DNA of 64,000 nt. Source: an uncultured Candidatus Saccharibacteria bacterium (GTDB taxonomy: Bacteria > Patescibacteriota > Minisyncoccia > Phycocordibacterales > CSBR16-119). Numbering within the stretch: position 1 is the stretch's first letter; each line of letters opens with the position of its first letter. The position numbers and the translations under genes are program-made. This document shows, piece by piece, positions 1-64,000 of the stretch. The notes beneath the pieces are model-generated. The model was not told the DNA's origin and did not search any database. It was given only the letters and a program-made list of their open reading frames with translations. The stretch is taken from positions 246,851-310,850 of the forward strand of contig CAZPVH010000001.1 in assembly GCA_964589975.1 (NCBI GenBank). The letters run 5' to 3'.

Positions 1-45
1 ATAGCAAGCTTTTTTGATAACGGAAATAATACAGAAGAAGAAAAG

Positions 46-258
46 ATGATTACAGCTGGTTCAATAAAAAGACTTGAGTGGCTTAAGAAAAATCTTCCAA
101 ATTACGAAAGGGATTTCAATGACTACTTGCTGCAAAATCTAGATAAACTAGAACCACTTATAAAAGAAGCACGAGGAAATCAGGATAAGATGCATTCATT
201 AAGGAACGAATTGGACGCAGAATTTGGAGGAAAAGAAAGAGACACGACATTAAATTAG
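46..258 (+). CDS. hypothetical small protein (70 aa)
   Basis: Complete ORF with an AT-rich upstream region. No recognisable motifs. Confidence 0.35.
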   Translation: MITAGSIKRLEWLKKNLPNYERDFNDYLLQNLDKLEPLIKEARGNQDKMHSLRNELDAEFGGKERDTTLN

Positions 259-275
259 CAAATATTTAAAAAAAT

Positions 276-560
276 ATGCCATTCGAATTTTTTAAAAGGA
301 AAAATCCAATAATAAAAGAAGGTGCTGATGAAAAGGTTCAGGAGCCAATTATGATTAGTAAAAATCCTGCGGAAGAAAAATCTAAAGGCGCTGAGCCTGA
401 AGATCTTACGGGCCGGGATAAAAGCCAGGAGGATTATTTGGAAATCTTAAATGCCAATGCGCTCGCTGAAGAAAAACTAAAAAGACCTTCCCTAAGCCAT
501 ACTGAAAGCGATCAGAAACTGATTGAAAATATTGTTGCCCCGAATCCTGACCTGAACTAA
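276..560 (+). CDS. hypothetical K/E-rich small protein (94 aa)
   Basis: ORF directly after the previous one. Charged, probably disordered. Confidence 0.4.
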   Translation: MPFEFFKRKNPIIKEGADEKVQEPIMISKNPAEEKSKGAEPEDLTGRDKSQEDYLEILNANALAEEKLKRPSLSHTESDQKLIENIVAPNPDLN

Positions 561-1543
561 CGGCGCTTTAAAACTTTTTTTACAGCAACTTTGATGTGAC
601 TTACATCCATTCCGTAATGGGCGATGAGTTCTTCCGGCTTTCCTGACTGGCCGAACTGATCATGCACGCCGATAAACTCTACGAACGCGGGTTTTGTGGC
701 CGCCAACGCTTCCGAAACAGCACTTCCCATTCCTCCTGCAATCTGATGTTCCTCTACCGTTACCACGCGGCCAATTTTTGACACGTATTCGATCATGGCC
801 ATATCAAGAGGCTTAATAAATGGCATATTTATTACAACAGTTTGAATCCCCTCTTCCTGAAGTTCTTTGGCTGCTACGAGCGCGTTATGGGTCAGCGCAC
901 CAGTCGAAATGATAGCCACGACAGGATCAGTTGATTTATAAAATATCTGAGACTTTCCGTATTCAAAGGGCGTCTCAGTGGTCGTCATGACGGGCGTCTT
1001 CTCACGCCCAAGGCGGATGTAGACCGGCCCAGGATGTTTTGCCGCCCAAAGTGTCGCTTTCCTGGCTTCTTCTGAATCACATGGATTTATGACCGCCATC
1101 CGCGGAAGCATGCGCATGAGACCCATGTCTTCCAAAGCCTGGTGCGTCGCGCCATCTGGTCCCACAGACACGCCCGCATGACAGCCGACGATCTTTACCG
1201 GAACATTATTGATCGCAATTGTAGTTCTAATCTGTTCATTATTTCGGCCTGGAGAAAATGAAGCGTACGACATAATAAACGGGATTTTTCCGTAATTCGC
1301 CATACCAGACGCAACTGTTGCGAGGTTCTGCTCGGCTACGCCCGCTTCGACATAACGCTTCGGGAACTTCTCCTTGAACCAATGCGCGCGAGTTGATTCG
1401 GCCAGGTCCGCGCAAACAGCGACAACTCGCTCGTCTTTCTCTCCAGCTTCTACTAATCCATGGCCAAAACCATCCCTCGTCGGGATCTTCTCGACATCTC
1501 TGTCGAAGAGCTTATCATTCAGTTTTGCATTGGCATTTAGCAT
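557..1543 (-). CDS. tkt: transketolase, C-terminal (pyrimidine-binding plus C-terminal domain) subunit of a split transketolase
   Basis: 328 aa. Collinear with the transketolase C-terminal half (EAGVAEQNLATVASGMA, GPDGATHQALEDMGLMRMLP). Confidence 0.9.
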   Translation of the reverse strand: MLNANAKLNDKLFDRDVEKIPTRDGFGHGLVEAGEKDERVVAVCADLAESTRAHWFKEKFPKRYVEAGVAEQNLATVASGMANYGKIPFIMSYASFSPGRNNEQIRTTIAINNVPVKIVGCHAGVSVGPDGATHQALEDMGLMRMLPRMAVINPCDSEEARKATLWAAKHPGPVYIRLGREKTPVMTTTETPFEYGKSQIFYKSTDPVVAIISTGALTHNALVAAKELQEEGIQTVVINMPFIKPLDMAMIEYVSKIGRVVTVEEHQIAGGMGSAVSEALAATKPAFVEFIGVHDQFGQSGKPEELIAHYGMDVSHIKVAVKKVLKRR

Positions 1544-2085
1544 TAGTATTCTTCGCCCATTCCAACTGTTGTCGTTGGCCTTACAAATTCAAAATATCCA
1601 GTATCGAAGTATTTTTGCGCAAGCGTATAAGAGTTATACTCATAACCAACGTGGTAAGGAATTTCGAGCGGGATGATGTTATCGCTGTTTGTGCCAGCAA
1701 GAACGGTCACTCCATGCTCAATGTTTAAAATATTGAACATATCTTGAGTCGTTTTTTCTTTTAGTCTGACCTGCATATTGATCTTGCTAACTAGTAATTT
1801 ATTTCGGCCCTCAAGTCCGGTGCAAGGATTTTCCTCCCCCATTTCGTCAGTAAATACCCAATGATACTGAGTCTCATAACAATAAGTTGAGCGGAACCCT
1901 GCCAGATTTTCTGTCCTAAAATCCAGGTTATACGATTTTCCCTTTTCAAATGTTGTTGTTTCTCCTGAAAGAGGGACGCTCGGCTCGCTGGTTGAAGGCT
2001 TATAATTTACTTTTATGTAAATAAGTAGCAAGACCGCCAAAATTCCAATCACTAGCAATATTAAATTTTTTCTTTTTGAATCCAT
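1543..2085 (-). CDS. membrane-anchored hypothetical protein
   Basis: N-terminal TM helix (LILLVIGILAVLLLIYI), then a soluble domain. Sits between the two tkt halves. Confidence 0.5.
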   Translation of the reverse strand: MDSKRKNLILLVIGILAVLLLIYIKVNYKPSTSEPSVPLSGETTTFEKGKSYNLDFRTENLAGFRSTYCYETQYHWVFTDEMGEENPCTGLEGRNKLLVSKINMQVRLKEKTTQDMFNILNIEHGVTVLAGTNSDNIIPLEIPYHVGYEYNSYTLAQKYFDTGYFEFVRPTTTVGMGEEY

Positions 2086-2103
2086 AAACTAATTATATAT
2101 TAA

Positions 2104-2715
2104 TTACCTGTTTTTGTTCGTCCAAACTCCTTTCCACCATTCTGATGGAGACATACTTAGGATATTCTTACCAATTTTCTTTGCCGACTCGGTCCGGAGC
2201 ATGAGAAGTTGCTTATTCTCGCTCTCATCATCGTTCTTGCCATACAGCCAAAGCGTGGCTTCTTTATTACCCTGATGTTCGTACTCCTTCAAAAGCAAGA
2301 CTTGGTCTAGTAGATCCGCATCCTTTGCCACAATGGCTTCCCTACTCTCGCGAGCATGGTACTCGGTCGTGATCTCTTTTAGATCCTGAAACGGTAATCC
2401 ACCGAGCTGATCCTCGACAATCTCGTCCTCAAAAACTTTCACGTACCGCTTATGAAGCCAGTTTTGGTCACCACTTCTAATCTCGCCGAGGTCATGCATG
2501 AGGCACATGGCGGAAACTTTATAGGGATCAACACCCTCCATTTTGGCCAAGAGGAAGCCCATGATCGCTACTCGGAAAGAGTGACTGGCGATATTATCGG
2601 CATTGTCATTCACCATGAGCGTTTGTCGGTGGGACCGTGGGATTCGACGGAGCGATCCGACTTCGTAAAGGAAGTCGACAATCTTTTCTTCATCAGTTTT
2701 ATTATTTGCTTCCAT
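2104..2715 (-). CDS. HD-domain phosphohydrolase (YfbR-like 5'-deoxynucleotidase family)
   Basis: H...HD motif (HSFRVA ... LMHDLGEIRSGD), about 200 aa. Confidence 0.7.
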   Translation of the reverse strand: MEANNKTDEEKIVDFLYEVGSLRRIPRSHRQTLMVNDNADNIASHSFRVAIMGFLLAKMEGVDPYKVSAMCLMHDLGEIRSGDQNWLHKRYVKVFEDEIVEDQLGGLPFQDLKEITTEYHARESREAIVAKDADLLDQVLLLKEYEHQGNKEATLWLYGKNDDESENKQLLMLRTESAKKIGKNILSMSPSEWWKGVWTNKNR

Positions 2716-2716
2716 A

Positions 2717-3028
2717 TTATTTTTCTCCTTTCAGAATAATTCTTTTTGTAAATCCGCCTTTATCATCATACTTTGCCTGTCGAACTTGTTCCAGGTTTGC
2801 GTATTCTGGCAATTTCTCTAAAGCTCTTATAACCTCTAAAAGATCCGCCAGCTCTTCTACACTCTTGTCTGCCAAGAATTCTCTCGATTCCTCGTCTACT
2901 TTTTTTATTAATTCTTCCTTGTATTCTTCTTCGGAAGCTATTCTTTCATTTTCATAAGAAATACCCTTCTCTCGCAATTGCTCGGGTATCTTATCTCTTA
3001 CCAATTTATTATAGGGTATCTTTTCCAT
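2717..3028 (-). CDS. MazG-like nucleotide pyrophosphohydrolase (small all-alpha NTP-PPase)
   Basis: 103 aa. EELADLLEVIRAL-type helix pair typical of MazG/YpjD-like housecleaning pyrophosphatases. Confidence 0.55.
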   Translation of the reverse strand: MEKIPYNKLVRDKIPEQLREKGISYENERIASEEEYKEELIKKVDEESREFLADKSVEELADLLEVIRALEKLPEYANLEQVRQAKYDDKGGFTKRIILKGEK

Positions 3029-3030
3029 AA

Positions 3031-3894
3031 TTATTCACTATGCCCTCCTTCAATTTTTCCTTTCATAGTACGAAGTTCTTTCAGCCATTTCTGCTCCTGT
3101 TCCTTATTCGGCGGCTTACCATGCCACTCATAATCATATTCGATTTCTTTTATGCCCTTGCCCGCAATGGTGTGCGCAATTATAACCGTCGGTTTTTCAA
3201 CTATCGCTTTCGCTTGCTCAACAGCATCAACAATTTCCTCCATGTTGTGCCCATTAATTTCCAAAACGTGCCAATTGAACGCGCGCCATTTGTCGGCAAG
3301 GGGCTCGAGCGGCATGATGTTTTCCGTCATGCCATTTATCTGAATATTGTTCCGATCAATCACAACCGTCAAGTTTGAGAGCTTATTCGCCCCGGCAAAC
3401 ATGATTCCTTCCCATGAGTTTCCAGCATCGAGCTCTCCGTCTGATATGAAGCAATAGACTCTGAATTTTTTACCATCCATTCTGGCCGAATAGGCATATC
3501 CGGAGGCCTGAGAAATACCAGATCCGAGAGGTCCAGAAGTGTTTTCCATACCTGGTAATTTCTCTCTTTCTGGGTGACCCTGTAAGCGCGATCCGAATTT
3601 CCTAAGGGTCGAGAGCTCTTTTAGGGGGAAATAGCCGGCATGGGCCATTGCACAGTATCTGACGGGCACAATATGGCCGTTTGAGAGGAATAATCGGTCC
3701 CGGTCAGGCCACTCCGGCTCAGCGGGCTTATGGTTCAAAATATGGAAATAAAAAGCCGTAAAAACGTCAGCCATGTCCAAGGGTCCCGCTGTGTGCCCAG
3801 ATCCAGCGTCTTCTAACATATCAATGATGCTCTGTCGAATATCATTCGCCTTCAGTTCGAGCATCTTTTCTTTTTCAGGGTTTAAACTAGACAT
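3031..3894 (-). CDS. tkt: transketolase, N-terminal (TPP-binding) subunit of a split transketolase
   Basis: 287 aa. GSGHTAGPLDMADVF and GHPE motifs of the TPP-binding half. Confidence 0.9.
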   Translation of the reverse strand: MSSLNPEKEKMLELKANDIRQSIIDMLEDAGSGHTAGPLDMADVFTAFYFHILNHKPAEPEWPDRDRLFLSNGHIVPVRYCAMAHAGYFPLKELSTLRKFGSRLQGHPEREKLPGMENTSGPLGSGISQASGYAYSARMDGKKFRVYCFISDGELDAGNSWEGIMFAGANKLSNLTVVIDRNNIQINGMTENIMPLEPLADKWRAFNWHVLEINGHNMEEIVDAVEQAKAIVEKPTVIIAHTIAGKGIKEIEYDYEWHGKPPNKEQEQKWLKELRTMKGKIEGGHSE

Positions 3895-4163
3895 TACGCA
3901 AAATCAGATAAAGCTAATAGCAGTGCAACAGCGATCATTGTTATATATGAGAGAGCAATCATTACTACAAAAACAGCATTCACCGGTATATTTTTATGTG
4001 CACGAGACATTGCAGATAAGGCCATGAACAGACTTATTACCCATGGAATCCAAAAATTCATTGCAAAATTTGTGTTTTTATTTAAAGCGACAATAAAAAC
4101 ACCTATCGCAAAAACTGCGGCAAATATTATTCTCAATTGAATACCTTGTTCTTTCCTATCCAT
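3894..4163 (-). CDS. small integral membrane protein
   Basis: 89 aa, two or three hydrophobic helices. Overlaps neighbours by 1 to 8 nt, which suggests operon coupling. Confidence 0.45.
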   Translation of the reverse strand: MDRKEQGIQLRIIFAAVFAIGVFIVALNKNTNFAMNFWIPWVISLFMALSAMSRAHKNIPVNAVFVVMIALSYITMIAVALLLALSDFA

Positions 4164-4833
4164 TTGAAATATTCTTAAAATCCTCTATCGAAACACTTGG
4201 ATTATTCGCGCCGAAGACCACTGATCCGGAAACTACTCGAGTTACGCCGATTTGGGCAAGTTCGTGAGCGGTATCGAGATTTATCCCTCCATCAACTGAA
4301 ATTATAGCATTCTGCTTGATCACCCTTACTTTATTTGCCTGATCCAAGACCCTTGGATCAAATGGCTGACCTTGATAACCAATGTTCTCTATTCCCATGA
4401 GCTGTACAAAGTCTGCTTTCGCGATAACTTCTTTCCAGTCATTCAGATTGTCAGTCGCCAGGAACGCAACTCCCCACTCAATGCCGAGACTTTCGATTTC
4501 TTTGGTGAAAAAGTCTTTGTCGTCAATAGAATTCGCGTGAACGATGAGCCTGCTAGCGCCGAGCTTCACGAATTTTCTCAAATCCGCCTCGGGTTCCCTA
4601 ACCATCAGGTCAAACTCGTATTTAATCTTGTCGGAATACGGCAGACGAATCTCGCCATCCATTAGTTCTCGTGCGCTCTGTTTGTCTTTTTCAAAAAATG
4701 GCCATGACTTCGATTCGACGAACTGACCGTCCATGAGGTCTAGCTGAACATAGTCCACGTATTCGAAAACTTTTTCCGCATGCTCGCGGATATCGTCAAA
4801 GCCTTTCGGCATAATGGCGGGGATGATTTCCAT
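4156..4833 (-). CDS. rpe: ribulose-phosphate 3-epimerase
   Basis: 225 aa. DLMDGQFV and VDGGIN motifs. Confidence 0.85.
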   Translation of the reverse strand: MEIIPAIMPKGFDDIREHAEKVFEYVDYVQLDLMDGQFVESKSWPFFEKDKQSARELMDGEIRLPYSDKIKYEFDLMVREPEADLRKFVKLGASRLIVHANSIDDKDFFTKEIESLGIEWGVAFLATDNLNDWKEVIAKADFVQLMGIENIGYQGQPFDPRVLDQANKVRVIKQNAIISVDGGINLDTAHELAQIGVTRVVSGSVVFGANNPSVSIEDFKNISNG

Positions 4834-4852
4834 CCTCTTATTTTACCACAGT

Positions 4853-5845
4853 CTAGAGACCTTGGTCGGCCAGGGCGTTTGACTCAAGTCTCTCTAGGAA
4901 TTGTATTTGGGCTTCTTTGAAATTATCTGGATTGCCGCCCCAAGCATGAAGCGCGTCGTTTTGAAGCGCTCGCGAATAAGAAAAAGCAATTTGCCATGGT
5001 AGTGGCTCCAGACGCGCAATCTCGCGGAGATTGTTCGTTGCCTCATCGGGAGTTTGTCCACCCGAGAGAAAGACGACGCCCGCGACATCCTTTGGAACCG
5101 TTTTTAGCAGGGTTTCAGTCGTAAATTTAGCGACCGTTTTCGCGTCCGCCCGAACCGAGGCTTCGCTTCCAGAGATAACCATACTGGTTTTTAGGATTAG
5201 GCCCTTTGGATCAACGAAATGCTTCGAGAGCTCTTCAAAAAGTATTTTTAGGACTTGTTCAATTATCATTTGCGCCTTTTCTATGGTGTGCGAACCATCA
5301 AGCATAACTTCGGGCTCAACCATTGGAACAATAGACTCGTCCTGGCAGGCCTTGGCATAACGCGCCAGAATTTTGGCATTCTCGCGAATACACTCATCTG
5401 ACGGGGTTGTGGCGGAGATCTTGAACGCGGCTCGCCATTTGGCGAAAGAGGCTCCCATGGATTTATATTCCTGAAGCCGGCCCGGCAGACCATTGAGGCC
5501 CTGGGTAATATTTTCTTCTGGAGATCCAGTCATAGGGACCAGCCCCTCATCAACTTTTATTCCAACCAAAATGCTTCTTCGTTCCAAAATCATTGAAAAA
5601 GGTATTCCAAGCTTGTCGGTTTGCCGAATGGTTTCGTCATAAAGTATGACTCCAGTAATAAAATGCTCCAGATCTGGCGTTGTCAGAAGTAATTCACGCC
5701 ATTCACGGCGCATTTCTTCAGTTTCAGGAATTCCGAGCGCGTGAAAACGCGCATTGCATGTATGAATACTTTCATCCGCGGCTAAAATTCCCTTTTTGGG
5801 TTCAACCAGACGATTAGCGATTGTATGAAGTTGCTGAATATTCAT
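4853..5845 (-). CDS. fba: fructose-bisphosphate aldolase, class I (eukaryotic-type)
   Basis: 330 aa. GILAADES signature and Schiff-base lysine region. Confidence 0.85.
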   Translation of the reverse strand: MNIQQLHTIANRLVEPKKGILAADESIHTCNARFHALGIPETEEMRREWRELLLTTPDLEHFITGVILYDETIRQTDKLGIPFSMILERRSILVGIKVDEGLVPMTGSPEENITQGLNGLPGRLQEYKSMGASFAKWRAAFKISATTPSDECIRENAKILARYAKACQDESIVPMVEPEVMLDGSHTIEKAQMIIEQVLKILFEELSKHFVDPKGLILKTSMVISGSEASVRADAKTVAKFTTETLLKTVPKDVAGVVFLSGGQTPDEATNNLREIARLEPLPWQIAFSYSRALQNDALHAWGGNPDNFKEAQIQFLERLESNALADQGL

Positions 5846-5881
5846 AATACGAGTGGCTAGTGACTAGCTTCTAGTGATTAG

Positions 5882-6325
5882 TTAATTATCGAGTTTGAGA
5901 ATACGACGTTTGTGCCTTTCATCGCCTGAGAATTTGGTTCCAAGAAATAGATCAACAGCATGTTTTGCTTCCTGTTCAGAAATAAACCTAGCGCCAAGAC
6001 TTAAAATATTTGCGTCGTTGTGCTCGCGCGCCAGACGAATTATGTCTTCCGGTCCGCCATAATAAACCGCGGCGCGAATGCCAAAAAGTCTGTTCGCCTC
6101 TATGGCTTCTCCTGTTCCTGATCCGCCAATAACAATTCCCATGGCGTTTGAGTCCGTTTCGGCCACACCTTCGGCAACGAGAGCGACAAAATCAGGATAA
6201 TCATCCGTCGGGTCCAGATGGTCCGGTCCTTTATCGACAACCTCGTGTCCCATAAGTTCAAGATGGCTCAGTAGAACCTTTTTCATTTCATAACCTGAAT
6301 GATCTGATGCAATATATATTTTCAT
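5882..6325 (-). CDS. rpiB: ribose-5-phosphate isomerase B
   Basis: 147 aa. MKIYIASDHSGYE N-terminus typical of RpiB/LacAB. Confidence 0.85.
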   Translation of the reverse strand: MKIYIASDHSGYEMKKVLLSHLELMGHEVVDKGPDHLDPTDDYPDFVALVAEGVAETDSNAMGIVIGGSGTGEAIEANRLFGIRAAVYYGGPEDIIRLAREHNDANILSLGARFISEQEAKHAVDLFLGTKFSGDERHKRRILKLDN

Positions 6326-6328
6326 AAT

Positions 6329-6760
6329 TTAAGCAGCATCTTTATATTCTTCGTCTTCAAATCCCTCCTTATCCAATTCAGCATTGGCATTCAAATGCTT
6401 TTCATTTGTTTCTTCTAATGTCTCAACTTCCGGCTCATCAAAAACGCCCTTTTCTTTCCAATCCGAATGGCGATCACTCAATTTCTCTTTTCTTTTTTCA
6501 TTACTAGTATTGAATGCCGTACGAAAATCTTTAAACTCATCACGAAACTGTACTTCGTGGCTAAATTTATGCTCATCTGTGCCCGGCGTCTCATAGCCCT
6601 CATCGTTCCGCGCATCCTGACGAGAAGCATAGAACTCTGGACTTTCTGAAGAGCGATCAAAATGTGCGACACCATCGATAGCCGGCTTTCCGCTATTTCT
6701 TCCTTCTACGTTTTTTTCAGTTGCTTTCCTTTTTCCCAAAAATCTTTCCAACATATACAA
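6329..6760 (-). CDS. acidic low-complexity hypothetical protein
   Basis: 143 aa, D/E-rich, predicted disordered. Confidence 0.4.
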   Translation of the reverse strand: MYMLERFLGKRKATEKNVEGRNSGKPAIDGVAHFDRSSESPEFYASRQDARNDEGYETPGTDEHKFSHEVQFRDEFKDFRTAFNTSNEKRKEKLSDRHSDWKEKGVFDEPEVETLEETNEKHLNANAELDKEGFEDEEYKDAA

Positions 6761-6768
6761 GAATTATT

Positions 6769-6981
6769 TTATAATCCCGCAGTCTTTAAAAAGTTTTCCA
6801 AAAACTTCTTCGTATACCCCATCTCGTTATCATACCACGCCATGACTTTCACAAGATTTCCTCCGACAACACGAGTCATTTCCAGGTCCACGATCGATGG
6901 AATAGTTACTCCAGCGATATCTAATGCAACATACATATTTTCATAACTGTGTTTGCCTAAGATACTCATTATACCCTTCAA
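6769..6981 (-). pseudogene. duplicated 3' fragment of gap (GAPDH C-terminal about 45 aa with a novel N-terminus)
   Basis: nt 6808-6922 are about 93% identical to nt 7298-7412 inside gap. The encoded VTIPSIVDLEMTRVVGGNLVKVMAWYDNEMGYTK matches the GAPDH C-terminus. Confidence 0.6.
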
Positions 6982-7243
6982 GATCGTCCTCGGTCACCGG
7001 AAGATTGCCCAGAAATGTCGGCAACTCATTTGGCCGCGCCCTTGGGACGTGGTAAATAGAGACTGGCAGATTTTGAATCTCTGACATCTTTGGCACACTC
7101 TTTACCGGTTTATAAAGCAACTCGTGCCATATTTCACCATCATCTCGCCTTTCAGTTTTGAGGATTTTTGAAATGATATACACCCCATCTGTTCCAGTAG
7201 AATACACAATATCTCCTTCGGTAAATGTATGCACTATGTCCAT
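6941..7243 (-). CDS. hypothetical protein (100 aa) inserted between gap and the gap fragment
   Basis: Complete ORF starting 9 nt after the gap stop. No recognisable motifs. Confidence 0.5.
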   Translation of the reverse strand: MDIVHTFTEGDIVYSTGTDGVYIISKILKTERRDDGEIWHELLYKPVKSVPKMSEIQNLPVSIYHVPRARPNELPTFLGNLPVTEDDLEGYNEYLRQTQL

Positions 7244-7252
7244 ATAACGTAT

Positions 7253-8308
7253 CTAATGTAAACCCTGCGCTGTTTTTATAACATGTTCAAGGAGCGTCTT
7301 CGTATACCCCATCTCGTTATCATACCATGCCATTACCTTGACCAGATTTCCTCCGACAACACGAGTCATTTCCAGGTCCACGATCGATGGAATAGTTACT
7401 CCGACTATATCTGAGGACACAATCGGCTCGTCTGTCGCCGTCAGAAGTCCAGCCCAGCGCTCTGATTTAGACGCTTTTACAAGGATAGAGTTTACTTCTT
7501 CCACAGTCGTCGGTTTTTTCGATATAAAAGTGATATCAACAAGCGACCCGACTGGAACCGGTACACGGATTGAGATGCCGTCGAAAAGTCCCGTAAGTGC
7601 GGGGAAGGCTTTTGTCACCGCGATAGCCGCGCCAGTCGAGCTTGGAACAATATTTTCCGCTGCCGCTCGGCCCTCGCGCAAATCCTTCTTTGATGGTCCG
7701 TCGACAAGCGCCTGAGAAGCGGTGTAGCCATGAACCGTAGAAAGAATTGCCTTCTCAATTCCCAGAGCTTCGTGTAAAACACCGATAAGCGGAGACGCTG
7801 CATTTGTAGTACAAGAAGCGTTCGATGTTATATCACATGTGCCGAATTTGTCTTCGTTCACGCCAAGAAGAATCGTTTCGCCATGGACCACCTGCCCTGA
7901 GCCTGTCGAAGGGTCACTGTCCTTTGCCGGAGCAGAAATCACAACTTTCTTCGCACCTTGATCAATATGGAATTTCGCTTTTTCGAAAGATGTGAAGAGT
8001 CCGGTGGATTCGACGACAACATCGATGTCAAGCTCCTTCCATGGAAGACCGCTTGGCTCCTTTGATGAAACGAATCTCGTCTCGATAGTCCTCGTACCAT
8101 CAGTAACAACGATGTTCCCCGTAGAAAAATCAACGGAGAAAGGCGCCCTACCATAAACAGTATCGTATTTAAGAAGATACGAGAGACTCTCGATACTGCC
8201 GAGATCGTTCACAGCCACGACTTCAATATCGTCGCGCTCCCAAGCCATCTTATAAAACGCTCGGCCGATTCGGCCAAAACCGTTTATTGCAACACGAACT
8301 TTTTTCAT
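7253..8308 (-). CDS. gap: glyceraldehyde-3-phosphate dehydrogenase
   Basis: 351 aa. INGFGRIGR NAD-binding motif and SNASCTTN active-site Cys motif. Confidence 0.95.
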   Translation of the reverse strand: MKKVRVAINGFGRIGRAFYKMAWERDDIEVVAVNDLGSIESLSYLLKYDTVYGRAPFSVDFSTGNIVVTDGTRTIETRFVSSKEPSGLPWKELDIDVVVESTGLFTSFEKAKFHIDQGAKKVVISAPAKDSDPSTGSGQVVHGETILLGVNEDKFGTCDITSNASCTTNAASPLIGVLHEALGIEKAILSTVHGYTASQALVDGPSKKDLREGRAAAENIVPSSTGAAIAVTKAFPALTGLFDGISIRVPVPVGSLVDITFISKKPTTVEEVNSILVKASKSERWAGLLTATDEPIVSSDIVGVTIPSIVDLEMTRVVGGNLVKVMAWYDNEMGYTKTLLEHVIKTAQGLH

Positions 8309-8355
8309 GAGAAAATTATACCACTTCTCTAAAAAATACTTGGTGGAAATCTAAA

Positions 8356-8751
8356 TTACTTCTGTCGGCAATCAGGATTGTTTGGCTGGTCAATTTCAGT
8401 AAAGTGCAAGTCAACTACTCTACCCGTCATTGCATTAATATAGACTTCAGGCACATTTCCTCTGACAGTATTAGTGGTTATGCCGAACCCGCCCTGAAAG
8501 GTATAGTTACCTCCAACTCTCCAAACAAGCTTGGTTTCAGGGTCAAAATCTTCACGTATAAGCGCTGAAGACAGAGACACTGTTTGGAAACGACTATCTT
8601 CTCCATCCCAACACAAGGTGATAATCGGTAAAGCAATTTCTTCAGCCTGAGCTTGAGAAATTGCTGGCTTTGTCTTGAGTAACAAAACATACCCCACCAC
8701 GAGAAGAGCTATGATAAATATAATACTGAATAGTAAGGACTTTTTCTTCAT
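8356..8751 (-). CDS. membrane-anchored hypothetical protein
   Basis: N-terminal TM helix and an extracytoplasmic domain with a Cys pair. Confidence 0.5.
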   Translation of the reverse strand: MKKKSLLFSIIFIIALLVVGYVLLLKTKPAISQAQAEEIALPIITLCWDGEDSRFQTVSLSSALIREDFDPETKLVWRVGGNYTFQGGFGITTNTVRGNVPEVYINAMTGRVVDLHFTEIDQPNNPDCRQK

Positions 8752-8752
8752 G

Positions 8753-10153
8753 TTATTTCAATAAATCTTTTAATATTTGTACTGCAAGCTGTGGATTGGC
8801 GCTTCCTTTAGACTCACGCATAAACTGCCCTACGAGGAACTGAATGGATTTCTCATTCCCGGCCTTGTATTCGGCGACGACTTTTGGATTTGCGGCAATA
8901 ATAGCTTCGGCACTCGCTTTTAGCTTTCCCTCATCGAGCTCTTGAATCAAACCGTGTTCCTTTGCATAACTTTCTGGATCGATATCACTTTTTACCATTT
9001 CGACAATTAGGTCTTTTGCACCACGAGAATTTATCTTATTATCAGCAAGCATTTTTATGATTGTTGCGAAGCTCTTGGCATTTGGAAACGCGAAATCACC
9101 TGTACGGAGACTCATCAGATCTGAAAGAATGTAGTTTGAGGCTTTCTTTATGGCGTCCCCTGCAAGCCCCTCAGCGACAACACTTTCGAAGAAATCAGAG
9201 AGCTCCTTGTCTGCCGCAAATATCGCTGCGTCTTCTTCTTTGATACCAAGCGTCTTCAGCCGCTCGCGTTTCGTGGCAGGCAATTCCGGAAGTTCCGCCC
9301 GCATTTTTTCGAGATCAAACATCTCATGCAGATACATCTTCGGAATATCCGGCTCTGGGAAATACCTATAGTCATGTGAATCTTCTTTCTTCCTTTGTGA
9401 GAAAGTGATCTGCTTGTTTTCATCCCATCCACGAGTTTCTTGGACGATTTCATTTCCCCTTCCTTCCTCCAAAAGTGCAATATGACGCTTAATTTCAAAT
9501 TCCGCCGCCTTTTCTACAGCTTTGAATGAGTTTATATTCTTAACCTCAACTTTCGTGCCAAATTTATCCGTATCAGAAACGGAGAGGTTCAACTCAACGC
9601 GCATCTCGCCCTTTTCCATGTTTGCGTCAGACACGCCAAGGGTTCGGAGAAGGAGTTGGAGTTCACGTCCAAAATCCCCAGCTTCTTTGGCTGAATGGAT
9701 GACCGGCTCGGTGACAAGCTCCATAAGTGGCACGCCCGCTCGATTGAAATCAATAAGAGAAAATTCTCCGCGGTCGTGCTTATTGTTCGCGGTGTCCTCC
9801 TCGAGATGTACTCGCGTGACTTTCACGCCATTGAGATCCCCGCCAGAAACAATCGGATATTTGTATTGAGATATTTGGTAACCCTTTGGAATATCGGGGT
9901 AGAAATAGTTCTTTCGGTCAAATTCAGTAAAGTTCGCGATGTTCGCGCCGATAGCCAGCCCAACCTTAACGACAGACTCGACAGCCTTCATATTCGGCAC
10001 AGGCAAAGTTCCCGGATGCGCCATGCAGACAGGACAAACATTTACATTCGGTTTTTCTTCGTCTGGATTGTTCCGGCACGCACAAAACATCTTGGTAGCT
10101 GTTTTCAGCTCCGCGTGAATTTCTAAACCAATTGTGACTTTATAATCTTTCAT
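8753..10153 (-). CDS. gatB: Asp-tRNA(Asn)/Glu-tRNA(Gln) amidotransferase subunit B
   Basis: GatB N-terminus MKDYKVTIGLEIHAEL and the Cys cluster. The track ORF extends to 10234, but the extra 27 aa are hydrophobic noise. The start was reset to the internal Met at 10153. Confidence 0.9.
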   Translation of the reverse strand: MKDYKVTIGLEIHAELKTATKMFCACRNNPDEEKPNVNVCPVCMAHPGTLPVPNMKAVESVVKVGLAIGANIANFTEFDRKNYFYPDIPKGYQISQYKYPIVSGGDLNGVKVTRVHLEEDTANNKHDRGEFSLIDFNRAGVPLMELVTEPVIHSAKEAGDFGRELQLLLRTLGVSDANMEKGEMRVELNLSVSDTDKFGTKVEVKNINSFKAVEKAAEFEIKRHIALLEEGRGNEIVQETRGWDENKQITFSQRKKEDSHDYRYFPEPDIPKMYLHEMFDLEKMRAELPELPATKRERLKTLGIKEEDAAIFAADKELSDFFESVVAEGLAGDAIKKASNYILSDLMSLRTGDFAFPNAKSFATIIKMLADNKINSRGAKDLIVEMVKSDIDPESYAKEHGLIQELDEGKLKASAEAIIAANPKVVAEYKAGNEKSIQFLVGQFMRESKGSANPQLAVQILKDLLK

Positions 10154-10276
10154 GTATTTGTGCGCCTTCCCGTAGCCTTGTCGAAAGAGGGTCGAACATA
10201 GGAAAAAGTATAGCAAAAGTGAAGATAAAATCATTATTTGACATTTATATTTTTTGTGCTATACTAAAATAAAAAA

Positions 10277-10471
10277 ATGAAACAGCCGAACGGGGTTAAG
10301 ATCTTCGAAGGAACACCTAAGGTGGTCCAAGAGCAAATAAATGAATGGCTAGCGTCTGCTAGCAAGATGCCCGGGAAGCGCGTAATTACCGGGATTTATC
10401 AATCTGGAGGTCACCCGCATATACCGGTACAAATCCAGATATCTATTTTCTATTACACTGACAAACACTAG
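10277..10471 (+). CDS. hypothetical small protein (64 aa)
   Basis: TTGACA-N16-TATACT promoter about 35 nt upstream. Confidence 0.4.
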   Translation: MKQPNGVKIFEGTPKVVQEQINEWLASASKMPGKRVITGIYQSGGHPHIPVQIQISIFYYTDKH

Positions 10472-10479
10472 TCTCCCCG

Positions 10480-10746
10480 ATGAGAAGTAAAAGGCGACCT
10501 TCCTGCTTCAGGGAACAGCTGGAAATGGCGTTCGCAATCGGACTCCTTGCCCTCTGGTTCTTTTCCATGATGCCGTTTCTGATGATCATCGGCCTGTACT
10601 GCGAAGTCGTATACGGCCTGAATGATCGATCAGAGGACCTGACTTGGAAATGGTCGATGGAAGCTTGGGGTAAAGTCTTCGGCTTCGTCCCACGCCTGAT
10701 CATTCGAGCAATTGACTGCTTCAAAAGCACCGCCCCCTGTTACTAG
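10480..10746 (+). CDS. small membrane protein (88 aa)
   Basis: Two hydrophobic helices. Follows the previous ORF after a 9 nt gap. Confidence 0.4.
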   Translation: MRSKRRPSCFREQLEMAFAIGLLALWFFSMMPFLMIIGLYCEVVYGLNDRSEDLTWKWSMEAWGKVFGFVPRLIIRAIDCFKSTAPCY

Positions 10747-10760
10747 GGGGCTTTCGCTTT

Positions 10761-11768
10761 TTATTTTCGGAGAATCTTTACTAGCTCATCACCCACTTTT
10801 TTTACTGACTCATCGTCGAATGCCGACATTGTGAGAACAATCTTACCCCCGCCTCGCGTCGACGAGTCTCCGCGAGTCGAGGCGGGTAATTTTTCAAAAC
10901 TCTTGATTATTTTCTTTATTGTTTCAGGATCGGCAACGTCCGTCTTTGTGAGAATTATTATTTCATCTTTTGCCGCAAGCTCCTTATCGTAATTTTCCAA
11001 TTCCTTCCTGATATTTTTGTAGGTCTGCATCATGTCTTCATTTTCAAATGACACCAGGTGCGCAATCATTTTCGTTCGCTTTATATGCTTTAGGAATTTA
11101 ACGCCAAGGCCTTTGCCTTCGCTGGCGCCTTCAATAATTCCCGGAATGTCCGCGATAACGAATTCCTGAAGAACACCAAGATGCGGATCGAGCGTGGTGA
11201 AAGCATACGCGCCAATCTTTGACTTGGCATTTGTAACAGCATTTATGAGTGTTGATTTCCCGGCGTTTGGATACCCGACAAGCCCAAGGTCAGCAAAAAG
11301 TCGAAGCTCAATATGAAAATGCCCTTCCTCGCCTTTCTTCCCGGGCGTTGATTCGTACGGAGTTGTGTTTAGAGATGATTTGAAATGCTCGTTCCCGAGC
11401 CCTCCCTTGCCGCCTTTCAAGATTAGAATTTTCTGTCCAGGCTCTGTGAGTTCGTACTCGTCACCTGTTTCATTATGCGTAACAACAGAACCAACCGGAA
11501 GTTTGATATAGAGGTCATTTCCCTGCGCACCAGCCATTTTTTTCTTGAAGCCCGGCTCGCCATTTTCAGCAATGAATTTTGTATCGTGCGTATAGCTTGA
11601 AAGAAGGCCTGAATCTTTGACCCCTTCTATATATACGTCTGCGCCATTGCCGCCGTCACCGCCGGCCGGACCGCCGCGGTCCTCGAACTTATCCTGGCGC
11701 CAACGAACAACCCCGTCTCCGCCGGAGCCCGCGCGCGCATAGATTGTGAGTTCGTCGACGAATGCCAT
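10761..11768 (-). CDS. obg: GTPase Obg/CgtA
   Basis: Obg fold N-terminus with Gly-rich repeats (GGDGGNG) followed by a GTPase G-domain. Confidence 0.9.
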   Translation of the reverse strand: MAFVDELTIYARAGSGGDGVVRWRQDKFEDRGGPAGGDGGNGADVYIEGVKDSGLLSSYTHDTKFIAENGEPGFKKKMAGAQGNDLYIKLPVGSVVTHNETGDEYELTEPGQKILILKGGKGGLGNEHFKSSLNTTPYESTPGKKGEEGHFHIELRLFADLGLVGYPNAGKSTLINAVTNAKSKIGAYAFTTLDPHLGVLQEFVIADIPGIIEGASEGKGLGVKFLKHIKRTKMIAHLVSFENEDMMQTYKNIRKELENYDKELAAKDEIIILTKTDVADPETIKKIIKSFEKLPASTRGDSSTRGGGKIVLTMSAFDDESVKKVGDELVKILRK

Positions 11769-11781
11769 ATGTATTGAGAGA

Positions 11782-12699
11782 TTAGCTTTTCAGGGCCGCT
11801 TTAGCAAGGGCAATTGCGCCGTCGCGCGACCCTGCGCCGGCCAGGAATAGCATGTTATGGCAAAATGTCGCGTCCGGTACTCCTGATACTTTTTGTAATT
11901 CTCCATCACGCTTTCCTCCCCATGATGCCGGGAGAGGCTTTCTATTCTTTGTTGAACCCATAGAGTCCCTGGCAGTCGTGACATGCCACTCACCCCGACG
12001 GCTTGGGTAGACTATGTAGATTGCTTCAGGCAAATGAAGCGCTCCAACTGTAACCGCGTGTCGACCAACACCCCTGTCGACAATGATGATGCTTTTATTG
12101 CTGATCGAATCATAGCGCTCTTTCATATAGACATTCACTTCTTGCTGCTCTTTGGCCTGAGCGATGGCTTTCACCAGAACTTTCTTTGCAAACCTTACTA
12201 CCTCACAAAAAGCGCGATCGAAATCTTTCGGCTCCGCGCCTTCTGTCGGGTGAAATATTCCCACAACATCCTGAAAAGTTACCGGGTCGAGATGTTCAAC
12301 GACTCTTTTATACACATCAACGCCATTGTCATGCGCGTCTATCGGCTGAACCAAGTATTTATCTATTTCCTCGGCAATTATTGAGCTGTCACAGAGATCG
12401 GCGCCGAATTTCTTCCAAACCAAACCAAACGATGCAAACGGCACGCCATTCGCACGCTCTCCTGCGCCTCCTTTTTGGTGATGATCGAATCTGTTTTTCT
12501 CCGGGTCATATGTTCCCCCCACATCAAAAACGAAATCTCCGCGAGCAAAGTCAGATTCCTCGCGGCTGCGAACTACCTTTGCGTCTCGGCCATCTTTTTC
12601 CAGAATGAGTTCGATCGTCGCGCAGGCAAACACGTCGTCCGTATGGAACGATCCGCTGTGTGTTACCAGGATTTTTCTTCTTTTGAAAAAATTAATCAC
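11782..12699 (-). CDS. MYG1/UPF0160 family metal-dependent hydrolase
   Basis: THSGSFHTDDVFA N-terminal His motif characteristic of the MYG1 family. Confidence 0.7.
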   Translation of the reverse strand: MINFFKRRKILVTHSGSFHTDDVFACATIELILEKDGRDAKVVRSREESDFARGDFVFDVGGTYDPEKNRFDHHQKGGAGERANGVPFASFGLVWKKFGADLCDSSIIAEEIDKYLVQPIDAHDNGVDVYKRVVEHLDPVTFQDVVGIFHPTEGAEPKDFDRAFCEVVRFAKKVLVKAIAQAKEQQEVNVYMKERYDSISNKSIIIVDRGVGRHAVTVGALHLPEAIYIVYPSRRGEWHVTTARDSMGSTKNRKPLPASWGGKRDGELQKVSGVPDATFCHNMLFLAGAGSRDGAIALAKAALKS

Positions 12700-13036
12700 G
12701 ATCTTTTATGACACGATCAGCCAGCCAATTCAAAACTGAGACGATGAGCGAACCGAGGAATGCGGCCATAAACGTATCTACTGTCATACCCGGGATGAGA
12801 CCAGAAACAAACCAGAAGAACAGAGCGTTCAGGATAAGCAGAAAAAAACCGAGAGTAATTATGGTGATCGGAATTGTCAGAATTTTTACGACAGGCTTAA
12901 CCGCAACCTGGATAATGGTAAGCGCGGCTCCGGCGATAAGAATCGAAACCCAATCCGCCAGCTCAATTCCCGGTATCAGATAATCAGCGGCAATAACCGC
13001 GAGGGTTAGAAATATGAATCTAAAAAATAATTTCAT
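12692..13036 (-). CDS. DUF360/YvlD phage-holin-4-like membrane protein
   Basis: Four TM helices with the GxxxAxxxA pattern. The start was set to the Met at 13036, directly abutting an arm of the repeat element. Confidence 0.6.
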   Translation of the reverse strand: MKLFFRFIFLTLAVIAADYLIPGIELADWVSILIAGAALTIIQVAVKPVVKILTIPITIITLGFFLLILNALFFWFVSGLIPGMTVDTFMAAFLGSLIVSVLNWLADRVIKDRD

Positions 13037-13157
13037 CCCGTTAGAAGCAGGTCGCGGTCTTATCGCTACCAGCATATTTATCAATTATAATACTGTACTT
13101 TGAATTTAACATAATTTGATTTGTCATCCCGTGGCCGCGGCGTTTAACGGGATTCAT
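13034..13157. repeat. intergenic inverted-repeat element, copy A (left arm CATCCCGTTAGAAGCAGGTCGCGGTC, AT-rich core, degenerate/composite right arm)
   Basis: Left arm 13034-13059 abuts the ATG of the holin-like gene. Right arm 13125-13157 is a collapsed palindrome CATCCCGT..AACGGGATTCAT. Confidence 0.8.
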
Positions 13158-13163
13158 ATCCTT

Positions 13164-13616
13164 CTAAAATAATGAATCTACGGCGGCTTTAACATCGCCA
13201 CCGTCTGCCTTACCCTTAAGATCCTTCATAAGTGCTGCCATAAGCATGCCTTTCTTTGATGGATCTGTGATGGCAAGCTCCGCCTTCTTCGCTTCCGCGA
13301 GTTTCTGCACTTCCTCCATTGGCATCATCATCGGGAGAAATTCCTGAAGAATCGCGAGTTCTTTGGCCTCAGTCTCTGCAAGCTCTGGGCGTCCACCTTT
13401 GTTGAATTGGTCAATAGACTCCTTTCGCTGCTTTGAAAGACGTGTAATCACCGCTATTGCCTCTTCGTCTGTCAGCATGTCAGTCGGTTTTCTCTTCGTG
13501 GAGACAAGCTCGTTCGTAAAAGCAGTGGAAACACCCCTCATAACCAAAAGCCGAGTTTCGTCTTTGGCTTTCATGGCAGATTTAATACCCTCTTTGATAT
13601 TCTCGTGTAGTGACAT
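13164..13616 (-). CDS. yqeY: GatB/YqeY domain protein
   Basis: 150 aa. Collinear with YqeY (EAIAVITRLSKQRKESIDQFNKGGRPELAE). Confidence 0.8.
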   Translation of the reverse strand: MSLHENIKEGIKSAMKAKDETRLLVMRGVSTAFTNELVSTKRKPTDMLTDEEAIAVITRLSKQRKESIDQFNKGGRPELAETEAKELAILQEFLPMMMPMEEVQKLAEAKKAELAITDPSKKGMLMAALMKDLKGKADGGDVKAAVDSLF

Positions 13617-13656
13617 ATCACCATGTTAGCAAATTTGATAGAATGTTTCCAGATCT

Positions 13657-13770
13657 CCCGTTAGAGATCGTGGTCGCTAGTAAGAAAAAACCTTATGAAA
13701 ATATCAAATACAAATATTATTAAAATAGGCTGGATAGTCTGCGGAACGACCGCGACCTATCTCTAACGGG
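13657..13770. repeat. intergenic inverted-repeat element, copy B (in a divergent intergenic region)
   Basis: Arms CCCGTTAGAGATCGTGGTCG (13657-13676) and CGACCGCGACCTATCTCTAACGGG (13747-13770). The right arm is immediately followed by ATG at 13771. Confidence 0.8.
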
Positions 13771-14493
13771 ATGAAAAAACAAACACTTCTTTTCCTTGAT
13801 ACAGAAACGACCGGCAATCAGCCTTCCGACCGGCTTTGTCAGCTTTGCTACAAACTGGGCAACAAAATCGTAAACGAACTTTACAAGCCGCCAGTTACCA
13901 TAAGTATTGAATCCATGGCCATTCATCACATCACGACAAAGATGGTGGAAGATAAACCGGCGTTTACAGAAAGTCCTGAATACGAAGAACTAAAGGGTTT
14001 ACTTGAATCCGGCGCAATCCTCATCGCGCACAATGCCAAATTTGATATCGGTATGATTGAGAAAGAGGGTCTCACAGTTCCAACTCATATTGATACATAC
14101 CGCGTAGCGCGCCATCTCGATACCGAAAGTAAAATTCCTTCTTACCGACTCCAATACCTTCGATACTTCCTTGGGATTGTCATCGATGCCACAGCTCACG
14201 ACGCCAAAGGTGATGTTTTGGTTCTGGAGCAGCTATTCGACAGACTACTGGCAAAGATTATGGAAAAGGACGGGCTGTCCAAAGAGGAAGCAATTGAAGC
14301 GATGGTAAAAATTTCCGCCGAACCAGTTACATTTACCATGTTTAACTTCGGCAAATACAAGGGCAAGACTGTATCTGAAGTCATTGCTTGTGATCGGAAC
14401 TACTGCCAGTGGCTCCTGACTGAGAAAAAGAAAAACCCGGCTGATGAAGAGGATTGGATCTATACTCTTGAAAAACTGCTCGAAGTGAAGTAG
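13771..14493 (+). CDS. DEDDh 3'-5' exonuclease (DnaQ/epsilon-like), with a C-terminal extension
   Basis: FLDTETTG ... HNAKFD ... H..DAKGD exo motifs. Confidence 0.8.
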   Translation: MKKQTLLFLDTETTGNQPSDRLCQLCYKLGNKIVNELYKPPVTISIESMAIHHITTKMVEDKPAFTESPEYEELKGLLESGAILIAHNAKFDIGMIEKEGLTVPTHIDTYRVARHLDTESKIPSYRLQYLRYFLGIVIDATAHDAKGDVLVLEQLFDRLLAKIMEKDGLSKEEAIEAMVKISAEPVTFTMFNFGKYKGKTVSEVIACDRNYCQWLLTEKKKNPADEEDWIYTLEKLLEVK

Positions 14494-14516
14494 AGTATCG
14501 GCAAAACACAGAGCTC

Positions 14517-14981
14517 ATGGAAATCACGCCGTCCACCACCCCCCAATCGATAAAAGCTGCATTCGCAGAAGACATCAACGGTTACTGCAGACAAGGAGAT
14601 GCCTTTCGCCATAACTGCATATCCATACTAGAAGCTTTGTCGTTAAGTACGCCAGAGGTCGATTGTGTCCTTGCAGACAAGGGCGTAAAGCTCCTGGACA
14701 TCTATGACGATATCGACAAGTCAGTCGAGGCCGCTCAATTCTACATGCAAGGCGCGCATGTAAAGGCCTCAATCTTTCTGCGGCGCGATGGGACTACCTG
14801 GCTGGAGATAACAGACCTTACCTACACCTGGGAGGGTAAGCCCTTTGAGCGACAGGAGCTTCGTCTTCCTGGAACATCAATCCCAGTAAGGGGCGCAGAA
14901 GATTTTCCACGACGCCGACTGAAGCTAAATGAGCACTCTCTCAAAGTGATGATTGATCTGCTCCTTGAGACCAAGTGGTAG
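14517..14981 (+). CDS. hypothetical protein (154 aa), GC-rich
   Basis: Complete ORF followed by a GC-rich hairpin terminator at about 14985-15020. Confidence 0.45.
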   Translation: MEITPSTTPQSIKAAFAEDINGYCRQGDAFRHNCISILEALSLSTPEVDCVLADKGVKLLDIYDDIDKSVEAAQFYMQGAHVKASIFLRRDGTTWLEITDLTYTWEGKPFERQELRLPGTSIPVRGAEDFPRRRLKLNEHSLKVMIDLLLETKW

Positions 14982-15007
14982 AGCTCGGAAGCCCCGGCCC
15001 CCGCAAA

Positions 15008-15325
15008 TTAGTGCGGGGGCTTTCCTCTTGAAACATTCAAAAAAGTATAGTAAAGTGTTGCAAAAACCAAGGCATGAACACCAGAGAATACCGCTATGCC
15101 ATGAACAGGCGGCAGAATATCATCTTTGCCAGGCTTTTCTGGCAGATCGCAGTCGTTCTTCTCATCCTTGAAGCCCTTTATGGCTGACACACAGTACAAA
15201 ACCAAAACCACGATAAATGGAAAGAACCCTACCCGACGTTGACCATTGGCTGGTGAACACCCTCTTCGCAGGGGGTGTGATGTGCCTGACGCTGGCTCTC
15301 CTTGGCCTGGCGGTCTGGATACCAT
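15008..15325 (-). CDS. doubtful small membrane ORF
   Basis: One hydrophobic segment. No internal Met and a poor upstream context. Confidence 0.25.
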   Translation of the reverse strand: MVSRPPGQGEPASGTSHPLRRGCSPANGQRRVGFFPFIVVLVLYCVSAIKGFKDEKNDCDLPEKPGKDDILPPVHGIAVFSGVHALVFATLYYTFLNVSRGKPPH

Positions 15326-15378
15326 GACAGTAGGCCCCGCATTTCGCGGGGCCTTTGGTTTTCTGATAGAATAACGGA

Positions 15379-16449
15379 ATGAATCAATGGATTTTCTTAA
15401 TAATAGGATTAGTTGTTGGCGGAATTACCCTTTCCCTATTCCGAAACAAGCGCCGACCAGAAGAGACCCAGGGTCTTTTACTAATGCAACAACAACTTTC
15501 AGACTTCACTAAAAAAATTGATACCGCACTATTGGAGAATCGTCGTGACATGAACGACGCAGTTCGTTCCCAGTTTTCCGAATCTCAGAAACTTTTACGA
15601 GAAATCAATGAGCAGATGCAAAAAAATTTGGTTGACGTAACCCGCGAGCAAACAAAAGCTAACGAAGCTACACGTCAATTTATGACCATCGCTGAACAAT
15701 TAGCAAACCTTGAAAAAACGTTAAAACACCAAAAGCAACGTGGTAATTGGGGAGAGGCGTCATTAGAACTTATCCTCCAAAACACATTAGCCCCCGGTCA
15801 ATACACAATGCAGTACGAATTTATCAATAAAGAAAAGGTCGATGCTGTGATTACAACCAAGGAGGGATTAATACCAATTGACGCAAAATTTTCTCTTGAT
15901 AACTATAATCGCATATCGCAAGCAACAGACGAGCGTCAACGTGAAGAGCTTGAAAAAGAATTTAAATCAGATCTTAAAAAACGTATTGATGAAACAGCAA
16001 AATATATTAGACCAAACGAGGGCACTCTGCCTTTTGCGTTTATGTATATTCCAGCTGAAGGAATTTACTATGATTTATTAGTTGGCGAGGTCAATAAAGC
16101 AAGTATTAATGCGCGTAATCTTATTGATTATGCCTACAATGACAAAAAAGTAGTAATCGTTTCGCCCACAACTTTCATGGCTTATTTACAATCGGTTTTA
16201 TATGGCTTTAAAGCATTTAAAATTGAAGAGGGTGCAAAAGATATCATTAAGAGAGTAAATGAACTTGGAAAACATTTAAAAGCCTATGAGGATTATATGG
16301 GTAAATTAGGAAACGCGATCGGTACAACTGTTAACCATTACAACTCTGCATACAAGGAACTTGGCAAAGTAGACAAGGACGTTACTCGAATCACGGGCGA
16401 CACTCCAGGCATAGAGCCAATATTAATAGACAAACCATTCGTTGAATAG
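15379..16449 (+). CDS. rmuC: DNA recombination protein RmuC
   Basis: N-terminal TM, long coiled coil, C-terminal RmuC nuclease-like domain. Confidence 0.85.
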   Translation: MNQWIFLIIGLVVGGITLSLFRNKRRPEETQGLLLMQQQLSDFTKKIDTALLENRRDMNDAVRSQFSESQKLLREINEQMQKNLVDVTREQTKANEATRQFMTIAEQLANLEKTLKHQKQRGNWGEASLELILQNTLAPGQYTMQYEFINKEKVDAVITTKEGLIPIDAKFSLDNYNRISQATDERQREELEKEFKSDLKKRIDETAKYIRPNEGTLPFAFMYIPAEGIYYDLLVGEVNKASINARNLIDYAYNDKKVVIVSPTTFMAYLQSVLYGFKAFKIEEGAKDIIKRVNELGKHLKAYEDYMGKLGNAIGTTVNHYNSAYKELGKVDKDVTRITGDTPGIEPILIDKPFVE

Positions 16450-16482
16450 TAAAAACCCCCTCGCGGGGATTTTTACTATTGA

Positions 16483-17289
16483 TTATTTAACTGTAGGCAT
16501 TTGTTCCTTCCTTACTTTCTGAGCGTCGCCGCCGAGAGTTTGCGCAAGGATGAAATCCCTGTCGTTCTTTGAGCCTGTGTATTTGATGAGTCCGTCCATG
16601 TTCGTGTCAGTTCCGAAGTATCCTTCGACGACATTATTTGGATTTTCCTCGCCAACCATAGTGAGGATCGCGTCTTTGTCATTGTTCACTCCGACATAAT
16701 TTACAACGCTATTCCAATTAGCATTTCCTGCCCAGAGAACCTGTACGCCATCAACAATCTTTACAGCTTCTGTTCCATAGGCTGGCATAGTCGTAAAGTC
16801 ATAACCAGACTTGAGAGTGAGAGGCTTGGCCGTCATGACTGCCAAGTGATTTCTGTGGCGAATAGAGATGTAGTAATTCGGTCCGGAGAGTGGAACAGAA
16901 ACCGGAGAAACTCCGTCCGCGTCCACGACATCGCCATCTGCTTGGACAAGGGCCGCTCGAGAGTAAACTACAGGCGTTCCAGTCTTCCTAGCGCGAATTT
17001 CCAGCACTACCCAATCGATGATCGCGTTTTCACCAGTAGTAGCAAAGACTGAAGAATCGACAGTCTTCTGTTCTCCGGAAGTGAATCGGTAACCAAGCTC
17101 TGTATATGGCTCCTTGGTTGGGACCAATTCTGCCATCCGGAGGCTGTCTTTCATAAGACCTGTTTCGGCATTATAAGCGCCGCCAAGCATTACTCTTATC
17201 GGGAGAGCTGTTTCTTGTCCTGCGCCCACCCCGCCTGGAGCCGCCAACATGGCAATACTGAGGACTAGACTTACTATATTGCTGTTCAT
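16483..17289 (-). CDS. secreted protein with D-x-D-x-DG calcium-binding-like repeats
   Basis: Signal peptide and repeated NNDKD / TDTNMDG / SKNDRD motifs (dockerin- or thrombospondin-3-like). Confidence 0.45.
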   Translation of the reverse strand: MNSNIVSLVLSIAMLAAPGGVGAGQETALPIRVMLGGAYNAETGLMKDSLRMAELVPTKEPYTELGYRFTSGEQKTVDSSVFATTGENAIIDWVVLEIRARKTGTPVVYSRAALVQADGDVVDADGVSPVSVPLSGPNYYISIRHRNHLAVMTAKPLTLKSGYDFTTMPAYGTEAVKIVDGVQVLWAGNANWNSVVNYVGVNNDKDAILTMVGEENPNNVVEGYFGTDTNMDGLIKYTGSKNDRDFILAQTLGGDAQKVRKEQMPTVK

Positions 17290-17312
17290 AATATAAGAAT
17301 TAACGTTTATAA

Positions 17313-17900
17313 CTATCTGACTATTTCAGTAACGTCGATCTTGTACCAATCTTGCCATTCTGTCAAGGCAGATCCCTTTGTCTCGCGCATCTTAACCGTG
17401 ACTGTCTCTAGTTCTTGGAGTGCGACAAATTCCCTCTTTACACCCACTGCCTCGCAGACTGCGTATGAAAGAGGGATACCCTCCACAGAGGAAGTGTCAA
17501 TAAAATCTGTCTCTTTGCAGGTTCCGGTGTGAACTCCGAGCTTGTACGGCCGGCCGAAGGCAATAGCGCTGCCGTTTCGGGTAAAATCAGCAAATTCCAT
17601 CTTAAGCCAGGTTTGGCCTGTGCCTGCGACTTCAGGACTCGTTGTATCGAAAATCCATTTAACTCCCTGAAACTCGTAGGTGTAGTCACCCGCCACGACC
17701 TGCTGCGCCACATGAAGCGCGCTTTCTTCATTTTCAGTTTGAGCCGGCACAGTCTCCTCCGGAGTTTCTGCAACTGGTTCTGCGGGCTTTGAGCGAAAGA
17801 AAATAATAAGAGCGATAGCTACAACAACTACAACCCCGGCGATAATATAATTCTGATAAGGCTTCCTGTCTTCCGTCTTCGCGTTATTATTTTCAGCCAT
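17313..17900 (-). CDS. membrane-anchored extracytoplasmic hypothetical protein
   Basis: One TM helix followed by a soluble domain. Confidence 0.5.
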   Translation of the reverse strand: MAENNNAKTEDRKPYQNYIIAGVVVVVAIALIIFFRSKPAEPVAETPEETVPAQTENEESALHVAQQVVAGDYTYEFQGVKWIFDTTSPEVAGTGQTWLKMEFADFTRNGSAIAFGRPYKLGVHTGTCKETDFIDTSSVEGIPLSYAVCEAVGVKREFVALQELETVTVKMRETKGSALTEWQDWYKIDVTEIVR

Positions 17901-18005
17901 AGTGGTTTTATTTTACCATGGTGGGAAATGTTGACCAAAACCTTGTCAAAAACCACTTTTAATGTTATTGTCCGCTCAAACCTGAACCCTAAAAACCAAC
18001 GTACC

Positions 18006-19262
18006 ATGTACGATCCATACAAAGACTTCAAGCGCTTTACCCTCCCGAATGGCGTGACAGTTTATCACTATTACGCCGACCGCCCTTGGGTCATGCTTCG
18101 AGCAAATGTGCATGTGGGGTGGAAAGATGACCCCGTCGGTCAAAGTGGCCTTGCGCATTTCGTCGAACACTTGGTCAGCAAAAATATCGAGGGCCACGAC
18201 TACCAAGAGACTCGAGACTTCTTCAAGCGTAATGGTGATCCGGTCAACTTTGGAGTAACCTTCTACGAATGTACTCAATATGGCTTTCGTATCATCTACA
18301 ATGAAACGAACTTTGCCAAAGCCCTCGACATCTTTGGACTGATGCTACTCGGAGCAAAACTTGAAAACCAAGTTGATCTTCAGCGAAGTGTGATTAACCG
18401 AGAATTTTATCGTGATCATACACCGCGACATGGTGTCGATTGGCGGATGGAAGTATGCCGCAGCATGTTCAAGGGGCACTTTCTGGAAAACCACACGACA
18501 GGACTTGGTATTCCTGAACACTTCATGGCAATCACAAAGCAATCGCTTCAAGATTTCTATGACAAATACTATGTGCCGAGCAACATCAGTATAGTTGTCT
18601 GCGGTGGTATCGAGAGAGAAGATCTAGAGAAACGCCTGCGGGACAGCATGCTCGGGATGCTCGGAAATAATCTAGGTGGCAGAAATGGATTACCAGAGAC
18701 TCCGTGGAAAATTGTTCGTCCCGAGACAAACCTCATAATCAAACACCTCTCGGACGTTCACAAAGATAAAGTGGAGCAGACGACCTATACTGCAACATGG
18801 GCGTTACCAACTAGTCTTCGTGAAGAAAATGTCGGTATCACCACAAGAGTGTTACGTCATCTACTCATGAAGGAAATTCGTGAGAAGCTTGGCGGTACGT
18901 ACGATGTCAGTGTCAATTACGCCTGGTGGCAAGACATGATGAGTCTTTCCATACAGACGAAGGTCGGCGAATCAATGACTGACAGTGTAGACATTATGGT
19001 TCGCAAATGCATCGATGATCTGCGAATGTCTCAGGATGTCTTTGACCTTGAAAAGGAATCACGACTCATCAGATATTCACTGATTGAACACTGGCCAAGA
19101 AAGATCTGTGATGTGGCTATCAAGGATATCGGTAAGCATCAACGCATCGTGACCCTGATGGAAGATCTTCGAGATGACATGGCCCTTACTCACGAAGATA
19201 TGTGTGTGGTGGCTGATCATCTTTCGGTCGAGCAACAGTGTACGCTCATCATCACGCCTTGA
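18006..19262 (+). CDS. M16-family zinc peptidase (pitrilysin/insulinase-like)
   Basis: Inverted zinc motif HFVEH. Start reset to MYDPYKDF at 18006, downstream of a TTGTCA-N17-TATTGT promoter. Confidence 0.8.
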   Translation: MYDPYKDFKRFTLPNGVTVYHYYADRPWVMLRANVHVGWKDDPVGQSGLAHFVEHLVSKNIEGHDYQETRDFFKRNGDPVNFGVTFYECTQYGFRIIYNETNFAKALDIFGLMLLGAKLENQVDLQRSVINREFYRDHTPRHGVDWRMEVCRSMFKGHFLENHTTGLGIPEHFMAITKQSLQDFYDKYYVPSNISIVVCGGIEREDLEKRLRDSMLGMLGNNLGGRNGLPETPWKIVRPETNLIIKHLSDVHKDKVEQTTYTATWALPTSLREENVGITTRVLRHLLMKEIREKLGGTYDVSVNYAWWQDMMSLSIQTKVGESMTDSVDIMVRKCIDDLRMSQDVFDLEKESRLIRYSLIEHWPRKICDVAIKDIGKHQRIVTLMEDLRDDMALTHEDMCVVADHLSVEQQCTLIITP

Positions 19263-19274
19263 AACACATGAACG

Positions 19275-19312
19275 ATAAAGACCGCCAGCAAGCTGGCGGT
19301 CTTTCTCTTTGG
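19275..19312 (+). terminator. rho-independent terminator
   Basis: GACCGCCAGCAAGCTGGCGGTC hairpin followed by TTTCTCTTT. Confidence 0.6.
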
Positions 19313-19319
19313 GTTCTTC

Positions 19320-20210
19320 TTAACGTACTGGCTTCTTCCAACAGTCGGTGCCGAGATACCCGACGAAGATCGGCTGCGTGAGAAATGGTCGCGCAACCAC
19401 AGCCAGGAATGGTCGATCAATGGTGTGTGGTTTTGGAGCATCCAAGCTGATACCTCGCGATATCATCATCGCGACAGCACTCTCAACTTTTGCGCCGACA
19501 TGATCCATGCAGAACTTCGTCTGCTGGACGGCTTGGGTGATCACCGCAATACGTCCATCCCTTCCGAAGGTCGAGAGGCCAATCAGCCAGCCGAGATCCG
19601 GTTGCAAATCGAGATCGATCATCGGAAAGATCACGCCTGGATACTGCTGGAGGCTCGGCTTCGTTCCGCTCATGATACGTAGAGCAAACCCGTTGAGCTC
19701 TTCCTCCGCCACGGCCTCGTCGGTCATGGTGAGGTACACAACGTCGCCTGAAACCGTCTCGATCCTCACGATCGGTTCGAAGTGGTCCGGGAGCTCAAGG
19801 AATTCAATTCCTTTTTTGAGCAGCACGGCCGGAAACATCCGGTCCGTATTTTGGAGACGGACACCCGTCTCGATTCCCTTCTCGAGCCATTCGAGCATAA
19901 GCTTCAAGACGCTGGCAATGCCGATCTCTCCCGCAGCTCCAGTTGGTTTGAGTTCGATCACAAACCCACGGTCCCGGAGGAACCTGTTTACTGTGGCAAT
20001 GTCCTGCGAGGCGATGCTCTCAAGTTCAGGCATGTCGGATACTTCATCGCGACCGGGCGCGAAAGCGAGCTCGATGAATTGGTGCTGAACTTCATCAAGG
20101 GCTTTCCAAGGCCGATGTGGTCCAAGTTCCTTTTCGGCAGCCACAAGGGCGCCAACGATCGGATAGACGACAGATGTTGCGGTATTGGTCTTTGTTTGCG
20201 CGGCTTCCAT
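19320..20210 (-). CDS. hypothetical protein (296 aa), GC-rich island gene
   Basis: Preceded by a repeated promoter/5'UTR module. The C-terminus has a faint serpin-like motif that was not trusted. Confidence 0.5.
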   Translation of the reverse strand: MEAAQTKTNTATSVVYPIVGALVAAEKELGPHRPWKALDEVQHQFIELAFAPGRDEVSDMPELESIASQDIATVNRFLRDRGFVIELKPTGAAGEIGIASVLKLMLEWLEKGIETGVRLQNTDRMFPAVLLKKGIEFLELPDHFEPIVRIETVSGDVVYLTMTDEAVAEEELNGFALRIMSGTKPSLQQYPGVIFPMIDLDLQPDLGWLIGLSTFGRDGRIAVITQAVQQTKFCMDHVGAKVESAVAMMISRGISLDAPKPHTIDRPFLAVVARPFLTQPIFVGYLGTDCWKKPVR

Positions 20211-20300
20211 CTTTTGGTTTTTTGAGGTTCTGGAAGTTTGGTTTTTTCTGATGTGATATTACTTAAATTATTTCAAAAGTCAATATGCGTACATATCCCA
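20211..20300 (-). promoter_or_regulatory. repeated promoter/5'UTR module, copy 1 (TTGACT-N16-TAATAT plus a leader with two AAAAAACCAAA boxes)
   Basis: About 90% identical to 22059-22140 over roughly 80 bp. Confidence 0.65.
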
Positions 20301-20348
20301 TAAATATCAAAGGCCGGCAGCTTACGCTGCCGGCCTTTTGCCATATGG

Positions 20349-20609
20349 TCAGATGACCCTGAGGACATGCATCGTGGACGGGAAACCGCTTGGCACCCGT
20401 TGGCTCACATTCATTGCGGTCACATCATCGGTCTTCTTGAAGAGCCATGAACTGCCTCGGAATCCCCCGTGGCCACTGTTGTCACCTGGAAGCGGCATGC
20501 TGATGAAGCGCTCTCCGACTTTCAGCTCACCGAAGCTGAGAGTTTCGAAGAACACCTCCGGTAATTCCATCCATCGCTTTTTGAGCGAAGGTGTCGTCTT
20601 TGTTTCCAT
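20349..20609 (-). CDS. hypothetical protein (86 aa)
   Basis: Preceded by AAAAAACCAAAACA-ATG. A hairpin terminator follows it at 20311-20340. Confidence 0.4.
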   Translation of the reverse strand: METKTTPSLKKRWMELPEVFFETLSFGELKVGERFISMPLPGDNSGHGGFRGSSWLFKKTDDVTAMNVSQRVPSGFPSTMHVLRVI

Positions 20610-20631
20610 TGTTTTGGTTTTTTGGTTTGAC

Positions 20632-20997
20632 CTACGGAATGCTGACGGTGTACTTGATGCGATGCGTTTCTTCAGAAAAAGTGATGATCACTGCATTTCG
20701 CCAAGCTTGCCTAAGCTCTGCAAAGGCGGCCTTGACCTGTCTGGCGTTCTTCAACTTGTATGGGTTGTCGTCATAGTAAAGCGTTCTACCTGATTTCCCA
20801 TATTTGAAGAGGTCGCCGATGATGTCTTCTTCTTTGAGAAGTCGAGAAACGGAAGCTGGCGCAGACTCACGTAGCGATCGCTTGAGAAGTTCTTCTTCCC
20901 TATCAATTCGCTGTACTGCAGCCTGAAAATCCGCAAAGACGCTGAGTCTGGTAGACCGAGCGACCTGAAGAGACGTGGTATCAATTACTCCTGCCAT
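20632..20997 (-). CDS. hypothetical protein (121 aa)
   Basis: Own copy of the TTGACT promoter/leader at 20998-21075. Confidence 0.45.
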   Translation of the reverse strand: MAGVIDTTSLQVARSTRLSVFADFQAAVQRIDREEELLKRSLRESAPASVSRLLKEEDIIGDLFKYGKSGRTLYYDDNPYKLKNARQVKAAFAELRQAWRNAVIITFSEETHRIKYTVSIP

Positions 20998-21075
20998 CGT
21001 TGCTGTTAGATGTTGCTGTTTTTGAGGTGCTGTCGGTTAGGACAATACCAGATTTAATATAAAAGTCAATATAAG
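20998..21075 (-). promoter_or_regulatory. repeated promoter/5'UTR module, divergent copy
   Basis: TATTGACTTTTATATT... and a CCTCAAAAAC leader shared with the other copies. Confidence 0.5.
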
Positions 21076-21266
21076 CCTACGTAAGGGTGTGAGATGATAA
21101 TTTAAAGTTGTGACCCTAAGAGTTGGCTTTCCGAACTTACGAAAAGCTACTCTTTGATTAAAACAAGTATAGCTGATTTCCGGAGTTTAGGGTTAGTTTA
21201 TTCAAAATAAAGCAATACAGGCGCCCCCTTTCGGAAGCGCCTGCAAAGTTACTTGTGTGTCAGTAG

Positions 21267-22058
21267 TCAAACAGCCACGCCATTAAGTTCCGCGATGATA
21301 GGAACTTGTTGTTTGTGGAAGTTGACCACCTCGATAGCTCTTCGTATGTAAGCCTCCTGGTTTACAGTCAGCTCGTCATCGGTAAGAGGCTCGATACTGC
21401 CCTTGAGGATCTTCTTAGCAAGTCCTCCAGAAAGGAGTTCGGTAAAAGCGGTGTCTTCTCCACGCTCAAGCATTCCTCGTAGTCCGTAGAAGTCAGAACG
21501 CTTGAAAAGCATCTCCTGATTGGTGGTGCGGAAATAGTGACCGCCATTTCCACCATCATACGTCCACTGAATGTTTGAATGACAGTGCATCACCCAGTCC
21601 CAACCAGGACAAAGCATCTTGGCTGAGATCCAGTCATATTCCACCTTACTCCTGTCCTTCGCCCCACCGATGTAGATCATGATCTCGTCACCGACTTTGA
21701 AGTGTTTGACGCCGCGGAATCGTGGGAGAACGAACTTTTTCTCATCTGCTTTTGCATGAAGTCGCTTAAGCAGTTTTACAAGTTCGCCCATGTTGTACTG
21801 GACCAGATTGTTACGCGCACTTTTTGCCAGGGCTTCCTCGATGAGAAGGTTCGACTTTCGTTTCTTCTTCTTCAAACTTCTCACTTCTTCTCGGACATCT
21901 TCAAGTTCTTGATATGCTTCGATGATGTGTTCCGAGGCACGAGAAGAAATGGCCTCGATATTAGCGACTCCGAGCGTCTTACTGACTGCCGGAAGTACGA
22001 TCGTAGGTAGTGAGAAAACGACACTTGCGTAGTCCCACAAGTCTTGTTGTTTGGGCAT
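21267..22058 (-). CDS. hypothetical protein (263 aa)
   Basis: Driven by promoter/leader copy 2. A hairpin terminator follows its stop. Confidence 0.5.
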   Translation of the reverse strand: MPKQQDLWDYASVVFSLPTIVLPAVSKTLGVANIEAISSRASEHIIEAYQELEDVREEVRSLKKKKRKSNLLIEEALAKSARNNLVQYNMGELVKLLKRLHAKADEKKFVLPRFRGVKHFKVGDEIMIYIGGAKDRSKVEYDWISAKMLCPGWDWVMHCHSNIQWTYDGGNGGHYFRTTNQEMLFKRSDFYGLRGMLERGEDTAFTELLSGGLAKKILKGSIEPLTDDELTVNQEAYIRRAIEVVNFHKQQVPIIAELNGVAV

Positions 22059-22140
22059 GGTTTGGTTTTTTGAGGTTCTGGAATTGGTTTTTTCTGATGT
22101 GATATTACTTAAATAGTAGGAAAAGTCAATGTTCTGAAAT
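22059..22140 (-). promoter_or_regulatory. repeated promoter/5'UTR module, copy 2
   Basis: Near-identical to 20211-20300. Confidence 0.65.
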
Positions 22141-22214
22141 CATCTAAATTCTTGATTTAATAGCCTATTTTATGTATTCTAATCAGGTCTTTGGGCGTTT
22201 TAAAGCGTCTAAAT

Positions 22215-22289
22215 GGCCCTATCGTCTAACGGTTAGGACGGATCCTTCTCAAGGATTAAATCGGGGTTCGATTCCCCGTAGGGTCACCA
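22215..22289 (+). tRNA. tRNA-Glu (anticodon CUC), CCA encoded
   Basis: Cloverleaf folded by hand: 7 bp acceptor stem, 8 nt D-loop, anticodon loop TTCTCAA, T-loop TTCGATT, 3' CCA. Confidence 0.85.
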
Positions 22290-22344
22290 ATGTTTGTTAG
22301 GTAGCAGTTACGTAAAATAATCTATATTCGGAATCTATCCCATG

Positions 22345-23691
22345 TCAGGAATCTTTATTATTTTTATAATCAAGCCCTTCTCTCTTTATGTTGTTTCGCC
22401 TTCTGGATAGTGATCTAATTTGTTTCTCAATTTTAATATTTTTGAACATTGATAGACTTTTTTTCAGATAATTACTTTTTATCTTGCTTCTCTTACGTAA
22501 GACCGGTTTAAATTTATAGGAAGTATTACCTAACATTTTTTGTACCTTATTTTCCTGCCTGTCTCGCAATTTACCTAAACTTTTCTTCCTCATTAGAATT
22601 TTATCTCCATAGAATTCAAAACCTAAATAATCGATATATTTTCTTCTTTTTAACTTACCATCCCCATCTGTTACTTTTGTTATTATATTTTTATTTAAAT
22701 AAGAAATATTCGTCTTGCCTGGCTGAATCTTGAGATGATTCGTTTTAATTTTTTCTAATAAGAATGTATAAATTTCTTCCTTTTCTGCTTCGGAACAGAC
22801 AATAAAAATATCATCACTATATCTTCTATAAAAAGAATCGGGGAAATTTTTTTTGAACGCCAAATCAAATTCATACATATATATGTTTGAAAATAGTCCA
22901 CTTATAGGACTGCCTTGTGGAATACCAATATTACTTTTACTCTTTTTTATGTAATTTTTTAGTTTTAAATAAACATTTGGGGTACCTTTTTTATTTCTTA
23001 GAACATGCCTTATGTCTGTTTTTTTAAAATCTGGATAGTAATTTATATATTTATATCTTGTAAGGGATTTGTAAATTTTATAAATTAGTGGACCTAACCT
23101 ATTTACAGATAAAATATTTTCTAGATTATTTTTTAGTAAAATATGATTTAATTCATCAAAAAACTTTGTTATATCTGCAGTTATTACTACACATGACTCA
23201 TGTTTTTTTATTTCTTGGAATGCCTCTGATGCAAAATGAATATTGCATTTATTTTTTTGCGGATTCTCTAATGTTGGTACTTTTCTATAAGCAGTTATGG
23301 ATCTATCTATATGATTTGCTTTTATTTTTTTATCATAAAACTCATATACCAGATAATTATAGTAACTGTAAATATACGAGTCGAGATTAGATGCATACAT
23401 TATCGGTCTTTGCTTTTTACTTTTTTGTTTTTCTCTATAAAGACAGCTTTTTATGCAATTTTTCCCAAGCTCAAGTCTTCCACAGTTACATTCTTTGCGT
23501 CTATATCTTATTTCTATGTTGACTCTTTTTATAAAAGGCAGAAATTGATGATTAGTTAAATTTCTAATCGATTTTTCAATTTTTTTTATGTCTTCGTCTC
23601 TATTAAGATCGATTTTGACATCAAAATGTTTATACATTTTGATGTCTTTTTTCTCCTTTAATCCCTGTACCCATTCATCAAACTTATACAT
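22345..23691 (-). CDS. reverse transcriptase (retron/Abi/unclassified-group type), very AT-rich
   Basis: RT motifs ADITKFFD (A/3), GIPQGSPISGLFSNIYM (B/4), YRRYSDD (C/5), KTNI (6), YLGFEF (7). N-terminal about 100 aa extension with CxC-x8-C-x3-C. Basic C-terminal tail. Confidence 0.85.
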   Translation of the reverse strand: MYKFDEWVQGLKEKKDIKMYKHFDVKIDLNRDEDIKKIEKSIRNLTNHQFLPFIKRVNIEIRYRRKECNCGRLELGKNCIKSCLYREKQKSKKQRPIMYASNLDSYIYSYYNYLVYEFYDKKIKANHIDRSITAYRKVPTLENPQKNKCNIHFASEAFQEIKKHESCVVITADITKFFDELNHILLKNNLENILSVNRLGPLIYKIYKSLTRYKYINYYPDFKKTDIRHVLRNKKGTPNVYLKLKNYIKKSKSNIGIPQGSPISGLFSNIYMYEFDLAFKKNFPDSFYRRYSDDIFIVCSEAEKEEIYTFLLEKIKTNHLKIQPGKTNISYLNKNIITKVTDGDGKLKRRKYIDYLGFEFYGDKILMRKKSLGKLRDRQENKVQKMLGNTSYKFKPVLRKRSKIKSNYLKKSLSMFKNIKIEKQIRSLSRRRNNIKREGLDYKNNKDS

Positions 23692-23696
23692 ATGTT

Positions 23697-24057
23697 AAAA
23701 CGAAAAAACCCGTCTACTTTAATACAAGCCGTAATTAAAGACGTAAACGGGTTTCTATCATACTATTCATTACCCTATAAACAAGTTGAGCTTGTAAATG
23801 GGTTCCGGTGTTATATATTTGCCGGGGCTTGGATCAAATTATGTTAATATCATGATAAGTCAAATAATTCAGTTCCTCTTAGGTGTAAACCTGCGAGATG
23901 AACTATCGGCTTTAGCAGAATATTATTATTCATTTGTTTGTTGGGTCTCGTGTTATTCACACGGAGATTTGCAAACAATCATAAATATTTTTTCTAGCTC
24001 ATCTAAATAGGAGAAATCATTGCGAATAGTCGAATAAATAACCCTAAAAAAGCTAGT
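23697..24057 (-). ncRNA. candidate structured leader/ncRNA of the RT locus (about 330 nt)
   Basis: TTGCCA-N16-TATAAT promoter on the minus strand at about 24064-24091. Several stem-loops. Strong hairpin plus U6 (23697-23750) immediately before the RT ATG. Confidence 0.35.
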
Positions 24058-24115
24058 AAAAATATTATACAGGACACGCCACTTTTGGCAAAATTTAGTG
24101 TGGTAAGATTGCTTA

Positions 24116-24676
24116 ATGAAATTCCGTTATATTATTTTTGCTTTTATTCTCTTCTGCGCTTGGCTAGTACTCTCTATCATTCGCTATGCGGATAATTCCG
24201 AGGCGGCTGGTGACAGCGCCATAGTGCTCGGCGCCGCCGCGTGGAACGGAAAGCCGTCTCCGGTTTTCAAGGCACGCATAGATCACGCTATAGAGCTTTA
24301 TAAAGAGGGCTCTGTTCAGAAAATATATTTTACTGGTGGGACTGACTATGCCGACCAAACATCTGAAGCTGAAACTGCTCGTAACTATGCGGTGGAGCGT
24401 GGCGTTAATGTAGCCGATACTGAAATGGAGACGAAATCCCAAACCACCATGGGTAATCTCATGAACATCTCTCCGCTTATATCTCCTGCAGAAAAAGTAT
24501 TAATTGTTACTGACCCACTCCACGAATACCGAGCCGTACGAATGGCAAAGAGACTCGGCATGGACGCTCACCCATCGCCCACACCGTACACAAAATATGA
24601 GTCAGTGAAAACACAGATTCCATTCCTCATCCGTGAGACATATTTCATGATTATATTTTGGCTGTTCGGAATCTAG
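24116..24676 (+). CDS. DUF218 (YdcF/SanA/ElyC-like) family protein
   Basis: N-terminal TM, then a DUF218-like core (VLGAA ... GG). Confidence 0.6.
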   Translation: MKFRYIIFAFILFCAWLVLSIIRYADNSEAAGDSAIVLGAAAWNGKPSPVFKARIDHAIELYKEGSVQKIYFTGGTDYADQTSEAETARNYAVERGVNVADTEMETKSQTTMGNLMNISPLISPAEKVLIVTDPLHEYRAVRMAKRLGMDAHPSPTPYTKYESVKTQIPFLIRETYFMIIFWLFGI

Positions 24677-24677
24677 T

Positions 24678-25022
24678 ATGAAAAGAATTATTTTAAAAAC
24701 CTTATTAGTAACTTTTATTTTGATCTTGATCCTCTCGCTTTATTCATTATTCCGGATTAGAAAGGGTGCTCCCGTTATGTATATAAAAAGTCTTCCCGGA
24801 TCCCTCATGGCGACAACTATTCCACCACTCGGCATATTTATCGAGGAGAAATATATTGACGAAGGAGACGGCAAAGGATCCATCCTCGGCCACGAACGCA
24901 TACACTGGCTCCAATATCAAGAGCGAGGACTTTTGGGATTTTACTCCGCCTATATCTCTGGATGGCTAAAAGACGGCAGGTTGTATAATGAATTAGAATA
25001 TGACGCTAGAAATAGAAATTAA
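24678..25022 (+). CDS. small membrane protein with an HExxH motif (putative metallopeptidase-like)
   Basis: TM helix followed by HERIH. Confidence 0.4.
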   Translation: MKRIILKTLLVTFILILILSLYSLFRIRKGAPVMYIKSLPGSLMATTIPPLGIFIEEKYIDEGDGKGSILGHERIHWLQYQERGLLGFYSAYISGWLKDGRLYNELEYDARNRN

Positions 25023-25025
25023 TTT

Positions 25026-25400
25026 ATGAAATCAAAACCAGCAACAATCTCCGAATACATCGCGGCGGCGCCGAAAGAGGCACAGGCAAAACTAAAACAA
25101 ATAAGAGCTGCGATCAAAGCCGGGGCTCCCGGCGCAAAAGAGGGTCTCAAGTGGTCCATGCCGGCATTTTCGTATGATCGGATACTAGTCACGTTCGCGG
25201 CGTTCAAGAATCACATTGGATTCTATCCTACTCCCGGAGCCATAAAGGCATTTTCAAAAGATCTGTCTAAATTCAAAACCTCAAAAGGTGGCATCCAATT
25301 CCCTTTGGATAAGCCATTGCCGCTACCCCTTATAAAAAAGATTGCCGCCTTCCGAGCCAAAGAGCTTAAAATGAAAGATAAAAAATGGAAAACAAAATAA
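25026..25400 (+). CDS. DUF1801 (YdhG/YdeI-like) domain protein
   Basis: ISEYIAAAPKEAQAKLKQIRAAIK ... KWSMPAF pattern. Confidence 0.6.
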   Translation: MKSKPATISEYIAAAPKEAQAKLKQIRAAIKAGAPGAKEGLKWSMPAFSYDRILVTFAAFKNHIGFYPTPGAIKAFSKDLSKFKTSKGGIQFPLDKPLPLPLIKKIAAFRAKELKMKDKKWKTK

Positions 25401-25447
25401 TTGCCATTATCTTAACTTTTATATAAAATCCCTTTAAAAGAACCAGC

Positions 25448-26038
25448 ATGAATGTAATATTCGCAACGCGAAACCCAGAAAAGACAACACAGATAAAAGC
25501 CCTCTTCGCCGGATCGCTAATCCAGGTCCAATCCATGGAAGAAGCAAACCTTGTGGGGGACGCGATAGAGGACGGTACAACTCTGGCTGAGAATTCCGAG
25601 AAAAAGGTCCAGTTCGCCCGCCTCCAAGACACTTCATCATGGATCATGGCTGACGACACCGGATTTTTCATCAATGCACTAAACGGCGCTCCCGGCATAC
25701 ACGCTGCCCGTTGGGCCGGTGATGTCTCCACAGAGGAAATAACCACTTACACGCTCAACAGAATGAGCGGTGAGATCGACAGGTCAGCGTCATTTGAAAC
25801 TGTAGCGGTAGTTCTTTCACCAGCCGGAGAACTTTATTACTTCTCAGGCAAGTGCGAAGGAGAACTCTTGGAGGCTCCACGTTGCAAGCCGCAGCCAAAG
25901 ATGCCATACAGCGGTATCTTTATCCCAAAGGGATTCGATAAGGTTTGGGCTCAAATGAGCACCGAAGAGGAGAATGGGATTTCCCACCGAGGCAAAGCCT
26001 TCCGTACCGCGCTTGAGTTCCTGAAGACACAGCTCTAA
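25448..26038 (+). CDS. rdgB: non-canonical purine NTP pyrophosphatase (Ham1/RdgB)
   Basis: 196 aa with an ITPase-family fold pattern. Confidence 0.8.
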   Translation: MNVIFATRNPEKTTQIKALFAGSLIQVQSMEEANLVGDAIEDGTTLAENSEKKVQFARLQDTSSWIMADDTGFFINALNGAPGIHAARWAGDVSTEEITTYTLNRMSGEIDRSASFETVAVVLSPAGELYYFSGKCEGELLEAPRCKPQPKMPYSGIFIPKGFDKVWAQMSTEEENGISHRGKAFRTALEFLKTQL

Positions 26039-26126
26039 AAAGATCACCCGCCAGAAATTGGCGGGTTTTCCTTATTTCCCGAGAGGATTGTATCACCTTT
26101 CCCTATGAGCTATACTGCTTTTACTT

Positions 26127-27167
26127 ATGAAGTGGCTAGAAAAAGGTAGTTTTCTGCGTAGCTCGAAGGTCCTTATGGGACTTGTTTTCTTACTCGGGTT
26201 TGCCATTGGTCTCTTTTTGACACCACCACAAAAGATGACAAGAAACGAAGCCACTCAAGCGGTTCGGGAGGACTCTTCTGAATATTCCTTCATTAACCCT
26301 CTCCTCTTTACACTTGGCGGAGAGAGCCTCCTGCCAGAATATCAACCTCTAAAAAATATTATTAATAACTATATTCATTCTGCCATTTCCGAGGAAGAAA
26401 TATCCGACGTTTCGGTTTATTTTCGAAATTTAAATTCTGCTCAGTGGATCTCGGTCAACATGGATGAAACTTATAGTCCAGCAAGCATGCTAAAAGTTGT
26501 GACACTTATGGGTATCATGCGAGCAGCTGAATCTGACCAGGATCTTTTAAAGGAACAGCTCTTCATCACTGGTAGTGACAAGGCGCTTGTAGAAGGACAA
26601 CAGCGATACCCTGTCGAAGACCCGATTAGAAGCGGACATAGTTACGATGTAAAGACTCTAATAGATCATCTCATCATAGACTCGGACAACGTTGCAAACG
26701 TCGCACTCATAAATAGAATTGGTGAGGACAAAATAAATAAAATTTACGAGGACATGCAACTTCATCTACCCTCGGTCATGGACAAGGGCTACACCGCAGA
26801 GGAATATTCGCATCTTTTCCGTACACTATATAATTCCACATACTTGTCACGTTCTGTGTCTGAGGAAGTTTTAAAACTTTTGAGTATAACGAAATTTAAT
26901 AAGGGGTTAGTTGCCGGCGTCCCCAAAAATATTACGGTCTCCCACAAATTTGGTAGCCGAACGGGTAATCCAAATCCATCAACCACTGACGGCAATCTCT
27001 CCATAAACGAACGCGAACTTCACGACTGTGGAATCGTATATTATCCAGACAATCCATACTTCCTCTGCATCATGACTCGCGGAAGTAACTTTGAGCATTT
27101 GGAAAAATCTATCAGTGACATCTCTAGATTAGTTTGGGATTACTTCGACAAACATTTGGCTGATTAG
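26127..27167 (+). CDS. membrane-anchored serine hydrolase (class A beta-lactamase/PBP-like)
   Basis: SxxK (SPASMLK), SDN (DSDN) and KxG-like (KFGS) motifs. Confidence 0.6.
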   Translation: MKWLEKGSFLRSSKVLMGLVFLLGFAIGLFLTPPQKMTRNEATQAVREDSSEYSFINPLLFTLGGESLLPEYQPLKNIINNYIHSAISEEEISDVSVYFRNLNSAQWISVNMDETYSPASMLKVVTLMGIMRAAESDQDLLKEQLFITGSDKALVEGQQRYPVEDPIRSGHSYDVKTLIDHLIIDSDNVANVALINRIGEDKINKIYEDMQLHLPSVMDKGYTAEEYSHLFRTLYNSTYLSRSVSEEVLKLLSITKFNKGLVAGVPKNITVSHKFGSRTGNPNPSTTDGNLSINERELHDCGIVYYPDNPYFLCIMTRGSNFEHLEKSISDISRLVWDYFDKHLAD

Positions 27168-27202
27168 CGCTCAAAAGCCCCGCGTGAGCGGGGCTTTCGT
27201 CT

Positions 27203-28000
27203 TCATTCAAGTACAAAGATCTGTTGGGTCTCGAATTTCTCATCGGCCTCATTGATCGCCTGCTGACCAGCTTCCATGATGTTGGTTCCCTTCAGGGTTC
27301 CATGGCCCTTTTCAAAGGCCGCATCGACGGTTTGCGATACTTCATGGGACCGGATGAGGTGATGCAAGAATTCGGCGACCGATCCATGATTCCATGTCTC
27401 GAAGATGAATGTATCACCTACACTGAACTTGTCAGCCTTGATCGAGTCACTCCAGTTAATCCGATCACCGAAGGCGGTCTTAATTTCCTCGTTGGTTTCC
27501 TCATCAACATAGTCGAGTTCAAAGATCGGGGTATCTCCGTGCCCTCCTGTATGACTAGCATGGAACTTTATTTCATGGCCATCATCAGCGCATTTGAGCC
27601 GAGCCTTGTCGTGATGCCAGTCATAGCAGAATGAAATGGCATTGATGGACCGAGTGAAGCAAACCTTTGCCCCAGAGTCCTGCAGACGGAGGAATTTCTT
27701 CCCTTCGTATTCTTCCACGACAAACGTGATCTCGACTCGATACTGCCTTCTGGTTCCGTACCGCCCCGCTGCAACTTCCTGGAGCAGCCAGTACAAGAAA
27801 AAGTTGAGAAGATCCGCGGCCTGACTTTCAATCCAAGATCGATCACCGCTAGTCTCCTTGAGAGCATGCTCCGAAACGACCCTATCCATAGCGGCGATCT
27901 TGTCGAGAAGATCAGATTTCGGCACGTTATCAAAGGCATCTTCCACACATGTGGCCTGGAGAAGCTTCGTATGAAGCTCGTCGAAGTCTTTTGTAGCCAT
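27203..28000 (-). CDS. hypothetical protein, GC-rich
   Basis: Start reset to MATKDF at 28000 to avoid an overlap with the methyltransferase gene. Confidence 0.45.
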   Translation of the reverse strand: MATKDFDELHTKLLQATCVEDAFDNVPKSDLLDKIAAMDRVVSEHALKETSGDRSWIESQAADLLNFFLYWLLQEVAAGRYGTRRQYRVEITFVVEEYEGKKFLRLQDSGAKVCFTRSINAISFCYDWHHDKARLKCADDGHEIKFHASHTGGHGDTPIFELDYVDEETNEEIKTAFGDRINWSDSIKADKFSVGDTFIFETWNHGSVAEFLHHLIRSHEVSQTVDAAFEKGHGTLKGTNIMEAGQQAINEADEKFETQQIFVLE

Positions 28001-28064
28001 ATTTTCTGTTTTGTTTTCTAGGCCTAGGATACGCCAAAAAAGCTGTCTGTCAATGCGGCCAGGA

Positions 28065-28814
28065 CTAAACTTTCCTAAGAACCAGACACATGAAAAGTGG
28101 GATTTCTTTTCGCGCATGGTCTTCCATTTTGGCATGGAGTCCAGCGCTTTTTCTATGCGAGATCCATTCTTCTATTTTCACAATTCCAAATCCTGCTTTT
28201 GAAAAAGCCTTCGAGTATACCTGAAGTGGCCTGTGGTAACTCAGGGTCACTTCTTTATCAGTCTGCTTGCCGGGGGTCATATCAATTTTAATTTCCATTT
28301 CGGACATATATGCATCGACATGGCGGTATTGAACTTTTTTATCCGTATCAGTTCCCCATCCAGAATGCTGCGGAACACGGAATGATGGATGATTGAGAAC
28401 GATCACAACTTTGCCATCGTCTTTGATAAGTCTTTTTAGATTGTCTGCGACTGCCGCAAGGTTCTTCATATTCTGTAGCGCAAGTACTACCGTGATTACA
28501 TCAAACTTTTGTCCCGGAAGGAGTTTAGGATCTTCGGCGTTGCCGACCATAAATTTCGCCTTCGCACTTTTCTTCTGGGCGATCTCGATTAGCTGTTTGC
28601 CGAGATCGACACCGACAACACGATTCGAGATTTTCGCGAAATTTTCTATAAAATACCCCTGCCCGCAGCCGAGCTCAAGAAGGGACTCATTCGCCTTCAG
28701 ATTAACGATTCGTTCCAAATTCGGCGCCACCACCTGCGCATGGTAAGTATTATCACCGTCTAGGTGCTTGTCGTACCAATCAGCCACATTTCCCCAGGAG
28801 GTTTCTTTTTTCAC
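28065..28814 (-). CDS. class I SAM-dependent methyltransferase
   Basis: LELGCGQGYF motif I and a VVGVD acidic loop. Confidence 0.75.
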   Translation of the reverse strand: MKKETSWGNVADWYDKHLDGDNTYHAQVVAPNLERIVNLKANESLLELGCGQGYFIENFAKISNRVVGVDLGKQLIEIAQKKSAKAKFMVGNAEDPKLLPGQKFDVITVVLALQNMKNLAAVADNLKRLIKDDGKVVIVLNHPSFRVPQHSGWGTDTDKKVQYRHVDAYMSEMEIKIDMTPGKQTDKEVTLSYHRPLQVYSKAFSKAGFGIVKIEEWISHRKSAGLHAKMEDHARKEIPLFMCLVLRKV

Positions 28815-28911
28815 ATAAATAAGTATATGGCTTATTGGAATTTTTAGTAACTTGACTTGTTGGTTAAAAGCTATACTATTTCGTTTGGTTCTTCACACAA
28901 AACACCAAAAA

Positions 28912-29235
28912 ATGGGCAAGAAACAAGTCTTACCTATAAAGCCGCGCGAGGTTGCCGCAGTCCAAAGATCACAGATACCTCCAGAGGTGATCGAGGTCTT
29001 CAATGAGCTCATTGCCAAGGAGCTCTCATCTAATTCTGCCGTAGTCCAGCAAGAAGATGTGGTAAAAAGGATCGTGGAAAAGATGGGTGTGGAACGCAAA
29101 GAGATCTTCGATGGAAAGTGGCTAAATATCGAAGCAATCTTTCGCAATGCAGGATGGAAGGTCGAGTATGATAGCCCGGGCTACAGCGAGACATACGGAG
29201 CCAAGTTCATTTTCACGAAGAATAAAAAGTCTTAG
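28912..29235 (+). CDS. hypothetical protein
   Basis: Start at MGKKQ, downstream of a TTGACT..TATACT promoter. Confidence 0.4.
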   Translation: MGKKQVLPIKPREVAAVQRSQIPPEVIEVFNELIAKELSSNSAVVQQEDVVKRIVEKMGVERKEIFDGKWLNIEAIFRNAGWKVEYDSPGYSETYGAKFIFTKNKKS

Positions 29236-29290
29236 ATCATACACCTGACGCACAGGCGGTCCCAACGGACCGCCTTTTGCTTTTTTCTAG

Positions 29291-29593
29291 ATGCTTGACA
29301 TGTGGATTTTAATAGATATTATATTCAAAAAAACAGAACCGATGGAACAAGCGAGTAAAAAGCTTCTCAAGGCAGTTGAGAACCTTTCGATGGCAAAAAG
29401 CGTCGGGATTTTCGGACTGATTGTCCTCGGCTTCACTTCATTCTGCCTATCACTAAAATGTCTGAACGGCGGAGTTTCCGCGGCATTCGCAATTGGCTCA
29501 CTGGTGGCCGGAATACTCGGACCGATCATGGTTTGTATCGGCTGCGACGCCGCGCTGAAATACCTAAGGGGAGAAGAAGAGAAGCAAAGTTGA
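29291..29593 (+). CDS. small membrane protein
   Basis: Two TM helices. Confidence 0.4.
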   Translation: MLDMWILIDIIFKKTEPMEQASKKLLKAVENLSMAKSVGIFGLIVLGFTSFCLSLKCLNGGVSAAFAIGSLVAGILGPIMVCIGCDAALKYLRGEEEKQS

Positions 29594-29647
29594 AGAACCC
29601 AAGAACTAAACGAAAAGGTCTCGCTCTATGCGGGACCTTTCGAATTT

Positions 29648-30538
29648 TTATAGTCCGGTATTTTGTAGCTCTTCAATAAGCTTTTTTTGCTCTCTCGTGA
29701 GACTATCCGGGATCTCGACAGTGACGACGACAAGCAAGTCACCGTGCTGGAATCTTCCGGCGGGAACGCCGCCGCCTTTGATACGGAGAATTTTGCCGGA
29801 CTGAATTCCCTTTGGAATTTTAATTTTTATCGGTCCTTCGACTCCCTCGATATCATATGTAGCGCCAAGTAGTGCATCGGTAAGTTTAACTTTGAGTTCT
29901 GACACAACATGGATCCCCTCTTTCCTTAGAGTTTTATGAGACTCGACATAAATCTTCACTAGAAGATCTCCCGCTTGGCCGTCCGCAACAGGTTCACCAT
30001 AGCCGGCAACTTTCATCATCTGTCCAGACTCAATACCAGCCGGTATCTTAAGAGTTACATCTTTTTTATCTTTCTGAGCGCTATTATCCGGAATTCGGAT
30101 AGTTTTCTCGGTACCGAGAATTGATTCTTTGAAATTGAGTGTAAGAGAAAGGATTATGTCACGACCCTTTCGGACACGTCGCCCGCCGAAGCCTCCACCA
30201 CCGAATGCTGAAAAGATGTCGTTCAGATCAAATTCCTGACCGCCCTGGAAGCCGTCGAAGTTAATATTAAACCCGCCGAAATCAAATCCGCCGAATCCTT
30301 GTGCGCCCCCACCCTGTCCTCCGAACTGCGGCCCCGCGCTTCCGAAACGGTCATACTGCGCACGTTTCTGGTCGTCAGAAAGAACCTGGTAAGCCTCGTT
30401 CACCTCCTTGAACTTGGCTTCATTACCAGTTTTTTTGTCAGGATGATATTCATGGGCGAGTTTTCGGAACGCTTTCTTTATATCTTCCTTTGAGGCAGAT
30501 TTTTCGACATTTAAAGTTTTATAGTAGTCTTTAGACAT
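29648..30538 (-). CDS. dnaJ: DnaJ-family chaperone lacking the Cys-rich zinc-finger domain (class B type)
   Basis: J-domain HPD motif and a G/F-rich region. No CxxCxGxG repeats. Confidence 0.85.
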
Positions 30539-30539
30539 A

Positions 30540-30992
30540 TTACTCGGAGAATTTTCCTATGATCGGCTTTTCGATATTTAGATAATCTGCCTTGTTGATT
30601 CTAAGTGATTCTGTCAGAAGGCCGATATTGAAGTTTAACACATCTTCAAGCGCCTCGTCCGCATATGTCTGGACTCCCAGCACTGATCCAAACGGAGGAA
30701 CAGAACCCGGAACGCAGCTGAATTCGCTCTCGACATCGGTCACGAAGCTAACTTTCTCGCCAACAGATTCTTGAACCGCTTTCGTGTCTAGTCTCTTATG
30801 CGCCGGGATAACAACAAGGTACCGCTTCTCGGTTTTCTTACCACGCAGGACAATAGCTTTCGCACCAGATGAAAGCGAGACGCCCCGAATATCCGAAGCT
30901 TCCTGACTAGTTCGCACTGGCGCATGTGTATCGTGCTTGTGTTCGATATCTTTTACGAGTTCTAGGATTTTATCTCGATGTTCTTTTGACAT
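30540..30992 (-). CDS. YbaK/ProX-like aminoacyl-tRNA deacylase domain protein
   Basis: GSVPPFG motif and about 150 aa. Confidence 0.55.
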
Positions 30993-31031
30993 TTTGTTAT
31001 TTTATCTTATGATGAGCGCAAACCTCGCAAT

Positions 31032-31406
31032 ATGGTAACCTTCATAAACTACCTGCTCACTTTCTGCTTCATAGCAGGCCTAGTGATCCACCTCTCAGCA
31101 TTCCTCGGATTGCTGTGGGAGACCCGCTGTGACAGGCCGCGACCTGTGATCCACAAAAAGCTGATGGCTATCGGTAACCGAGGAATTCAGCTGATCCAGG
31201 TCAGCCTACTCCTCTCGGTTGTCTGGATCTGTATCGTTGGTTCTCAGCTGAACCCAGGACGATACATCGCAATCCTCGTCATTGGATACGGGATTGCATT
31301 TGCCGTCTGGGTACCATTCAAGCTTCTGCTTTTTATGGCTTCCGGTGGTTCTCAAAGAATGATCGACAAGCTCTTTGGTTCAGCCGTACCTCCAAGCCCC
31401 GCATAG
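31032..31406 (+). CDS. membrane protein
   Basis: Three or four TM helices. Confidence 0.4.
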   Translation: MVTFINYLLTFCFIAGLVIHLSAFLGLLWETRCDRPRPVIHKKLMAIGNRGIQLIQVSLLLSVVWICIVGSQLNPGRYIAILVIGYGIAFAVWVPFKLLLFMASGGSQRMIDKLFGSAVPPSPA

Positions 31407-31448
31407 GGGCTTTTTGGTTACCCTTCTTATTGTCAATTGACCTAAACT

Positions 31449-31790
31449 ATGTCATCTGATATGTTTGTAAAAAACCATCTCAAGATGCAACATCTACTCG
31501 TGACCTTCGCTTGGCTCTGCACATTTGCAGGACTAGCATTCTGGCTCTGGGCCAAGTACCGAATGTTCCAATTGGCAACAAAGAAGAATTCTGATCAAAG
31601 GAAACTCTGGATGAAAGATGGATACAGATACACAACCTTGTGCGCCCTTCTCTTGGCCCTTTCGAGTTCTATACTCGCTCAGGGACCTTTGTGGAAATTC
31701 CTGCTCTTTTATCTAGGACTTTGGGCCATAGGGACTGTGAACATATACCTCTGGGGTAAACGACCTCTTTCCAAATGGAGCGAACGCTGA
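31449..31790 (+). CDS. membrane protein
   Basis: Three TM helices. A bidirectional terminator lies at 31795-31830. Confidence 0.4.
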   Translation: MSSDMFVKNHLKMQHLLVTFAWLCTFAGLAFWLWAKYRMFQLATKKNSDQRKLWMKDGYRYTTLCALLLALSSSILAQGPLWKFLLFYLGLWAIGTVNIYLWGKRPLSKWSER

Positions 31791-31832
31791 GCTGCCCTGC
31801 CACCTCGACCAATTGTCGAGGTGGTTTCTTTT

Positions 31833-33716
31833 TTACTCCTTCTTATCATCCACAACCTCCGCCTCCTGCGTACCGTCATCCCTCTTTGGCTCACTCGCCT
31901 GTGCTTTACTCATCGCTTCGCCGATTTTCTGCATTTCAGTCATGAGTGCCTCTGTCGCAGACTTCAGGCGTCCGCCTTCGTCTGTGTGATGATCTGGGAG
32001 CTCTTTCACTTCCTTCAATTTCGCTACCTTTTCCTCAACAGACTTCTTCACATCATCGCCAATCTTACCCTCAGCGTCTTTGATCGCTTTCTCAGCAGTA
32101 AAGATTGTCATCTCGGCATTGTTCTTGATATCGACAAGCTCTTTCTTTTTCTTGTCGGCGTCAGCGTTCAGTTCTGCGTCCTTTTGCATCTTTTTAATTT
32201 CTTCTTCAGAGAGTCCAGATGAAGCTTCGATACGAATTGACTGCTCTTTGCCGGAAGTTTTGTCCTTCGCTTTCACGTTGAGGATTCCGTTTGCGTCGAT
32301 ATCGAACGTAACTTCAATCTGCGGAACTCCACGTGGAGCTGGTGGAATTCCCTCGAGGACGAATCGTCCGAGAGATTTGTTGTCAGTTGCCATTGGACGC
32401 TCGCCCTGAACGATATGGATTTCTGTAGAAGTCTGATTGTCAGCCGCGGTCGAGAAGACCTGTGACTTAGAGGCTGGGATAGTCGTGTTCTTTTCGATAA
32501 GTTTCGTCGCGACACCACCCAGAGTTTCGATACCAAGTGATAGTGGGATAACATCGAGAAGTAGAACGTCTTTGACATCGCCCTGAAGGACTCCGCCCTG
32601 GATTGCAGCACCTAGCGCCACAACTTCATCAGGATTAACGCCAAGGTTTGGCTTCTTGCTAAAGAGTTTTTCTACAGCCTCCTGCATGGCTGGCATGCGC
32701 GTCTGTCCGCCGACAAGAATGACTTCGTTTATTTCATTCATCTTGAACGGTGAGGCATCCATCGCGCGCTTAGTGATTTCAATAGCGCGGTCAATGAATT
32801 CACGGCAGAGGTCTTCGAGTTCTGCTCGCTTCATAGTACGAACAAGGTGCATCGGTCCAGCCTCGCCACTTGTGATGAATGGGATATTTATTTCAGTTTC
32901 GAGAGCGGTCGAAAGCTCAATCTTCGCCTTTTCAGCCGCGTCGTCTAGTCGCTGACGAGCAAGAGGATCTTTACGTAGATCGATACCATTTTCCTTCTGG
33001 AAGCCTTCCGCGAGCCAGTTCATGATTTTCTGGTCAACGTCCTTGCCTCCGAGGTGGGCGTCGCCGTCAGTAGACTTCACCTCGATAGTGTCTTCAGAAA
33101 CTTCGAGAACGGAAATATCAAATGTTCCTCCACCGAAATCGAAGACGACAATCTTCTCATCCTTTTTCTTATTAAATCCGTACGCGAGAGCGGCCGCCGT
33201 TGGTTCGTTGATGATTCGTTTTACATCAAGCCCCGCGATCTTTCCCGCGTCCTTTGTCGCCTGACGCTGAGCATCGTTAAAGTATGCTGGCACAGTAATG
33301 ACAGCTTCAGTAATCTTGGTACCAAGCTTCGCTTCCACGTCAGCCTTGATCTTCTGGAGGATCATCGCCGAGATTTCTTCTGGACGCTTCCACGCGTCGC
33401 CGAATTTTACTTCGATTCCACCATTTTCAGATTTTCGAGTCTCGAAAGGAATGGATTTTATGTCTTTCTGCACTTCAGGCTCATCGTAGTTGTGGCCGAT
33501 AAAGCGCTTGATCTGGTAGATCGTGTTCTTCGGGTTCGTGATGGACTGACGCTTGGCAGTAACGCCGACCATGATGTCACCGTTCTTCGCGAGCGCGACG
33601 ATAGACGGTGTGGTGCGCATGCCTTCAGCGTTCTCAATTATTTTCGGCTGGCCGCCTTCGATGATGGCGACAGCTGAGTTTGTGGTTCCTAAGTCTATGC
33701 CTATTATTTTACTCAT
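31833..33716 (-). CDS. dnaK: chaperone DnaK (Hsp70)
   Basis: [18 protein letters not shown] and the rest of the Hsp70 signature set. Confidence 0.97.
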
Positions 33717-33726
33717 ATGATTTTTA

Positions 33727-34251
33727 TTAACTTCTAATATTTTGAATAATTTTTTCTACAACCGCATTAACTGGCACTTCTGTATTTATCAGTATTGCCC
33801 CTTTGTCTAGCATCTCTTTTTCGTAATCCTTGTACCAACTGAGCAGCATTTCTTTTTCAGAATCATCTTTTCCAAAATTATGATTCTTTCTTTCGGTAAT
33901 CCTTTTGAGAAATGTTTCCTCAAGACACTGGAACAGGAAAAATTTATCAAAGAGACCGATGATGTCACCCAGATTATCCGCGAGGCCAACAACACCTACC
34001 GCCTCTTTACCCTCATGGCTGTCTATCATGCTCTTTAGCATTTCTTTATCGCAAATGTATCGATTTTTCTCAAAGAACTCTCTTCCAATGCCAGGCTGCC
34101 AGTAAGCTCGCTCGCCGGTATCCTGATTTATCCATTTGCACAAGTCTTTTACATGATCCAGATCGATTATCGGGATGTCTCGCCTGGCCAATTCTTCGCC
34201 AACTGTCGATTTTCCTGTTCCTGAAACCCCGGTTATAAAAAACTTTTTCAT
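33727..34251 (-). CDS. P-loop nucleotide kinase-like protein
   Basis: Walker [10 protein letters not shown]. Sits between grpE and dnaK. Confidence 0.55.
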
Positions 34252-34256
34252 TTTTA

Positions 34257-34814
34257 TTATTTCTTAACAAATAACTTTACTTGCGCCGGACGGATAATAG
34301 TTTTCTTCGTCTTGTATCCTTTCTGAACGATCTCCGCTATATGATGATCCTGCGACTCGTCTTCTATCTCAATTTCTTCGACAATATGATGAATTTCTGG
34401 ATTGAATTTTTCTTTTGCGTCTTTTATTTCTTCCACTCCGTTGTTCTCGAGGATCTTGCAAAGCTGGTTGTAAATATATTCCACACCCTTACGCCAATTT
34501 TCTGAGACCGATTCCCACGAAGCTTTATTCTTCATCGCCATCTCGAAACTGTCGAGCACGGGAAGCAATTCTTCGATGAATCCTTCGACAACATAACCCT
34601 TTAGGTCTTTCAGTTGCTCGCCGGAATTTTTCTGGAGGTTCGCATAGTCAGCGAGAGCCCTTTGCCAACCATCAAGATTTTTCTGAGATTCATCCTTGGC
34701 ATCTTTTAGGTCTTGCCGAAGCTTCTTTATCTTGTCCGCACCTGTGGATTCCCCCTCCTCCTCGGTAAACTCGATTTCTGGTTCAAAATTATCATCATTT
34801 TTGTCTAATTTCAT
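34257..34814 (-). CDS. grpE: nucleotide exchange factor GrpE
   Basis: Coiled-coil N-terminus and a GrpE C-terminal beta domain. Confidence 0.85.
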   Translation of the reverse strand: MKLDKNDDNFEPEIEFTEEEGESTGADKIKKLRQDLKDAKDESQKNLDGWQRALADYANLQKNSGEQLKDLKGYVVEGFIEELLPVLDSFEMAMKNKASWESVSENWRKGVEYIYNQLCKILENNGVEEIKDAKEKFNPEIHHIVEEIEIEDESQDHHIAEIVQKGYKTKKTIIRPAQVKLFVKK

Positions 34815-34928
34815 CCCTTTAGAGATAGCAAACTTTTAGTTTGCGTACCCCACCAAACTTAATAATAATTTTAACTATTCCTCAAGCTCCCACTTAGATT
34901 TCTTCGGTAATCTGACATCTCTAACGGG
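34811..34928. repeat. intergenic inverted-repeat element, copy G (degenerate)
   Basis: Left arm CATCCCTTTAGAGATAGC overlaps the grpE ATG. Right arm ATCTCTAACGGGAC lies at about 34915-34928. Confidence 0.55.
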
Positions 34929-35025
34929 ACAAGTGACTTAAGTATAGACTAATTTATAATTTTGACAAGTATTTCACGTACGTGGAAAACTTGCTAATAC
35001 CAATACTATATGCTAAATTTTATAC

Positions 35026-35541
35026 ATGTCAAGAAAACCAAGCATCCAAGAAGAAATACTCGAAAAACTCTCCAGTAAGAAGGCCCTTAACCGGGCAACT
35101 TTGACGCCTGAAGACGCGAAAAGTCGCTATGCTATAACTCGTAGTATAAAAAACCTCTCCGAAGCTGGACTTGTCGAGGAAATCGAAACTGCTCAGTCAT
35201 CGTTTCTCCGTCTCACCGCCGAAGGCCGGCAAAAACTCCGTAATATAAAACTTTCAAATCCAAAATCTCTCGTCGACACAAGATGGGATGGATATTGGCG
35301 TATGATTATCCTCGATCTTCCTGAATCCAGAAAGAGTGAACGTGACTCGATCCGCTACATTTTGAAAAAGGCAGGATTTCTATGTATGAAAAATTCTGTT
35401 TGGGTTTCGCCCTTCCCTCTCGAGCACCTGTTTATGAATATTAAAACTGATTTGGGTCTCCATGATGAAATCATGATTGTCGTTACGCAATCCATCGACC
35501 CCGTCACGGAAAAATCCCTCCTCCAAAGCTTCGGACTGTAG
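35026..35541 (+). CDS. winged-helix DNA-binding protein (possible regulator, divergent from grpE-dnaK)
   Basis: N-terminal HTH-like region. No HrcA similarity. Confidence 0.45.
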   Translation: MSRKPSIQEEILEKLSSKKALNRATLTPEDAKSRYAITRSIKNLSEAGLVEEIETAQSSFLRLTAEGRQKLRNIKLSNPKSLVDTRWDGYWRMIILDLPESRKSERDSIRYILKKAGFLCMKNSVWVSPFPLEHLFMNIKTDLGLHDEIMIVVTQSIDPVTEKSLLQSFGL

Positions 35542-35592
35542 TAAAAGAAAGGCACCGCCCATATGGACGGTGCTTTGCTTCTTGTTTCCTGC

Positions 35593-35997
35593 TCAGACGC
35601 GCTTCTTCGGCATCCCATGCCAGTCCAGAAGACGTTGAAAGGCCAGTTGCCATGTCGGGAAATTCTCATTGATGCGGGTCTTTCCCACATTATACTCGTT
35701 GTAGATGCATTTGGTCTCCGTCATGGTAATGAAAGCGCTGTGCTTCACCTTGGTATTACCCTCAACCTCGATGTGAAGCTCGAGTCGCAACAGGGTCATA
35801 TCGTGAAGTCGGACGCTTTCCGCCGTGTTGAACGGCCTGTGCCAATTACCACCGCCATTAACGACGTCCTCCAGGGTCACCAGGTAACCTGTCAGGTTAT
35901 GCTTTCCATTAGGACCGCTAATGATCTTGCTTGTCAGGTCTTTCACAAGATCTGAGAAGAAGGACTTAGCTTTGATGTATTCGAAGTGCATGTCCAT
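35593..35997 (-). CDS. hypothetical protein
   Basis: Start reset to the internal Met because the TTGACA-N17-TATTAT promoter overlaps the first ATG. Confidence 0.4.
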   Translation of the reverse strand: MDMHFEYIKAKSFFSDLVKDLTSKIISGPNGKHNLTGYLVTLEDVVNGGGNWHRPFNTAESVRLHDMTLLRLELHIEVEGNTKVKHSAFITMTETKCIYNEYNVGKTRINENFPTWQLAFQRLLDWHGMPKKRV

Positions 35998-36085
35998 GGT
36001 TCGGGGGTTTTCTGTATACATAATAGCATACTATATCATATTTGTCAATAATAGAAAAGAGCGCCTTACGGGGCGCCCTTTCTGC

Positions 36086-36703
36086 TTACTTCTTATACCT
36101 CTTCTGCTCGAACTCCTCCAAAAGCTCGATGAACTGGATAAATTCCTTCTCCAGCGCCTTCCGGTCCTTGATGGAAGCTCCCAGTTCTCCACCGCCACCC
36201 TCGTACACTTCCGCCACCTCCGAGGAAGATACTTGGACGCTGGTACATCTTCCATGCTCCCAGATGAAGTCAGCTTGGAAGATTCGATAACCTCCTACCT
36301 GATTTGGATCGCCCGGCGAGGTTTCAATCCCTACCTGCGTCCACGCATGTTGATCTTCCACAGATGGTGACATGCCAACATCAAAGCTGCTGAACATTCG
36401 GTAAGTATAATTGATACCGTACGGTTGCTTCAAGGTCTCGTCATGCTTGGTGAATTCGATAGTTATATCTTCGCCGTCGCTATCGGGGTGTGTCAGGTCA
36501 TAGAGCAGGAAAGCCATCAAGTAGCGATGCGCAATGGGACAAGCCGTCGTGGTATCGAGGTCAAAATGCCAGAAGAACGTGTCTGGTTCGTCGATGAACG
36601 TCGAGAGTCCTTCGGGGAGCTTCGTGGTGTCCTTTCCCGTCTGCGCGTAGACTGACTGGAAAGCTGCAGCAAAAAGGAAAATGCCAAGGATCAGATGTCT
36701 CAT
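36086..36703 (-). CDS. secreted hypothetical protein
   Basis: Signal peptide MRHLILGIFLFAAAFQSVYA. Own promoter and terminator. Confidence 0.5.
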   Translation of the reverse strand: MRHLILGIFLFAAAFQSVYAQTGKDTTKLPEGLSTFIDEPDTFFWHFDLDTTTACPIAHRYLMAFLLYDLTHPDSDGEDITIEFTKHDETLKQPYGINYTYRMFSSFDVGMSPSVEDQHAWTQVGIETSPGDPNQVGGYRIFQADFIWEHGRCTSVQVSSSEVAEVYEGGGGELGASIKDRKALEKEFIQFIELLEEFEQKRYKK

Positions 36704-36802
36704 GTAGTGGTTTGTTTTGTTAATATATTATCTAAAATTTTTAATTTGTCAATAAATGAAAAGCCCCCGACACCGTCGGGGGCTTCTTCGTCCATGAGCT
36801 CT

Positions 36803-37243
36803 TCAGCCCACGACCTCGAGTTCGTTCTCGAAGAACTCGCGGCTGTTGAAGTACACCTCATCCTTGCTTCCGATGGCAATGAAGTCCGGCGCGCCGCCCT
36901 TCTCGTCGCCCTCCAGCGTCTTCAGCGTCACATCCACTTCTTCGGGGATCTCGACGACCGTAGTTGTCACGTTCTTGACGAAATGTCCCGGCTTGCCAGC
37001 CACCTCCTCATAGGTGTTGGCGAAGATGTCCTTCTTGCAGGAGTAGATGCTGCCATCGGGCTTCTCCACCACCCAGTCCTGTCCGGCGACCGCCTCGAGC
37101 ACTCCATACTTGGTCGGGATCTCCTCTTTGTCACCGTTCGGTTCACGAACGGTCACGGTTGTCTTTTTGCGCACCACGAGGCGCTTCCACTCTGCGGGGA
37201 TTTCTACCCCCTTTTTAATGACGACTGCGGTTTTCGTACTCAT
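36803..37243 (-). CDS. hypothetical protein (146 aa)
   Basis: Complete ORF. A terminator follows it at about 36755-36790. Confidence 0.45.
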   Translation of the reverse strand: MSTKTAVVIKKGVEIPAEWKRLVVRKKTTVTVREPNGDKEEIPTKYGVLEAVAGQDWVVEKPDGSIYSCKKDIFANTYEEVAGKPGHFVKNVTTTVVEIPEEVDVTLKTLEGDEKGGAPDFIAIGSKDEVYFNSREFFENELEVVG

Positions 37244-37298
37244 CCTTAATGGAATTGGTTTAGTGAGATCCTAGCACACTTTTTATTATTGTCAATGG

Positions 37299-38996
37299 CT
37301 ATCTTTCCAAGAAAACCCTGGCCATCTGGACATCAAAATACGACGCGCCTTTAATTTTGCTTTTGACCGGCGAGAGATTCAGTTCTTCAGTTTTGTTATA
37401 AATTTCCTGAAAGGCATTCAGGCACTCTTTAAACTTCTTTGTCTTGGGCCGGAGATATTCGATGCGATCAATGGAGCACAATCCGGTCATAAGAAGCTTC
37501 TCAATATGGTTCAAAACTGTTTCTTTGGTCAGCCCCCTCTCTACCGCGATCTCGTCGATTGATTTTTGCGCGTTGATTAGGACAAGGGTCTTCTCAAAAG
37601 TTGACGTTCGTTTCTCTTCCTCCTCTTTAGCTTTAATGTCGATTGCTTTTATAGATCCTCCGGAGCGCTGGATGAATTCCTCATGCGATTTTTGCATCTC
37701 TTCCGGAGATTTTTTCGAAAGGTATTCGAGTATCTGCTCAGACTTCTTGCGGAAGCGAACATCGGCTTCGATAATCTTTGGATGAACCATGAGGGCGTTC
37801 GCGTTGAAACCAAGGAGCGATAGGCCCGCCAGCGTCCGGACGCGCGAAAGCGCCACGTAGCCCTGTCCGTATTCAAAGGCTTTCCCCAGGTCAATCTCGG
37901 CGGCATCTAGGCTCATGCCCTGGCTCTTGTGAACCGTAATAGCCCAGGCCAGGCGTAAAGGAACTTGGATTATGGAAGCCAAGACTTTATCGCCATCCTG
38001 GACACTCCAGGAGTCAGGCTCAATCACGATCTCCCGACCGTCGTTTGTTATGACAAGTGGATATCCCGTATCATCGTCGAAGCCAATGACTTCGGCGATA
38101 GTGCCATTCACATATCCGGCTTCAAAATTATTCTTCGTACACATAACAACAGCGCCGACTTTGAGACACAGGCTTTCCGGAGAGAGGCAGGTTTCTTTTA
38201 AGCGCTCAACGTACTTCGCCTTACCTCGGGAATCCATTTCAAAATATTGTTCCTCTGTCTCTAGCTTTTCCAGCTCGACGGAGTTTATTTGATCAACATT
38301 AGCGTTGTGAGTATAGAGCTTCGTTGCTTTTACAGTATCTTCAAACGGGACATGAAGCCTGTCGTGTAAATCCTCAAATTCTTCTTCGACTTCGCCTCGA
38401 CGAATACGATCAAGGACGGAGAGAAGCGCATCATCTTCTTGACGGTGTTGTTCGGTTATATAGGCGACCAACGGATTCATTTCCGCCCAACTCTTTGATT
38501 CAAAGGCAAACTTTGCTTCCTCGCCTTTCTTTGAAATTGGCGGAAGCTGGAAGAAGTCGCCTACTAGAACTACTTGTAGCCCGCCGAATGGGAGTTCATT
38601 GCGCCTGAAGCCCTTGCAGACTTTGTTCACGGAATCCAGGAGTTCAGCCGAGAGCATGGAAATCTCGTCAATGATAAGAACTTTCGTCTTGTCGTAGCGG
38701 CTCCAGAGATATTTCTTGCCTTCGAGCTCGTCGACTTCATAATCAGTAATATTTTGCCGGACACCGATGCCTGACCAGGAGTGAATGGTCACACCGCCAA
38801 TATGCGTCGCGGCAATGCCGGTTGAAGCGGTGATAGCGACAGGAATATCGTGCTCACGGAGATACTGCGTGTATTGATTCAAAACATAAGTCTTGCCCGC
38901 CCCCGGCGCACCGGTCAAGAATACATTTGCGCCAGATTTCAATATTGTGAGAGCTTCCGCTTGGGTCATAGGATTAAATTTTAGCACGAAAAGCAA
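37299..38996 (-). CDS. Pif1/RecD-family SF1B DNA helicase with a C-terminal HTH-like tail
   Basis: Walker A GAPGAGKT and the Pif1 signature GDFFQLPPI. Confidence 0.8.
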   Translation of the reverse strand: MLFVLKFNPMTQAEALTILKSGANVFLTGAPGAGKTYVLNQYTQYLREHDIPVAITASTGIAATHIGGVTIHSWSGIGVRQNITDYEVDELEGKKYLWSRYDKTKVLIIDEISMLSAELLDSVNKVCKGFRRNELPFGGLQVVLVGDFFQLPPISKKGEEAKFAFESKSWAEMNPLVAYITEQHRQEDDALLSVLDRIRRGEVEEEFEDLHDRLHVPFEDTVKATKLYTHNANVDQINSVELEKLETEEQYFEMDSRGKAKYVERLKETCLSPESLCLKVGAVVMCTKNNFEAGYVNGTIAEVIGFDDDTGYPLVITNDGREIVIEPDSWSVQDGDKVLASIIQVPLRLAWAITVHKSQGMSLDAAEIDLGKAFEYGQGYVALSRVRTLAGLSLLGFNANALMVHPKIIEADVRFRKKSEQILEYLSKKSPEEMQKSHEEFIQRSGGSIKAIDIKAKEEEEKRTSTFEKTLVLINAQKSIDEIAVERGLTKETVLNHIEKLLMTGLCSIDRIEYLRPKTKKFKECLNAFQEIYNKTEELNLSPVKSKIKGASYFDVQMARVFLER

Positions 38997-39058
38997 AAGG
39001 CCCCGCGAGTTGCGGGACCTTGAGATACTGCTGCAAAAGCCTTAGGTATTTGACAGGC

Positions 39059-39517
39059 TCACATCTTCTCATAGATGACGAGACACTTCGCCTTGCCACG
39101 AGTGAGACATACCTCGTCAACCACCACTCGCCCTCGCTCAAATCGGACGCGTTGTCCAACCCTAAGACGAAGGAAATTGATCATCCTTTTGGAGTCGTGA
39201 CCATTATGGATGATCGCGACATCCTGCTCTGCCCACACATTGCGGTGCTTGATCATACTGTGAGATGCCATCCCGAACGGCAAGTCATGCGGCCGAACTT
39301 CGAGTTCGGCGTGCCGATACATGATCTTGGCCGACGAAGCCAGACGTTTGTCAGGACCCATATGGCAATGTGTCTTTTCACTCAGCTGTTTCGCCTTATT
39401 CAAGCTTCGGGTGTAAAAGCGCTGCGTCATGATATGGCTTCCCTGTGGCAATGCCCTGCGAAGACGATCGAGCACAAGGCCGATATTATCGGTCCTGATG
39501 GTGATGGAATTTTTCAT
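39059..39517 (-). CDS. hypothetical protein (152 aa), His-rich motifs
   Basis: HCHMG and HNGHD motifs of unknown meaning. Overlaps the next gene by 4 nt. Confidence 0.4.
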   Translation of the reverse strand: MKNSITIRTDNIGLVLDRLRRALPQGSHIMTQRFYTRSLNKAKQLSEKTHCHMGPDKRLASSAKIMYRHAELEVRPHDLPFGMASHSMIKHRNVWAEQDVAIIHNGHDSKRMINFLRLRVGQRVRFERGRVVVDEVCLTRGKAKCLVIYEKM

Positions 39518-39939
39518 GCGCTGATGATGATCTTTAGGCGTTTGATGGACTCTTTGAACCCCAGGTTGTGATTCATCAAGCCGGGTAGGGCCACTTGCAT
39601 GATTCGCTGGAGTTCGCTGAGCTCAGTCTTCAAGGCATCGATATCGATTTCCTTGGTTTGCTGATCTAGTGCGAGTGTGCCCTTACGGGTACTGGTGCTA
39701 TAAACACCTTCTACTACCTGGGGGCTGCCATTCACCATAATGTAGAGTTTCACTCTCCAATCATGGCCGGATCCTTCATAAATTGGTTCGATCCCGACTA
39801 CACCAGCTTTCACTGTGTAGCTGACCTTGTCTCGGAGACTGAAGTCCGTTGTGCGATATTCCGCGCATAAGCGCATCGCATCAAAGAGTTCTTCCCGGCA
39901 AGGCCCGCTTACGATTTCTGACTGACCTGTTAGCAACAT
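39514..39939 (-). CDS. hypothetical protein (141 aa)
   Basis: Own TTGACA..TATAAA promoter at about 40045-40075. Confidence 0.4.
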   Translation of the reverse strand: MLLTGQSEIVSGPCREELFDAMRLCAEYRTTDFSLRDKVSYTVKAGVVGIEPIYEGSGHDWRVKLYIMVNGSPQVVEGVYSTSTRKGTLALDQQTKEIDIDALKTELSELQRIMQVALPGLMNHNLGFKESIKRLKIIISA

Positions 39940-40107
39940 CGTACGATGTTTTAAATGTGCAGAGACTTGGTTGAGGAAGCCTCTAAACCTCCTTATCCCC
40001 GAGGGGCGACTTACCGTACAGCAAGAATTTCCTTTGTTTATATCACATTATTACATAATTGTCAACAATAGAAAAACCCCGATTTCTCGGGGCTTTTCGT
40101 GAGTAAA

Positions 40108-40518
40108 TTATCGCTTTGACCACTGCTTTCTCTTTCGAGCAGCCTGTGCGAGACCGGCCTTGCGGCGTTCTCGAGCCCTAGGATCACGCTTCAGGAATCC
40201 AAGCTTTTTGAGCGGTGCACGAAGCTCCGCATCGAATTCTACGAGTGCTCGCGTAATACCGTGTCGGACAGCCTCAGCCTGAGCATTCGTTCCCCCGCCA
40301 TTTACATGAGCCGTAACAGAGAACTTCTTCTCAGTTGTTCCCTTGTCCAGGGCGTCACTTGCAATAAGCTGATGTCCGCGAACTGGGAAATACTCATTCA
40401 TGAGCATATCGTTCACCATGAACGAAGGCTTTGTAGCAGGAGTGAGGCGAACTCGCGCCGTGGCGGTCTTTCTTCGTCCTACTGCTTCAAAATATTTGTC
40501 TTTGGTAGCTGCTGACAT
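40108..40518 (-). CDS. rpsI: 30S ribosomal protein S9
   Basis: C-terminal ...RKRKQWSKR. Confidence 0.9.
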   Translation of the reverse strand: MSAATKDKYFEAVGRRKTATARVRLTPATKPSFMVNDMLMNEYFPVRGHQLIASDALDKGTTEKKFSVTAHVNGGGTNAQAEAVRHGITRALVEFDAELRAPLKKLGFLKRDPRARERRKAGLAQAARKRKQWSKR

Positions 40519-40519
40519 A

Positions 40520-40867
40520 TTATTCTTTGACGGTTAGATTCTTAAGCATTTTTGCGGCCAAGCGATTGGCTGGGAGCATGCCCATAACTGCGTAGCGGAA
40601 AACTTCGCCATAGCCTTTCTTCTCGATCACTCGCTTCATCTTTTCGTAAACAAGTCCGCCTGGGTAGCCGGAATACTTCTCGTACTCCTTCGTTTCTTTC
40701 TTTGCATCAGAAATGTCGGCCTGAGAAGCATTTTCGATAGTTACCTTGATCCCCGCGAGCTTATTACGCTCAAACGACGGATCATTCTTGCCCATGAGGA
40801 TAGACGCCGCTTCCTGAGCGACACGTCCGAGTTTTTTTCCTTTTGCGTCTATCTTATATTCGGTCAT
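40520..40867 (-). CDS. rplM: 50S ribosomal protein L13 (short form)
   Basis: HSGYPGG ... AVMGMLP motifs. Confidence 0.85.
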   Translation of the reverse strand: MTEYKIDAKGKKLGRVAQEAASILMGKNDPSFERNKLAGIKVTIENASQADISDAKKETKEYEKYSGYPGGLVYEKMKRVIEKKGYGEVFRYAVMGMLPANRLAAKMLKNLTVKE

Positions 40868-40870
40868 ACA

Positions 40871-41227
40871 TTATTTCACAAATTCGATAAGCGCCATCTT
40901 TGCTCCGTCTGACTTTCGAGGTGGGAGCTTTAGAACACGAGTGTAACCTCCGGCAACGCCCTTGAACTTTGGGGCAATCTCAGAGATGAGAATCTTTACC
41001 TCCGGAGCGCGGTTCATAAGCCTAGAAACGATCACGCGGCGGCTCGCTAGCGTATCCGTCTTTGCTCGAGTTACGAGCTTTTCCATAAATGGGCGGAGCT
41101 CCTTGGCCTTGGCCTCAGTCGTGCGGATTCGGCCGGCTTTGATAAGCGAAAGAGCAAGACCCTTCATGAGGGCGCCCCTGGCTGCAATGTTTCGTCCGAA
41201 TTTTCGCTTATTATTGTGGTGTCTCAT
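40871..41227 (-). CDS. rplQ: 50S ribosomal protein L17
   Basis: MRHHNNKRKFGR N-terminus. Confidence 0.9.
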   Translation of the reverse strand: MRHHNNKRKFGRNIAARGALMKGLALSLIKAGRIRTTEAKAKELRPFMEKLVTRAKTDTLASRRVIVSRLMNRAPEVKILISEIAPKFKGVAGGYTRVLKLPPRKSDGAKMALIEFVK

Positions 41228-41248
41228 ATCCTAAAATTTACAGTTTCT

Positions 41249-42235
41249 CTACTTTAGCAGAATTCCAAAATTACTCAAGGTTCTCTTGATTTCCTGGAGA
41301 CCCTTGTCTCCCATACCCTCTAGGGCAAGGAGATCCTCACTGGTCTTTCGGGCAATGCCGCCAACAGTCCTGATTTTGGCATTTGTAAGAGAATTCAGGG
41401 TTCGAGTTGAGAAATTGAGGTCCTCGATCCTGGTTTTCATGACTTCTTTCTCGTCCTCGCCTTCGGCTGACTGCTTCTCATCATGAACATCTTTGATTTC
41501 CTTCTCGACAGCCGAGATAATTTCTTCCGGCTTCTCATCAAGGCCCTTGAAGTCATGGATAGACTGGAGCTGGAGGATCATGATCTCGATAGACTTCTCA
41601 ACGGCTTCGCGCGGAGAATATGTTCCGTCTGTTTCAACAGAGATGCGGAGGCGGTTGTAGTTTGTCGCATCGCCAACGCGCATGTTTTCAACTTCGTAAG
41701 AAACTCGGCGGATAGGTGTGAAGATAGCATCAACGGCAATGTGGCCAATGGACATCTTTTCCTTCTGAATCTCTTCTTTTGAAACGTAGCCAAGTCCGCG
41801 CTCGATGAAAAGCTCGATATTAAGGTCTGCTTTCTTGTCCGTGACCTCGCAAATGTACTGCTCAGGCGTAAGAACTTCTACTTGACCTGATGTTTCGATG
41901 TCTTTGGCTGTAACTACGCCAGTTCCTTTGAATCGGAGAGTCACCGTCTGAGGTTCGTCAGTAACCAATTTAAAACGCACTCGCTTCAGGTTCAGGATGA
42001 TATTCAAAACGTCTTCCTTGATTCCATCAAGGAGAGCGAACTCATGATCAACTCCGTCGATCTTGAGGCTTGTGATAGCCGCGCCGGAAAGCGAAGACAA
42101 AATGATCCGGCGGAGCGAGTTCCCTAGCGTGTGACCATAGCCCGGGTAGAGGTTATCAATCTCGTAAACTCCTTTGTTTCCTTCTTCGGAAACGAGTCTC
42201 GGTTTCGACGGCAAAATTATGTTTGATTCAACCAT
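41249..42235 (-). CDS. rpoA: DNA-directed RNA polymerase subunit alpha
   Basis: N-terminal domain and alpha-CTD motifs. Confidence 0.95.
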   Translation of the reverse strand: MVESNIILPSKPRLVSEEGNKGVYEIDNLYPGYGHTLGNSLRRIILSSLSGAAITSLKIDGVDHEFALLDGIKEDVLNIILNLKRVRFKLVTDEPQTVTLRFKGTGVVTAKDIETSGQVEVLTPEQYICEVTDKKADLNIELFIERGLGYVSKEEIQKEKMSIGHIAVDAIFTPIRRVSYEVENMRVGDATNYNRLRISVETDGTYSPREAVEKSIEIMILQLQSIHDFKGLDEKPEEIISAVEKEIKDVHDEKQSAEGEDEKEVMKTRIEDLNFSTRTLNSLTNAKIRTVGGIARKTSEDLLALEGMGDKGLQEIKRTLSNFGILLK

Positions 42236-42261
42236 AAGATATTTACTAATAATAATTAAAT

Positions 42262-42870
42262 TTAGCGGCTGTAGAATTCAAGGACGCGAGCGAAGTCGAG
42301 CATGGAGCCCTCTCGTCCAGGTTTTGCTTTTATGGCGCCTTCCATCTTTCCAGCGTCAAAGGTGAGCCAGGCTGGATATGCGTACTTATCAAGCTTCTTT
42401 GTAAGCTCAGCGAACATAACGCTTCCCTTTGAGCCCTCTTTTACAGAAATCTTATCTCCTTCGGAAACTCGATAGGATGGGACAGTCGTCTTCTTGCCGT
42501 TTACCATAAAGTGGCCATGGGAAACCATCTGCCTTGACATGGCTCGGGATGGGGCGAGACCGAAGCGATAGACAACATTGTCTAGGCGTCGCTCAAGGAG
42601 TTCGTGGAGAACATCTGAAGCGGCCGCGCCTTTTGTGGCGGTAGCCTCTTTTACGGCATTAGAAAACTGCTTCTCGGTGATTCCGTACGTGTATCGGATC
42701 TTTTGCTTCTCCATGAGCTGCTGACCGTATTCAGAAATCTGCTTGCGCTTCTTTGACTTGGCATTCTTTGCATGCCTGGCTTCTGACGCAGCAAATTTAG
42801 GCGACTGTGTCTTGTCGAACACGGCGCTTCCAAGTCTTCTTGCGATTTTATATTTAGGTCCTATTTTCAT
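42262..42870 (-). CDS. rpsD: 30S ribosomal protein S4
   Basis: S4 N-terminus plus an S4 RNA-binding domain. Confidence 0.9.
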   Translation of the reverse strand: MKIGPKYKIARRLGSAVFDKTQSPKFAASEARHAKNAKSKKRKQISEYGQQLMEKQKIRYTYGITEKQFSNAVKEATATKGAAASDVLHELLERRLDNVVYRFGLAPSRAMSRQMVSHGHFMVNGKKTTVPSYRVSEGDKISVKEGSKGSVMFAELTKKLDKYAYPAWLTFDAGKMEGAIKAKPGREGSMLDFARVLEFYSR

Positions 42871-42892
42871 AACTCAATCGTATCTTTATCTA

Positions 42893-43315
42893 TTAAACTC
42901 TTCGAGGTTTAGGTGGTCGTGGGCCATTGTGAGGAACTGGGGTCTTGTCTTTAATTGAGGTGATGTCGATACCGCGAGAGATAAATGAACGGATAGCAGA
43001 CTCTCGGCCCGTACCAACACCCTTTACCACAACTTCTACCTCCTTCAATCCGACAGTCTCGGCTTTTTCAGCCAAAACATCGCCTACTTTAGCGGCTGCA
43101 AAAGGAGTTCCTTTCTTTGCGCCCTTGAACCCAAGCGCTCCAGAAGAAGACCAGAACAGGACATTGCCTTTCTTGTCAGCCAAAGAGACCTTTGTATTAT
43201 TAAAAGTTGCCTCCACGAATAGGACGCCCTCGGCGACCTTCTTCTTTGCTGCTTTTGCTGTGGATTTAGCCGAAGCCTTTCCATCACTACTTTTTACAAT
43301 TCTTTTCTTTCCCAT
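42893..43315 (-). CDS. rpsK: 30S ribosomal protein S11
   Basis: Conserved S11 core. Confidence 0.95.
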   Translation of the reverse strand: MGKKRIVKSSDGKASAKSTAKAAKKKVAEGVLFVEATFNNTKVSLADKKGNVLFWSSSGALGFKGAKKGTPFAAAKVGDVLAEKAETVGLKEVEVVVKGVGTGRESAIRSFISRGIDITSIKDKTPVPHNGPRPPKPRRV

Positions 43316-43321
43316 ATTATT

Positions 43322-43702
43322 TTATGTCTTTGTAGCGATTACTCTTCCGGATCCCATAGTCTTTCGAACATTTCCTCTGACGGTTCGCGAGTTGGTCTTC
43401 GTTCTCTGTCCTCTAGTTGGAAGCCTTTTTGTGTGACGAGAACCTCTGTATGAACCAATATCTTTGAGTCGCTTGATGTTTGCAGAGATCTCGCGCTTCA
43501 GGTTTCCTTCTATGTTGAAACTTTCGACGACTTTTCTAATAGTGTTCTCCTCATCGGTCGTCAGATCCTTTGACTTCTTACCAAGATCAACCTTCGCCTC
43601 CTCAAGTATTTTTTTGGCGCGAGAACGTCCGATGCCAAAAATGACAGTGAGGCCCATGTCGATACGCTTGTTGTCTGGAATTGTTATACCTGCGATTCTC
43701 AT
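43322..43702 (-). CDS. rpsM: 30S ribosomal protein S13
   Basis: MRIAGITIP N-terminus. Confidence 0.95.
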   Translation of the reverse strand: MRIAGITIPDNKRIDMGLTVIFGIGRSRAKKILEEAKVDLGKKSKDLTTDEENTIRKVVESFNIEGNLKREISANIKRLKDIGSYRGSRHTKRLPTRGQRTKTNSRTVRGNVRKTMGSGRVIATKT

Positions 43703-43712
43703 ACTAAAAATA

Positions 43713-43835
43713 TTATCCCTGCCTTGCTTTTCGGCGAGGGTTTTTCTTATTTATCCGGAAAATTTTTCCCCTTCTCTTTACGAGCTGGTCGCCCTGCTGG
43801 AGAGCGTTTCTTTTTATGGACGCCTTTATTTTCAT
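43713..43835 (-). CDS. rpmJ: 50S ribosomal protein L36 (40 aa, cysteine-free zinc-independent variant). Not in the ORF track because it is under 60 aa.
   Basis: Hand translation gives MKIKASIKRNALQQGDQLVKRRGKIFRINKKNPRRKARQG. L36 has the signature MKV/IRAS...KQRQG ends. It sits between rpsM and infA as expected. Confidence 0.7.
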   Translation of the reverse strand: MKIKASIKRNALQQGDQLVKRRGKIFRINKKNPRRKARQG

Positions 43836-43977
43836 CCGGTAATTAGTGGCAATAGTTTGCCCGCCTAGATATTTAAATAATAATTCAACTAAAAAACCCG
43901 CTTCTTTGATTGGCCTTTTGCCAAACTATTGCAGGATTTTTATACTAACAGAGGCTCCGCAATAATGCAAGGGGAAA

Positions 43978-44196
43978 CTATAGGCGTCTTGAAATCCTGC
44001 CTTTTTCAGCGGCTCGATCTGTCACCACTTCTACCCTGTCGCCAATCATAATCTTGATCCGAAACTTTCGCATCTTACCAGAAAGATAGGCCAAAATTGG
44101 CTTCTCATTTTCCGGTATTTCAACACGGAAAGTAGTGTTTGGAAGCGATTCTATAACCGTTCCTGTGACAATTCTTTCATTTGTTTCCTCTCCCAT
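43978..44196 (-). CDS. infA: translation initiation factor IF-1
   Basis: 72 aa, S1-like IF1 fold. Confidence 0.9.
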   Translation of the reverse strand: MGEETNERIVTGTVIESLPNTTFRVEIPENEKPILAYLSGKMRKFRIKIMIGDRVEVVTDRAAEKGRISRRL

Positions 44197-44232
44197 TTAT
44201 AGATTAAAGAATAGCAGTAAAAAATCCCGGTG

Positions 44233-45534
44233 TCAATCAGAGACTATATATGTAAAACTGTTTATAATTTTTATTGCTCCGGGCTTATCCGGGAATGTCG
44301 TCCTCCAAAAAGGTTTAAGCGACAATTCCGCGCTCTCAATATTCTTAAACTCAAGCATTTTAGACTCAAAGTCTCGCTTTCGGGTACCGACAAGGGCATC
44401 CTTTAGCGCCTCATCATTTATATCCCAGACGACATCAACTTTATCATCAATAGTTATCTTTATATCTGAGTCCTCTTCTGACCCGGCCTCTGCCTCATCA
44501 AGCTCAATATTTAGATCTCGAATATTTGGAATAAAGACGCTATTCTCTTCACTCTTTGCAATAACCTTCTCGACCAATGCGCGAGTAAGATCTTCTTCCT
44601 TGAAAATATAAGCATCAATTTTTCCGGTGACTTTGACTTCAGCCTTGCCTGCTTCACCGCCCGTAATATCCGGCTTAGCAAAAGTGATCTTCACGGCCCT
44701 ATCATACATTATGAAGTCAGCCGGAAGCTCACTGCGAGCTTTTTCGACAAGCTCCGTTCGAAGTTCCGCCTGCAGACTATCCGTCAAAGTATTTAATTCC
44801 TCTTCACTAATATCGTATGAGTCTCCTTTAAAACCGCCTTCAACAGGGGTAGTCGTCTTCCCATAGACCTTTTCATACTTAGGGCCGCCCCGGAAACCTA
44901 TTATTTTCATGTCTGTATCTTTTTCAGGGAGATTATAGACATCCCCCGCTTCATCAGCATAAATAGCGACATCCACGCTTCCTGGAACAAGCTTGCCCTT
45001 TTCTGTTCTCTGACCAGGTATCACTACGGCCGTCTTGGTTTTGTAAATGTAACCGTTTGGAGACTCTAGACGTGTGTCGATAAGAAGCTTCTGAGGCGCG
45101 GTGCTATTGTTGTTATAAAGCCTAACAGTTCCCGTCGCCTTTCTTTCGACATATTTTTTTTCTGATGCGTCGGTTGTTCCAGACTTTGAAAGCTCGTTCG
45201 AAACCATCTCATAAGAAAGCCCCGTGCGAGATTCCTTTTCAGCTACAATAGGACCAGAGAGCTCAACGCTACCTTGTCGGGGAGTAACATAAACTGATGC
45301 GCCCGCAAAAACAAAAGTCAACGCAAAGACAAGAATAATTATTGCCAATGCGGCAATCCACCAGATACCTCGACCGCCCGAGCGTGAATCGCCGGCATAA
45401 ACATCATTATCGAAATCATCATTTTTTCTCATACCAAGCTTGCGCATGCGAATTTCATGCTCATGATTTAGCATTTCTCTTCTCTTCTGAGAACGGCTAG
45501 AAGGTTTGATGTCGTGTATGTAGTTCTTAGTCAT
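44233..45534 (-). CDS. bitopic membrane protein with a large extracytoplasmic domain
   Basis: Cytoplasmic His/Arg-rich N-terminus, one TM, then about 330 aa outside. Overlaps the upstream actin-like ATPase gene by 8 nt. Confidence 0.5.
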   Translation of the reverse strand: MTKNYIHDIKPSSRSQKRREMLNHEHEIRMRKLGMRKNDDFDNDVYAGDSRSGGRGIWWIAALAIIILVFALTFVFAGASVYVTPRQGSVELSGPIVAEKESRTGLSYEMVSNELSKSGTTDASEKKYVERKATGTVRLYNNNSTAPQKLLIDTRLESPNGYIYKTKTAVVIPGQRTEKGKLVPGSVDVAIYADEAGDVYNLPEKDTDMKIIGFRGGPKYEKVYGKTTTPVEGGFKGDSYDISEEELNTLTDSLQAELRTELVEKARSELPADFIMYDRAVKITFAKPDITGGEAGKAEVKVTGKIDAYIFKEEDLTRALVEKVIAKSEENSVFIPNIRDLNIELDEAEAGSEEDSDIKITIDDKVDVVWDINDEALKDALVGTRKRDFESKMLEFKNIESAELSLKPFWRTTFPDKPGAIKIINSFTYIVSD

Positions 45535-46684
45535 GATCTCTTCGGTTTATATAAATAGCTTTCATGGCGATACGCGAATCTCTCATGGCACCCGTGGTAA
45601 ATTCCACAAATCCATGCAGCGTCTTCATGTTCGTTATTATAACATTAAACTTTGAATGACCGGTTGTGAATTCTGGGAAAAACCCGGCATTCTGGCTTTC
45701 TCGTAAATACTCGCTCATTTCTCCTTTATATGGAAAGAAGACATTCGGGGGAATATGTCTTCCCGGCGACAATATTTCAAAAATGGATTTTAAACGGCTG
45801 TGCCATTCCTCTCTTGCCACATCGAGGGCCGTGCCCACTCTTTCTGCAACCACGGCATCAAGACTCCCATTTCTATACAGAGTAAAAAGTGAACCCGCCT
45901 CGACCGCACCCCTACCCATTATTTGTCCCATTCGTCTAATTATTGATCTTTCGCCGACCGGAAAGGATCCCACGCCGGAAATGTGATCTTTTCTAAGCAT
46001 CAGAACCTCAGTAGTTTCAGACCCCAGACTAAGGATCATAAAATCATGAGAATCTGGCAGCATGTCACGCATAACCGCAAAGTCCGCCAAGATCTCTCCA
46101 CCGAAACTGATTTTAGATTTCCAAACCTTGTGAATTCTATCGGAAAGCTGTGATAAAAGCTCCGATGGCGCAAATGAGAAGAACCCTTCGATCACAGCCA
46201 AGCGACAAAATTTGCCGTGTGGCTTATCCGTTACATAACCGTTTAGAGATACCTGGACCGTCCGCTGATCCATGAGCGTTCTGCCCGGATCTTTTTCGGC
46301 GATTTTCTTTATTTCAGCCTTGATCATTCGTGCCGCGAATTTTTCCGTAAATCTGAAATCGTGAGGGCTTTCGTAGGCAACCTTTCTAAGCTCTGCGTCC
46401 GCCCATGGCGAAGCGAGAAATACGTATATCTGCGAGGGCCTCCCTTTCCAGAACTTTTGGAGCTGAGTTGAAACCTCTTCGATACCCGAAAAAAGGTCGT
46501 CCTTCATTCGAGCGGGAGAAATTTCATCGCGAAAAGTAAAATCTCGACGCACCGTTGATAAAATGAGAGGTTTTTCCCCTTTTTCACGGACGAAGAATCC
46601 ACCTGCAACCTCACCTGAGCCAATTTCGAAGACAAGAACAGTCTCTTTATTTTTTATACCAAATAGTCCCATAGATGTATACAT
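45527..46684 (-). CDS. actin-like ATPase (FtsA/PilM-like)
   Basis: Phosphate-1-like EIGSGEVAGG and adenosine-like LSLGSETTEV motifs. Start reset to 46684 because the track ORF ran through the upstream terminator. Confidence 0.5.
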   Translation of the reverse strand: MYTSMGLFGIKNKETVLVFEIGSGEVAGGFFVREKGEKPLILSTVRRDFTFRDEISPARMKDDLFSGIEEVSTQLQKFWKGRPSQIYVFLASPWADAELRKVAYESPHDFRFTEKFAARMIKAEIKKIAEKDPGRTLMDQRTVQVSLNGYVTDKPHGKFCRLAVIEGFFSFAPSELLSQLSDRIHKVWKSKISFGGEILADFAVMRDMLPDSHDFMILSLGSETTEVLMLRKDHISGVGSFPVGERSIIRRMGQIMGRGAVEAGSLFTLYRNGSLDAVVAERVGTALDVAREEWHSRLKSIFEILSPGRHIPPNVFFPYKGEMSEYLRESQNAGFFPEFTTGHSKFNVIITNMKTLHGFVEFTTGAMRDSRIAMKAIYINRRDHD

Positions 46685-46761
46685 TGTATCAACCATAACA
46701 AGTTGTACGAAGTTGAAAACGAAAAACCCCTGCATCAGCAGGGGCCTTCGGTAAGTACATT

Positions 46762-47601
46762 TCACCAAGAAATGGCGGCGCGCCTTTCAACGCGCAAGAG
46801 TTCGTTGCCGTACATCACTCGCACAACATACATCCCAGGCGAAGCGGCAAGCAATTCAAACTGTCGAAGAAAATCCTGGCCCGAAATCCTCTTGACGAAA
46901 GCGCCCCGAGAATCAAGTACTTCATATGACAACGCTGCGGCACCAGCCGAGTACTCCTCGACTGTGGTGGACAGGCTGCACGGGTACACAACGGTTTGCG
47001 GCGCCCAGTCGACATCATAGAGACTGTTTCCCAAATACTCCGCCACATGGAAGTCGTAAGTTTCCTGCGGCACATTGAGAACGGTATCGATCGGGCTGAG
47101 GCCAGCATTGGGGGCTTCGAATTCCGCATACAAGTTTCCGCCATCGAAAAGCTTTGCATACAGGTATAGTCCTTGATCGTTGGGGGCTGTGAGCCGGATG
47201 GGAGCCAGCATGTCGCCGCAATTTGTGTCTGGCAGAATCTCCAGAGTGCCGATGAACGAAAAGCACGAATTCATTTCGTATACACTGCTCGGGAAAATCG
47301 TATCGCGTACTCCGCCGATCCAGAACGACTTGAAGACCTGGTAGTAACCAGGTGGAACCGCAATCGTAGTATCGAATTCTCCCGACGACCACAGGGTTTC
47401 ATAGAAGTTAGTGCTCCTATAGATGGTAATCTCGACAGAGTCGACGCCGAGCTCCGAGAGTCCGGTGAACCGGAGATCACCGACAGGATTTTCGAGCCCG
47501 CAATCCGTCTGGGCCAAGACTTCGACATAAATGTCGGCTTGGCTAAAAGAGATTCTCGGCAGGACGAGTCCCGCGAGCAAAAGAAGAGTCGTGATTTTCA
47601 T
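46762..47601 (-). CDS. secreted protein with a C-terminal beta-sandwich sorting-like tail (Por/T9SS-CTD-like)
   Basis: Signal peptide. C-terminus ...LDSRGAFVKRISG...GMYVVRVMYGNELLRVERR. Confidence 0.45.
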   Translation of the reverse strand: MKITTLLLLAGLVLPRISFSQADIYVEVLAQTDCGLENPVGDLRFTGLSELGVDSVEITIYRSTNFYETLWSSGEFDTTIAVPPGYYQVFKSFWIGGVRDTIFPSSVYEMNSCFSFIGTLEILPDTNCGDMLAPIRLTAPNDQGLYLYAKLFDGGNLYAEFEAPNAGLSPIDTVLNVPQETYDFHVAEYLGNSLYDVDWAPQTVVYPCSLSTTVEEYSAGAAALSYEVLDSRGAFVKRISGQDFLRQFELLAASPGMYVVRVMYGNELLRVERRAAISW

Positions 47602-47681
47602 CGTCTTGGTTTTTAAGGTTTTTCTGGTGAGACTATACCACGATTCTTCCTATACTGTCAATGTCAAAAGAAAAAGCCCGC

Positions 47682-48110
47682 TCATGCGGGCTTTTTGTCT
47701 TTAACGTCTAACCAGACCAGATCCCCCCTGAGCTCCTCGGCTAACTTGCGAAGCTTTTCTTGGTCTATGAGTCTGGCATAGTCCTTATCCCAAACCATGG
47801 CGGACCAGCCCTGATCATGATATCGCCGGATATGGAACATGAGATAGGGGCTAACATCGCCCTTTTCAGGAACTTCAAAAATTCTGTCGTGCGGTACTTC
47901 TTGTTCCCCACGTAATATAGTCATCGAGTAGAATGTGGGGTCTTCGAGCTTACCGAAGAAAAAATCAACGGCGTGATCGCAAGCTTTTTGCGGATCGGTT
48001 GTGATGAGATGCGGCATGATGTAAGGATCAAACCATACCTCCTTTCCCTTAGTAGGTTCCGAAGTAGGATCGTCTCTGAACTTCCAGACGTACACAAGAT
48101 ATGTCAGCAT
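47682..48110 (-). CDS. hypothetical protein (142 aa)
   Basis: Complete ORF. A terminator at 47655-47690 is shared with the promoter of the upstream gene. Confidence 0.4.
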   Translation of the reverse strand: MLTYLVYVWKFRDDPTSEPTKGKEVWFDPYIMPHLITTDPQKACDHAVDFFFGKLEDPTFYSMTILRGEQEVPHDRIFEVPEKGDVSPYLMFHIRRYHDQGWSAMVWDKDYARLIDQEKLRKLAEELRGDLVWLDVKDKKPA

Positions 48111-48158
48111 TGCGTTTGGTTTTTGGCCATTCTACACGAAACGAATTTCTTGCCAAGA

Positions 48159-49838
48159 TTACTCCAAAACCGCTTTTATCCTCCTTACACCTTGAGAGGA
48201 CGCCTCTTCTTTTTGAATCCTGAAGTGCCCAAGCTCGCCAGTGTGAGTAATGTGCGGACCACCACAGAATTCCAGACTAAATGGCACGCCGTCAGTTCCC
48301 TCAATAGAGTACACCGACACAACATCACCATACTTCGCGCCGAATTCCATTTGTGCGCCAAGTTTTTCGGCCTCAGCTTTCGACATTTCTTTTTTTATGA
48401 CAGACAAATCTTTAGCAATTGCGTCGTTCACGATAGACTCTACTTTCTGCTTTTCTTCGTCAGTCATTTTTCTATCGAATGAGAAATCTATCCGGAGACG
48501 CTCCTCGGTGATATTACTTCCCCGCTGTTTTACTTCCGGTCCCAAGACCTGCTGAAGCGCTGCAAGCAAAAGATGGTGCGCGGTGTGAAGCTTTACAGTC
48601 TGCTCGTTATGATTAGCAAGTCCGCCTTTGAACATTCCGGCGGAGGCACCTTGGGAAAGCTTCTGATGCTCAGACATTTTTGCGTCGAAATCAGTCTTTG
48701 AAATTGTCTCTCCGCGTTCAGCAGCAAGCTCAACGGTCATCTCATACGGAAAACCGTAGGAAGTGAATAATAGAAATGCATCACGCTCGCCTTTTTCGAA
48801 TTCTTTCATCCCTTTCTCAAGCGTACCGCGGAATTTGTCTTCTTCTTTGGTTATTTCGCCTTTGTCATCAAGCTCATAAACGCCTCCGTAAAGTTTTTTT
48901 ACTTTTTCGATTTTTCCAGCAAGCGGCTCCTTGGAAAATCTGACAGCTCGGCGAATCAAGCGACGCAACACATATCCTTGGCCGACATTTGATGGAACGA
49001 CGCCGTCCGAAGCGAGAAATAACGCCGCTTTAACATGATCAGCCACAATTCGCTCTTCTTTTGTTTTTTCGCCGTTAAACAAATCCGTCTCGTAAACGTT
49101 ATCAAGTCCATTCACGACAGCCGTGATGCGTTCAAGTCCCATGCCGGTGTCGACATTTTTCTGCGCGAGTTTTCCGACAACTTTCCCATTCTCGGATTTA
49201 TATTCCATGAAAACGTTGTTCCAAATCTCGATTACCTTTTCAGTTTTCTGTGCAGCCAGGAATTCTTCAGAGGAAAGCTCTCCGCATGTTCCAGTAACGT
49301 CATAAAAAATTTCCGTGTCTGGCCCGCATGGCCCATTGTCGCCAGGGCCCCACCAGTTGTCTTCTTTCCCCAGGAAATAGATTCGCGATTTTGGAATTCC
49401 TGTCTTCATCCAGATCTCGGCAGACTCGGTGTCACGTGGGGCGTTGTCGTCACCTTCAAAGCATGTGACATAAAGTCGCGCGGGATCGAGTCCGAGACCC
49501 TTTTCCTTATCAGTCAAAAATTCATAACTCCAACTAATAGATTCTGGTTTGAAATAGTCTCCGAGTGACCAGTTCCCGAGCATTTCGAAAAAGGTTAGAT
49601 GGCGGTTATCGCCAATATCATCGATGTCGCCGGTACGAACGCATTTCTGAGCGCTCGCGAGCCGCTTACCTGCCGGGTGAGGCTCACCAAGGAGATACGG
49701 CACCAGCGGCTGCATACCAGCCGTAGTAAACAGTACAGAAGAGTCGCCCTGCGGAACGAGCGAGGCCGATGGAATTATGGCGTGACCATGAGACTCAAAA
49801 AAGTCTAGGAATTTCTGCCTGATTTCGCGAGAAGTCAT
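48159..49838 (-). CDS. alaS: alanine--tRNA ligase, short form (catalytic plus editing domains, no C-Ala domain)
   Basis: Class II motifs (FFEMLGNWS) and the editing-domain HTAHHLL ... CGGPH motifs. 559 aa, versus about 870 for the full-length enzyme. Confidence 0.85.
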   Translation of the reverse strand: MTSREIRQKFLDFFESHGHAIIPSASLVPQGDSSVLFTTAGMQPLVPYLLGEPHPAGKRLASAQKCVRTGDIDDIGDNRHLTFFEMLGNWSLGDYFKPESISWSYEFLTDKEKGLGLDPARLYVTCFEGDDNAPRDTESAEIWMKTGIPKSRIYFLGKEDNWWGPGDNGPCGPDTEIFYDVTGTCGELSSEEFLAAQKTEKVIEIWNNVFMEYKSENGKVVGKLAQKNVDTGMGLERITAVVNGLDNVYETDLFNGEKTKEERIVADHVKAALFLASDGVVPSNVGQGYVLRRLIRRAVRFSKEPLAGKIEKVKKLYGGVYELDDKGEITKEEDKFRGTLEKGMKEFEKGERDAFLLFTSYGFPYEMTVELAAERGETISKTDFDAKMSEHQKLSQGASAGMFKGGLANHNEQTVKLHTAHHLLLAALQQVLGPEVKQRGSNITEERLRIDFSFDRKMTDEEKQKVESIVNDAIAKDLSVIKKEMSKAEAEKLGAQMEFGAKYGDVVSVYSIEGTDGVPFSLEFCGGPHITHTGELGHFRIQKEEASSQGVRRIKAVLE

Positions 49839-49879
49839 ACGGCCTATCTTAGCGTAAAAATGGCAAATGAAAAAGCCGC

Positions 49880-50368
49880 CTAATTTACGGCGGCTTTGTC
49901 ACTAGTCGGTTTCGGCATGGCTGCTCCCATGAGGCAGTAGAAAGTCTTGCTGCCGATCTCTCGTCCGAAGACGATCTCGACGCGGCGATAGATCGGTTTA
50001 TAGCGCGATCCCGGCTCGAGGACCCGAGACATTACCTGGCTGTGAGCCTGGAAGTACCCTAGCCCGACGCCATGACTCATCTCCTTGCTTATGAATATGC
50101 TGGCTTCAGGGTTGGAAAGGTAGGACCCGAGTTCAGTTTCTACAAACCGCGCATTTTCTCGGGTGTAGAACTTCTCGTCAATCCTAGCGCCCAAGATCTC
50201 ATTGGTCTGCAGATCCTGAAACGGATTTTTCTTTTCAGGATCATCGGTCTCGGGCTTAGCCTCGATCATGAGCTCCAGCTGGTTGCCGAGGTCAGTGATG
50301 AGAAATGGGATGGTCTTTTCGGGGAGCAATCCCCGCAACTTTTGAAGGAGCGTGTTATCGCTTTCCAT
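49880..50368 (-). CDS. hypothetical protein (162 aa)
   Basis: Complete ORF. Confidence 0.4.
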   Translation of the reverse strand: MESDNTLLQKLRGLLPEKTIPFLITDLGNQLELMIEAKPETDDPEKKNPFQDLQTNEILGARIDEKFYTRENARFVETELGSYLSNPEASIFISKEMSHGVGLGYFQAHSQVMSRVLEPGSRYKPIYRRVEIVFGREIGSKTFYCLMGAAMPKPTSDKAAVN

Positions 50369-50422
50369 TGTTTGGGGTTTGTTCGTTTATCAACCTATAC
50401 CACGCCAAGAAAAAGTAGTCAA

Positions 50423-51466
50423 TTAGGCAATAATTCCTCCTCCAAGACAAGCCTCCCCATCGTAAACTACTACTGATTGGCCTGAACTCACTGACTCTTG
50501 AGGATTATCGAAAAAAACTTTGTCGTCCTGAATTCTACAAGTCTGAAGGGGCTGTTGGTATCTGATCCGAGCAGAATATTTCTTATCGTTCTCCGGCCGT
50601 ACAATCCAATTTATATTTTCCAGTCTAATTTCCGAGGACAGGTTTGATGTCGTATTGTCTGATTTGTCACCCACTGTAATTGTGTTTGCTTTTAGATCTC
50701 GATCAATAACATAAAGCCTTGCGTCGTCACTACTCTTTCGAGTAATAGTAAATCCGTGTCGTTCACCTAATGTAAAAAAGAGTGCGCCATCGTGGTGACC
50801 AATACTTTTTCCTTCAATATCCAAAACATCTCCTCTTTTTTTATCTATATAATGAGAAAGGAACTCCTTCATATCAATTGGACCAAGGAAACACACCCCT
50901 TGGGAATCTTTTTTATCTGCTGTTAGCAAACCATACTTGTCTGCAAGCTTACGAACTTCAGACTTTTGTAGGTGGCCAATTGGAAATAGCGTATGTTCAA
51001 GAATTTCTCGCGTAAGTGTCCAAAGAAAGTATGACTGATCTTTGGCTTTGTCAGCTCCGGCAAGCAACTGGCCGCCTTTCGACTGAGCATAATGGCCAGT
51101 CGCGATAAAATCTGCGCCAAGTTCCCTGGCCTTCTTATAAAAAACTCCAAATTTAATTTCTTTGTTGCACATTACATCCGGATTCGGCGTCCTACCAGCG
51201 CGATACTCATTTATAAAGTATTCGCCGACAAGGTCTCTGTATTCGGTTTCGGCGTCAATCATCATAAAAGGCACGCCTAGATGTGCGCAAACGCGCATGG
51301 CGTCCCGCCGTTCTTCCTTCCAGGTACAAGTAACGAAATCAGGCTGCCAAGTCTTTATAAAGCACCCGACAACGTCATAGCCCTGGTCCCGGAGCAATGC
51401 CAAAGAGACGGAGCTATCTACTCCGCCTGAAACACCGACAAAAACTTTGCCTTTGGGATTTGGCAT
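50423..51466 (-). CDS. mnmA: tRNA-specific 2-thiouridylase MnmA
   Basis: PP-loop VGVSGGVDSS with catalytic cysteines. Confidence 0.9.
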   Translation of the reverse strand: MPNPKGKVFVGVSGGVDSSVSLALLRDQGYDVVGCFIKTWQPDFVTCTWKEERRDAMRVCAHLGVPFMMIDAETEYRDLVGEYFINEYRAGRTPNPDVMCNKEIKFGVFYKKARELGADFIATGHYAQSKGGQLLAGADKAKDQSYFLWTLTREILEHTLFPIGHLQKSEVRKLADKYGLLTADKKDSQGVCFLGPIDMKEFLSHYIDKKRGDVLDIEGKSIGHHDGALFFTLGERHGFTITRKSSDDARLYVIDRDLKANTITVGDKSDNTTSNLSSEIRLENINWIVRPENDKKYSARIRYQQPLQTCRIQDDKVFFDNPQESVSSGQSVVVYDGEACLGGGIIA

Positions 51467-51516
51467 ATAAAAGAGTCTATTTATTTAAAATAAAAAAGCT
51501 AGCCACGTGAGCCAAC

Positions 51517-52053
51517 CTACAGACTCATTAATTTCTTGAACACTTCAAAAGTCGCGCGGGTATCGGCCAGAGCCGTATGCGACTTTTCGTTATGAATACC
51601 GAAATATTCGCAAAGGCGATGGAGATTGAATCGTTCGGCGCGTGGATCCTTGAAAAGCTTGGCGTAGGCCATGGAGATTGTGTCGAGTTTGGCATAAAAC
51701 ATTTCATTTTTCATACCAGTTTTCGTCAGAGCGCGTTCGATGAATGAGTAATCAAATGTTACATTCTGGGCAACCATGATCGCGCCGTCGGACTTTTCTG
51801 AAAATACTTTCATGGCCTCAGAAAGAGTGTTGGCAAAAATCCACTGAGCTTCATCATATCCATTCACTTTGAGCGCCGTCGGCTCCGCATTTTCTATATG
51901 CTCCGGTTTTATCTTCATCTCACGCTCTTCGATAACGGAAAAATTTCCCTTATCCTGTTTTACCAAGATGTAAGCGAGCTCAATGATCTCATGCTTCTCA
52001 GGATCAGTTCCCGTAGTCTCAACGTCGACAAAAATCAAATTCTCGTTTCTCAT
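51517..52053 (-). CDS. DEDDh 3'-5' exonuclease (DnaQ-like)
   Basis: FVDVETTG ... HTALADT motifs. Its ATG is fused to an arm of repeat copy C. Confidence 0.8.
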   Translation of the reverse strand: MRNENLIFVDVETTGTDPEKHEIIELAYILVKQDKGNFSVIEEREMKIKPEHIENAEPTALKVNGYDEAQWIFANTLSEAMKVFSEKSDGAIMVAQNVTFDYSFIERALTKTGMKNEMFYAKLDTISMAYAKLFKDPRAERFNLHRLCEYFGIHNEKSHTALADTRATFEVFKKLMSL

Positions 52054-52167
52054 CCCGTTAGAGGCAGATCGCGGTCTTGTCGCAATCTGCCTTAGTTATA
52101 TTTTTAATTTTATTTTGATTTGAATTCATAATTTTAAATTTTTACAGCGGTCGTGGCCTCTAACGGG
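52051..52167. repeat. intergenic inverted-repeat element, copy C
   Basis: Arms CATCCCGTTAGAGGCAGATCGCGGTC and GCGGTCGTGGCCTCTAACGGG. The core has TTCAAA-N18-TATAAC on the minus strand. Confidence 0.8.
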
Positions 52168-52174
52168 ACGCATA

Positions 52175-53176
52175 TTATTTGAGGTAAAGATTTATATTCT
52201 GCTTATGCTGCTCATACGTTACAGCGTAATGAACCTGACCAGAGGCGTCATGGAGGTAAAAGAAGTATTCTGACGACTTCGGATATATGGCAGCCTTGAT
52301 GGCGTCCACTCCCGGATTGCCGATAGGCGTCGGCGGTAATCCTCCCCGAGTATAAGTGTTATATTCGTGATCAAACGTGAGATCGGCCATGGTGAATTGC
52401 TTTGAAGATTTGCCATTAACATAGCGGAGCGTTGCGTCAACCTGAAGACGCATGTTTTTGTCGAGCCGTTTCCAGAGAATACCAGAGATCATCTGCTTCT
52501 CCACGTAATCATCATGCGCTTCGTCCTGGATTATGGATGCCATGGTGAGGATCTCATCCATGGTCTTCCCGGAGTCTTCAATATCTTTGGCGAGTCCTAC
52601 ACGGACGCGTTTTTCAAACGTGTCTTTCATCATATCGACGACATCTGGCGCGCCGGTGGATGGGAATAAGAGATACGTGTCAGGAAAAATATATCCTTCC
52701 AAGTCTTTTGTCAGGAATAGAAATTCTTCTTTGTTAAATTCCGGAAGCTTTTCATCCAAGATTTCCGCCATTTCCTTTGCCGACAATCCCTCGGGTAAAG
52801 TAATTGAAATCTTTTCAACTCCAAAGTCGCCAGTTGCCATTTTCTCGGCGACTTCCAAAATATTTTCCGGCTCCTCAAATAGATAATCTCCGGCAATCAC
52901 CGCCTTATCTCCGCCGAAAGCAATCACGAGCGTCTTGAAAAGCCCGGCTGAGCGAATAATTCCCTCTTCTTTGAACTTGGCGGCGATTGATCCAAGAGAT
53001 GCGCCGTTTTCAACAGTAATTATGCGCTGGGTTGGAAAGTTTGCCGGAGGAAAAACAAGCGTGATGATTAGCATCACAGCTACGCCGAGCGCAAGAAGCG
53101 CCGCTACCAGGCGCCACCAGTTTGAATTTTTAGAAGCGGATGTACCGAAGTCATCCTCGGTGTGAAAATCGTACAT
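52175..53176 (-). CDS. mltG: endolytic murein transglycosylase MltG (YceG-like)
   Basis: N-terminal TM and a YceG domain. Confidence 0.8.
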   Translation of the reverse strand: MYDFHTEDDFGTSASKNSNWWRLVAALLALGVAVMLIITLVFPPANFPTQRIITVENGASLGSIAAKFKEEGIIRSAGLFKTLVIAFGGDKAVIAGDYLFEEPENILEVAEKMATGDFGVEKISITLPEGLSAKEMAEILDEKLPEFNKEEFLFLTKDLEGYIFPDTYLLFPSTGAPDVVDMMKDTFEKRVRVGLAKDIEDSGKTMDEILTMASIIQDEAHDDYVEKQMISGILWKRLDKNMRLQVDATLRYVNGKSSKQFTMADLTFDHEYNTYTRGGLPPTPIGNPGVDAIKAAIYPKSSEYFFYLHDASGQVHYAVTYEQHKQNINLYLK

Positions 53177-53203
53177 TGTTCGATTATACTTGAAAAATCA
53201 TTT

Positions 53204-54457
53204 TTAAAAAGGAAGATTGACAGGCGGCTCTGACTTCTTCGACTCTATTCTCTTGAACGTCGGCGTTGTCGAGACTCGGCCTGGGAAGTGGAAGATCGTC
53301 GCAAGCTCTTCGGCTGTCAGCACGAAATGCGGACGTTTATGTGGCGGATAAAACCATCCTCTATCAATGTACGCGTGGAGCATGGCCCGCTTAAGTTCCA
53401 CCTTTTTATGTCCCGAAGGATCGTCCCATGGATTATCAAAGTCCGTAACGCGTGTTGGTGCAAAACTATTAAGATTGCCCGACCCGTATTGTCTAAGCAT
53501 CATAGTAAGACCCGTTATGTGTTCGGCCCGAAAAGCCGCTTTCTTGGCCAAGTATATGGCCCGAATACCTGTATCAAATGCAGGCTTGTCTAGAGAGCGT
53601 TCGATAGCCGAAATTGTTTCCTGCTCAGTCTTAGACATCTTGAGTCTTTTACCGAGCGCCTCAACCGCATCGCCGCCTTCGTATTTCTTTTGGATTTCCT
53701 TGATCACATTTTTGGCGCGATCTTTCCAATCAACATCTTTTGGAATTATTCCTCCAGTCTGAAAGCTATTCTTTGACGCGCGGACAATAATCTGGAACCA
53801 GACATGTTCGTCCTTCTTCATTGTACCCATCCATTCAATCTGCGGCGTGATGGGATCAATAAGTCCCGCCGCGTCCTCGGCTTTTGAGATTGCTTTATCT
53901 AGCCCAAAGTCAGTGTAGGTCTTTATAGGATATGCCTCTTCCTTTGTGCACTTAAATTCAGTTCCCCACATCGCCCATTCTTCTTCGTGCATATTCGCAA
54001 TGATAGGCATGGTGTAATCTTCCGCTTCAAAAATTTCCGCTTCAGGATACTGGGCGTAAATCTGAGACTCAACAATATTTCTGAACTGCTTCGGCATACG
54101 AACGTAGAAATGAATATCGCCCTCGTTTGAAATTATCTCGAGTGAGAACCAAACCAAGACGCGCCCTTCCCAATATTTCTTGTGCCGCGTACCGACACCA
54201 CCAGTCTGGGAGAGCGCATTCCCAAGGGCCACCTCCATGGCCTGTGGAGACTTATAGATATCTTTTGGTATGCGGATTTCTATCATGATCCACTTCAGCG
54301 TTGACAGCCACTCGGCGTTCCTATGCCGTACCCAATACCGCCAGCCCATGACAACCATTAGAACGGGAATGAAATACGCCGCTACTTTAAAAGCGATGCG
54401 GAAGACATCCCAATAATTGACGCTGGCAATGCCAGAAATAGCCGATAACGGATCCAT
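53204..54457 (-). CDS. membrane-anchored hypothetical protein (417 aa)
   Basis: Two N-terminal TM helices and a large soluble domain. No NTPase motifs. Confidence 0.5.
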   Translation of the reverse strand: MDPLSAISGIASVNYWDVFRIAFKVAAYFIPVLMVVMGWRYWVRHRNAEWLSTLKWIMIEIRIPKDIYKSPQAMEVALGNALSQTGGVGTRHKKYWEGRVLVWFSLEIISNEGDIHFYVRMPKQFRNIVESQIYAQYPEAEIFEAEDYTMPIIANMHEEEWAMWGTEFKCTKEEAYPIKTYTDFGLDKAISKAEDAAGLIDPITPQIEWMGTMKKDEHVWFQIIVRASKNSFQTGGIIPKDVDWKDRAKNVIKEIQKKYEGGDAVEALGKRLKMSKTEQETISAIERSLDKPAFDTGIRAIYLAKKAAFRAEHITGLTMMLRQYGSGNLNSFAPTRVTDFDNPWDDPSGHKKVELKRAMLHAYIDRGWFYPPHKRPHFVLTAEELATIFHFPGRVSTTPTFKRIESKKSEPPVNLPF

Positions 54458-54561
54458 AGATGAGTTAAGTATACGGCATACGAAGCGTCCGAAGAAGTGG
54501 AAACAAAGAAAGACTAAAGAAAAAGGCCGACGGTTTCCCGTCGGCCTTTTACTTTTATCAA

Positions 54562-55590
54562 CTATGCGTTTGTGTATTTTCCGTCCTTTGTCTTCTTGAA
54601 ATATTTAGGATTGTGGAGATTTACAAGGATTGTGTTTCGCTTGAGGAATCGTTCCTTCAAAACAGCGTCTACAATCTCGTCTTTCGTCATTGGTCCGTTT
54701 TCCTTGAGGATTGATTCGATAACTTCTCGAACAATTCCCGGCTTATAGCCCCATTCACGGAGAGCGTAACGGCCGCGTCCAACCAGGACGAAGCGAGGAT
54801 CCTTGATGAGCTCATTGTGAGTTGTAGCGGCGAGAGTCTTTCGGTTGAAAGTCTTCGTTATAGCTTCAGCAACTTCGCGGAAGTGCATAGGCTCGCCATG
54901 GCGTCGCATGACGAGGAAAGTATAATCCTTCACACCGCGAGTTTTCACATTCTTTGATTCGGCCTTTCCCCATTCATTAAGAGGATTCTTGCCGACTTTC
55001 TTTGAGATTCGGAGCCATCGCTTAGCGATTTCTTCATCCCTGTGCTCTTCTGAGAGATCTTTAACAAAGCCGAGGAATTTTTCGACGATCTTGTTTTCGT
55101 GCACGAGCTCATCATCGCCGAGAGATGCATAAAGCTTGTTGAGCGCCTCGTGGACATTTCCAACGATGTCATGATCGATAGCCCAGCGAGATTTGAACTC
55201 ATCATCCTCTTTCATTTTTTCGAAATCATCAGAGAGAACCATGTAGAGATGGATATGATTCTGTGTAGATTTGTCTTTGGCAATATGGTTTAGAAATTCT
55301 TCTTCAGCAACGACGGCGCCGAGAGAGTTTAGGATAGATTTGAGTTCCGCGAAAACACCCTTGTGCTCTTCCATCTCTTTTGACTTTCTAATGGTATTGA
55401 GAGCTGTGTTTTCGATCTGTCTGACACGCTCGCGGGTAATGCCGTACTTTTCTCCTATTGCCTCCAGAGTCTTGCGATCAGTGTCCTCGAGAAGGCCATA
55501 GCGGTTAGCTATAACGTCGAAAGACCTGTCCTTTAGAGACGATAGGAGCTTCTTGCTTACTTGTTTCGGTCTGAATGAAATAATTGCCAT
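54562..55590 (-). CDS. DNA-binding protein with an N-terminal sigma-70 region-4-like HTH and a C-terminal HARE-HTH domain
   Basis: GITRERVRQIENTALNTIRK (region-4-like) and MHFREVAEAI ... GRGRYALREW (HARE-HTH). Confidence 0.55.
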   Translation of the reverse strand: MAIISFRPKQVSKKLLSSLKDRSFDVIANRYGLLEDTDRKTLEAIGEKYGITRERVRQIENTALNTIRKSKEMEEHKGVFAELKSILNSLGAVVAEEEFLNHIAKDKSTQNHIHLYMVLSDDFEKMKEDDEFKSRWAIDHDIVGNVHEALNKLYASLGDDELVHENKIVEKFLGFVKDLSEEHRDEEIAKRWLRISKKVGKNPLNEWGKAESKNVKTRGVKDYTFLVMRRHGEPMHFREVAEAITKTFNRKTLAATTHNELIKDPRFVLVGRGRYALREWGYKPGIVREVIESILKENGPMTKDEIVDAVLKERFLKRNTILVNLHNPKYFKKTKDGKYTNA

Positions 55591-55724
55591 ATTGTTTCTT
55601 TATCTTATAAATAGGCCCCAAGAGGCCGTAACTTCTTAATTTGCTAGTAGCCCTATACTATCATCAATACCTTTTCATGTCAAATGTCTGTCAAGACCCT
55701 GTCAATAAACCACCCATCTTTGAC

Positions 55725-56816
55725 CTAGATTATCCGGAGGATGTCATGGTAGGAAATAAAGAGCATTAGGATAATGAGAAGAGAGAAACCGATAAAATTA
55801 ACGACATTCTGCACAGCATAATTAACCCTTCCCCCTTTTAGCTTTTCTATAAGAAGGAACAGAAGCCGGCCACCATCAAGCGCCGGGAAAGGAATGAGGT
55901 TAACAAGCCCGAGGTTTATGGAAATGAGCGCAGTGAATGACAGGACATATACAATCCCAAGATCGCTTGCATCGCCCACAAGCCCCACTATACCGATCGG
56001 GCCGGCTAGATTTGAAACATCGGCTGTGCCAGTGAACGCGCCGGCGATAAGGTGCCACAGAGCGCCGGCGATATTGACTATCATAGAGCCAGTGAACCTG
56101 AAGCTGTCGATGAATGCGCGTCCAAAGCTCGGCTTGTACACACCGAACTCATCTATTCCAATACCAACCAACATTTCTCCATCTATAGACTCCGGAGCAA
56201 GGACCGCCTCGCTTGTCTCCTCCCCGCGAGTGTAATGAATGGTCACATTTTCTCCAGGATTGCCGACAACAAGCTCATGAAGCTCGGCGCTGTTCTTTAT
56301 ATTTTGATCCGTTCCATTTATTGATATGCCCGTTACAATATCTCCCGCTTTGAGGCCTGCGTCTTCAGCTGGCCCGTCCGCCAAAACTTGTGTGACTACA
56401 GAACTTCGATCGCTCACGAATCGCTCGTCAAAGCTCTGGTCGATCGTTGTCGGAAGTCCCGCCAAAAGCGTGGCAAAGATAATAAGCCAAGCAAAAAGAA
56501 AATTCATGAAAGGTCCCGCGAACATAACGAGCGCCTGAACCCAGCGTGGCTTAGAGATCAAGGCTTCACTTTTGTGAATACCGTTCAGTGATTCGTCTTC
56601 CGGGTTTTCACCGAAAATTTTCACAAAGCCTCCAAATGGGAGCCAGTTCAGCGTAAAATCTGTACCGTTCTTTCTAAAAAGTTTTTTCGCGCGAGGAGGA
56701 TATCCGAGTCCGAACTCTTCTACTCTAATTCCGCTTTTTTTCGCGACGATAAAATGCCCGTACTCGTGTACGAGGATGAGGACCGCCAAAATAATGATAA
56801 AGATTATTACAGACAC
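55725..56816 (-). CDS. rseP: RIP metalloprotease RseP (site-2 protease)
   Basis: HEYGH zinc motif, a PDZ region and a C-terminal LDGG. Confidence 0.85.
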   Translation of the reverse strand: MSVIIFIIILAVLILVHEYGHFIVAKKSGIRVEEFGLGYPPRAKKLFRKNGTDFTLNWLPFGGFVKIFGENPEDESLNGIHKSEALISKPRWVQALVMFAGPFMNFLFAWLIIFATLLAGLPTTIDQSFDERFVSDRSSVVTQVLADGPAEDAGLKAGDIVTGISINGTDQNIKNSAELHELVVGNPGENVTIHYTRGEETSEAVLAPESIDGEMLVGIGIDEFGVYKPSFGRAFIDSFRFTGSMIVNIAGALWHLIAGAFTGTADVSNLAGPIGIVGLVGDASDLGIVYVLSFTALISINLGLVNLIPFPALDGGRLLFLLIEKLKGGRVNYAVQNVVNFIGFSLLIILMLFISYHDILRII

Positions 56817-56820
56817 AAAA

Positions 56821-57375
56821 TTATTTGCCCATTATGACACCCTCTTTTCCCCTGAAGATTTCTTCCAGCGAGAGATTGGCTTCATCGACTTTTGATTGCA
56901 GATTTTCCTTGGCCCGAATCTTTTCGTCCTCTGACATCTCGCCTTCCCTGGCCTGGCGATCAATCTCGCGGATCATGTTCTCGCGCTCTTTCTTGACGGA
57001 CACCCTGGCATCCTCGAGCTTCGCTTTTATAACCTTCACCAGTTTCTCGCGGTTCTCGGTCGTAAGCATTGGGAATATTACCCTGAGTCCCGTCTGGTCA
57101 ACGGCAACGGAAAGACCGAGGTCAGATTTCAAAATCTCTTTTTCAATTTCTTTCACCTGCTGCTTGTCCCACGGAGTCACTCGGAGAGTCTTCGGGTCCT
57201 CAATTGAAATAGACGCCACGTTTCGAAGTGGCTGCCTGGTGCCATAAGAGTCGACAGAGATTCCGTCCAGAACCATCGGGCTCGCAGCACCGGTATGAAG
57301 GGAAGAATATTCCTTCGTCAGCCAGTCTTTCGTCCCGCGAACGCTGTCTTCGAACGGTTTTAGATTGAATTGCAT
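56821..57375 (-). CDS. frr: ribosome recycling factor
   Basis: 184 aa with an RRF pattern. Its ATG is fused to an arm of repeat copy D. Confidence 0.9.
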   Translation of the reverse strand: MQFNLKPFEDSVRGTKDWLTKEYSSLHTGAASPMVLDGISVDSYGTRQPLRNVASISIEDPKTLRVTPWDKQQVKEIEKEILKSDLGLSVAVDQTGLRVIFPMLTTENREKLVKVIKAKLEDARVSVKKERENMIREIDRQAREGEMSEDEKIRAKENLQSKVDEANLSLEEIFRGKEGVIMGK

Positions 57376-57490
57376 CCCGTTAGAAGCAGGTCGCGGTCTT
57401 TACGCGATCTGCCATGATTAGATTTATAATTGTTACTTTTATTGTCATAAATTTGAATCCTTACTCACGCGACCGCGGCTTCTAACGGGA
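57373..57490. repeat. intergenic inverted-repeat element, copy D
   Basis: Arms CATCCCGTTAGAAGCAGGTCGCGGTC and GCGACCGCGGCTTCTAACGGG, with about 70 bp of AT-rich core. Confidence 0.85.
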
Positions 57491-57569
57491 TTGCATAAGT
57501 AAGAGAATTCTAGCAGAAAAGTCTTTCGAACAAAAGAAGAGCCCCGACGCAACGCCGGGGCCTCGTTCT

Positions 57570-58103
57570 TCATGCTGCGGCCATCCTAATGGAGTAGCTT
57601 CCTTTGCCGGAAATAGCCATCCCGTACAAACCATCCTCGAGATATACGAGAAGTGTCGTATGAAGCGAAACAAAGAACACCTTGCCGCCACTAACGTAGA
57701 CCGAGAGAATCGCTTTTCCGTCCTCGGGCATAAAAGCAGTGTCGCTGTCTTCGTAGATCTCAGCCATGAAGGTCAGAAGCGGGTTTTCCGCCGTAAGCTT
57801 AAAAAGCTCTGACAATCTGTCCTGAATATCTTGTTCGGTCTCACAACCAACCAGCAGTTCGGTCTGCATTTTGATATCCTGGGCAAGATAATAGATCTCC
57901 TGCGAATCATCGTCTTGATACTGGAAGATCCTGACAGGCACCTCGGGCGAATCTTCCTTCTCTTCGTCTGATACGAGATACTGCCCTTCCGTAAGACCTT
58001 GCAGATTTTCTGCGACGAGAGATGAGGCCACGGTATAGAAATATTCTGTCACAACCCGTGACTGCTCTTCGCCTTCCTTGAAGCTAACAGTGAGCTTTTT
58101 CAT
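57570..58103 (-). CDS. acidic hypothetical protein (177 aa)
   Basis: Complete ORF. A hairpin plus T-run lies just upstream. Confidence 0.4.
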   Translation of the reverse strand: MKKLTVSFKEGEEQSRVVTEYFYTVASSLVAENLQGLTEGQYLVSDEEKEDSPEVPVRIFQYQDDDSQEIYYLAQDIKMQTELLVGCETEQDIQDRLSELFKLTAENPLLTFMAEIYEDSDTAFMPEDGKAILSVYVSGGKVFFVSLHTTLLVYLEDGLYGMAISGKGSYSIRMAAA

Positions 58104-58159
58104 GTCGGAGCGGGTTTGGTTTTAGAAAAGCATACGCCTCAGAGAATTTTTGTCAAAAA

Positions 58160-58196
58160 GAAAGAGCCCCAACGTACGAATGTCGGGGCTCAGTGG
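58160..58196 (-). terminator. rho-independent terminator (minus strand) ending an upstream ORF-poor region
   Basis: GAGCCCCGACATTCGTACGTTGGGGCTC followed by TTTCTTTTTG on the minus strand. Confidence 0.55.
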
Positions 58197-58832
58197 AGAC
58201 GTGCTCCATTATCTTCTTTTTGATCTTTCTCTTGGAAAATCCGAGGAGGGTTCATATATCCTCTTCTAATTTCCTAGGTTTCAGCAAGAGATTCTCTAAC
58301 GTCCGCGAGATCAGTCTGCGGGTAGACACTTTCCGATCTGAAAATTCTGCTTATCAAGTTCTAGAACCTCGATCAGCATAGCTTTCATCACGTTCCGTGA
58401 CACATGGTTCGCGGGGATCTTATCCACCGAGACCAAGGCTTTCTATCGTATACCTTTCATGAAGGGTGCGGTGATGTGTGTGAAGAAACGTTTCGAGTTG
58501 CTTCACATCGGGTTAGTGTGGATGATTAGACCACTTTCCAGATTTTGTTCTAGGTTGTCTGGTTTTGATATGCGTCTTTGCCGCTTGGTTGTAGGACGCT
58601 ATGCCTACAAACCTGCGCACAAGGGTCCACCGGTCCCGACGACGTTCTCTGGTGGGGCTTTAGATGTTATTTTGTTCACCTGTGATTAACCTAGACTGAA
58701 CTGACTAAGCGTTCGCACAGCTGAGCTGTGAAGGAACTGTGGGAAATAGCTTAGCACAAAGGCACGGACTTGTCAAGTCTCTTCTTTTATGTCCTTATTT
58801 TAAGCCTTTTTTATAAATCCCCTCTCCGCGGA

Positions 58833-58903
58833 GCAAAATATATATTTCTGAATTCGAGGACCTAGCGAAGCGCTCCCGCAGGACTCAGAAATATATATTT
58901 TGC
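58833..58903. repeat. perfect 19-bp AT-rich inverted repeat with a 33-nt loop
   Basis: GCAAAATATATATTTCTGA ... TCAGAAATATATATTTTGC, directly downstream of the holB stop. Confidence 0.7.
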
Positions 58904-58907
58904 GAAG

Positions 58908-59573
58908 CTATATTGTTACCGCCAAATGCTCCAAAAGTATCTTCGGGCTTGATCCTTGGTCGCCAATGTATTTCTTGGCCAGATATATATCCTCTACTTT
59001 CTTCTTCTCTGGCATCACCACTCCCCTAGAAATCTCCTTTTCAAGCTCCCCCAGAAACCGTAGTGACTTATCTTTCAAAAGCGGCTTTGATTCCATGTCA
59101 GTAAATTTTTTTATAAAGTCCAGGCGCTCCTTTATGCTTCCAGCCAGGAATTTCTTCGCGTCTTTCTTTAGTTCATCTTCGGCGGCAAACTCACCTATTG
59201 TCGCCATAAGCCGCGAGCGAAGCGTTGGGAAAAGTTTCGTCGCGTCCGGCATGAGGAGGAAAAATGTAACTCCGGGTCGAGGCTCTTCGAAAGCTTTGAG
59301 AAGCGCGTTTTGCGCCGGATATGAGAAAGCGAGAGTCTTTAGGATAATGAATCTCTTTTTAGAATTTATATTCATCGCCTCGGACTCGAAGTCTTTGATC
59401 TCGCGGACATGGTCAATGAGGAGATTCTCATAATCCTTCTCAAAAATGTCAGCATTCCCTGTTGTGAGGTAGCCGAGCTCGTCCAGGGACTTCGCGAGTT
59501 CTTTGTAAGACAAATGAATATCACCCTCTATTAGATACGCATGGTGATTTATTCCGTTCTTTAAGATATTCAT
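58908..59573 (-). CDS. holB: DNA polymerase III delta' subunit-like clamp-loader protein
   Basis: AQNALLKAFEEP motif. Start reset to MNILKNG at 59573, fused to an arm of repeat copy E. Confidence 0.7.
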   Translation of the reverse strand: MNILKNGINHHAYLIEGDIHLSYKELAKSLDELGYLTTGNADIFEKDYENLLIDHVREIKDFESEAMNINSKKRFIILKTLAFSYPAQNALLKAFEEPRPGVTFFLLMPDATKLFPTLRSRLMATIGEFAAEDELKKDAKKFLAGSIKERLDFIKKFTDMESKPLLKDKSLRFLGELEKEISRGVVMPEKKKVEDIYLAKKYIGDQGSSPKILLEHLAVTI

Positions 59574-59688
59574 CCCGTTAGAAGCAGGTCGCGGTCGTTC
59601 CGCAATCTCCTTGGCCATAATTTATAAACTTTATATATATTTTCATATTCGGTTTTTTAAATAAATCGCGACCGCGGCTTCTAACGGG
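59571..59688. repeat. intergenic inverted-repeat element, copy E
   Basis: Arms CATCCCGTTAGAAGCAGGTCGCGGTC and CGCGACCGCGGCTTCTAACGGG. Confidence 0.85.
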
Positions 59689-59697
59689 AAGAATCTT

Positions 59698-60711
59698 TTA
59701 TCGTTTAGAAATGATGGACCTCTTGTATGTATCCAAATGCTCGAGCGCGACTCCGGTCCCGCGGACGACGCAGTAGAGAGGCTCGTCGGCCAGACGCGCC
59801 TTCACGCCGATTTTCTGATAGATGAGTTCTGGAAGATTTCTAAGCATGGATGATCCGCCTGTGAGTATTATACCGTGATCAATGATATCCGAGGCAAGCT
59901 CCGGCGGAGTTTCCTGCAAAACGTCTTTGATGGCTTTGATGATTGCTTTGAGTTCTTTGTCGATCGCTTTCACGATCTCGTTTGTCGTAACCTGCGCGGT
60001 CCGTGGCAGACCCTGAACAAAGTCGCGGCCTTTGATGGTGGCAACGAGCGGCTCTTCCATCATGACGGCGCTTCCAATTTTTATTTTTACTTGTTCGGCC
60101 GTGCGATCACCGATAGCCAAGTTAAAAGTCTTCTTTATATAGTCGGCAATAGCCGCGTCGATCTTGTCCCCCGCGACTTTCACAGAGTTAGAAGCAACAA
60201 TTCCTCCGAGCGAGATCACCGCGGCGTCTGTAGTACCTCCACCAATGTCGACAATCATGTGTCCTTCCGATTGATATATAGGAATGCCAGCGCCAATGGC
60301 GGCAAGGATTGGCTCTTTAACAATGTACGCGTTCTTCGCGCCGGCCTTTATCGTCGCTTCCACGACGGCACGGCGTTCGGTCGATGTCACTCCGGCCGGA
60401 ACAGAAACCATCACGTCTGGCTTCCATAGACTGAATGATCCGAGCGCGCGGCCGATGAAGTATTTGAGCATTGCTTCCGTCATGCGGTAGTCCGCGATCA
60501 CGCCGTCTTTCATTGGCCTGTGAGCAATGATATTGTCCGGCGTTCGGCCGATCATGTCTTTGGCCGCCTGACCGATAGCCAAGATCTTATTGTCCTGCTC
60601 CGAAACCGCCACAACGGATGGTTCGTTTAGAATTACTCCCTTACCCGGAACAAAGACCAAAATATTAGCTGTGCCGAGGTCGATTCCAATTTTCTTTGAG
60701 AAAAAATCCAT
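59698..60711 (-). CDS. mreB: rod shape-determining protein MreB
   Basis: GIDLGTAN and the actin-fold motifs. Start reset to MDFFSKK. Confidence 0.9.
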   Translation of the reverse strand: MDFFSKKIGIDLGTANILVFVPGKGVILNEPSVVAVSEQDNKILAIGQAAKDMIGRTPDNIIAHRPMKDGVIADYRMTEAMLKYFIGRALGSFSLWKPDVMVSVPAGVTSTERRAVVEATIKAGAKNAYIVKEPILAAIGAGIPIYQSEGHMIVDIGGGTTDAAVISLGGIVASNSVKVAGDKIDAAIADYIKKTFNLAIGDRTAEQVKIKIGSAVMMEEPLVATIKGRDFVQGLPRTAQVTTNEIVKAIDKELKAIIKAIKDVLQETPPELASDIIDHGIILTGGSSMLRNLPELIYQKIGVKARLADEPLYCVVRGTGVALEHLDTYKRSIISKR

Positions 60712-60804
60712 GTGGGAGGAGTATAGCATTTTTAGTTCGAGGCTATATATGCTTGACTTATTTAAATTTTTATGTTACTATATAGATAAAACAAATTCAA
60801 CCCC

Positions 60805-61011
60805 ATGGTATTACCCACCGAAGCGGAAACGAAAGAGGCACTTGGCGGAATCAAATCCATGATGAAGGGAGTGATCGCCGACGAAGAAATGTTCGCTCTG
60901 TCGGCACAGATCATGATGAAAGCCTATAAGGCTCTGGTAACGGCTGGCTTCAGTAAACGACAAGCGATGCAAATCGTTGCTGGAAAAGGCTTCACCACCG
61001 GCATCAAGTAA
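60805..61011 (+). CDS. hypothetical small protein (68 aa)
   Basis: Followed by a strong terminator. Confidence 0.4.
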   Translation: MVLPTEAETKEALGGIKSMMKGVIADEEMFALSAQIMMKAYKALVTAGFSKRQAMQIVAGKGFTTGIK

Positions 61012-61017
61012 GTACAA

Positions 61018-61058
61018 CCCCGCCCGAAAGCCGCCCGGCTTTCGGGCGGTTTTTCTTT
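61018..61058 (+). terminator. rho-independent terminator T1
   Basis: CGCCCGAAAG-CCGCCCGG-CTTTCGGGCG followed by a T-run. Near-identical to T3 at 62200-62240. Confidence 0.75.
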
Positions 61059-61089
61059 TATTGACTTTAGACAGAATATTATGTAATGT

Positions 61090-61464
61090 ATGCAAAAAAC
61101 AAAATCCACGCACATGCTCATTGGAACCCGCGGACCAGCATTTTCGCTCATCGAAAGAGCCTACATGGATCGAGAAGCCGGCAAGCTGGTGTCGTTCACT
61201 ACTCGTCTCAAAAGCAAGCAAAAGAAAAAGGCTTTGATTGAGGACAAGCCCGGTGAGCCCTCAGACGTGACCTTCCTTGCCAAAGTGAATGGCATCAAGG
61301 ACCATGAGAACGGCTACGCCACGCTTTATGTGAGCATCGACTCAGGTCTCGGCAAGATCACGCAAAGTACAGAGATCCATCATGAGATCCGGACCGGCAT
61401 TGGCCACTGTGAAGTACGACCAGTACTGCGGCCAAAAGAAGATCTGGTCTCAACACATGCCTGA
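61090..61464 (+). CDS. hypothetical protein (124 aa)
   Basis: The TTGACT-N17-TAATGT promoter abuts the first ATG, so the true start may be the Met at 61114. Confidence 0.4.
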   Translation: MQKTKSTHMLIGTRGPAFSLIERAYMDREAGKLVSFTTRLKSKQKKKALIEDKPGEPSDVTFLAKVNGIKDHENGYATLYVSIDSGLGKITQSTEIHHEIRTGIGHCEVRPVLRPKEDLVSTHA

Positions 61465-61475
61465 CCAATATTCAA

Positions 61476-61510
61476 GGGCCGCCCCAGAAATGGGGCGGTT
61501 TTTCTTTATA
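61476..61510 (+). terminator. rho-independent terminator T2
   Basis: CCGCCCCAGAAATGGGGCGG followed by TTTTTCTTT. Confidence 0.7.
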
Positions 61511-61618
61511 TTCATAATATTCTTATACTTGACTTTTTGCTTAATCTATGGTAGTATATACTCAGAAACTCAAGCTAGTTCACCCTCCAAGCATTGCTTG
61601 GTCAAAACCCAAAACAAC

Positions 61619-62191
61619 ATGAAATTCTGGCCCGGACTGATTTTGATCATCGTGGCAGCCTTCGCAATAGTGGCGGGCTTAGTGCTGACAATCGGCTACT
61701 TCATCGAGGACGACCCCACGACGACCCTCCCCTTGCTTGATATAACCATTGGCGGGATACAAGTCGTCATTACTGGTGTCGCCCTTATTGGTCTCGCTGT
61801 GTTCTTGTTTGCTTGTGTTGTCGGCTATCCTTGGCCTTGGCGCCGTAAGTGCAAGTGCGACACCTGCGACAAGACTACCCGCAACGAGAAGAAAGACGGG
61901 GTGGCAATATGTGACGATTGCCAAGAGAAAAAAGACAACGAAGAAGCGCTGGCCAAGTCTGACTTGGTACCGGCGCTATGCTCGGCCGATGGAACAATGA
62001 TGGAACGCAAGTTCCTGCGTGGCATCATCGTCAATACCTGTCCGGCCTGCAAAGGCTCCTGGCTCTATGAGAAGCAAGTGACTGAGCTCAAAGAAAATAT
62101 GAGCAACAGTCGCGAGTCCTCAAGGATAGCTGGTATGAGTATGGGCTTCTTCATCGGAATGATGCTCGGAATGCAGCTTGGTCGGCACTAG
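61619..62191 (+). CDS. membrane protein with a cytoplasmic Cys-rich zinc-ribbon domain (zf-TFIIB-like CPxCxGxW)
   Basis: Two TM helices, CKCDTCDK, CDDC and CPACKGSWLYEKQVTELKE. Start reset to MKFWPG after a TTGACT-N17-TAGTAT promoter. Confidence 0.5.
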   Translation: MKFWPGLILIIVAAFAIVAGLVLTIGYFIEDDPTTTLPLLDITIGGIQVVITGVALIGLAVFLFACVVGYPWPWRRKCKCDTCDKTTRNEKKDGVAICDDCQEKKDNEEALAKSDLVPALCSADGTMMERKFLRGIIVNTCPACKGSWLYEKQVTELKENMSNSRESSRIAGMSMGFFIGMMLGMQLGRH

Positions 62192-62199
62192 CCGATAAC

Positions 62200-62240
62200 A
62201 CCACCCGAAAGCCGCCCGGCCTTCGGGTGGTTTTTCTTTT
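62200..62240 (+). terminator. rho-independent terminator T3
   Basis: CACCCGAAAG-CCGCCCGG-CCTTCGGGTG followed by a T-run. Confidence 0.75.
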
Positions 62241-62281
62241 CCACTTCTTGTGCTATAGATGAGTCAAAACCACCGCTCACA

Positions 62282-62791
62282 ATGGAAGAACCAATAAAAG
62301 CCGTGCCTTGGCACCACGACATTTCTGTCTCAACTGCAGGCCGGATCGAAGATCTGACCGGAATTCCCCGGGAAGGCAGCCGGATCTACAACTGCGTCGA
62401 CCGCTTTAAGCTCGACTGCTGGCACCCCGGCATGCCGAACTTTCGGCCGCACTTGGTAAGCCTCCGGAGGCTGTCGCCGAAGACCGTTCGCGAAAAGCTT
62501 CTGTCTCTTGGACTCGCGCCGGCGACGCTTCGGCAGTACTTTTCCTTGAGGCAAAGCATTGAGTCCCACAAAGACCCGATGGAAAGCCGATCGTTCGTCT
62601 ACGTCGGAGAATTTATCCAGGACTCGATCGGTTCAAGCTGGTGGAAGACTTTCAGTTTCTTCCAAAAAGGAGATGAATACGAAGGGATGCTCTCTTGCGT
62701 CTTCACCCACGATGACAGCTTCCTGAACCCGAGCAGACTGGACCGGGATTACAACTTCCTCCACTACGCCGTGGCGGTACCAATCAGATAA
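62282..62791 (+). CDS. hypothetical protein (169 aa), GC-rich
   Basis: Complete ORF. Confidence 0.4.
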   Translation: MEEPIKAVPWHHDISVSTAGRIEDLTGIPREGSRIYNCVDRFKLDCWHPGMPNFRPHLVSLRRLSPKTVREKLLSLGLAPATLRQYFSLRQSIESHKDPMESRSFVYVGEFIQDSIGSSWWKTFSFFQKGDEYEGMLSCVFTHDDSFLNPSRLDRDYNFLHYAVAVPIR

Positions 62792-62855
62792 AAAGCCCTT
62801 CATTATTGAGGGGCTTTTTGTATGGAGCCGTTTCGGATAAGATGAAGACATGAAT

Positions 62856-62969
62856 CCCGTTAGAGATCTGGTGTTAGGATCCAAAACTGCCCATAAATAA
62901 TATGATCGATAATTATAATGAAAATAGTAGACGAGATACGCAAAATAAAATTTTGCTATCTCTAACGGG
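62856..62969. repeat. intergenic inverted-repeat element, copy F
   Basis: CCCGTTAGAGATC ... GATCTCTAACGGG (13 bp perfect inverted repeat). The right arm is followed directly by ATG at 62970. Confidence 0.75.
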
Positions 62970-64000
62970 ATGAAGCTTATTGAAGCTAGCCCCATATCGT
63001 CAAAAGTCGCCAAAGATTCTTTGACTTATTTCTCTTCGAAAAATGTCGCGGTAGGCGATATTATTTCTGTAGAGGTCAGAAAGAAAAAATACGACGCGCT
63101 GGTGGTGGGCGTTAGTGACGTAAAAGACGCGAAGGGCGAACTCAAGTCCGCTGATTTCGGCATGAAGAAAGTTGAAGCTGTTATGGGCAGCGCGCCATTT
63201 TATCCGGAATTTTTTGATGCGTGCAGAGCGATGCGCGATTACTTTGTCGGCAATCTCGGGCAAATTATTGACTATTTCATCCCCTCAGAATTCCTGGAGC
63301 AATACGAAGCATTGCCTCTGCCCAAGAAAAGAATTGTGGGCGGCGCTTCAGTTTTTCATTTATGCGCCACAGTCCGTGAAGCCGAAAAGAAATTTGAATC
63401 ATTGAAACCCGATTTCGATAATATTTTCCTAATTCATGGAAGCCTGCGAAAGAAAACTCTCATAGAGCGATACACGGAAATCCTTTCACACGACGGACCA
63501 ATCACCGTCATCATGACGCCATCATTCCTTTTTCTGCCCCGCCACGACACAAGATCAATTATTATCGAAAATGATATTGGTGGACACTGGAGCACTATCA
63601 AACGTCCGTATTTCGACTTGCGAGTATTCGCCAAGTATTTGGCGGGCAAACTTGGCGCGAAACTTTCTTACGGAGAGGGACTCGTGTCCGTAGAGACCTA
63701 CCGAGAAACAAAAGCAGCCCCGAAACTTAACCTGGGGCAAAACCCGCAAATCATCGATATGACGAACAAAGAAAACCTCTTCAAGAAGAGCTTCATTATT
63801 TCCAGCAATACAGAGACGATACTTAAAAAAAGCGGGCACACGTTTCTATTTTCGCTCCGAAAGGGCTTGGCGAGCCAAGTCATATGCCACGACTGCAAAC
63901 ATGTCCTCTCTCATGACGACCAGCCCGTCACGCTGCACGAAAAAGATGGCGTACGGGTTTTTCGAAGCGCATATTCGAGAAAAGCTATCGACACAAAGGT
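62970..64000 (+). CDS. priA: primosomal protein N' (PriA)-like, N-terminal 343 aa. Runs off the window end and is not in the ORF track.
   Basis: Hand translation MKLIEASPISSKVAKDSLTYFSS... Collinear by eye with the PriA DNA-binding N-terminus and helicase core (FLIHGSLRK ~ VLHSGLND, IIIENDIGGHW ~ VIVIDEEHDSSY, HDCKH Cys region). No GxxxxGKT and no DEEH. Confidence 0.55.
   Translation, partial: MKLIEASPISSKVAKDSLTYFSSKNVAVGDIISVEVRKKKYDALVVGVSDVKDAKGELKSADFGMKKVEAVMGSAPFYPEFFDACRAMRDYFVGNLGQIIDYFIPSEFLEQYEALPLPKKRIVGGASVFHLCATVREAEKKFESLKPDFDNIFLIHGSLRKKTLIERYTEILSHDGPITVIMTPSFLFLPRHDTRSIIIENDIGGHWSTIKRPYFDLRVFAKYLAGKLGAKLSYGEGLVSVETYRETKAAPKLNLGQNPQIIDMTNKENLFKKSFIISSNTETILKKSGHTFLFSLRKGLASQVICHDCKHVLSHDDQPVTLHEKDGVRVFRSAYSRKAIDTK

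Follow-up and report, generated by a model that had tools for sequence, protein, structure and literature searches.

C/A-rich translational enhancers, such as the CA multimers in E. coli leaders and the TMV omega sequence, are G-poor and unstructured, and they raise translation without Shine-Dalgarno (SD) pairing. These enhancers work beside or apart from the ribosome-binding site (RBS) in hosts that use SD sequences. A-rich non-SD ribosome-binding sites form an established class of their own, group B of GeneMarkS-2 (PMC6028130). Here we analyzed a 64-kb window (the whole stretch of 64,000 nucleotides, from a contig no shorter than 329 kb), in which an AAACCA-type box before the start codon resembles the Bacteroidetes group B sites (PMC6028130): the motif is short and A-rich, lies at a fixed small distance from the start of both first and operon-internal genes, and occurs where SD words are practically unused and the region upstream of the start is unstructured. 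The window motif differs from group B in its obligatory CC (AAAACCAA) and in its coverage of roughly one gene in six, most other genes being leaderless-looking, which is the group C pattern. Its host also differs, being a Kaiserbacteria-like bacterium of the candidate phyla radiation (CPR), and the motif was limited to the genome of the window and a relative, L029, rather than being found in more distant relatives. The leader of one gene, P121 (…ACAGCAACATCTAACAGCAACG-ATG), is of the C/A-rich enhancer type; compared to such enhancers, the window element is apparently the sole signal, with a defined core and spacing.

Between the M16 peptidase gene and the DUF218 gene, the only ORFs are those of four genes, hereafter the island, and of a DRT2 reverse transcriptase. 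The island appears to consist of three independent minus-strand transcription units in the order P263, P121-P86 and P296, every one of which has its own predicted sigma-70-type promoter and predicted intrinsic terminator. Promoter and translation roles in the following list are assigned from consensus matches and position.
22215..22289, plus strand: tRNA-Glu(CUC), divergent from P263, at the boundary with the low-GC DRT2 block
22102..22130, minus strand: predicted P263 promoter from a consensus scan, -35 TTGACT at 22129-22124, 16-nt spacer, -10 TAATAT at 22107-22102
22059..22101, minus strand: P263 leader, module copy 2, with AAAAAACCAA at 22084-22093 and 22062-22071, the second ending 3 nt before the ATG
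21267..22058, minus strand: P263, 263 aa, a conserved family with no function assigned
21216..21245, minus strand: predicted intrinsic terminator after P263, kept in the relative L028
21042..21072, minus strand: predicted P121-P86 promoter, ATATTGACTTTT, 16-nt spacer, extended -10 TG-TATTGT; only the -35 region is common with the module
20998..21041, minus strand: P121 leader, C/A-rich and G-poor, like the module leader in composition but not clearly homologous to it
20632..20997, minus strand: P121, a 121-aa orphan ORF with the same sequence in the same-strain contigs L032 and L033
20610..20631, minus strand: 22-nt intercistronic spacer between P121 and P86, with one exact AAAAAACCAA at 20614-20623, 4 nt before the P86 ATG
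20349..20609, minus strand: P86, 86 aa, a widespread small-protein family without a name
20309..20338, minus strand: predicted intrinsic terminator after P86, from the same scan as the promoters
20256..20284, minus strand: predicted P296 promoter, module copy 1, -35 TTGACT at 20283-20278, 16-nt spacer, -10 TAATAT at 20261-20256; conserved at the orthologous position in L029
20211..20255, minus strand: P296 leader, with AAAAAACCAA at 20238-20247 and 20214-20223
19320..20210, minus strand: P296, predicted from profile, model and Foldseek to be a compact 296-aa serpin-fold protein
19271..19310, no strand: hairpin (inverted repeat I1) where the P296 and M16 peptidase genes converge, kept in L029 and likely a bidirectional terminator

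Three TTGACT-N16 promoters were matched directly in the island by the consensus scan, and none between the P121 and P86 ORFs. At both P263 and P296, TTGACT-N16-TAATAT scored 9/12 with a 16-nt spacer, as for a sigma-70-type promoter, and the -35 and -10 hexamers were kept in L028 and L029, where the spacer was variable.

The repeat that connects P263 and P296 was observed directly. Two minus-strand copies of a module, 20284->20208 before P296 and 22130->22056 before P263, aligned from ATTGACTTTT to the ATG over 77 columns with 7 mismatches and a 2-nt indel (88% identity), and the part from TAATAT to the ATG was 93% identical. Exact blocks of 31 nt and 23 nt were common to both copies; TAATATCACATCAGAAAAAACC and TCCAGAACCTCAAAAAACCAAA each occurred exactly twice in the 64 kb, and shuffled sequences gave no match to these blocks even at <=3 mismatches, so that a chance origin is excluded. 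An earlier sequence-only reading, which had described two copies about 90% identical, was right on these two, their hexamers and approximate identity, but the unit is somewhat shorter than its ranges: similarity ends just upstream of the -35 box, giving an extent of ~75 nt. In this module TTGACT-N16-TAATAT is followed by a G-poor leader of ~40 nt in which AAAAAACCAA appears twice. These two boxes, (C)AGAAAAAACCAA and TCAAAAAACCAA, are directly repeated 22-24 nt apart, or about two helical turns. The complete 75-nt two-box module was present only before P263 and P296 within the 64-kb window, and the exact 10-mer AAAAAACCAA occurred five times in the window, always inside the island. The fifth of these lies before the 86-aa ORF, where the sequence-only reading had noted a truncated leader, in a bicistronic unit with the 121-aa ORF. 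The same reading had also proposed a third, more diverged copy at 20998-21075; we rejected the P121 promoter (21069-20998) as a full copy, since it shares ATATTGACTTTT in the -35 region and the 16-nt spacing but has a different -10 (TG-TATTGT) and leader, with 62% identity in register.

Two Logan assemblies, L032 and L033, which are independent and of the same strain, had identical sequence and junctions, and L032 starts and stops exactly within the shared 31-mer; the coincidence of its ends with this repeat and the agreement of the independent assemblies indicate that the repeat is real. Predicted folding of the leaders ranged from 0 kcal/mol for P263, which is unstructured, to -5.8 kcal/mol, not better than shuffles. 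Outside the window, viral, genome and metagenome contigs, among which the source genome was not included, were scanned for GAAAAAACCAA-N8-20-TCAAAAAACCAAA, and the 20 matching loci were all unrelated A-rich chance matches rather than module copies. Two more module patterns found nothing in viral contigs, and Rfam yielded the tRNA alone in the window and nothing credible in L028, L029 and L032.

Conservation of the module was observed in L029, and of parts of it in L028. L029 is colinear with the window, its genes are 68-82% identical in DNA, and the serpin gene lies beside the M16 peptidase in both. The module is kept before the serpin orthologue (L029:405-475), whose leader is 89% identical over 55 nt upstream, compared to 68% (DNA) and 62% (protein) for the serpin coding sequence and 41-88% for other orthologous upstream regions. 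The higher identity of the leader than of the coding sequence argues that the module is under selection. From its conserved place beside the M16 peptidase and the module in front of it in L029, we infer that P296 is a syntenic, long-term resident and not new cargo, which goes against the proposal of a modular acquisition site. L028, a close relative, retains the P263 promoter hexamers, the following CAC and the start-proximal box AAAGAAAAACCAAACC-ATG, and in it a hairpin-forming insert of ~115 nt replaces the distal box and the inter-box segment. Since promoter and proximal box stay while the distal box is replaced, the two-box arrangement appears to be dispensable for P263.

The start-proximal box was also found well beyond the island. 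In positions -20 to -1 of 71 window genes, AAACC/AACCA were the top enriched 5-mers (13 versus 1.5 expected, p 3e-9), and the enrichment remained without the island genes (10 versus 1.4 expected). GGAGG and AGGAG were not enriched before the same 71 genes, and none of GGAG, GAGG and AGGA occurred in the leaders of P296, P263, P121 and P86, which thus lack an SD-type RBS; the earlier suggestion that the boxes replace an SD sequence is in line with these counts. Among the 11 listed plausible starts that had an AAAACC[AG]A-type box, the distance from box to ATG was 3-6 nt at 9, the exceptions being P177 (12 nt) and the 61604 ORF (11 nt), and the box was present at the M16 peptidase's true start and at the operon-internal start of P86. 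The same motif at a short, steady spacing before first and operon-internal genes matches the description of a non-SD A-rich RBS, although for a minority of genes. The sequence-only reading had warned that the module might simply be the generic strong promoter of the organism. This applies to the layout, in which a sigma-70-type promoter is followed by an A/C-rich leader with AAAACCAA at its end, 3-6 nt from the ATG; about 12 of the 71 genes, the M16 peptidase among them, had this layout. It does not apply to the 75-nt sequence, which stands at only two genes in the window. Other window genes were mostly leaderless-looking, the ATG following a -10 box by 6-10 nt. The AAACCA-type motif preceded 3 of 14 genes in L029 and was absent among 90 genes of more distant genomes carrying P263 or P296 homologues; the homologues in those genomes had GGAG-type sites or other promoters.

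The explanation that we consider probable, with some reserve, is a duplicated expression cassette built on a lineage-specific non-SD translation signal and later kept by purifying selection, with the start-proximal box as the probable generic substitute of this lineage for the SD sequence. P263 and P296 would carry homologous copies of one ~75-nt cassette, TTGACT-N16-TAATAT plus an unstructured leader of ~40 nt. A promoter-leader segment would have been duplicated or recombined to give this cassette, and purifying selection would have retained it since then. Transcription may start ~7 nt downstream of the -10 box (~22095 for P263, ~20249 for P296), and at ~21035 for the P121-P86 unit. The ribosome would then be recruited by an A/C-rich, single-stranded stretch placed a short, constant distance ahead of the AUG. 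This would resemble the A-rich non-SD regions of Bacteroidetes rather than involve pairing with the CCUCC anti-SD, and the outcome would be a strong, parallel expression of unrelated accessory genes. One promoter-leader on two genes is ordinary promoter duplication; its by-product is evidence on translation start in an uncultured CPR lineage, with hardly any SD use in the window, many seemingly leaderless genes and an AAACCA-type box for leadered ones. Should the pattern extend to the whole genome, it would bear on the prediction of gene starts and on small-gene annotation in such genomes. The AAACCA-type box also provides a concrete sequence for translation assays, in which a role as RBS predicts that initiation is lost upon a change of AAAACCAA to AAAAGGAA. 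A 16S 3' tail containing UUUGGUU, complementary to AAACCAAA, would make the box an altered, re-coded SD, and a normal tail (…CACCUCCUUUCU) would favor SD-independent recruitment. Counting against this explanation, leader identity of ~90% over ~55 nt, including the inter-box TCCAGAACCTC, exceeds the need of a purely compositional, unstructured A/C-rich leader, and such conservation hints at sequence-specific recognition.

We regard it as unlikely, though the strongest of the alternatives, that the module is a regulon signal whose two boxes and inter-box segment bind a trans-acting factor (a DNA-binding roadblock repressor, an RNA-binding protein or a small RNA) that switches the serpin and P263 together. 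Such a factor would be consistent with a leader kept base for base across species and between the in-genome copies, with boxes about two helical turns apart, and with the restriction of the full two-box module to two genes in the window. However, in the P263 leader of L028 the distal box and inter-box segment are replaced, single boxes stand before many unrelated genes at RBS-like spacing, and no regulator gene was found in or beside the island.

A composite of several readings seems to us distinctly improbable. It takes AAAACCAA as a true lineage-specific SD replacement, recognized through a changed 16S 3' tail or through a specialized ribosomal or initiation factor, and the 75-nt module as the mark of a small regulon of the serpin and P263 that would also be a substrate for promoter-level cassette exchange by the tRNA-Glu.

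Cassette exchange by itself, slightly less probable still, would make the tRNA-Glu a hotspot at which self-contained units are gained and lost by recombination in the ATATTGACTTTT -35 region, the shared module being recombination substrate and expression signal at once. In its favor, the 786-bp P121-P86 unit lies between direct ATATTGACTTTT repeats (21061-21072 and 20275-20286) and includes the orphan P121. The spacer upstream of the L029 serpin promoter matches the spacer downstream of P263 in L028, which suggests that P263 and the serpin gene are adjacent in relatives with P121-P86 absent between them; however, L028 and L029 are different organisms, and the adjacency is thus indirect. By this comparison, P121-P86 is the only unit that seems to vary by presence/absence, a polymorphism which insertion and deletion fit equally, and a simple duplication already predicts a 12-nt repeat at two homologous promoters. 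We regard the region beside the tRNA-Glu as rearrangement-prone. Also in favor of exchange, 18 nt of the tRNA-Glu 3' end are repeated in L028, 5 nt before the P263 -35 box, and P263 homologues elsewhere neighbor a tmRNA gene (L001), a tRNA 3' end with 59-83-nt direct repeats (L034) and a large serine recombinase (L038). Against exchange, P296 is stably syntenic, and no integrase or recombinase was found in the island or next to it, up to the M16 peptidase on one side and DUF218 on the other.

The island resembles integron arrays in its unrelated small genes of one orientation, heterogeneous composition and variable region. In contrast to the promoterless cassettes of integrons, the island units have their own promoter-like sites and terminators, and there is no IntI, attI or attC: no attC-like inverted repeats were found in the island, where the inverted repeats are terminators only. 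As in tRNA-linked islands, the genes adjoin a tRNA, here tRNA-Glu with its 3'-end fragment beside P263 in L028, and the low-GC DRT2 block lies directly 3' of it. Unlike in such islands, the four genes lie 5' of the tRNA and have a host-like composition. They lack an integrase beside them, and the window contains no directly repeated tRNA-Glu 3' end at <=3 mismatches. The sequence-only reading had correctly placed the genes next to tRNA-Glu and a reverse transcriptase (Drt2 in PADLOC, E 7e-99). Its claim of heterogeneous GC content is true in a modest sense: the island genes have GC of 0.55, 0.54, 0.49 and 0.48 compared to a window mean of 0.46, but these values are typical of other genes with the same leader box, and the true outlier is the DRT2 gene (0.27), which stands apart in a block beyond the tRNA. 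A defence association, which the same reading had raised, was not borne out. P296, P263, P121 and P86 had no match in Pfam, PHROGs or PADLOC (PADLOC E<=0.1), phage and plasmid records showed no BLAST similarity to the island DNA, to P86 or to P263, and viral contigs contained no P263 relatives. Nothing shows that the promoter-leader module is a gene-capture or defence device.

That the repeat is functionless, through recent neutral duplication, assembly artefact or chance, is scarcely credible: short-read assemblies do break at the repeat, so that the order of units in the genome bin depends on the assembler's resolution, but chance is excluded by the shuffles, the junctions recur in independent assemblies, and neutral sequence would not last at an orthologous place while coding DNA diverged by ~20-30%.

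The proteins behind these signals are unrelated to each other, as had been claimed (best pairwise BLASTP E 0.6), and the finding of near-identical expression signals on unrelated genes holds for P263 and P296. Remote-homology and structure searches resolved one of them. As judged from profile and model, P296 is a compact or miniature serpin, a fold newly assigned to a previously blank family. A profile of 15 homologues matched PDB serpins including PAI-1 (E 9e-8, residues 215-287), and the AlphaFold model (pLDDT 89, pTM 0.77) gave 123 Foldseek hits in the PDB at E<=1e-3, of which the best 50 listed were all serpins (best match E 1e-9, probability 1.0, TM ~0.55). The homologue P0026 bears PF00079, while the single P296 sequence was not detected by the Pfam Serpin model at E<0.1. 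P296 shares with the prokaryotic serpins thermopin (1mtp) and miropin (5ncs/5nct) the fold, the hinge and reactive-loop segment GAKVESAVAMM… and the C-terminal signature DRPF…P.F.G, the hinge and signature being covered by the profile match. It is ~80-100 residues shorter than typical serpins, and any inhibitory activity is putative.

P263 has 16 homologues, the sole named one from Candidatus Kaiserbacteria, and its family appears from these sequences to be confined to CPR bacteria. Its model (pLDDT 77) consists of an N-terminal coiled-coil hairpin and a beta-rich domain with conserved Cys and His, with no significant structural or sequence match to known proteins; an exact look-up of P0001, P263's own sequence from the NCBI source contig, returned nothing on record. 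P121 matched itself only among 5.8 billion proteins. The P86 family has 278 cluster representatives at E<=1e-3 and the core motif LTFGELkVGdkFI.LP.PGDN.GHGGF, with 0 Pfam hits among 40 members and no informative names in the cluster look-up. P121 with P86 was rejected as a toxin-antitoxin pair, given that neither has Pfam, PHROGs or PADLOC hits, P121 is without homologues and P86 is widespread without P121. P263 and P86 are now defined as conserved unknowns. DNA of the strain is present in sequencing runs SRR16481186 and SRR16481187.

The ORFs between the M16 peptidase gene and tRNA-Glu(CUC) encode four proteins, named here by their lengths in amino acids, and a consensus scan placed promoter-like sites and terminator hairpins among them as follows.

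17928/18006-19262, plus strand: M16 peptidase gene, start at ~18006, convergent with P296 and forming one island boundary
19271-19310: 19-bp inverted repeat between P296 and the M16 peptidase gene
19320-20210, minus strand: P296 ORF
20283-20256, minus strand: promoter-like site of P296, TTGACT/TAATAT, 16-nt spacer
20338-20309, minus strand: G+C-rich terminator hairpin after P86
20349-20609, minus strand: P86 ORF
20632-20997, minus strand: P121 ORF
21069-21042, minus strand: promoter-like site of P121-P86, TTGACT/TG-TATTGT, 16-nt spacer
21245-21216, minus strand: G+C-rich terminator hairpin after P263
21267-22058, minus strand: P263 ORF
22129-22102, minus strand: promoter-like site of P263, TTGACT/TAATAT, 16-nt spacer
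22215-22289, plus strand: tRNA-Glu(CUC), the island boundary on the P263 side
22345-23691, minus strand: DRT2 reverse transcriptase gene, within a block at 22290-24110

The -35 hexamer and the 16-nt spacer were common to all three minus-strand promoter-like sites in the island. Together with the terminators and the inverted repeat, these sites indicate that the island consists of three self-contained transcription units: P263, P121 plus P86, and P296. The M16 peptidase ORF was listed with 444 aa from 17928, and an internal ATG at 18006 gives 418 aa. The latter is probably the real start, leaving 17928-18005 upstream of the gene, since the orthologue in the related contig L029 also has 418 aa and a AAAAACCAA box precedes 18006.

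The regions before P296 and P263 could be aligned from ATTGACTTTT through the ATG with one 2-nt indel and seven substitutions, of which five fall in the promoter spacer. The two copies of this module were 88% identical overall and 93% identical from the -10 box to the ATG. Across the 64 kb, the blocks TAATATCACATCAGAAAAAACC and TCCAGAACCTCAAAAAACCAAA each had exactly two occurrences, also when up to three mismatches were allowed, and neither was present in shuffled sequence. The module junctions were reproduced in independent Logan assemblies of the window strain, and both ends of one contig (L032) fell precisely inside a 31-mer common to both copies, the mark of a genuine repeat breaking k-mer assembly. 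Pattern scans in collections without the source genome returned only chance matches outside the window.

The sequence-only reading had counted three copies plus a leader before P86. The region before P121 shares ATATTGACTTTT and the spacing with the two true copies, but its C/A-rich leader could not be aligned (62% identity in register), and the leader before P86 was reduced to one exact AAAAAACCAA box, lying in the 22-nt P121-P86 gap 4 nt upstream of the ATG. Judged by these alignments, the repetition is real but narrower than first claimed: the true module occurs twice, the P121 unit has the -35 region in common with it, and P86 has a single additional box. As had been stated, the driven proteins are not paralogous, the four showing no detectable mutual similarity. 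The GC contents of their genes do differ (0.48–0.55), but only slightly, and the conspicuous outlier was the neighbouring reverse transcriptase gene (0.27).

P296, P263, P121, and P86 had no match in Pfam, PHROGs or PADLOC, and the island showed no similarity to phage and plasmid records. Remote-homology searches and structure prediction, which had been proposed as a check, were informative for P296 and gave no significant match for P263. One of the 14 P296 homologues carried a Pfam Serpin domain; the family profile matched PDB serpins over the hinge and the C-terminal signature (E 9e-8), and the structure model (pLDDT 89) matched serpin structures in Foldseek (E 1e-9, probability 1.0). Its profile and predicted fold identify P296 as a compact serpin, 296 aa in length. 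The P263 family comprises 17 proteins including P263, the sole named member being from Candidatus Kaiserbacteria, and has invariant Cys and His residues. The P263 model showed a coiled-coil hairpin and a beta domain, a shape loosely like DksA/Gfh1-type factors, a likeness backed by no search. Residues ~143-175 hold a pattern that is invariant or nearly so (W..S..K.LCP…HCHSN…GGHYF), and its C150, H158, C159, and H174 suggest a candidate metal-binding site in the beta domain. P121 was an orphan in the homologue search. P86 belongs to a widespread family of small, nameless proteins (278 cluster representatives) without a Pfam match. Its defining core, FI.LP.PGDN.GHGGF (proteins P0034-P0183), also forms the C-terminal domain of some longer proteins and is repeated eight times in tandem in the 889-aa protein P0048.

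The Logan contig L029 was colinear with the window over 9.7–20.3 kb, with coding blocks of 71–82% DNA identity. At the corresponding position, adjoining the M16 peptidase, it carried an orthologue of the serpin with 62% aa identity, whose upstream region reads ATTGACTTTccatattttttaatTAATATCACATCAGAAAAAACCAACGTCCAGAACCTCCAAAAACCGAAAG-ATG. The 55 nt before the serpin ATG were 89% identical to the window, compared with 68% for the coding sequence, and of the nine orthologous upstream regions compared, just one more, with a terminator and a -10 box, was equally conserved. This difference argues that the module is under purifying selection and that the serpin is a long-term resident rather than recent cargo. 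In a closer relative, L028, P263 was 89% identical, and its upstream region retained TTGACT-N17-TAATAT-CAC and the start-proximal AAAGAAAAACCAAACC-ATG. An insert of ~115 nt with a strong predicted hairpin stood in place of the distal A/C-rich box and the inter-box segment, and the whole 146-nt leader had a predicted fold of -45 kcal/mol (z -2.9; L028:1-210). The two-box arrangement is therefore dispensable. Distant homologues of P263 and P296 had other promoters, usually with GGAG-type sites.

The suggestion that the start-proximal box replaces a Shine-Dalgarno (SD) sequence was supported and extends beyond the island. An AAAACC[AG]A-like box preceded the ATG at 11 plausible gene starts in the window (3–6 nt upstream in nine), including the M16 peptidase (…CTGAACCCTAAAAACCAACGTACC-ATG), the ORF at 46762-47601 (CACCAGAAAAACCTTAAAAACCAAGACG-ATG), and several hypothetical proteins. 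Within the 20 nt preceding the 71 window genes, AAACC and AACCA were the 5-mers with the highest enrichment (13 genes vs 1.5 expected, p 3e-9; 10 vs 1.4 without the island genes), while SD 5-mers were at background level. Box-bearing genes mostly had no Pfam match and had a higher GC3 than the others (0.585 vs 0.486, p 2e-4). Many other window genes had a -10-like box, often TGnTAnAAT, 6–10 nt before the ATG, so their mRNAs are probably often leaderless, corresponding to the 'group C' pattern (PMC6028130). Three of 14 genes in L029 carried the motif; none of the 90 genes at five more distantly related loci did, and SD-like words were more frequent there.

The best-supported reading of these sequences is a duplicated expression cassette. 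It would combine a sigma-70-type promoter with an unstructured, G-poor leader whose start-proximal box may be the lineage's ordinary non-SD translation signal, and it would now drive two unrelated accessory genes; we propose that it is conserved because it works. The box would be analogous to the A-rich non-SD ribosome-binding sites known in Bacteroidetes (PMC6028130), although its core is different and its phylogenetic range narrow. The nucleotide-level conservation of the leader leaves room for a regulon in which a specific trans-acting factor recognises it, but a two-site operator is made less likely by the variant in L028 and by the many genes with a single box.

For a modular acquisition site the evidence was mixed. 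The P121-P86 unit (786 bp) is bracketed by ATATTGACTTTT repeats, and L029 has, ahead of its serpin promoter, a spacer that matches the one following P263 in L028, suggesting that P263 and the serpin abut in relatives without P121-P86; this difference, however, could be a gain or a loss. In L028, 18 nt identical to the 3' end of tRNA-Glu (GATTCCCCGTAGGGTCAC) also lie in gene orientation 5 nt before the P263 -35 box, and they resemble an att-type trace left by integration at that tRNA. In other CPR genomes, P263 homologues lie 1.3 kb from a tmRNA gene (L001:8295-10795), beside a large serine recombinase and a Ser/Thr kinase (L038:600-7400), or downstream of a tRNA 3' end among genes of alternating GC (0.33–0.57), flanked by direct intergenic repeats of 83 nt (93% identical) and 59 nt (85% identical) (L034:1-2400). 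Against this reading, no recombinase or attC-like site was found at the island, and each unit has its own promoter. We therefore rate the locus, from its sequence, as a rearrangement-prone neighbourhood rather than a dedicated cassette system. With the serpin a likely long-term resident and no PADLOC match for the four proteins, the acquisition and defence proposal was largely unsupported.

The neighbouring reverse transcriptase is a DRT2-type defence enzyme (PADLOC Drt2, E 7e-99). Its block, of 27–31% GC, lies directly 3' of tRNA-Glu, on the opposite side from the island and compositionally distinct from it; no tRNA 3'-end repeat delimiting it was found in the window. At 23863 on the minus strand, ~170 nt ahead of the start of the RT gene, a promoter-like TTGACT-N-TAATTT site occupies the expected location of the DRT2 non-coding RNA.

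A second repeated leader of ~110 nt, unrelated to the module, had four copies in the window.

13655-13770, plus strand
34815-34925, minus strand
52054-52165, minus strand
57376-57492, minus strand

It precedes two genes for RNase_T-family exonucleases, the ribosome recycling factor gene frr, and grpE. It had no Rfam match and was missing at the orthologue of the first exonuclease in L029. The 5' arm CCCGTTAGAG..CGCGGTCGC pairs with the 3' arm GCG..GACCGCGAYCT..CTCTAACGGG, which terminates exactly at the ATG, and the two arms enclose an AT-rich interior. Five of the 16 predicted pairs showed compensatory changes. The leader may be a cis-regulatory RNA or a palindromic insertion element that would sequester the start region.

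What the first reader, a model, noticed from the sequence alone, without database searches (positions are those of the whole stretch)
22345..24110. Orphan AT-rich reverse transcriptase with its own promoter and a roughly 330 nt structured, terminator-capped leader, inserted beside tRNA-Glu
The RT gene (22345-23691, minus strand) is far more AT-rich (roughly 28% GC) than its surroundings (about 45%). It carries complete RT motifs 1-7, with YSDD. It has an unusual Cys-containing N-terminal extension (CxC-x8-C-x3-C) and a long basic C-terminal tail. It has no maturase or endonuclease domain, and there is no room for intron domains V and VI, since only about 55 bp separate it from the tRNA. Upstream on the same strand a TTGCCA-N16-TATAAT promoter at about 24064-24091 would start a transcript of about 330 nt. 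That transcript has several stem-loops and ends in a strong hairpin plus U6 directly before the RT ATG. This ncRNA-then-RT layout, with the RT reached only by read-through, is the architecture of retrons and of ncRNA-templated defence RTs (DRT2- and DRT9-like). The unit sits 55 bp from tRNA-Glu, which is typical of island integration. No obvious co-oriented effector gene is adjacent.
Basis: partly seen in the sequence, partly recalled or inferred. Interest (0 to 1): 0.75.

Follow-up and report, generated by a model that had tools for sequence, protein, structure and literature searches.

The report
Divergent DRT2 reverse-transcriptase defence module
This is a divergent member of the known DRT2 anti-phage systems in a Patescibacteria (candidate phyla radiation, CPR) genome: a reverse transcriptase plus an upstream structured RNA whose 147-nt template, if copied round and round into DNA, would assemble a promoter and an endless hydrophobic gene, which explains why no effector gene lies next to it.

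Summary
There is an intact 448-aa RT (22345-23691, minus) at 23-30% GC in a 45-50% GC chromosome. A TTGCCA-16-TATAAT promoter and a ~355-nt structured leader precede it, and the leader ends in a hairpin plus U6 just before the RT ATG.

The RT is a DRT2 (UG2) enzyme. It scores 330 bits on the PADLOC Drt2 model against 85 for the next family. The KpnDRT2 cryo-EM structure is the best PDB match by sequence and by fold.

The leader is conserved upstream of seven homologous RTs (49-62% identical to the window RT) and shows compensatory base-pair changes and a long-range pseudoknot. It carries the DRT2 "hidden gene" signature:
- a 147-nt template (23840-23986) bounded by a direct ATTT repeat;
- joining copies head to tail gives TTGCAA-17-TAATAT across the junction;
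- one antisense frame is stop-free and encodes 49 hydrophobic codons.

All seven homologous loci show the same logic, with units of 129-153 nt, all multiples of 3.

It differs from KpnDRT2-like systems: no ACA motifs, a longer unit, the ATG 1 nt after the -10, a clade-specific 4-Cys insertion, a Patescibacteria host, and a score below NCBIfam's Drt2 cut-off. No products were measured. It is a new variant of a known kind.

The parts
24086..24091 (-). -35 box TTGCCA of the ncRNA/RT promoter
   Evidence: 11/12 match with 16-nt spacer. It lies in sequence shared with relative L172, which lacks the module at this position.
24064..24069 (-). -10 box TATAAT of the ncRNA/RT promoter
   Evidence: A -10 element is present at the same aligned position in all seven homologous loci (exact TATAAT in five, TATTAT and TAAAAT in two).
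23703..24057 (-). DRT2-type noncoding RNA (about 355 nt; ends inferred from the promoter and the U-run)
   Evidence: Fold z = -4.4. Conserved and covarying in 8 loci.
23993..24057 (-). 5' handle hairpin (ACUAGCU...AGCUAGA)
   Evidence: Helices 1-2 have 7 of 11 pairs with compensatory changes. Top hit (17.7 bits, E~0.01) of a model built only from the broader Patescibacteria-clade handles.
24024..24030 (-). Pseudoknot 5' strand ACUAUUC, in the handle loop
   Evidence: Pairs with 23762-23768. 7-8 of 8 positions pair in all 8 loci, with compensatory changes at four positions.
23983..23986 (-). Direct repeat 1 (AUUU), first bases of the template; proposed landing/alignment site, analogous to ACA-1
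   Evidence: ATTT is invariant at this column in all 8 loci.
23840..23986 (-). Predicted template region, 147 nt (49 codons)
   Evidence: Distance between the two ATTT repeats. Units in homologues are 129, 132, 147 and 153 nt, all multiples of 3.
23840..23986 (+). Predicted neo repeat unit: YVNIMISQIIQFLLGVNLRDELSALAEYYYSFVCWVSCYSHGDLQTIIN, stop-free across the junction
   Evidence: Only one of six circular frames is open, and 6% of shuffled units are open. GRAVY +0.55.
23969..23974 (+). neo -35 box TTGCAA, near the 3' end of the cDNA unit
   Evidence: The aligned box is TTGACA, TTGCCA, TTGCGA or TTTACA in homologues.
23845..23850 (+). [quoted passage not shown]
   Evidence: The positional homologue of TATAAT-C-ATG in L087-L090.
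23852..23854 (+). Conserved in-frame ATG of the neo frame
   Evidence: An ATG 0-1 nt after the -10 is present in all 8 loci.
23836..23839 (-). Direct repeat 2 (AUUU), immediately 3' of the template; analogous to ACA-2
23805..23825 (-). Scaffold hairpin A (CCGG...CCGG)
   Evidence: A hairpin at this place forms in most loci from different sequences.
23773..23802 (-). Scaffold hairpin B (CCCAUUUACAAG...CUUGUUUAUAGGG)
23762..23768 (-). Pseudoknot 3' strand GAAUAGU
23703..23754 (-). Terminal long hairpin plus U6 (scaffold element and likely attenuator before the RT gene)
   Evidence: Helices 4-5: 19 pairs, 8 with compensatory changes. Present in all 9 loci, including L091.
22345..23691 (-). DRT2-family (UG2) reverse transcriptase, 448 aa
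23443..23490 (-). Clade-specific 4-Cys insertion (C68, C70, C79, C83), in a loop joining two long beta strands of the N-terminal fingers region
   Evidence: Invariant in 9 sequences and absent from all other homologues and from KpnDRT2. The model is confident here.
22810..22821 (-). Catalytic YSDD

Best explanation
The unit at 22345-24091 (minus strand) is a two-part DRT2-type anti-phage system: one promoter, a ~355-nt pseudoknotted ncRNA, and a UG2-clade reverse transcriptase.

Inferred mechanism, by analogy with KpnDRT2:
1. The RT binds the 5' handle and the 3' scaffold of its ncRNA.
2. It reverse-transcribes the 147-nt template (23986 to 23840).
3. At the template's 5' end, the nascent cDNA end (AAAT) re-anneals to the second AUUU just 3' of the template.
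4. Repeated rounds yield a head-to-tail concatemeric cDNA.
5. Once the cDNA is double-stranded, each junction joins TTGCAA and TAATAT with a 17-nt spacer.
6. The resulting transcript carries one endless frame of 49 hydrophobic codons per repeat (a Neo-like protein) that arrests the infected cell.

Shown here: family membership of the RT; conservation and covariation of the ncRNA; the repeat, promoter and open-frame signature in 8 of 8 loci.

Inferred: every biochemical step, the exact jump site, the trigger, and toxicity.

An alternative junction (ATGAT repeat, 129-nt unit, TTGCAA-17-AATAAT) also satisfies the rules but is not the positional homologue of the junction in relatives.
For: RT family.
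- PADLOC Drt2 scores E = 7e-99 and 330 bits over nearly the full length; the next family (UG17) scores 85 bits.
- NCBIfam Drt2 is the top hit.
- PDB phmmer: best hit is DRT2 9c0i, E = 3e-33, aligned over residues 20-417.
- The AF2 model has pLDDT 93.5. Its best Foldseek hit is 9c0i_A at E = 8e-27 and TM 0.75/0.78; DRT9 follows at 1e-10.
- PGAP-named drt2 genes match at 27-33% identity.

ncRNA.
- It aligns upstream of seven homologous RTs that are 49-62% identical to the window RT.
- 17 of 37 consensus pairs carry compensatory changes. 93% of cells pair against 83% in shuffles (0 of 500), and against 39-50% when partners are slid.
- The pseudoknot CUAUUC/GAAUAG covaries: CUAUUU/AAAUAG and CUAUCCC/GGGAUAG in other loci.

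Hidden gene.
- Window: 147-nt unit, ATTT repeat, junction TTGCAA-17-TAATAT, one open frame.
- Homologues: units of 132, 129, 129, 147, 147, 153 and 153 nt, each with a 4-8-nt direct repeat, a 17-nt spacer, TTGACA-like and TATAAT boxes, and exactly one open antisense frame.
- The full signature appears in 0.5-4.5% of shuffled leaders. An open circular frame appears in 5-10% of shuffled units.
- Among about two dozen loci of the broader Patescibacteria clade that were scanned (about 40% RT identity), several (L012, L016, L098, L104, L108, and L007 on a looser box call) show a GTTAT(CA) repeat, 141-150-nt units, TTGCAA-17-TATAAT, and the same frame through the -35 (L-Q plus 4 codons to the junction in L104, as in the window). 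Several others gave no clean call.
- Predicted units are hydrophobic, GRAVY 0.55-1.08, as published for Neo (PMC12039810).
- Positive control: the same scan on a PGAP-annotated Drt2 locus returns one hit, TTGACA-17-TATAAT with a 111-nt unit. That length is reported in PMC12039810.
Against: - No RNA, cDNA or phenotype data exist for this clade.
- The window's junction boxes are weak: each matches 4 of 6 consensus positions.
- A second junction (129 nt) fits the rules equally well on paper.
- No ACA-1/ACA-2 motifs are present.
- The conserved ATG sits 1 nt after the -10, with no Shine-Dalgarno sequence. A transcript started at that promoter would miss it and would have to initiate in the next repeat.
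- Substitutions between related units show no third-codon-position excess (11/9/12). Selection is visible only as an open frame, a length divisible by 3, and hydrophobicity.
- The NCBIfam Drt2 score (286) is below the curated cut-off of 390.
- Sigma-70-type boxes are assumed to be valid for Patescibacteria.
Confidence: 0.75

Rival explanations
1. It is a DRT2-family RT and ncRNA that makes concatemeric cDNA, but the effect does not depend on a translated Neo protein. For example, the repetitive DNA or RNA itself could titrate polymerase, ribosomes or phage factors.
For: The ATG lies 1 nt after the -10, with no Shine-Dalgarno sequence. Related units show no synonymous-site excess. Tang et al. 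note that Neo annotation was difficult in divergent DRT2 clades and suggest alternative mechanisms (PMC11100668).
Against: The unit length is a multiple of 3 in 8 of 8 loci, which fall into 5 sequence groups. Exactly one stop-free antisense frame is kept in AT-rich sequence, where 90-95% of shuffles have none. Hydrophobic composition is conserved.
Confidence: 0.12
2. The leader is only a structured 5' UTR or attenuator of the RT gene, and the 70-codon plus-strand ORF (23798-24010) is a conventional small gene or a chance ORF.
For: A linear ORF with an ATG exists on the plus strand. The terminal hairpin plus U-run looks like an attenuator.
Against: The linear ORF overlaps conserved ncRNA helices. 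The out-of-order -10 and -35 boxes, the 17-nt spacing across the junction and the flanking direct repeats recur in all homologues. This signature is specific to the DRT2 mechanism and is recovered in an annotated Drt2 control.
Confidence: 0.04
3. It is a retron, or a DRT9-like system, producing msDNA or homopolymer cDNA.
For: The layout is the same: ncRNA upstream of an RT, with no maturase.
Against: Retron RT models score at most 30 bits and Drt9 58 bits, against 330 for Drt2. Retron and DRT9 structures are far weaker fold matches, TM 0.34-0.47. No retron effector gene is present.
Confidence: 0.02
4. It is a degenerate group II intron RT.
For: RVT_1 domain. Weak hit to group_II_RT_mat, 78.6 bits.
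Against: The score is far below the 300-bit cut-off. No maturase or endonuclease domain is present. No intron ribozyme match was found in 22000-24400, even at E <= 10. Only 55 bp lie downstream of the ORF.
Confidence: 0.01

Closest known systems
KpnDRT2 / KpnDRT2-like DRT2 systems (Tang et al. 2024, PMC11100668; Wilkinson et al. 2024, PMC12039810; PDB 9c0i)
   Same: - UG2-clade RT with a fingers insertion and a long helical thumb.
- One promoter driving the ncRNA and then the RT.
- 5' handle, central template and pseudoknotted 3' scaffold.
- Template flanked by a short direct repeat.
- Unit length divisible by 3.
- -10 near the cDNA 5' end and -35 near its 3' end, giving a 17-nt spacer only across a repeat junction.
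- A single stop-free, hydrophobic antisense frame.
- No protein effector gene.
   Different: - 26% identity to the KpnDRT2 chain in the structure-based alignment, and below NCBIfam's equivalog cut-off.
- The jump repeat is AUUU (AAUAU, AUUUCAAU or UAAUUU in relatives) instead of ACA.
- The unit is 147 nt rather than 111-129 nt.
- The junction lies 12 nt after the -35 and 5 nt before the -10. From the published box positions, the KpnDRT2 junction appears to lie about 6 nt after the -35 and 11 nt before the -10.
- The ATG lies 1 nt after the -10 with no RBS, rather than 13 nt downstream with an RBS.
- The pseudoknot joins the handle loop to the 3' scaffold.
- A 4-Cys insertion is present in the fingers.
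- The host is Patescibacteria.
Broader Patescibacteria DRT2 clade found here (L007-L016, L094-L108)
   Same: Handle sequence ACUAGCU...AGAUGAGCUAG. Long-range pseudoknot. 141-150-nt units. TTGCAA-17-TATAAT junction. The same reading frame through the -35.
   Different: About 40% RT identity. No 4-Cys insertion. The handle is a three-way junction. The jump repeat is GUUAU(CA). A covariance model of their handle finds the window's handle only weakly (17.7 bits).
DRT9 and DRT10 (ncRNA-templated class 2 UG RTs; PMC12483538, PMC12632851)
   Same: RT plus upstream ncRNA, with repetitive DNA synthesis used as defence.
   Different: Those systems are protein-primed and make a homopolymer or a short tandem repeat; DRT10 has a SLATT effector. 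Here the Drt9 and UG17 models score 58 and 85 bits, against 330 for Drt2.
Retrons
   Same: ncRNA followed by an RT, with a defence role.
   Different: No effector gene. The RT clade does not match. The template logic is different.

Membership tests
DRT2 (UG2) defence system, broad sense | RT belongs to the UG2/DRT2 clade | tested here: met
   PADLOC Drt2 330 bits, next family 85. Best PDB match by sequence and by fold is DRT2 9c0i.
DRT2 (UG2) defence system, broad sense | Passes the NCBIfam equivalog model NF041746 (cut-off 390 bits) | tested here: not met
   286.4 bits. It is the top hit but below the cut-off, so PGAP would not name it Drt2.
DRT2 (UG2) defence system, broad sense | Structured, pseudoknotted ncRNA directly upstream on the same strand under a shared promoter, and no effector gene | tested here: met
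   Transcription itself was not measured.
DRT2 (UG2) defence system, broad sense | Template bounded by a short direct repeat, with unit length divisible by 3 | tested here: met
   ATTT...ATTT, 147 nt. 8 of 8 loci have units divisible by 3.
DRT2 (UG2) defence system, broad sense | Promoter reconstituted only across the repeat junction | tested here: met
   TTGCAA-17-TAATAT in the window (weak boxes). TTGACA, TTGCCA or TTTACA-17-TATAAT in homologues.
DRT2 (UG2) defence system, broad sense | One stop-free antisense frame running through the junctions (neo) | tested here: met
DRT2 (UG2) defence system, broad sense | Concatemeric cDNA made in vivo, Neo toxicity, phage defence | not testable with these tools
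   This needs cDNA sequencing and infection assays.
KpnDRT2-like subclade | Conserved ACA-1/ACA-2 trinucleotides flanking the template | tested here: not met
   No ACA lies between the ncRNA start (about 24057) and the -35 box. The repeat is ATTT.
KpnDRT2-like subclade | RBS and ATG about 13 nt downstream of the -10 | tested here: not met
   The ATG is 1 nt after the -10, with no Shine-Dalgarno sequence.
Retron | Retron-clade RT with an adjacent effector | tested here: not met
   Best retron model scores 30 bits. The neighbours are tRNA-Glu and a DUF218 gene.
Group II intron | RT-maturase equivalog and ribozyme domains | tested here: not met
   78.6 bits against a 300-bit cut-off. No Rfam intron hit at E <= 10.
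DRT9 | Drt9-clade RT | tested here: not met
   58.5 bits. Fold TM 0.44-0.47.

The most novel reading that the evidence does not exclude
The 4-Cys sub-clade (nine RT clusters found among about 5.8 billion protein clusters) may be a mechanistically distinct DRT2 variant. A zinc-knuckle-like insertion in the RNA-handle-binding fingers, A/U-only alignment repeats instead of ACA, and a start codon abutting the -10 could together imply two differences from KpnDRT2. One is a different way of registering the template jump. The other is a different way of expressing the product: initiation only from the second repeat onward, or no translation at all. This would be in Patescibacteria, where no DRT mechanism has been studied.
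Probability: 0.2. Interest if true: 0.6.

Novelty: new variant of a known kind. Interest (0 to 1): 0.45.

Why it matters
DRT2 is the case in which a gene exists only after reverse transcription of a noncoding RNA. The original studies could annotate Neo confidently mainly in the KpnDRT2-like clade, and they left open whether divergent clades use the same trick.

Here the whole signature is recovered in a distant, AT-rich Patescibacteria lineage that lacks the ACA motifs: a direct repeat, a length divisible by 3, a junction promoter and an endless hydrophobic frame. This suggests that the principle is older and more flexible than the motif.

The signature also gives concrete, testable predictions: a 147-bp repeat and a defined junction. 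It also shows annotators that an "orphan RT without effector" next to a structured leader may carry its effector antisense in that leader.

Tried and rejected
- Rfam (E <= 10) over 22000-24400 gave only the tRNA, with no known ncRNA family and no intron.
- A search for tRNA-derived or other flanking direct repeats (att sites) around 22290-24110 found none. The only repeat spanning both ends is a 12-nt match inside the ncRNA, probably chance.
- A metagenome scan with the sub-clade profile added no new 4-Cys members; L092 and L093 duplicate loci already held.
- Automatic choice of the best -35 and -10 boxes without homology anchoring picked spurious TTGNNN boxes and was discarded as a test.
- RNAduplex on long segments was too noisy to score the pseudoknot. 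It was replaced by an explicit pair table.
- Codon-position analysis of related units gave no signal.
- A handle covariance model from the broader clade missed the window with default filters. It found the window only with filters off, at 17.7 bits.
- Relatives with 94%-identical DnaK are not syntenic beyond DnaJ, so they could not serve as empty-site controls.
- A second DUF218 relative (L178) has a different neighbour.
- 4-Cys geometry could not be measured because model coordinates are not exposed.
Full report
**What is there**

The minus-strand ORF at 22345-23691 encodes a 448-aa protein. Its only Pfam domain is RVT_1.

GC falls to 0.23-0.30 across the gene and 0.30-0.34 across the 400 bp upstream. 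The flanks are at 0.43-0.55.

tRNA-Glu(CTC) lies at 22215-22289 on the plus strand, 55 bp beyond the RT stop. A DUF218 gene starts at 24116.

The best promoter-like site in the region is TTGCCA-16-TATAAT at 24091-24064 on the minus strand.

The transcript predicted from this promoter (about 24057-23703) folds at -89.9 kcal/mol, z = -4.4 against shuffles. It ends in a long hairpin plus U6, 11 nt before the RT ATG.

- The leader is about 355 nt, not 330.
- The Cys motif is an internal insertion, not an N-terminal extension.
- The basic "tail" is the helical thumb.

**Which RT**

- PADLOC's Drt2 model matches at E = 7e-99 and 330 bits over nearly the full length. The next family (UG17) scores 85 bits, Drt9 58 bits, and retron RTs 30 bits or less.
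- NCBIfam Drt2 is the top hit at 286 bits, below its 390-bit equivalog cut-off. The group II RT-maturase model scores 79 bits against a cut-off of 300.
- Among solved structures, the best sequence match is the K. pneumoniae DRT2 RT (9c0i, E = 3e-33, residues 20-417).
- An AlphaFold model built on 115 homologues has pLDDT 93.5. Its best fold match is 9c0i_A (E = 8e-27, TM 0.75/0.78). DRT9, G2L4 and group II RTs follow at E of about 1e-10 or weaker.
- PGAP-named drt2 genes on plasmids match at 27-33% identity.

The RT is therefore a divergent member of the DRT2/UG2 family.

**What DRT2 does (literature)**

In KpnDRT2 one promoter drives a ~280-nt pseudoknotted ncRNA and the RT. The RT copies a ~120-nt template repeatedly, jumping between two ACA motifs, and makes concatemeric cDNA. 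Once this is double-stranded, each junction joins a -35 and a -10 box. The transcript carries a stop-free "neo" ORF, antisense to the ncRNA, whose product arrests growth. Unit lengths are multiples of 3: 111, 117, 120 and 129 nt (PMC11100668; PMC12039810).

**Is the leader a DRT2 ncRNA?**

The protein search found nine close relatives (49-62% identity) and many at about 40%, mostly from Patescibacteria MAGs. DNA upstream of seven close relatives was retrieved.

The leaders align end to end. In order, they share:
- a -10 element (TATAAT or a one-mismatch variant);
- a 5' handle hairpin;
- a box that reads TTGACA-like on the opposite strand;
- a variable middle;
- a box that reads TATAAT-like on the opposite strand, followed there by an ATG;
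- two scaffold hairpins;
- a long terminal hairpin with a U-run.

RNAalifold predicts 37 pairs, 17 of them with compensatory double changes. On that structure 93.2% of cells pair, against 82.8% in column shuffles (0 of 500 reach this) and 39-50% when partners are slid by 1-3 columns.

A long-range pseudoknot joins the handle loop to the 3' scaffold. It reads ACUAUUC/GAAUAGU in the window, GCUAUUU/AAAUAGC in L005 and CUAUCCC/GGGAUAG in L087. 7-8 of 8 positions pair in every locus, with compensatory changes at four positions.

The ~40% clade has a homologous pairing that also covaries: CUUAUAUU/AAUAUAAG, CUUGUAUU/AAUACAAG and CUUGCAUU/AAUGCAAG (read by eye from the alignment).

A covariance model built only from that clade's handles gives its top hit exactly on the window's handle (23990-24059 minus, 17.7 bits, E about 0.01; the next hit scores 9.5 bits). 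This required filters off. Rfam has no matching family.

**The hidden gene**

Antisense to the leader there is a long open stretch. A 4-nt direct repeat ATTT sits at 23986-23983 and at 23839-23836, 147 nt apart.

Joining copies of the intervening unit head to tail gives ...TTGCAA ACAATCATAAAT|TATGT TAATAT C ATG.... This is a -35 and a -10 separated by exactly 17 nt. One frame has no stop: YVNIMISQIIQFLLGVNLRDELSALAEYYYSFVCWVSCYSHGDLQTIIN, 49 codons. The other five circular frames are closed.

The same construction works in every close homologue:

| Locus | Direct repeat | Unit (nt) | Junction boxes |
|---|---|---|---|
| L002 | AATAT | 132 | TTGCGA-17-TATAAT |
| L005 | ATTTCAAT | 129 | TTGACA-17-TATAAT |
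| L086 | ATTT | 129 | TTGCCA-17-TATAAT |
| L087, L089 | AATTT | 147 | TTGACA-17-TATAAT |
| L090, L006 | TAATTT | 153 | TTTACA-17-TATAAT |

Each of these has exactly one open antisense frame.

The complete signature (boxes, 17-nt spacer, repeat of at least 4 nt, unit divisible by 3, open frame) appears in 0.5-4.5% of shuffled leaders. An open circular frame appears in 5-10% of shuffled units.

The eight loci fall into five sequence groups whose units are essentially unalignable. The window unit is 32% identical to that of L087.

In the ~40% clade, several of the about two dozen loci scanned (L012, L016, L098, L104, L108) show a GTTAT(CA) repeat, units of 141-150 nt and TTGCAA-17-TATAAT. L007 fits the same unit on a looser box call. 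The reading frame through the -35 is the same...L-Q plus four codons to the junction in L104, as in the window. Several other loci of that clade gave no clean call.

Predicted units are hydrophobic, GRAVY 0.55-1.08, as reported for Neo.

As a positive control, the same scan on a PGAP-annotated Drt2 locus from a Photobacterium plasmid returns a single solution. It is TTGACA-17-TATAAT with a 111-nt unit, a length listed in PMC12039810.

**Ambiguities**

- The window's junction boxes are weak. Each matches 4 of 6 consensus positions.
- A second junction also obeys the rules: ATGAT repeat, 129-nt unit, TTGCAA-17-AATAAT. I prefer 147 nt for three reasons. TAATAT-C-ATG is the positional homologue of TATAAT-C-ATG in L087-L090. 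The ATTT of repeat 1 is invariant in the alignment. The junction falls at the same codon distance from the -35 as in the wider clade.
- The conserved ATG lies 0-1 nt after the -10 and no Shine-Dalgarno sequence is visible. A transcript from a given junction promoter would first meet that ATG in the next repeat. This differs from KpnDRT2.
- Substitutions between related units show no third-position excess. Protein-level selection is visible only as openness, length and composition.

**Differences from KpnDRT2-like systems**

- No ACA motifs.
- A longer unit.
- The junction is placed 12 nt after the -35 and 5 nt before the -10.
- A pseudoknot involving the handle loop.
- A 4-Cys insertion (C68, C70, C79, C83), invariant in the nine closest sequences and absent elsewhere, including KpnDRT2. 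In the model it occupies the loop joining two long strands (residues 53-65 and 88-99) in the N-terminal fingers region. In KpnDRT2 a fingers insertion docks the 5' handle (PMC12039810). A zinc-knuckle contact with the handle is an inference and was not tested.

**Context and origin**

DnaK in the window is 87% identical to DnaK of named Paceibacterota/Patescibacteria MAGs. The surrounding genes are housekeeping genes: GatB, Obg, GAPDH, DnaK/DnaJ and Ham1.

The nearest relative with the same DUF218-to-beta-lactamase gene order is L172 (DUF218 81% identical). In L172 tRNA-Glu lies 85 nt upstream of DUF218, with no RT or ncRNA between them. The tRNA has the opposite orientation, and the contig ends inside it.

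Homology between L172 and the window stops near 24083. It therefore includes the -35 TTGCCA but not the -10. The module appears to use a host -35 together with its own -10.

No integrase and no flanking tRNA-derived repeat is present. None of the seven homologous loci has a tRNA in the DNA held. Their neighbours differ between loci: a serine recombinase, a Rep gene, and pilus genes.

The module is therefore compositionally foreign and patchily distributed. Integration into the tRNA as the route of entry is not demonstrated.

**Verdict**

This is a DRT2-type RT-ncRNA defence module whose effector is the predicted neo-like gene hidden antisense in the leader. The kind is known. This lineage is a distinct variant. 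All biochemical steps remain inferred.

Noticed in passing
window 23617-23646: A perfect 13-bp palindrome (GACATCAAAATGT TTAT ACATTTTGATGTC) lies inside RT codons 16-25. On the plus strand it is followed by a T-run and scores as terminator-like. The same hairpin (14 bp) is kept in the closest homologue L002, is 9 bp in L005, and is absent from the others. It could control RT translation or stop antisense transcription.
   Followed up: partly
window 24083-24096 vs L172:79-92: The -35 of the ncRNA promoter lies in host sequence shared with a relative that has no module here. In that relative the same TTGCCA is the -35 of a TTGCCA-18-TAGAAT promoter facing tRNA-Glu. The window promoter therefore looks like a hybrid of a host -35 and a module -10.
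   Followed up: partly
window 22215-22289 vs L172:1-28: tRNA-Glu has the opposite orientation relative to DUF218 in the window and in relative L172. This implies an inversion or a more complex rearrangement together with the gain or loss of the module. The L172 contig ends inside the tRNA, so this stays unresolved.
   Followed up: partly
L087:462-1751, L089:4351-4894, L002:87-8658: Homologous modules sit in unrelated contexts. One has a large serine recombinase 1.2 kb upstream. Another has a Rep (RepSA/REP_ORF2-G2P) gene on the same 7-kb contig. A third is inside a type IV pilus/T2SS gene cluster.
   Followed up: no
L176:11927-12310: A relative with 94%-identical DnaK carries a bAvd/23S_rRNA_IVP-family gene between dnaK and dnaJ. 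The window has none there. Synteny beyond dnaJ is lost.
   Followed up: no
window 19320-22058 and 27203-28135: Several sizeable ORFs near the module have no Pfam match: 296 aa, 121 aa, 263 aa and 310 aa. A RmuC gene (15379-16449) and a PIF1 helicase gene (37299-38996) lie in the wider neighbourhood.
   Followed up: no
window 23935-23946 vs 22291-22302: A 12-nt direct repeat (TGTTTGTTGGGT / TGTTTGTTAGGT) links the inside of the template with the base just 3' of the tRNA. It is probably chance. It is the only repeat spanning both ends of the module.
   Followed up: no

Follow-up and report, generated by a model that had tools for sequence, protein, structure and literature searches.

What occupies the 804 bp between holB and the gene that follows it in this Candidatus Saccharibacteria genome? 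The window, i.e. the whole 64-kb stretch of DNA that was analysed, carries on its minus strand mreB (60729-59698), holB, a gap (58104-58907), a gene for a 177-aa protein (58103-57570), frr (57375-56821), an M50 protease gene and a sigma factor gene. When ORFs of at least 80 aa are considered, this gap is the largest of the window, the next ones measuring 473, 424 and 364 bp. The genomes of Saccharibacteria, like those of other CPR bacteria, are tiny and densely coding; in them, a gene-free stretch of 800 bp is costly and so likely to matter. To our knowledge, almost nothing is known about the non-coding RNAs of CPR bacteria past the universal ones, and we know of only a handful of members of large bacterial non-coding RNA families.

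A first-pass annotation, made from the sequence alone, had proposed that the gap holds either a non-coding RNA (ncRNA) or a gene remnant. Here, we favour the first of these readings and, with a probability of about 0.72, propose that the gap contains a stand-alone minus-strand gene for a structured ncRNA of ~585 nt. This RNA would belong to a new, modular family that is limited to one clade of Saccharibacteria and occupies a hypervariable slot.

Coding content of the gap

The holB ORF as called spans 59618-58908; its true start lies at 59573, since all homologues are 221 aa long. In the gap itself, the longest ORF on either strand has 76 aa, and the GC content (0.43-0.49) is equal to that of the flanks, so that the absence of a convincing ORF and the normal base composition recorded in the first pass both hold. 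A 3-periodic Markov coding model was trained on the genes of the window, with holB and the 177-aa gene outside the training set. Its score is sustained and positive in the correct frame in mreB, holB, frr and the 177-aa gene, and in none of the six frames between 58160 and 58900. The density of stop codons in the gap is that of random sequence.

Three features border the part of the gap that is discussed below:

58833-58903, strand unassigned: perfect inverted repeat of 19 bp with a 33-nt spacer, directly after the holB stop
58129-58156, minus strand: promoter of the 177-aa gene (TTGACA-16-TATGCT), between the RNA unit's terminator and the ATG, outside the RNA unit
57570-58103, minus strand: gene for a 177-aa acidic protein, which often, not always, adjoins the RNA unit

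The inverted repeat (local folding z of -3.0/-5.2) is part of a stretch of ~95 nt that is missing in the related loci L084 and L085, and an analogous hairpin follows holB in loci L001 and L098. It is probably an end-of-holB hairpin, located upstream of the RNA unit and outside it.

A predicted promoter-to-terminator unit on the minus strand

Between these borders, the minus strand can be read as a promoter-to-terminator unit of ~585 nt, from ~58741 to ~58156, whose transcription we infer. It is composed of the following parts:

58748-58776, minus strand: putative promoter, found by eye, with a -35 TTGACA (58776-58771), a 17-nt spacer and an extended -10 TGcTAAGCT (58756-58748)
58672-58740, minus strand: 5' segment of the predicted transcript, unalignable even with the closest relative, L084
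58557-58671, minus strand: conserved block V, with GUCGUCGGG..ACCCUUGUGCGCAGG, the hairpin GGUUUGUAGG/CCUACAACC and CGGCAAAGACG
58462-58530, minus strand: block X2, with the hairpin GUGAAG..CUUCAC (58507-58479), then CACCGCACCC
58387-58452, minus strand: core block Y, with UACGAUAGAAAGCC, helix H2 (58435-58405) and helix H3 (58401-58387)
58348-58378, minus strand: helix H4 of 12 pairs, in which L094 and L085 show two-sided compensatory changes
58228-58343, minus strand: 3' domain, with H6 (58343-58330), H7 (58321-58303) and H8 (58291-58228)
58192-58210, minus strand: small hairpin GGAGCACGUCUCC, then ACUGA, just 5' of the terminator
58154-58191, minus strand: intrinsic terminator, with a stem (58191-58164) and a T-tract (58163-58154), local z of -4.6

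The consensus -35 and extended -10 elements would drive the synthesis of an RNA that starts near 58741 and that the intrinsic terminator would end at ~58156. The -10 hexamer is too weak for the promoter-scanning tool. Nonetheless, the pattern TTGACA-N16-18-TAnnnT is found 14 times in the 64-kb window where 1.4 occurrences are expected (~10-fold), and the promoter of the unit is one of these 14. The terminator stem has 10 pairs, 7 of them G-C, and is followed by TTTCTTTTT, in agreement with the clean minus-strand intrinsic terminator that had been described at first. That a minus-strand transcript would end there is likewise a conclusion that we keep, on other grounds. Indeed, it had been drawn from the apparent lack of a promoter in front of the downstream gene (57570-58103), an argument that falls, as TTGACA-16-TATGCT is present at 58156-58129 and conserved in L085, L089 and L086.

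A recurrent insertion slot between holB and frr

In most Saccharibacteria loci retrieved with RRF, holB and frr are separated by 13-70 bp (39 bp in L004, for example), while about ten lineages have inserts of 0.5-1.5 kb at this place. In all eight enlarged inserts that we inspected, a protein gene particular to the lineage has a promoter and a terminator of its own; in the window, the slot measures 1.5 kb and contains the ORF-free unit and the 177-aa gene. The usual short spacing, set against inserts that vary with the lineage, therefore designates the holB-frr junction as a recurrent insertion slot. Across loci L001-L101, its cargo comprises secreted proteins of 157-194 aa, a membrane protein, the 177-aa family and RNA units, each with its own promoter and terminator, and a CTTGACAAG-type promoter directly after holB is common to RNA units and to the protein cassettes of L001 and L092.

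By searching with the holB protein and looking up the contigs, we found seven units in six lineages (that of the window and six in relatives), every one in the holB-frr interval. In L084 (holB 94% identical at the amino acid level), two tandem units, 84A and 84B, follow holB. In L085 (86%), a single unit precedes a homologue of the neighbouring gene (177 aa) and frr; in L089 (85%), the unit is short (~190 nt) and is followed by another homologue of this gene, of 171 aa. The unit sits after a gene of the family protein in L094/L095 (67%), and a unit of ~330 nt is the sole content between holB and frr in L098-L101 (67%). L086/L087 (85%) are devoid of the unit, and the promoter of the neighbouring gene lies directly after the holB stop; in L090 (75%) and L092 (73%), the slot is occupied by unrelated secreted-protein genes. 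With L004 and L001, which also lack it, this makes the unit missing in several close relatives, and from its absence in L086 to its presence as the only content in L098, it behaves as a discrete presence/absence cassette.

The seven units all start with CTTGACAA-N15-TGnTAnnnT and all end with an intrinsic terminator (7/7 in each case). They measure 190-585 nt, occur in tandem once and are mosaics of common modules that differ in order and number. The window's unit and 84A both have blocks V, Y and Z. In unit 85, Y and a diverged Z are joined to the 5' part of 84B. A V-like 3' block is common to 84B and 89, and the motifs of block V recur in both units; unit 98 retains short motifs only. Block X2 is common to L085 and 84B and is partly deleted in 84A. 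Block Y is the most widely conserved part (window, L084, L085 and L094), and the region of the small hairpin GGAGCACGUCUCC is kept in L084 and L094, with CCACUGAG also present in L098. This mosaic organisation suggests that the modules may be independently folding domains.

Two Logan contigs are 100% identical to the window. The nearest GTDB representative by holB search is L001, a 'Candidatus Saccharibacteria' MAG (72% at the amino acid level); the GTDB scan with holB yielded one locus, without the unit. The unit was found in none of 80 loci of a metagenome scan with RRF, and nhmmer and blastn searches of the unit against 83 loci gave no match. No match was returned when 57540-58910 was compared by blastn ('distant' mode) with collections of phages and plasmids, nor when IMG/VR viral contigs were scanned with two conserved unit motifs. 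A covariance model of the H2-H3-H4 core recovered its four training sequences and one weak match in L047, and missed the divergent L098 unit. The L047 match (3121-3218, plus strand; 19 bits, E ~0.03) lies outside the holB-frr slot of a distant Saccharibacterium and is probably due to chance.

In L003, a public gene caller placed a 71-aa 'gene' at 910-1125 (corresponding to 58474-58689 of the window, plus strand), antisense to the RNA unit. As this ORF is uncalled in the identical contig L002, has no Pfam match and shows no coding signal, it is likely a false gene call. Such spurious ORFs, which gene callers sometimes put on the RNA unit, are a reason for which the unit merits annotation.

Conservation against neutral sites

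Comparison of the window with L084 showed that mreB and holB are 83.5% and 82.7% identical in nucleotides, and that their four-fold degenerate sites, 49% and 40% identical respectively, are near saturation. The unit is far better preserved, with 96 identical positions out of 100 at 58656-58557 and 235 out of 250 at 58457-58208, these long blocks having 94-100% identity. With L085, for which the four-fold sites are 28-46% identical, the core has 82% identity over 129 nt and 69% over 304 nt. A 58-nt stretch of the core is 91% identical between L085 and 84A, and block Y is still 81% identical in L094, where the identity of the holB protein is 67%. We thus found, for this unit, a conserved promoter of its own, an intrinsic terminator of its own and nucleotide conservation above the neutral level, as for an ncRNA gene. 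Within the joint probability given above for the whole ncRNA-gene reading, the core (H2-H3-H4 and the 3' domain) would be kept by selection on both sequence and pairing.

The very high identity between the window and L084 could partly reflect a recent exchange of cassettes between lineages rather than selection. In its extreme form, this idea would make the unit non-functional inserted DNA whose similarity among strains stems from recent horizontal cassette exchange. The slot is indeed recombinogenic, as seen from the presence/absence polymorphism, the mosaic units and the tandem copy, and the identity between the window and L084 has abrupt edges, at 58671 and at a 30-nt deletion. Against this, identity along the unit is graded (72-100% per 50 nt) and not uniformly ~100%, which argues against a single recent transfer. 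Moreover, conservation of the core extends to L085 and L094, although the identity of their holB proteins to that of the window is 86% and 67%, promoter and terminator are retained in 7/7 units and the changes are compensatory. We consider it very improbable that the unit is inert inserted DNA.

The same comparisons bear on the possibility that the unit is the eroded remnant of a protein-coding cassette, its promoter and terminator being leftovers. The slot gives this idea some substance: lineage-specific genes of 99-217 aa fill it in other lineages, eight other enlarged holB-frr gaps hold a promoter, an ORF and a terminator, and the unit (~585 nt) and the neighbouring gene cassette (~590 nt) are of similar size. 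In addition, three differences between the window and L085 in block Y lie 15 nt apart and would be synonymous in one frame; this frame, however, lacks a start codon and is bounded by stop codons at either end. The first pass had suggested looking for a decayed protein gene. Six-frame translations searched against 5.8 billion proteins gave no match at E<=1, and tblastn of all slot proteins against all units had a best E of 0.56, so that this check revealed no similarity with proteins, including those found in the slot of relatives. A decayed tandem copy of the neighbouring 177-aa cassette was also considered and rejected, the similarity being limited to the terminator. Neither interrupted protein similarity nor residual frame statistics, the marks of a pseudogene, were found: no frame has a coding signal and stop density is random-like. 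Finally, decay would not leave 94-100% identity where four-fold sites are 40-49% identical, and it would not retain helices through compensatory changes. Of the two initial proposals, the remnant thus appears improbable and fails for want of protein similarity, while the ncRNA is the one that agrees with the promoter, the terminator, the conservation, the helices and the lack of coding signal.

Could the transcript instead be an mRNA for one or more small proteins? Two short ORFs were considered:

58436-58311, minus strand: 41-codon ORF with a TTG start, of which a 25-codon version with an ATG start begins at 58388
58255-58190, minus strand: 21-codon ORF, preceded by GAGGA

The shorter ORF has a Shine-Dalgarno-like AGAGGA 3-4 nt upstream and its first 14 codons are identical in L084; towards its end, however, it shifts frame in L084. 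The 41-codon ORF differs between the window and L084 at three positions, all of them non-synonymous, with loss of the first ATG. Neither L085 nor L094 has any small ORF in common with the window or L084, and the coding score is not positive. Furthermore, all three overlapping frames are equally 'conserved' between the window and 84A; therefore, the constraint acts on nucleotides. A small-protein mRNA is an improbable reading of these data, and the ncRNA gene accounts better for them.

Conservation of RNA structure

Folded as a single sequence, the body of the unit without its terminator is not significantly stable (z of the minimum free energy of -1.4 on the minus strand and -1.2 on the plus strand). 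Among 120-nt windows, only the terminator and the inverted repeat at 58833-58903 stand out in local folding. The wealth of local hairpins first attributed to the region is thus not apparent in single sequences, and the support for structure comes from the comparison with relatives only.

RNAalifold predicted eight helices on the alignment of the window's unit, 84A and 85 (369 columns). When compared to column shuffles that preserved the gap and conservation pattern, the consensus energy had a z of -3.5 in the sense orientation (0-1 of 150-200 shuffles) and of -2.4 in antisense, and four other MAFFT modes gave values of -3.3 to -4.1. With the window and L085 only, z was also -3.5, and 11 two-sided compensatory pairs were counted where 5.6+-2.3 were expected (a number reached in 4/200 shuffles). 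In the core, helices H2, H3 and H4 have 88% of their cells paired over four sequences, while slid controls pair at 36-45%. Five pairs of this core have two-sided changes instead of 1.5+-1.0 (1/500), these pairing counts being biased, as the helices were first derived from the tested sequences.

Some changes can be read directly in individual helices. Around its conserved YUGAU loop, H7 has the stem CCGC/GCGG in the window, GCGCAA/UUGCGU in L085 and CGUCAC/GUGACG in L094. L085 retains the stem of H3 although the loop, of 3 nt, is enlarged to 16 nt, and L094 has a rebuilt tip of H2. MAFFT places L085 in two different ways around H3/H4, where the alignment is ambiguous. For block V, which MAFFT misaligned, the RNAalifold fold across divergent members carried no information. 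Altogether, these comparisons point to a structure conserved through compensatory changes, with a modest power that is due to the 4-5 independent sequences and to the near identity of the window and L084 in the informative blocks.

Comparison with known RNA families

At the gathering threshold, Rfam identified in the whole window only a tRNA-Glu located elsewhere. Even at E<=10 with permissive filters, no family matched 58000-59000 on either strand, and in the homologues L084, L085 and L089 only terminator look-alikes appeared at E<=5. The Rfam scan of both strands that had been put forward as a check was thus carried out and gave no match to a known housekeeping RNA. ARAGORN found no tmRNA and, as its only tRNA, the tRNA-Glu at 22215.

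Among housekeeping RNAs, RNase P RNA (RF00010/RF00011 and relatives, with the P4 pseudoknot and CR-I to CR-V) had no covariance-model match in the window or in three homologues. tmRNA, standard or permuted, with its tRNA-like domain and tag frame, was found by neither ARAGORN nor Rfam, and SRP RNA and 6S RNA had no covariance-model match. RNase P RNA, tmRNA and SRP RNA were rejected on this lack of Rfam matches and on the absence of the unit from several close relatives, which also indicates that the unit is not an essential housekeeping RNA. A weak resemblance to RNase P RNA had been pointed out at first. It amounts to 12/15 nt between GAAGGGTGCGGTGA and the GAAAGGGUGCGGUAA region and proved spurious: GAAGGGTGCGGTGA, at 58461-58474 of the plus strand, is a conserved element of block X2 of the minus-strand unit read in reverse complement, and hence opposite to the promoter-terminator strand, and Rfam gives no match to RNase P RNA even at E<=10. 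Close relatives moreover lack the locus, which would be impossible for an essential RNA unless relocated.

A further comparison is with the large bacterial RNAs listed in Rfam, whose functions are obscure or have begun to emerge only recently. As OLE, ROOL, GOLLD, HEARO/IscB omega-RNA and raiA, the window's unit is unusually long for a bacterial ncRNA (~0.6 kb), stand-alone and multi-helix, conserved in sequence and pairing, with an ORF-free, GC-normal footprint and an accessory, non-universal distribution. It differs from them in that the new units fit no Rfam model, are so far known from one slot in one Saccharibacteria clade and are module mosaics of 190-585 nt. OLE, ROOL, GOLLD, HEARO and raiA themselves were rejected (no match at E<=10, nor at E<=5 in three homologues), and no IscB, TnpB, reverse transcriptase or phage gene was seen in the context of the unit. 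With multicopy or 'sibling' trans-acting sRNAs, the unit shares its own sigma-70 promoter and Rho-independent terminator, paralogous copies (in tandem once) and strain-variable presence; in contrast, it is 3-5 times longer than a typical sRNA and conserved over hundreds of nucleotides rather than in a short seed. Within the 64-kb window, the RNA has no antisense complementarity longer than 13 nt. The other holB-frr cassettes (L001, L092, L094 and others) occupy the same slot and have the same architecture, in which a CTTGACAA-type promoter adjoins the end of holB and a cargo and an intrinsic terminator follow, but their cargo is a protein of 99-217 aa, often with a signal peptide, whereas that of the window's unit is non-coding. 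Our literature searches turned up no account of an RNA of this kind in Saccharibacteria or CPR bacteria.

The neighbouring gene and the possible mode of action

The unit is always located upstream of the next gene, on the same strand, and the terminator that ends it could in principle be conditional. This raises the possibility that the unit acts in cis, as a long leader or attenuator governing read-through into the gene(s) that follow. A riboswitch, T-box or leader is expected to have a fixed class of downstream gene and competing folds, and we found neither. The gene downstream is of the 177-aa family in the window, L085 and L089, and it is replaced by a second unit in L084, an unrelated 185-aa gene in L094 and frr in L098. 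No alternative anti-terminator pairing was seen, and no riboswitch, T-box or leader family matched in Rfam beyond the terminator look-alikes. The neighbouring gene also has its own consensus promoter past the terminator, kept where the unit is missing. A cis-acting leader therefore fits these contexts less well and seems improbable, in favour of a stand-alone ncRNA gene.

The 177-aa protein belongs to a small and very fast-evolving family: the window and L085 proteins have only 33% identity, and its 20 representatives share 25-35%, with the conserved motifs FKPG..QS..A..YF, LRIW and G.GLA..G.GSYLIE. A word-indexed search with this protein returned only itself. Its AlphaFold model is of high confidence (pLDDT 92.9), and no Pfam, PDB or fold relative was found for it. 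A distant member of the family (L096/L097) is located outside the holB-frr slot.

It appears most likely that the RNA would act in trans, probably by binding proteins or as a scaffold, in an accessory role that varies among strains; the data agree less well with a housekeeping RNA, a cis leader or a base-pairing sRNA. More speculatively, and with doubts that outweigh our confidence, the units could form a new class of large (up to ~0.6 kb), modular and structured RNAs, restricted to Saccharibacteria, that are located in a hypervariable slot beside a rapidly diversifying protein family and act, alone or with that protein, in conflict or host interaction and not in housekeeping. Anti-phage defence, counter-defence or control of the epibiotic lifestyle would be examples, and the shuffled modules would then be interchangeable functional domains.

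With blocks that are more conserved than the adjacent essential genes and with a fold that appears conserved, the unit is a testable candidate for a new large bacterial ncRNA family. Its slot, beside a fast-evolving protein whose confidently predicted fold has no known relative, is suggestive of a biology that is specific to strains, for instance in defence or in the interaction with the host, and this is what is least understood in these epibionts.

Additional observations in the window

Another gap of 364 bp (43869-44232) has no ORF of at least 80 aa. A strong promoter-like sequence, TTGACA-17-TATTCT with a TG (44236-44208, minus strand), points into it, and this gap could hold another small gene or ncRNA.

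We also noted a palindromic element of ~115-120 bp that abuts start codons and consists of TCCCGTTAGA(A/G)GCCGCGGTCGCG, ~60 nt of AT-rich sequence and GACCGCGACCTGCTTCTAACGGG|ATG. Five copies are present in the window where none is expected (59571-59689, 57373-57490, 52051-52168 and 13029-13158 on the minus strand, 13656-13775 on the plus strand). Others are found in L029 (3110-3233), L084 (1102-1219), L089 (~1-28) and L092 (~4540-4640), and the element is missing before frr in L001 and L004. Its terminal arms covary (GAAGC/GCTTC, GAGGC/GCCTC, GAGAT/ATCTC), and a duplicated ATGCAA or ATGAA flanks three of the five window copies as well as the copy before frr in the distant L029. The element may be either a start-codon-targeting MITE or a conserved 5' leader hairpin, and its presence accounts for the 15 codons by which the called holB ORF is spuriously extended at its N-terminus.
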